A DNA stretch of 36,363 bases from Amoebidium appalachense (taxonomy: Eukaryota; Protista; Ichthyosporea), in the NCBI GenBank assembly GCA_963693365.1, contig CAVNZM010000040.1, forward strand, positions 1-36,363, given 5' to 3'. Under the pieces are notes generated by a model, which saw only the letters and a program-made list of their open reading frames with translations, was not told the origin of the DNA and did no database searches. Shown here one piece after another: positions 1 to 36,363 of the stretch. How positions within the stretch are numbered: position 1 is the stretch's first letter; each line of letters opens with the position of its first letter. Made by a program: the position numbers and the translations under genes.

Positions 1-23
1 GGGGGGGGGGGGGGGCTGCTTAC

Positions 24-3016
24 AAATGCTGGGTCATATAGTCGAACAGCGCCTGGTTGCGAACTGACGGAGGCAAACAGAGCCACCGAGTCCTCAGGTT
101 TTTCACCTGCGCTGACGTGAATCTCTCGTAGCAGTTGTCATTGCACCTGCAGTAGGGAGGACATATGAGAACAAATGAATACTGTACAATACCACCCCTT
201 ACGTGACGGTCATCATACTATCACAGCTAGCTATAACAGTATTTTCTCACCCATTATGCATTCCACAGGCAGCTGCAATGTAAAAATGAAGCAAGTCCCC
301 CCACTGGTTGGCTCAGAGCTGACGAGCACCAGAACTTGAATGTGGCACACACACGGGCTTCCGCTCTAGTATTCCACTAATGATTGAATGTACGGAATGC
401 TAGCTCAAACAGTGTCAATTTACATGCGCCGGCTCAGATGATGTGCGCCAGAAGTGTGATTTTTCTTTACCTGCAAGTCATAGCCAAGACACTTTCAATG
501 GCTGCCTCTGACAACTTCTTTTTTGTGTCGGGCAGAAAAGGTTGCGCAGACCCTATGGGCGTGGGCGGGAATGCCCCTGTAGTAACTCGGTCCCTCTGCT
601 GTGCCTCAGCACGGTTACGTTTTAATTTATCAGCCATCGCCGCCTTCGATCTGGCCACCCCATGTTGCCGCCGTGCCTCCACCTCTTCGATTAATCTTTT
701 TGCATTCTCCTCTTCGGCATCCATTGCTTCTCTTGAAAAAGAAAGCTCCTCCGCACTGCCACTACCTAATTGACTGCTGCTGATTTGTCTGGTACTCGCC
801 GGGTTGTTGCAGTTTGTGTTGGAAGTAGAGTCCGCTGTGACTAGGGTCGTCGTGGCGCGCTTGGGCGCTGACCCGTTTTTTACTGCTTTCAGTGTGTTAA
901 CTCCATGACTGAACTCCATGACTGAACTCCATGACTGAACTCCATGACTGAACTCCATGACTGAACTCCATGACTGAACTCCATGACTGAACTCCATGAC
1001 TAAACTCCATGACTGAACTCCATGACTTAACTCCATGTCTGCACCTGGCAGAGCCGTGGCTTATATACCCGTGGGGCAGCAGTCTGGAATGTAATCCGGA
1101 TGCCAGGCGCTAATCGGATTGGTTACTTTCATTTAGAGATCTCTGGGACCAGTGAACCAATCGTTTGCAGTCAAAACACAATTGGCAACATTCCTCAACT
1201 ATGCAGATGTGCATGTGGTGATCGAGTGTCAGCGTGTGTCTGTGTACACGGAACCAATTGTAAAGCTAACATACACATATAGTGGAGTGAGCGTAAGTCT
1301 GCACTCCAACACCCCTACCCAATTGGAGAAGTGTACACACCACTAGAGAAGAGAGAGTGAGTGTGGCTACTTGCAGGGTAGACCGGGGTGTGCATTCCAC
1401 TGTGGTGCTTGCCCCGCCAATGAAGTGGAATACTTGACGTTGATGTCGCAGGCTGCTGCGGATGGAGTTTGTGGAAGCGAAAGTCTCTACTTCACGGAAA
1501 TACGCTCGCGGGTGTAGGGTACAGCCTAGAAGTCGGGTTCTGGCTCCTCCGTTCAAGGCGTCGTAGGGGACGTGAAGTTAGAGGCCGCGGTGTCGTGTCT
1601 GGGCCCATAACCCTGTTGGAAGTAGAGTCCGCTGTGACTAGGGTCGTCGTGGCGCGCTTGGGCGCTGACCCGTTTTTTACTGCTTTCAGTGTGTTAACTC
1701 CATGACTGAACTCCATGACTGAACTCCATGACTGAACTCCATGACTGAACTCCATGTCTGAACTCCATTTCTGCACCTGGCAGAGCCGTGGTTTATATAC
1801 CCGTGGGGCAGCAGTCTGGAATGTAATCCGGATGCCAGGCGCTAATCGGATTGGTTACTTTCATTTAGAGATCTCTGGGACCAGTGAACCAATCGTTTGC
1901 AGTCAAAACACAATTGGCAACATTCCTCAACTATGCAGATGTGCATGTGGTGATCGAGTGTCAGCGTGTGTCTGTGTACACGGAACCAATTGTAAAGCTA
2001 ACATACACATATTGTGGAGTGAGCGTAAGTCTGCACTCCAACACCCCTACCCAATTGGAGAAGTGTACACACCACTAGAGAAGAGAGAGTGAGTGTGGCT
2101 GCTTGCAGGGTAGACCGGGGTGTGCATTCCACTGTGGTGCGTGCCCCGCCAATGAAGTGGAATACTTGACGTTGATGTCGCAGGCTGCTGCGGATGGAGT
2201 TTGTGGAAGCGAAAGTCTCTAATGAAGTTAGAGGCCGCGGTGTCGTGTCTGGGCCCATAACCCTGTTGGAAGTAGAGTCCGCTGTGACTAGGGTCGTCGT
2301 GGCGCGCTTGGGCGCTGACCCGTTTTTTTACTGCTTTCAGTGTGTTAACTCCATGACTGAACTCCATGACTGAACTCCATGACTGAACTCCATGTCTGAA
2401 CTCCATGACTGAACTCCATGACTGAACTCCATGACTGAACTCCATGACTGAACTCCATGACTTAACTCCATGTCTGCACCTGGCAGAGACGTGGCTTATA
2501 TACCCGTGGGGCAGCAGTCTGGAATGTAATCCGGATGCCAGGCGCTAATCGGATTGGTTACTTTCATTTAGAGATCTCTGGGACCAGTGAACCAATCGTT
2601 TGCAGTCAAAACACAATTGGCAACATTCCTCAACTATGCAGATGTGCATGTGGTGATCGAGTGTCAGCGTGTGTCTGTGTACACGGAACCAATTGTAAAG
2701 CTAACATACACATATAGTGGAGTGAGCGTAAGTCTGCACTCCAACAGTTTGCTAACGTTGTGTTGTTGCATGTGTCAATACGTGTGCGTTTGCGTGCACG
2801 TGCGCAGCCATCATTAACAATGCTGCCCCGTTTTGCATTTGCATTGTTACCACTTGAGTTAGATGTGAAGTTTTGTTGTAGCTCGCCAAGAACTTTTCTA
2901 GCGTTCGGGCCTGTGGTTAACGTGTCTTTTTGTAATGGGGCTCCCTGCCTTCGACATGTCCCCACGGGCCTGACAGGGCCGCTTCTCACAATTGGGCCCA
3001 TTTTACAAGCCCTCAC
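24..3016 (-). CDS. Spliced gene interrupted by an LTR element; N-terminal part of a putative Sola-like DNA transposase (CxCx3C motif); continues off the left edge
   Basis: Removing 817-2746 plus one TSD copy joins ORF 2630..3016 and ORF 467..1036 in frame (...TTLAN-CNNPAST...). Exons 3016/3001-2747+811-471 and 146-24 have GT/AG boundaries with matching phase and give LAMTCRCNDNCYERFTSAQVKNLRTRWLCLPPSVRNQALFDYMTQH. The C-x-C-x3-C..F..R..W..L..Q..L pattern recalls Sola-type transposase N-termini (inference; no catalytic domain in the window). Confidence 0.6.
817..1311 (-). repeat. LTR (3' LTR in element orientation), 495 bp
   Basis: TG..CA termini with 7-bp inverted ends; preceded on the minus strand by PPT GGGTAGGGG (1312-1320). 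Confidence 0.9.
899..1036. repeat. 13-bp minisatellite (CTCCATGACTGAA)n inside each LTR; about 11, 6 and 10 units (899-1036, 1696-1768, 2347-2472)
   Basis: Direct reading; LTR length differences (65 bp; 13 bp less a 1-nt insertion) are multiples of the unit. Confidence 0.95.
1614..2043 (-). repeat. Middle LTR, 430 bp
   Basis: Near-identical to the other LTRs with 5 fewer 13-bp units than 817-1311; flanked by PBS (1599-1612) and PPT (2044-2052). Confidence 0.9.
2249..2262 (-). other. Primer-binding site GGTTATGGGCCCAG (half-tRNAiMet type); second copy at 1599-1612
   Basis: Lies 1 nt inside the LTR end; matches the internal tRNAiMet-fragment PBS type known from Drosophila copia and related copia elements. 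Confidence 0.85.
2264..2746 (-). repeat. LTR (5' LTR in element orientation), 483 bp
   Basis: TG..CA termini; followed on the minus strand by the PBS at 2249-2262. Confidence 0.9.
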
Positions 3017-4470
3017 CTACACGTAATTTCCTCTGTTCATATGCTTGAGACGATAGATTAGAATCCCATGCACTTGAAAATGTCACAAACACAAGTCGTT
3101 ACTGGGTACGTGTGGCACATGGGTGTTCTCGCATGTATGCTAATGCTAGTTGTCAGGTTCCCCTGGGAGCATGCAGATCTGTTTTGGTGCATCTTTCGCC
3201 AGTCAAACATAGCCAAGTAGGATCTCGACACAATGCTTTGATTGGCGGATATTTTTTATCCAGTCTGGCGCGGTGACATGCCGCACAACAGAATGTGTGC
3301 CTAATGGTTCATAAAAAGGAATCTTTCAAGTGTGAAAATATGGTAGTGTGTCATTGTGGCATAAATGAGTCAACGTAACATATTTTGTAGTAGAAAAGTT
3401 CTGGAGATGTACGAAAATGGAGCCCGTACCTCCTGCTGTTGAACATGTTTTGGAAAAAACCAAACAAAGAACAAGACACCTAAAGCCACATTGCCACCGC
3501 GCTAGGACAACATGTGTCCTAGTTGGCGCTGGGGTGGCAAAAGGCCAACTCGCATTTTCTTATTGGCCGAGCCTACGCCATTCAAAGAGTGGAAGTTACC
3601 AAAATTCCTCAGCCATGATCAGATCGTAAGACACACGACTATTGACAGTATAGTGATTATTGCAATAACTCACATGATAAGAGATAAACATTGTTATTAG
3701 AGACCCTAATTAACAACAACAAAAAAAAAAAGAAGTGAAAAAAATAAAATAAAAAGGAAGTAAACGTACATCAGAAGGAATCTAAGCACCCTTGACATGA
3801 TCATAACCCTAGTAGCGGCTAGGAAACTCGCACGATTTATGCCACCAACCAATCAGACTCATGGAAACGCACGAGGCCAACCCGTGCAAACCATTCGAGC
3901 CTTCATTTATTCCGTAAAACTAGAATTGGCGTGCCTAGAATATTCCATGTATAAATTATTTATTATTTCTTTGATTCTGGCAATGGATATTCAGTCCGAG
4001 AAGACAGCAGAGATGTTTAGAATGCACTCTAAAGTAGCTGAAATTTGGTTCGGGATCGACGTGCATTTCATTCATCCAATAGGAAGCAGAGATCTAAGAT
4101 GCTGTATCATGCAGTATGTGTATTCAAAGCCAATCAGAATGAAGAAGCATATGGGGCTCGAAATTTATTTCTCTGACATACCGTAGAATTGGAGTATCCT
4201 TTACAGCTCATACAGTAACTGCCATGTGTGTAGACCAATATATGCCTACATATGCAGACACATATGAAATTCTATTTGATACTCTAACATTATGCAAACA
4301 TCCTTGTTAAATTATTACAATGTACATTGAAGTTAGGGCCGAGTTTGACGCCGCCGGGTCGGCTTGAGAATCTTACAACCCTTTCGTGGATTTAGCCGGC
4401 TTGCGCACCGCTGTCCCTCATTTGCAGTTGCAGTGGTTTCGGTGAGATTCATACCATAGCTTCTTTAAAA
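3017..4470. promoter_or_regulatory. Divergent intergenic/promoter region between the Sola-like gene and the ParB-MTase gene
   Basis: Head-to-head genes; CCAAT boxes at ~3849, ~4076 and ~4130. Confidence 0.35.
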
Positions 4471-17794
<13,324 letters not shown>

Positions 17795-17809
17795 CATCAG
17801 CAATCTTGT
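17795..17809 (+). repeat. Left TIR CATCAGCAATCTTGT
   Basis: Exact reverse complement of 35955-35969. Confidence 0.92.
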
Positions 17810-18600
17810 CGAATCCATCCATAAGCCATCTAAGACGTCAGCATCTAATCAAAGTCATCTACATCCCACCCTTTAACCCTATCTACCCCATATCCCATCG
17901 AAAAGATGTCAGGATATTTTCGGACCATTTAAAGACGACTTTCAAGTTATCATAAAGATGTCTGGAAATTTCCTGACATCTTTATATACATTTTTCCTGA
18001 CATCGTTTTCTACACCTAAACCTAACCACTACCCATCCGTAACCCCCCCCAATCCCCACCTTTTCTACCCCTAAAATATAGGTATCGTAAGATCCTGCAC
18101 ATCAAGACCCTTTTATGTCATCTTTAAGGCCACTTTAAAGAGCTCAAATAAGAAATTAAGGCAACAAACAGACATCTAAACGATATCGTTAAAGGGACAT
18201 GATGTACATTACCTTATTGCAACGAGAGGTGATTTAGAGGTCTTCATGTTGACTTCTCTGCATCTAAAACGGCACATAAGGAGAACTAAATGTTGCCTTT
18301 AAAGTATCTCGGGGCATCGGAATCCTTATTTCACGATGCCTTTATGTCATCAAACGGATCTGTTGCCGACCATACAAAGATACCTTTTGGATCACTCTAC
18401 ATGATCTTTATTTCATGCACACCGATTCACGACATACACATGTCACCTTTATGTTTACTTTGTGACAACTTGTGCAGCATAATAAGTCGACAAAACGATC
18501 ACTACAAGCAATTTAATATGATCATTATACTGTATTCTAATCGTCCAAAAATCTATATTAAAGCATCATTTTGTGCCCCGGTTGATGCCAAGATGATGTC
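17810..18600. repeat. Left subterminal region of the Plavaka element
   Basis: Non-coding, AT-richer, dense in GACATC/GATGTC-like motifs; CCATCTAAGACGTC resembles CCATCTATGACGTC in the right subterminal region. Confidence 0.55.
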
Positions 18601-18702
18601 AGTTCCCCCCAGTTTCCCCCCCCCCCCCCCCCCTTCCCTTTCCTCCCCGTGGCTGCACAGTGAAGTGTCGTTGACCGTGCTGAACAATCTTTAATTTCTT
18701 AT

Positions 18703-18762
18703 GACACGTCCCACTGGGACGTGTCTCCACTCTTTACATCTACGGGATGTCCCACTGGGACA
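18703..18762. repeat. Two palindromes GACACGTCCCACTGGGACGTGTC and TGTCCCACTGGGACA
   Basis: Direct reading; located downstream of the JmjC stop codon. Confidence 0.8.
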
Positions 18763-18949
18763 CCCCTCTACTGTCTCAACTATTCAAAACATTAAAATTC
18801 AAGAAAAGAAACACTATAAATTTATGAGAAAAAAACAAAACTAAACAAAGTAAACAAACTTGCAAAATAAAATCCAAAATAATCCCCTACAAAAAAGGGG
18901 CAGTACATTTCTTGGGGGGAAGGGGGAGGGGGGGGGGGGAGGTGGGGGG

Positions 18950-19743
18950 CTAAGGGGTGAATTTGGGCTTTTTGTGGGGGCTGGCATGACCCTGTTGGCG
19001 CCTTCTCTTCATCGCCGACCTGGTAAGGGGGGTCTCTCCCTCAGCCTCGTTGAACTCAGCCGGAGAGTCCTCACCTTGAAACTCAGCCGCCTCCTCCTCC
19101 ACCCCCTCCACCTGCTGCACGGCCTCGCTGTCACCCTCCGTGCCGCCCACAGCGACATCCTCGCCCTCCTTGCCGACCTTGGCCGCGTCCGTCTCGTTTT
19201 CACGTTGGTCCACCTTGGGGTCTGGGGCCTCCTTGTGCAGAGACGCGGCCTCCTTAGCGGCCTGCTCCTCCCGCTCCCGCTCCGCCAGTGCCTCTGCCTC
19301 CCTCTCCGCATCGGCCTCCTCCTGCTGCCTGCGCAACTCCTCCCCGGCCTCCCGCTCGGCTGTCACCATCTGGTCCTTCACGTAGTTGTCGTAGTTTGAG
19401 ATGTACTGCAGGTAATGGCGGGCACAGAGTCAGATGCTTTACAGAAGTCAGTCTAGAAAACTTTTTCCAACGATGTGATTGTGTTGTTTGTGTTTTTTTT
19501 TTATGGGGGGGGGGGGGGGGGGGGGTTTGCAGATGTGAACAAAGAAGTCTTTTATAAAACAGAACAGACTAAATGCTAACTAGCTCGAGTGTCGGCACGC
19601 TATAGTGTAGTCAGCCATAATCACACCATAAGGGGGGGGGGGGGGGGGGAGGGTAGGAATTATAATGAACTTAGCGTAAGTCTCGTGAGCCATGATGAAA
19701 CACCCCACAGCTCAAGTGTCAGCATCCTATTGCCTAGCCAAAA

Positions 19744-19776
<33 letters not shown>

Positions 19777-21183
19777 CCACCAACTTGATGTTGCCTTCGG
19801 CCGCAGCACCGTCATAGTTGGGGTCGTCACATTCGAATTTCACGGGGGTCCACTTGTTGATGAGCTTGTGTTGGTTGGGGTCTCGCAGCGACACCTCGAA
19901 GCAGTTGACGACCAGCCGGAAGAATGCCCTGTGGTCTCTGGCGATATCCTGCCCAGTGCTTCTTTAGTGATCTGTTTTCAAAAGAGGTAAAGTTCGGAAG
20001 GAATACACATAAGGAAGAGAAGAGAAGAGACAGATAATGTTGTCGTCATATGGTCTTACTGACATCCAATGGATGTCATTAGGATCATATGACGACAACA
20101 TTATGGCCCTTCATGATGTAAGAATGTGACCGTAATTCTCTATGATGATGCTTAAAACTGTCTTTATTCTTGAAATATTCCAAGCATTTGCAGACCTAGG
20201 AATATGCATCAATTTTTTTTCGATTCGATTCGTGGAATGTTCATGGTGGAGGGGAGCGGGGGGGGGGGGGGGGGGGGGGGGGGGGAAAGAAAGCGTTATG
20301 CAAGTAAATATATACGATGAAAGCAAGTTATTTGGGAAGTTAAACCGGTGATCAGAGGAGAACGTGGAAGGGTGAAAGGGAGTGTGTGTGTGTGTATGTG
20401 TGTGTACACACGTGTGTTGGTTGAAGAGCGAGTATGTGTGAGTGGGTGGTGGGCAGGAGGGAAGGGGGGGGGGGGGGGGGGGGGTCCTTTGATGTAGTCT
20501 AGACTCAGAATGTGTTGAAAGTGATTTGTTGGGGACATTACATACCAAGGCAGTCTTGTTGCCAAGGACAAGCCGCACAGCCTTCAATGAGATGCTGCTG
20601 AACAGGCGGGAAAACGGCTGGTACCCGAACGGGTTGCCCGTTTCAGGGTCGACAGAGTACACGCGGCCGCACGGCTGGCCATTCAGCTTGACCTCATCCA
20701 GGAGGGCCAGCCACAGCGCTGGTCGCTCATCGGCAGTTGGGGCGTAGGCGACCAGCTGTGAATGTGTGTTTGAATGCAGCAAAAGAAAGGAAACAGAAGC
20801 GAGTGGTGGTGAAGCAGGTGGCGGTGGCGTTGTGGGGGGGGGGGGGGGGGGAGGAGGGGGCGGGGGGGGGGGGGGGGGGGTTAGTCCATGATTGTGTATT
20901 ACAGAAGACTGTCAATAAAATATTATATAAATACAATGAAAAGAAAGTATTATTACTACATTACTACTTGAAACAGCTACATATCTCCATCCCTGTACAA
21001 ATGACGTTAATGGCATACAAGTAGATTAGAACAAAACAGCTACATATCTCCATCCCTGTACAAATGACGTTAATGGCATACAAGTAGATTAGAACAAAGT
21101 AACCTGTGTGCTAGGATGCGTGTGAGAAGAGTTAAGCCCATTGTCATAGAAGGAGTCCGTTGAGTACGGAGGCGGGGGACGCG

Positions 21184-21215
<32 letters not shown>

Positions 21216-24130
21216 ATACATCGAGATTGGTCCCAGGTACAACGTACCCAGTCCTCAGGAAGTTGCGGACGTGCTGGTGGACATTGGACTTGATGGAGGT
21301 GATGCCCGTGCGGATTTTGGAGATATACTTCTGTGCGGGATCGCTACGCACACAGTTGCGGATGATGTGGACCCACTTGGCCACGGCCTCCTGATTCAGC
21401 TTCGCGCTTGACGTCTCGACTTTCTGAAGAACCTCGACGAACTTTCCAGCCAGGTCCCCATCGTGGGCGTTGTTGATCTGGGGTGACTCCAGCACAAGGT
21501 GCTGGTAGATGTTGTGGGTCTTGGAGGACTTTTCCACATAGTCATTCTGACGGTGATGGAAAATGTTAGAAAACAAGAATGACGATGTGAATAAATCTTG
21601 ATGGAGCTATAAATCCTCCATGCTGGAAACGTGCTGTAGCAGTTGCTTTGAAATGACCAAGTTTGAATAGTTCCTTCAGTTTATCCACTTAGACAGAATA
21701 AGGGTGTGGATGTAGTAGGGATGGGTTTAGTGCGGGTAGGGGGGGATGAATGCATTAGGAGGTGGCAGCATGAGGTGGTGGGATGGCAACAATTCCTCCA
21801 CAAGGATGAGCTTTGATCACAGAGATTGGTGGGGGGAGGGTTGTTTGAAACATAACTACTACAATAGGTAAGAGAAACAAAATCAAAACGAAACCAAGGG
21901 AGGGATAGGTTGCCTACCAGGAACTGGGTGGTCTCCTGAAAGGATAATGTCTCGGGGTGTTTCTTGGAGGGGGAGGGGGTTGGGCGACGGGAAGGGGTGG
22001 TAGGGGTGCGGCCCAGCCCAGGCCCAGATGGAGACGGAGGCGGCTCTGGATCATCAAGCACTGGCAGTCTCGCCTCCTTGCCCAGGAGGGCGCGCAACTG
22101 CTCCCTCATGGCGGCGCGACTGTAGGAGCGGATGAGCTTTCGCATCCTCTGGTTGGTGTAGGTTGGGTGCTTGCCCGACAACACCAGTGTGTAAAAAAGG
22201 ACCTCGAGCTGATCCTCGCGGTTGTAGGGGCATTCATCCTCGTCGTTGAAGTTGTTCTCGTCATCTTCCTGGACTTCTGTGACTGAAGAATAGTAGGACT
22301 AATGTTAGTACAATTGTTGGAATCGTAGAAAACTAACAGAAGTGCGGAAACAGGGCAACCCTGGCAACAGATAGTATTTTCCGGCATGATCCAGATAACT
22401 ATTGGAGGTCATCATATGACCCAAAACACCACCGAATCCCCCCCTTTCCCAACCATTTCTACACCAAAAATGATCTATCGTATGGATATCCCCATCAACA
22501 TATCGTGGGTGAAGGCAGAGGTTTCGAAAACACAAAAGAACTAGTTGACGTGGACAGGCGAGTGGGGGGAGCGAGTAAACCACACTAGCAGCAGGTGTGT
22601 TTAGAAAGAGTGGAGTGGGTGAAGGGAGAGTATATAAACGGAGGGGGAGGGGGGGGGGGGGGGGGGGAGGGTTGAATGCAGTCAACAGAACAAAAGTACA
22701 AATACAACGGGGAGTGTGGGTGGGTGAGTGGGGGGGGGGGGGGGGGGGGGGTTTGACCAATAGCAACGGGTATGTTTTCCTGTGTAACTGACTGGAATCC
22801 CGCTATCATGTTCTCCACACTAGGCAAGAAGTGTTCCCGACACTCGCACGTGGGATACAGCGCAAGCTGGTCGATCCAGAGAAAAGTTGCGGTGTTCACT
22901 GCTAGCGCAATGTTCGGGCCAACCTGAAAGCCATAGTGAAGCGCTCCAGGTGTGGTTTGTACCAAGTCGCCGGCGCGCTGTACGACTATGACAGGTGCCA
23001 ACCCTATGGATGCAAGGTAACGCGGAGACCGAGGGATATAATTTTTGTGCTGAAGTGGGTTTCTGCACGAGCCTGGCAATTCGTTGCGGGCCAGCTGTAA
23101 GAGCCGTTTGTACTGGGAGGGAGGGTGGATAAACCACACCTTAAGGCCCCACAAAAGAAGGCTTGCTGAGGCCAGCGCGGCATCTTCAATGTGTGCACCA
23201 AACACTGTTAAACCCAAGACAGACAACTGCGCGTACAACATGGCAACATTGATTCCTGGCATTGTTTCCCCGAAATGATTTCTTCCCAACGGCGTGAAGT
23301 CACTGATTGCAGTTACATTGAAAATGCGTTCGTCGAATATTTGATCACCATCCACCTCGACATCGGATGCATAGACACCACCAACACCTTCGAGGTTTTC
23401 CTCAAACAACTGCGCTATCTGCTCACTGCTCATTTCACCCAAACCACTAACATCTTGAGGCAACGTTTGACACTTGGAAAGGTCCACGCTGACAGGCTCC
23501 CGGCTTATCTCGCACCATGACTCGGACACGCGAGTTACTGTTTGCCTACACGCTTGCTCTTTTATCTCTTTGGTCGAAAACTGTTCCATCGCATCACGAA
23601 AAGGAACAGGAGGTGCAAACCCCTCTAATAAACAACAGCCCTCCCGTTTCTCTTCAGCACTGTGCAGGGCACGAAGTGCCTTTAAAGCCTTTTCCCTATC
23701 CATGAAAGACGAAGCGCAATGTTGTTTTTATGTTTGAAGATTTTAAAAGTTTTTGATGTTACAGTGAGAAAGCCTAGGTGAAACTGACAACGAGCACACG
23801 CGTAACGACTATTTATGCAGCAGGGGGTGTAAAACACAAACACAACCCACCTTTCCTCTTCGGCTGCAGCATGGCGAGGGCGGCCGGGGCCGTAACTGAG
23901 GTGATGCCTTTGAGGAGAATGCCGACTGACTGCCCAGTAGGGCTATCAGCCTTGCTGGGATTCTCCCTGCCCCTACCCCCGGCCTTGCTATCCTTGCCGC
24001 CCTTGCCGCCCTTGCCGCCCTTGCTGGCGGCCACGGGCTCGCTGCAGTCCGAGTCGTCGAACGGCGTCTCAACCTTTTTGCGCTTGGGAAGCTTGGTCGT
24101 TGTGGCGCCCATTTTCGCGGTCTTTGGCAT
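18950..24130 (-). CDS. KDM4/JMJD2-like JmjC-domain protein (putative histone lysine demethylase), about 890 aa, transposon cargo
   Basis: Exons 24130-23851, ~23624-22758, 22282-21918, 21546-21220, 20755-20546, 19948-19781, 19405-18950 splice in phase (exon 2 boundaries least certain). The JmjC core MPGINVAMLY..FGAHIED..LKVWF..CRNPLQHK..QRAGDLVQTTPGALHYGFQVGPNIALAVN..CECR has the HxE...H Fe(II) triad, the 2OG-binding Lys and the KDM4-type Cys/His/CxC zinc site. Basic N-terminus and acidic coiled C-terminus ending in KKPKF. Confidence 0.85.
20034..20104. repeat. 71-bp near-perfect inverted repeat (hairpin) in a JmjC intron
   Basis: 19-bp perfect outer stem ATAATGTTGTCGTCATATG/CATATGACGACAACATTAT and 9-bp inner stem TGACATCCA/TGGATGTCA. 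Confidence 0.9.
20971..21098. repeat. 63-bp tandem duplication in a JmjC intron
   Basis: AAACAGCTACATATCTCC...GTAGATTAGAACAAA occurs twice. Confidence 0.9.
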
Positions 24131-25551
24131 GGTGGAGACGTGGAAGGCGTAAGCGCGAGACAGAGCGATGACGATATGTGGTCATATGGACCACAAAGAT
24201 GTGTTATGTGGGGTTTCTGTTGCAGTTCCGGTTGGGAAATGGATTGCAATCCTATGCCCATGAAAAACTTTTAATTGGTTGATCATCGCATAAGCTGAAG
24301 CTAATCAAACGCGTAACCCAATCACAGACGGCGAAAACATATGATATGTTTCCCCCCACACCTCCTGCAATTTGCTGAGGTTGGACCCTGGTCATCAAGA
24401 CTTCTTGGCCATAAAATGACAATACAATTACAGCAAAACATTCTGCAGAAACCCGATATTCTCACATTTTAAGTGTTTATAAAAAGCCTTAGTTTCAAGT
24501 AGAGGCATTTTTTTTCTTGCTTTGTGTCGACGACATCTTTTATCCGCTTGAAATTTGTCAGCACCCATAATTCTACTATTACAGTACGTTGTATGTGGGG
24601 ATCACCATCCGTCTTTCCTGTTTTAACTCGCGCTGAGGCAGAAGTTATAAGAAGCAGACGTGGAAAACTCAGCATAAGAGATCAATGAAATGAACATAAA
24701 TATTAAATTACCAGACAATTTAAAGTGCAAATTTTCTAGTAATTTCTAACGTCCATTACGAAAGAAAATAACCAACTTTTGACTTGCACCTGTTTTCCCT
24801 GCCGCGCTCAGGTATGTGGGTCTATCGGATGGGAAGGTGTGGACCTGACATTGAGCTTATCGAGTGGCCGCAGGGAGAATGAGCAATTAATATGATACTA
24901 TTGGAATATTAATAGTTGAACTCTTCTGCATTTTTTATTGTTTTTTTTTTTTTTTTACACTGTCCACATTTATTGACACTTATATAAGGACCGAACGATT
25001 AGGTAGGCTATGCCAGTGGATTCCCATGTTTACGAAGTGCGCGCGCTGCCTAGAGTGGCCACATGTATGCATGACAGATCACCAATGATATTTGCAACGC
25101 ACGCAAACCAAACAACATACAGGTCGTTGAAATCTCCACGGTTGTTCTAATAACACATTCAGCTTGTATATTTACTTTGAAGTTTGTTATTTTTTATGTC
25201 AATGAAATATGGGCATGCGCACCTAGTAGCATCAGTGTTGGACGAAGCAACGCAGCAAGATAGAGTTTATGCCATAGCAGACCAATCGCCGCATTGGAAC
25301 TATCCGAGTACGTGATAAATGTCCAATCACCACGATTAGGATAATTGGACATCTTCATGTTGTAGGAAACACCACCCGGGGGTCAACGCGGACTCCACGA
25401 CATCAGGCAAGGGACATCATGATCAACACAACCCATCCACATCCCAGCTGGACGCACACGAGAGATCTATCTGTACTATAAAATATATATGTATATACAC
25501 TGTTTTGATAAACTTTGTGTATGCACGTGATGTGCGGTAAAGCGCGTCAAA
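24131..25551. promoter_or_regulatory. Divergent promoter region between the JmjC and transposase genes
   Basis: Head-to-head starts; CCAAT/ATTGG boxes near 24275-24325 and 25280-25350; TATAAAA at ~25477. Confidence 0.45.
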
Positions 25552-31988
<6,437 letters not shown>

Positions 31989-33021
31989 AGGTAGCAATGG
32001 GTGAGGCTATGCAAATTGTCGTACCCTTAAAAGATGCCTTTATGGGGACTTTTAGACTACATTTTCCTTTTTTCCCATCTCGATCACCCCCACATCCGAA
32101 CCTTTCGGATATCTTTATGAGATCTGTTTGACAATATGTTGATGTCTGAATCGAGTGCATAATTTTTGTTTTCGGCTTGGATTCACTTAATAATGCCAAT
32201 CGTTGCCGCATCTATATGTATCTGTGGACCCTCTAGTGGCCACATCAGCTAACAAATAACGGAAAGGGTTGTGGCCATTAGTATATCTAGTAACAATGCT
32301 GACAGTTACCGTAAGCCTGCCCGCCCACATGGGCCCGTATGGACAACTAAATGACGACTTAGTGGCGGGTTTATGATGTCTCGGACGATGGAATTTGTGC
32401 ACGCGCACGTGCACCAAGTCTGTGACACAAGGGTGTTGTTCCTCTGCCATATCTGATACGACTTCTTTCATGAATCATTCATTTATGCAACAATATTATT
32501 ATCTGTTATAAATTATATCAAAATATATCTTTACAACCAAGGTTGTTGGTAATTATCTACACTAGCCATATGGGTGGAATGGCTGGCTCCCTTCATTTGC
32601 ACGCCTCTGTCTGGCAACCTTTAAATGAATAATATAGGCGTGTTTTATCAAAGTATTACTTTTATAAATCTTATAATTTTCAGCTGTTAATTCCTGAGCC
32701 AGTTCTACCACATTAAAGCGTGATCAAAATCAATTTTGCGGTCTCCCGGCAAGGATGGTGGTCTGCTTTGCACGCCTCCAGAAAAATTATGTGATCCAAT
32801 CACATGACGCGAAATCCTATCTCTCAAATCCGTGAATATTCATTGGCTTTCATTCCACGCCGCGCACCGCCCGGAGCGGCGCGCGGCGCGCGGAGTCGAT
32901 CACACTGTGGAAACCATATCATCAGTCAGTCAGTCAGTAGGTTTGCATATGCTCACGGCCACACATGCACAGTAGCTTTTTGCTGCCTGGCATACTGCTA
33001 TCCACCAATGATTGAACAAAA

Positions 33022-34185
33022 ATGGCGGCCCGAAACGTTGCTGTAAATGCACCCGCACATGCTGTTACACAGGGCTCACCATTTACCTCAGAAATGGTGA
33101 CTGCATACGTTAACTTTTACGTTGAACACCATGGTGAATACGTGGCATGTGACGAGGGTTCTAGGCACCCCGCGGGCTTCTGCGCCCTTTGTAATAAACA
33201 GGGCATCCGTGTTCTCTCTCAACACCTTATTGACGCCCACCGAGATACAATTCGCCATTACACTGGCTACGAAATAGGCATGCTGCTGCAGACCCATCGC
33301 GTTCCTAAGGCTGAGCATGCACTAGTGTGGGCCGTGAGCGATGATTCAGAATATGAACGCGCTACATGGATTGCTTACCGCAAGCGAAAAAACCAGACTG
33401 CATACCGCAAAACCGACAAGGGGAGGCGTACAAACCGCAGTCTACAACTGCTGAAACGGCAAGTGCTCAACGCCTGGGCCTTCCACACTGGCGCCATGGA
33501 CGGTATTGGCGGGAACATAACACAGCGTATGGCCGTCGATACATACCGAATGGTCAGGGATGCTCATTTGGCAGCACAGACAGACATCTCCGCTTCGTTG
33601 AACGATGCCCAACAACGATTTATCACTGCATTCGCCGACCATATGGTTAGGCTCGCAAATATTGCCGTCCTTAACCGCGACACGTCGGCGGCTGTACGAC
33701 AACTCATGGTGCCAGGGGCCTGTAATTTTACATGGGAGGAAGATAAAGTTGTGGAGATATCCTTTGAAGAAGTGCGTGGTTGGCACCTTCTCCACTTCGC
33801 TACAAGCCAAAAGTACTACACGCGGATAAAAATGGAAACTGTGCTGCCCAACATTAACGCCGAGATTGACTGGTCGCACCCGGACACAAAAGCCGAGGTA
33901 AACAGGGTGTTTCAAAAAAACCTGAAAGACAGGGAGCAACAGTTGTGGACGGCAATCTACCAATATATCACAGTCAGAGCCGCCAGTGGGAATTTCCGTT
34001 ATAGCGACCCAATAGACATGGGAGAATACCTCCCTGGGCTAGTTGCAGAGATGGGCGCTTCAATGGACGACATAGAGCTTCCCTCATACCTTGCCATGTG
34101 TGGCTTCGATGAGGAAGCACAAGAGTTGTTTCTCGGACAGGCTGGGCTAGAGCCAGACGAGGAGATGGGCGAAGACGCAGAGTAA
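33022..34185 (+). CDS. Intronless 387-aa hypothetical protein with a C2H2-like zinc finger and basic segment, transposon cargo
   Basis: Long non-repetitive ORF with AAAAATGGCG start context; CALCNKQGIRVLSQHLIDAH; basic stretch YRKRKNQTAYRKTDKGRRTNR; acidic tail. Confidence 0.7.
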   Translation: MAARNVAVNAPAHAVTQGSPFTSEMVTAYVNFYVEHHGEYVACDEGSRHPAGFCALCNKQGIRVLSQHLIDAHRDTIRHYTGYEIGMLLQTHRVPKAEHALVWAVSDDSEYERATWIAYRKRKNQTAYRKTDKGRRTNRSLQLLKRQVLNAWAFHTGAMDGIGGNITQRMAVDTYRMVRDAHLAAQTDISASLNDAQQRFITAFADHMVRLANIAVLNRDTSAAVRQLMVPGACNFTWEEDKVVEISFEEVRGWHLLHFATSQKYYTRIKMETVLPNINAEIDWSHPDTKAEVNRVFQKNLKDREQQLWTAIYQYITVRAASGNFRYSDPIDMGEYLPGLVAEMGASMDDIELPSYLAMCGFDEEAQELFLGQAGLEPDEEMGEDAE

Positions 34186-34299
34186 ATTTTCTGTTTGTTG
34201 ATGAGTGGGGGTGTAGGGGGTTTGGTTTTCACGTGTGTCAGTAGCCTGTAACATATAGGCGCTGTGCCGATGTCAGAAGTTTAAGTGGACTGCAACCCA

Positions 34300-35950
34300 A
34301 CCTTTTAGGTATATATTGACATCCAAATAGTATAGGTTTACTACGAAAAAGATATCAGAACTTATCGTTATAGCATCTTTACATTCTCCTGCTGATATCA
34401 TTATATACATGTTGACATCCAAATGGTATAAGTTTATGGCTAAAAAGATATCAGAACTTATCAATATAGCATCTTTACATTCACCTGATGTCCATCTTGC
34501 GATGCTTAAAAGTGCACGGAATCGATCTAGCCTGGGTCCAAAAGATGCCTCGAACCCATCCCAGGAATCTCATGATGACCATCCAAAACACATCAAAGGG
34601 ACAATTGCAAGACACCATAATGTGCATATATAGATTCATCTTCAGACAACTAACGGCTCCTGAAAAGTGCATACAAGGACCACTTAAAGACCCTAGAGAG
34701 ATGCTGTGGACTCCATTCTAGTATGAGAATTGCATCCAGCAACATTATAGCATCTATATATGCCTATCATGTGCACCGGGTAATCCACAAACCATCTATG
34801 ACGTCGTGGATGTGGACCATCGCAAAGATCACATAGAGACCCTAACTAGATATCATAAAGTGCACATGCTGTGCCTAGAACAGGGATAAATCAGGAATGA
34901 TTATATAATATGCACCAGAAATACACTTAGACATCTGAGGGTACCTAGGGGGTACATATGGATGGGAAAAGGATAGGATATTCAGAGATCTGTAATACCA
35001 CATCATCAACACCATAGGTCCACATGTAGATGCCTTCAAGTGCACGGAATCGATCGAGCCAGGGTCAAAAAGATGTCACAAACCCATCCCAGAAACCTCA
35101 TGATGATCATCCGAAAGGCATCTAAAATACCACGTAAAGGCCATATAAGATGCAAATATGGTTTTCCCTCATGACAACTAAATGGTCCTAAAAGGTTCAT
35201 TAACAGACCACTTAAAGACGTCAAAAAGATGCTGTATACCAGGAATAGCGTCCAGCAACATTAAAGCAACCATATATGCCTATCATGTGCACCACCCAAT
35301 CCACATACCATCTATGACGTCGTGGATGAGGTCCATCTACAAGAGCACATACAGACACTTTGTCGATCATCAAAAGTGCATATGTTGTGCATATAACAGC
35401 GAAAAAACAATATGGATCGTATAAAATGCACTAAAACTAGTCTTGGACATCATAGGGGACTTAGGGGGTAGAAATGGATGGGAAGAAAATATGATCATAT
35501 AAAGTGGTCCATATAATGTCTATGTGCACCGGAAATAAACTAGAAGTACACTTGGACGTCCTGGAGTACTTAGGGTGTACTTTGGGATGGGTACAAGAAA
35601 AGAGCATTTAATGTGGGCTTTAGATGGTCCATATCACCACCCAAACCCCACCAAATTGTGTTTGGAAAATTTTGAACATCGGGGCATTTAATATGCATTT
35701 AGGATGGGTTGTAGATCATTTCATGACACCATTGTAGATGCCTTGCGGTGCTGTTCTGGATGATGGATGATATCAAGTCCCCTTTATCCCCTCCTGGACA
35801 TCATAGATGAGTTATGGATAGTGGCCATCCAAATTGTTTACGACCCCCACATCCCATCTAGATGTCATCATGTAGGTAGGTTGTGGTGGATGTGTGGGGT
35901 GGATATGGTGGGAGGACCCCCAAAAGGTGTCCTGGATGGGATCCGGATCG
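34300..35950. repeat. Right subterminal repeat region of the Plavaka element
   Basis: 95-bp-period duplication (34316-34387 vs 34411-34482); degenerate ~530-bp duplication starting AAGTGCACGGAATCGATC (~34510 and ~35038); many GACATC/GATGTC-like motifs. Confidence 0.7.
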
Positions 35951-35954
35951 CCGA

Positions 35955-35969
35955 ACAAGATTGCTGATG
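35955..35969 (-). repeat. Right TIR
   Basis: Exact reverse complement of 17795-17809. Confidence 0.92.
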
Positions 35970-35971
35970 TG

Positions 35972-36363
35972 CCCGCCGAATAGAGCGGTGTTGTCGCTTT
36001 GCGCTGGAACGGGTTCGGTAATGGAGGCTGCCGCGATGGAACGGCGTCATGTAGTTGGCTTCGAGATCGTGGAGCGATTGTGTGAAGCTATTACAAAGCG
36101 GTTGGCAGTGGCCGAAATCCACAGCCAGGTCTACCATGCGGTCATCGAGAAAAGGCGAGAACTGCTACCCCTGTATTCCACGGAGCTTGGTATGGCCGAG
36201 CCAAGTATGGAAGCTGAAATCGTGAAGGAGAAACTTCTCAAGACAGCAAATTCGGAGACAGACGGCTGGCTGTTTGGATGCGGAAGTATGAATACCGACG
36301 GCACCTGGGGCAACATGAACAGCAGCCCAGTTGTGTCGGGTCCCAGCAAAGCAAGAATCATCG
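35972..36363 (+). CDS. 3' continuation of the ParB-methyltransferase gene: SAM-binding motif I region (not in the ORF track); runs off the right edge
   Basis: Open frame CPPNRAVLSLCAGTGSVMEAAAMERRHVVGFEIVERLCEAITKRL... matches the VLDxFxGxGS...R..iG.Ei pattern. It joins 17794 in frame once the insertion and one TG are removed. Confidence 0.85.

Follow-up and report, generated by a model that had tools for sequence, protein, structure and literature searches.

The window analysed here, a 36,363-nucleotide stretch of Amoebidium appalachense DNA (contig CAVNZM010000040.1, positions 1 to 36,363), contains a large transposon carrying four genes within the last exon of a host gene. The sequence-only reading had counted three internal genes; the multi-exon ORF4 of the minus strand had been overlooked. 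The features are the following:

4471..36363, plus strand: interrupted host gene, outside the element, 14 exons, the last split at 17794/35972, open spliced model
17793..17794, no strand: target-site duplication (TSD) TG, left copy, present as a single TG in the empty-site contigs of runs X9 and X18
17795..35969: the element, 18.2 kb, PlavakaB cut-and-paste DNA transposon
17795..17809, plus strand: left terminal inverted repeat (TIR), 15 bp, starting with CATCA (PlavakaB type, termini as given in the available text of PMC12730594), coinciding with a contig start in run X3
17810..18620, no strand: left subterminal region, including an imperfect hairpin (17902-17985, self-BLAST)
24130 to 18950, minus strand: ORF4, 6-7 exons, 584-599 aa, open GT-AG model
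24130-23851, 22282-21918, 21546-21271, 20755-20546, 19948-19781 and 19405-18950, minus strand: ORF4 exons (A to F)
21546-21248 plus micro-exon 21103-21082, minus strand: ORF4 alternative at the join of exons C and D
22585..23703, minus strand: KDM4-like JmjC gene, nested within ORF4 intron 1
25552..31988, plus strand: Plavaka DDE transposase of 1043 aa in 9 exons, with one frameshift bridged
33022..34185, plus strand: ORF3, intronless, 387 aa, with C-x2-C-x10-H-x4-H near the N-terminus
34310..35495, no strand: right subterminal imperfect direct repeats, 85 bp twice and about 480 bp twice, the latter 75% identical (self-BLAST)
35955..35969, minus strand: right TIR, 15 bp, ending with TGATG, an exact match to the left TIR
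35970..35971, no strand: TSD TG, right copy

The exact TIRs that had been proposed are present at both ends, although such a pair alone is weak evidence, as chance alone would yield about 0.6 exact inverted 15-mer pairs in 36 kb. The decisive evidence for the boundaries comes from public sequencing runs: contigs of X9 and X18 contain the empty junction with one TG in place of the two that flank the element, which confirms the TG duplication, and the first base of an X3 contig is exactly 17795, the first base of the TIR, as expected where several flanks branch. The claimed in-frame restoration of the host exon also holds, since the frame across the empty junction is open (29 residues) and the host gene with the element removed stays open for at least 1211 codons in the spliced model. 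The C-terminus of the interrupted gene has an amino-methyltransferase-like motif, with PF01555 below the cutoff (E 0.014) and the methyltransferase 8urk matched in the PDB at E 0.009.

The transposase assignment was examined with the Pfam profile and borne out, with PF18759 above the cutoff on two exons (E 9e-21). In the spliced model all eight introns are GT-AG, and the protein shows an N-terminal C2H2-like finger followed by YSD, ITD, CHQC, HFGGH and ESWERAH, i.e., the D, D, C(2)C, H(3)H and E motifs in order (model residues 325-331, 430-436, 453, 687 and 705), where the residues that we take to be catalytic were picked by motif from general knowledge. In the window copy the frame shifts by +1 in the G run 27667-27672, and there is a stop at codon 407; this frameshift is absent from the X3 and X9 contigs and from part of the X5 depth. 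A word-indexed protein search of low sensitivity with one transposase exon gave no match. PlavakaB elements are defined by CATCA..TGATG termini as TIRs and a 2- or 3-bp TSD (PMC12730594, available text), and here CATCA..TGATG TIRs, the 2-bp TSD TG and the ordered D, D, C(2)C, H(3-4)H, E residues were all found. Judged by termini, TSD and transposase motifs, the element is an 18.2-kb PlavakaB of the CMCT clade. An origin as one of the giant endogenous viral elements of Amoebidium was rejected, as the element is bounded by TIRs and TSD and the Pfam scans gave no viral marker; structure matches of its proteins to viral ones were weak only, and scans of viral contigs returned no locus for JmjC, ORF3 or alignment A4, although one of them counted a single confirmed stretch.

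The nested gene had been called KDM4-like, and the profile comparison agrees: PF02373 is matched at E 2e-14, and the best PDB matches are KDM4C, KDM4D, KDM4B and KDM4A at E of about 1e-17, against 5e-9 or weaker for KDM5 and JMJ14. The AlphaFold2 model (pLDDT 86) aligns to KDM4A over about 310 columns with a Foldseek TMq of 0.68-0.75, and the top matches listed are all KDM4, for a model that was itself built from KDM4-rich matches. In KDM4A numbering, the iron triad H171/E173/H256, the 2-oxoglutarate (2OG) residues Y111 and K188, and W190 are kept, as is the Cys3-His structural zinc site (C213/H219/C286/C288), which is regarded as KDM4-specific. The methyl-lysine pocket core (G150, Y157, E173, S179, N270) is likewise kept, and A268 is the commonest residue among the matches (61/96). 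From the pocket list in PMC9036480, 10 of the 13 mapped KDM4A residues are retained; the pocket changes are Y175 to M, N198 to S, N280 to Q and E287 to L, positions at which the canonical residue occurs in 48, 83, 91 and 88, respectively, of the 96 other aligned rows. Fold, iron triad, 2OG Tyr/Lys and zinc site are thus shared with the human KDM4A-D core (PDB 4xdo, 2gp5, 4lxl), while identity to it is about 24% and the substitutions at Y175, N198, N280 and E287 set the protein apart. JmjN was not matched by Pfam, although the structural alignment spans nearly all of the 300 residues. Pfam found no PHD, Tudor, other reader or DNA-binding domain in the JmjC ORF or the ORF4 exons, and therefore we call the protein KDM4-like and not a canonical orthologue. 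Sequence and model together predict a working histone-lysine demethylase.

The closest relative found is about 39% identical and keeps the same ligands. In a tree from a quick search, which included no Amoebidium KDM4-like protein, the JmjC protein groups with P0002 (SH-aLRT 91, an unstarred branch) and lies among long-branch KDM4-likes with no starred branch. A word-indexed protein search of low sensitivity and a metagenome search gave no match to it. The metagenomes contained one unrelated, intron-bearing KDM4-like locus.

For ORF3, the description as an orphan zinc finger could not be kept, as the finger is only a C-x2-C-x10-H-x4-H pattern that Pfam does not support, and there is a relative in Amoebidium parasiticum: residues 164-374 are 52% identical to P020286 of EP00123, the single match obtained. 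ORF3 had no Pfam match and no usable Atlas match, and its fold model (pLDDT 37) was unusable. The ORF4 protein has basic ends and an acidic tail, and carries an in-frame 15-nt deletion in run X3; no Pfam match at the cutoff and no family was found for it, and its exon C gave no usable Atlas match. Homology of ORF4 exon A to the P0002 N-terminus was rejected as not significant (E 0.74).

The JmjC catalytic core is intronless (approximately 23703-22800), and its GC3 of 0.53 departs from the 0.74-0.80 of all six surrounding ORF4 exons; on these two features the gene was likely acquired separately from ORF4. At its 3' end there are two options: translation may continue as far as the stop at 22585, or the transcript may be spliced near 22757. 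The second would make JmjC an alternative first exon on ORF4 exons B-F, giving an 806-aa demethylase with a targeting or oligomerising module, an arrangement compatible with either function of the enzyme discussed below. The GT at 22757 and the acceptor 22282 agree in phase and the fused frame is open; without splicing, the gene continues for 70 codons through poly-C, intron-like sequence until its stop. However, that donor falls below the listing threshold of 4.5, against 7.7 for the exon A donor, and it is exon A, with GC3 0.80, that matches exons B-F in codon use, so we regard the fusion as possible and somewhat doubtful.

That JmjC moves with the transposon family, and is no one-off insert in the window copy, is well supported by the public runs. 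In unconverted run X3 the depth bins are 216-221 over JmjC, 226-237 over ORF4 and 218-226 over the transposase, and bins over the three genes are of like depth also in the likewise unconverted X9 (914-1351 versus 1177-1736) and X5 (281-482 versus 333-621), figures that are not copy numbers and come from runs retrieved with the JmjC stretch. JmjC and ORF4 exon A are linked on contigs of X3 and X9; none of the contigs reaches from JmjC to the transposase, and the contig evidence ends at 27800, with ORF3 and the right end (27800-35969) outside it. The gene was found in runs of three organism codes; none of the runs listed for it is an RNA run, from which nothing follows about expression. Among contigs it varies by three conservative amino-acid changes and one silent change, too few for selection tests, and neither the window nor the differences listed for four runs show a stop or frameshift in its core. 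A nested mini-element was rejected, as no repeat of at least 9 nt, inverted or direct, is common to the two JmjC flanks. With termini, TSD, empty sites, catalytic motifs, fold and about equal depth in three runs, the claim of a multi-gene Plavaka with a KDM4-like JmjC is upheld.

Run X18, a bisulfite/EM-type converted library, is the one sample with readable methylation; of runs X16-X20, which have small shares, it is also the only one that was used. Relative to the window, it shows C>T at 184 positions and G>A at 168. Compared with the window, six high-depth pieces have 32, 54, 61, 65, 52 and 31 changed letters and contain 29, 53, 60, 64, 50 and 31 non-CpG cytosines, respectively; since the differences nearly equal these cytosine counts, at most about 8 of the 79-80 CpGs (47 of them outside CGC/GCG) were converted. 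Nearly all CpGs are therefore unconverted in the element's high-depth form, also over JmjC; in this sample the element appears near-completely CpG-methylated and looks silenced, the pattern described for silenced transposable elements (TEs) in Amoebidium (PMC11244446, in the part available). RIP-like hypermutation was rejected, as six of six loose ends match in-silico non-CpG conversion of one strand. CGC/GCG depletion gave nothing clear as a lineage signal.

As to function, we put at even chances that this PlavakaB element, with its predicted working KDM4-type JmjC, uses it to remove H3K9 methylation from the active element. To hypothesize, the element would mostly be kept silent by all-context CpG methylation, and upon de-repression the catalytic-core-only demethylase, probably recruited by ORF4, ORF3 or the transposase, would erase H3K9me2/3 locally, and this erasure would prolong transposase expression. 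Against this reading speak the CpG methylation of the element in X18, the four pocket substitutions and the lack of a reader or DNA-binding domain in the JmjC protein. An anti-silencing role has been proposed both for viral KDM4-likes (PMC11244446) and for TET/JBP in PlavakaB (PMC12730594), in the available parts of both papers, and no report of H3K9me on Amoebidium TEs was found in the literature as far as its text was available. The proposal of a self-contained anti-silencing system is plausible by analogy with VANDAL/VANC of Arabidopsis, where counter-silencing is likewise encoded by a transposon; VANC, however, a sequence-specific factor that belongs to Mutator elements, has a demonstrated effect (available text), while JmjC has no targeting domain and a predicted role.

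The enzyme could instead be a passenger: a KDM4-like gene, either out of a giant-virus insertion or as a processed copy, would have entered the ORF4 intron shortly before the family expanded and would bring no benefit. The intronless core and deviating GC3 would fit this, as would the CpG methylation of the element, and with near-identical copies the intactness may reflect youth; Kojima called TET/JBP transmission 'frequent but passive' (PMC12730594, available text). Against it speak the core free of stops and frameshifts in the window and four runs, the lack of any nested-element boundary or flanking repeat of at least 9 nt, the presence in runs of three organism codes, and the recurrence of chromatin-enzyme cargo in fungal and red-algal Plavakas, and we consider a passenger rather unlikely. 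More improbable still is another activity (H3K36 demethylation, a non-histone substrate, or opening of target chromatin for insertion), which is suggested by the action of KDM4s on both K9 and K36 (PMC11244446, in part), the differing pocket residues, the long-branch position in the tree and the DNA methylation of the element although it carries JmjC, and is opposed by the kept pocket core and zinc site and by the common A268.

Plavakas with chromatin cargo are already known from fungi (TET/JBP, PMC12730594) and red algae (methyltransferase/SET, 10.1101/2025.02.11.637652), as far as the available texts go. In those texts, the TET/JBP-bearing PlavakaB elements are also large, have CATCA..TGATG ends, a 2-bp TSD, and C(2)C and H(3-4)H between D and E, and carry a 2OG-Fe oxygenase proposed to act against silencing; theirs is a DNA dioxygenase in mushrooms, ours a KDM4-type histone demethylase in an ichthyosporean. 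The word 'JmjC' has 0 occurrences in the available parts of Kojima 2025 and its supplement. The giant Plavakas of Bostrychia (10.1101/2025.02.11.637652, available text) are similar in size (17-19 kb) and in gene content, their transposase being accompanied by three accessory genes of which one includes a 2OG oxygenase domain; unlike the present element they are described with an unknown PAG1, an adenine methylase with SET (PAG2) and ParB with an oxygenase (PAG3), and without a histone demethylase. Sarre et al. 2024 (PMC11244446, in the part available) described, in the same genus, giant-virus KDM4-likes without PHD or Tudor, with the same anti-silencing hypothesis, and young TEs with all-context CpG methylation. 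Compared by description, their KDM4-likes are multi-exon genes located either within viral insertions or amid host genes, and their 'Plavaka giant repeats' are tandem clusters with intron-poor genes and tyrosine recombinases, while the present element has an intronless JmjC core, intron-rich genes, TIR/TSD boundaries and no viral marker found.

Our searches of the published literature brought up no DNA transposon carrying a KDM4-type histone demethylase. Among transposon-borne erasers, those of DNA marks (TET/JBP) have been described so far, and for viruses KDM4-likes have been proposed in such a role. If the reading is true, a eukaryotic DNA transposon would here encode an H3K9 eraser of its own, in a host closely related to animals. 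With exact ends, empty sites and a small intact enzyme, transposon erasure of histone silencing becomes directly testable, in a likely culturable protist in which demethylating drugs reactivate TEs. A possible source of the JmjC gene is the pool to which the JmjC-only KDM4-likes in giant-virus insertions of Amoebidium belong. A wider and more tentative proposal is that the stripped-down KDM4s of Amoebidium are one mobile anti-heterochromatin module common to giant viruses and cut-and-paste transposons, with this PlavakaB family as an active carrier that would direct H3K9me erasure to its own copies through ORF4 or ORF3. Beside host-to-virus and virus-to-host transfer, the transposon offers a third route by which JmjC-only KDM4 genes may have achieved their as yet unexplained spread in this genus.

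In self-comparison, the 15 bases at each end of 17795-35969 form an exact inverted repeat, beyond which similarity ends, with TG present on both sides of the element. Since a 15-mer inverted pair is expected about 0.6 times by chance in a window of this length, independent evidence for these boundaries is needed. Excising the element together with one TG gives an open frame in the last exon of a 14-exon gene (the interrupted gene), with no stops over 1211 codons after this in silico excision. Contigs of four of the 24 listed public sequencing runs (X3, X5, X9 and X18) were compared with the window over the region 17340-27800. A contig of X9 departs from the window after 17795 and joins the sequence to the right of the element, and three records of X18 show the same empty junction in converted form; this junction may stem from an allele of the interrupted gene or from one of its paralogues. 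The X3 contig over the left end contains two variants at 86 and 110 letters from its end, so its first base is exactly 17795, as expected where several flanks branch, and from this we infer insertion at multiple sites, although the displayed sequences included no alternative flank. The sequence-only reading, which had described exact TIRs, a TG TSD and in-frame restoration of the host exon, was largely right; with the empty-site contigs in X9 and X18 the element is unusually well delimited, and that it is a real transposon is practically certain. Its internal genes had been counted as three, while there are four, ORF4 having been missed:

4471-17794 and 35972-36363, plus strand: interrupted gene (outside the element), 14 exons, at least 1211 aa
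25552-31988, plus strand: transposase gene, nine exons, GT-AG introns
33022-34185: ORF3, 387 aa
24130 to 18950, minus strand: ORF4, six exons (A-F), open frame of 584 aa or, with an alternative exon join, 599 aa
22585-23703, minus strand: JmjC, KDM4-like

The element matches, in both termini and TSD length, the features defining PlavakaB in the accessible text of Kojima 2025 (PMC12730594), i.e., CATCA..TGATG termini and TSDs of 2-3 bp. The assignment to Plavaka, already made from sequence, was borne out by a Pfam profile search, where PF18759 matched above cutoff on two transposase exons; the motif order is D, D, C(2)C, H(3)H, E. In the window, the transposase frame is shifted at a six-G run (27667-27672), and a one-base-shorter run accounts for the entire depth of X3 and of X9 and for 128 of 318 in X5. 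At 18837, 21738, 22437 and 27668, contigs of most runs differ from the window by one base in a homopolymer, which suggests long-read assembly errors in the window, perhaps including the transposase frameshift, which could possibly be a copy-specific mutation instead. Transposase intron 8 contains a 423-bp direct duplication (97% identical, window 30108-31056), and a partial copy of the exon 7 start is found near 29075.

ORF3 had no matches in Pfam or the Atlas, and its zinc finger is a sequence pattern only. One of 3103 candidate proteins matched, with 52% identity across 213 columns; it belongs to Amoebidium parasiticum, in a EukProt entry of transcriptome style, so the earlier description as an orphan no longer fits, and because of this match, the sole taxonomic evidence, Amoebidium is the likely host. 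GC3 is 0.74-0.80 across the six exons of ORF4 versus 0.53-0.54 in JmjC and ORF3; ORF4 also contains a 63-bp exact tandem duplication (20971-21098).

JmjC shares its strand with ORF4 and sits between exons A and B of that gene. The exon A donor is strong (score 7.7) and its phase fits exon B, which makes a nested gene the simpler reading; an in-phase fusion of JmjC to exons B-F, whose frame is also open, is a less likely possibility. JmjC is very probably a stable cargo of the element. Twelve runs, under three organism codes, contain 50% or more of the words in the JmjC stretch, and one of them may have supplied the window itself. In the runs X3, X5 and X9, which were chosen by presence of this stretch, JmjC depth is about that of ORF4 and of the first four transposase exons, although depth is not copy number. 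Contigs link JmjC to ORF4 exon A, and the JmjC-to-transposase span was found in no contig of the compared runs. Four of the 40 differences displayed fall in JmjC (three conservative, one silent), too few for a selection test.

KDM4C, D, B and A lead the solved-structure matches of JmjC (57 sequences), with E 1.6e-17 to 9e-16; KDM4E-type 2w2i and yeast Rph1 come next, and the matches to JMJ14 and KDM5 are much weaker. Its predicted structure (pLDDT 86; alignment of 97 of 151 sequences, the longest and two repetitive matches left out) superposes on KDM4A/B across about 310 columns (TMq 0.68-0.75), where the KDM4-rich input alignment biases the match. H171, E173, H256, Y111, K188, W190 and K220 are retained, as are the zinc ligands C213, H219, C286 and C288, and PHD and Tudor domains are absent. 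JmjC differs at N280 and E287, which are numbered, like H276, K206 and the zinc site, after KDM4A. Ten of the 13 mappable KDM4A pocket residues named in the accessible text of PMC9036480 are identical, the changes being Y175 to M, N198 to S and S288 to A, where A is the commonest residue among JmjC matches. We consider JmjC probably catalytically active. The nearest full-length relative among 1.84 billion representatives is P0002 (39% identity, E 1e-34), a Logan contig of 2384 nt, which may belong to a diverged family of this element. In a quick tree, JmjC falls among long-branch KDM4-likes without starred support. A starred clade of divergent thrips KDM4-likes (SH-aLRT 97; P0006, P0083, P0090, P0091, P0092, P0101, P0105, P0136), with Frankliniella and Megalurothrips names and several proteins per species, may be a further case of KDM4 expansion driven by mobile elements.

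X18 differs from the window at 184 C>T and 168 G>A places, and at 1-3 of any other kind. RIP was rejected, since the six loose ends displayed equal the window with every non-CpG cytosine of one strand converted, i.e., X18 is a converted library. Eight pieces were displayed, of which two had low depth and were left out; in the other six, differences outnumber non-CpG cytosines by 8 altogether, across 79-80 CpGs, and known variants explain part of this excess; the JmjC piece has 61 differences against 60 non-CpG cytosines, with 22 CpGs. Nearly all CpGs are thus protected, including those among the 47 outside CGC/GCG, although the 85% cut-off would conceal fully converted copies in five of the six pieces. 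The pieces are unbroken over CpG-free gaps of at least 31 bases, which argues against a common unmethylated form. In the accessible text of Sarre et al. 2024 (PMC11244446), all-context CpG methylation marks silenced young TEs in Amoebidium. The protected state of the CpGs in X18 speaks against constitutive self-protection, and leaves room for a transient or histone-mark-only role.

To hypothesize, the PlavakaB family would be silent for most of the time, and de-repression would lead to expression of a minimal KDM4-type demethylase, likely brought in by another protein of the element, whose removal of H3K9me would prolong the element's active window. We propose this anti-silencing function with about even confidence; passenger capture of JmjC and, slightly behind it, another substrate or role for the enzyme are rivals of lower probability. 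Among the matches listed in the open-access literature, there was no case of a transposon-encoded JmjC or KDM4, Plavaka and JmjC occurred together only in Sarre et al. (PMC11244446), and Plavaka and Amoebidium in one paper. In the accessible text of Sarre et al., the JmjC-only KDM4-likes have several exons and lie within viral insertions; that text proposes the same role for those of viruses and describes Plavaka repeats as tandem clusters with recombinases. The idea is less unprecedented than the sequence-only reading assumed.

The interrupted gene has a weak N6/N4 DNA-methyltransferase-like motif at its C-terminal end (PF01555, E 0.014) and a GGQHT stretch that may resemble ParB. It may itself be cargo of another multi-copy element, with the empty sites as its paralogues, because red-algal Plavaka accessory genes bear PF01555 and ParB domains and the depth of the element's flanks is not low in the compared runs; Bostrychia Plavakas measure 17-19 kb, with methylase/SET or ParB-oxygenase cargo (accessible text of bioRxiv 10.1101/2025.02.11.637652). 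Upstream of this gene, a unit of about 650-800 bp occurs three times in imperfect form (770-2750), each time with a 13-bp repeat array (11, 5.6 and 10 copies), and may be the subterminal array of some larger element. The last intron of the gene contains a short palindromic repeat cluster with a CTAGGATGAC core (17505-17720), which coincides with loose ends in X9 contigs and resembles a small repeated element.
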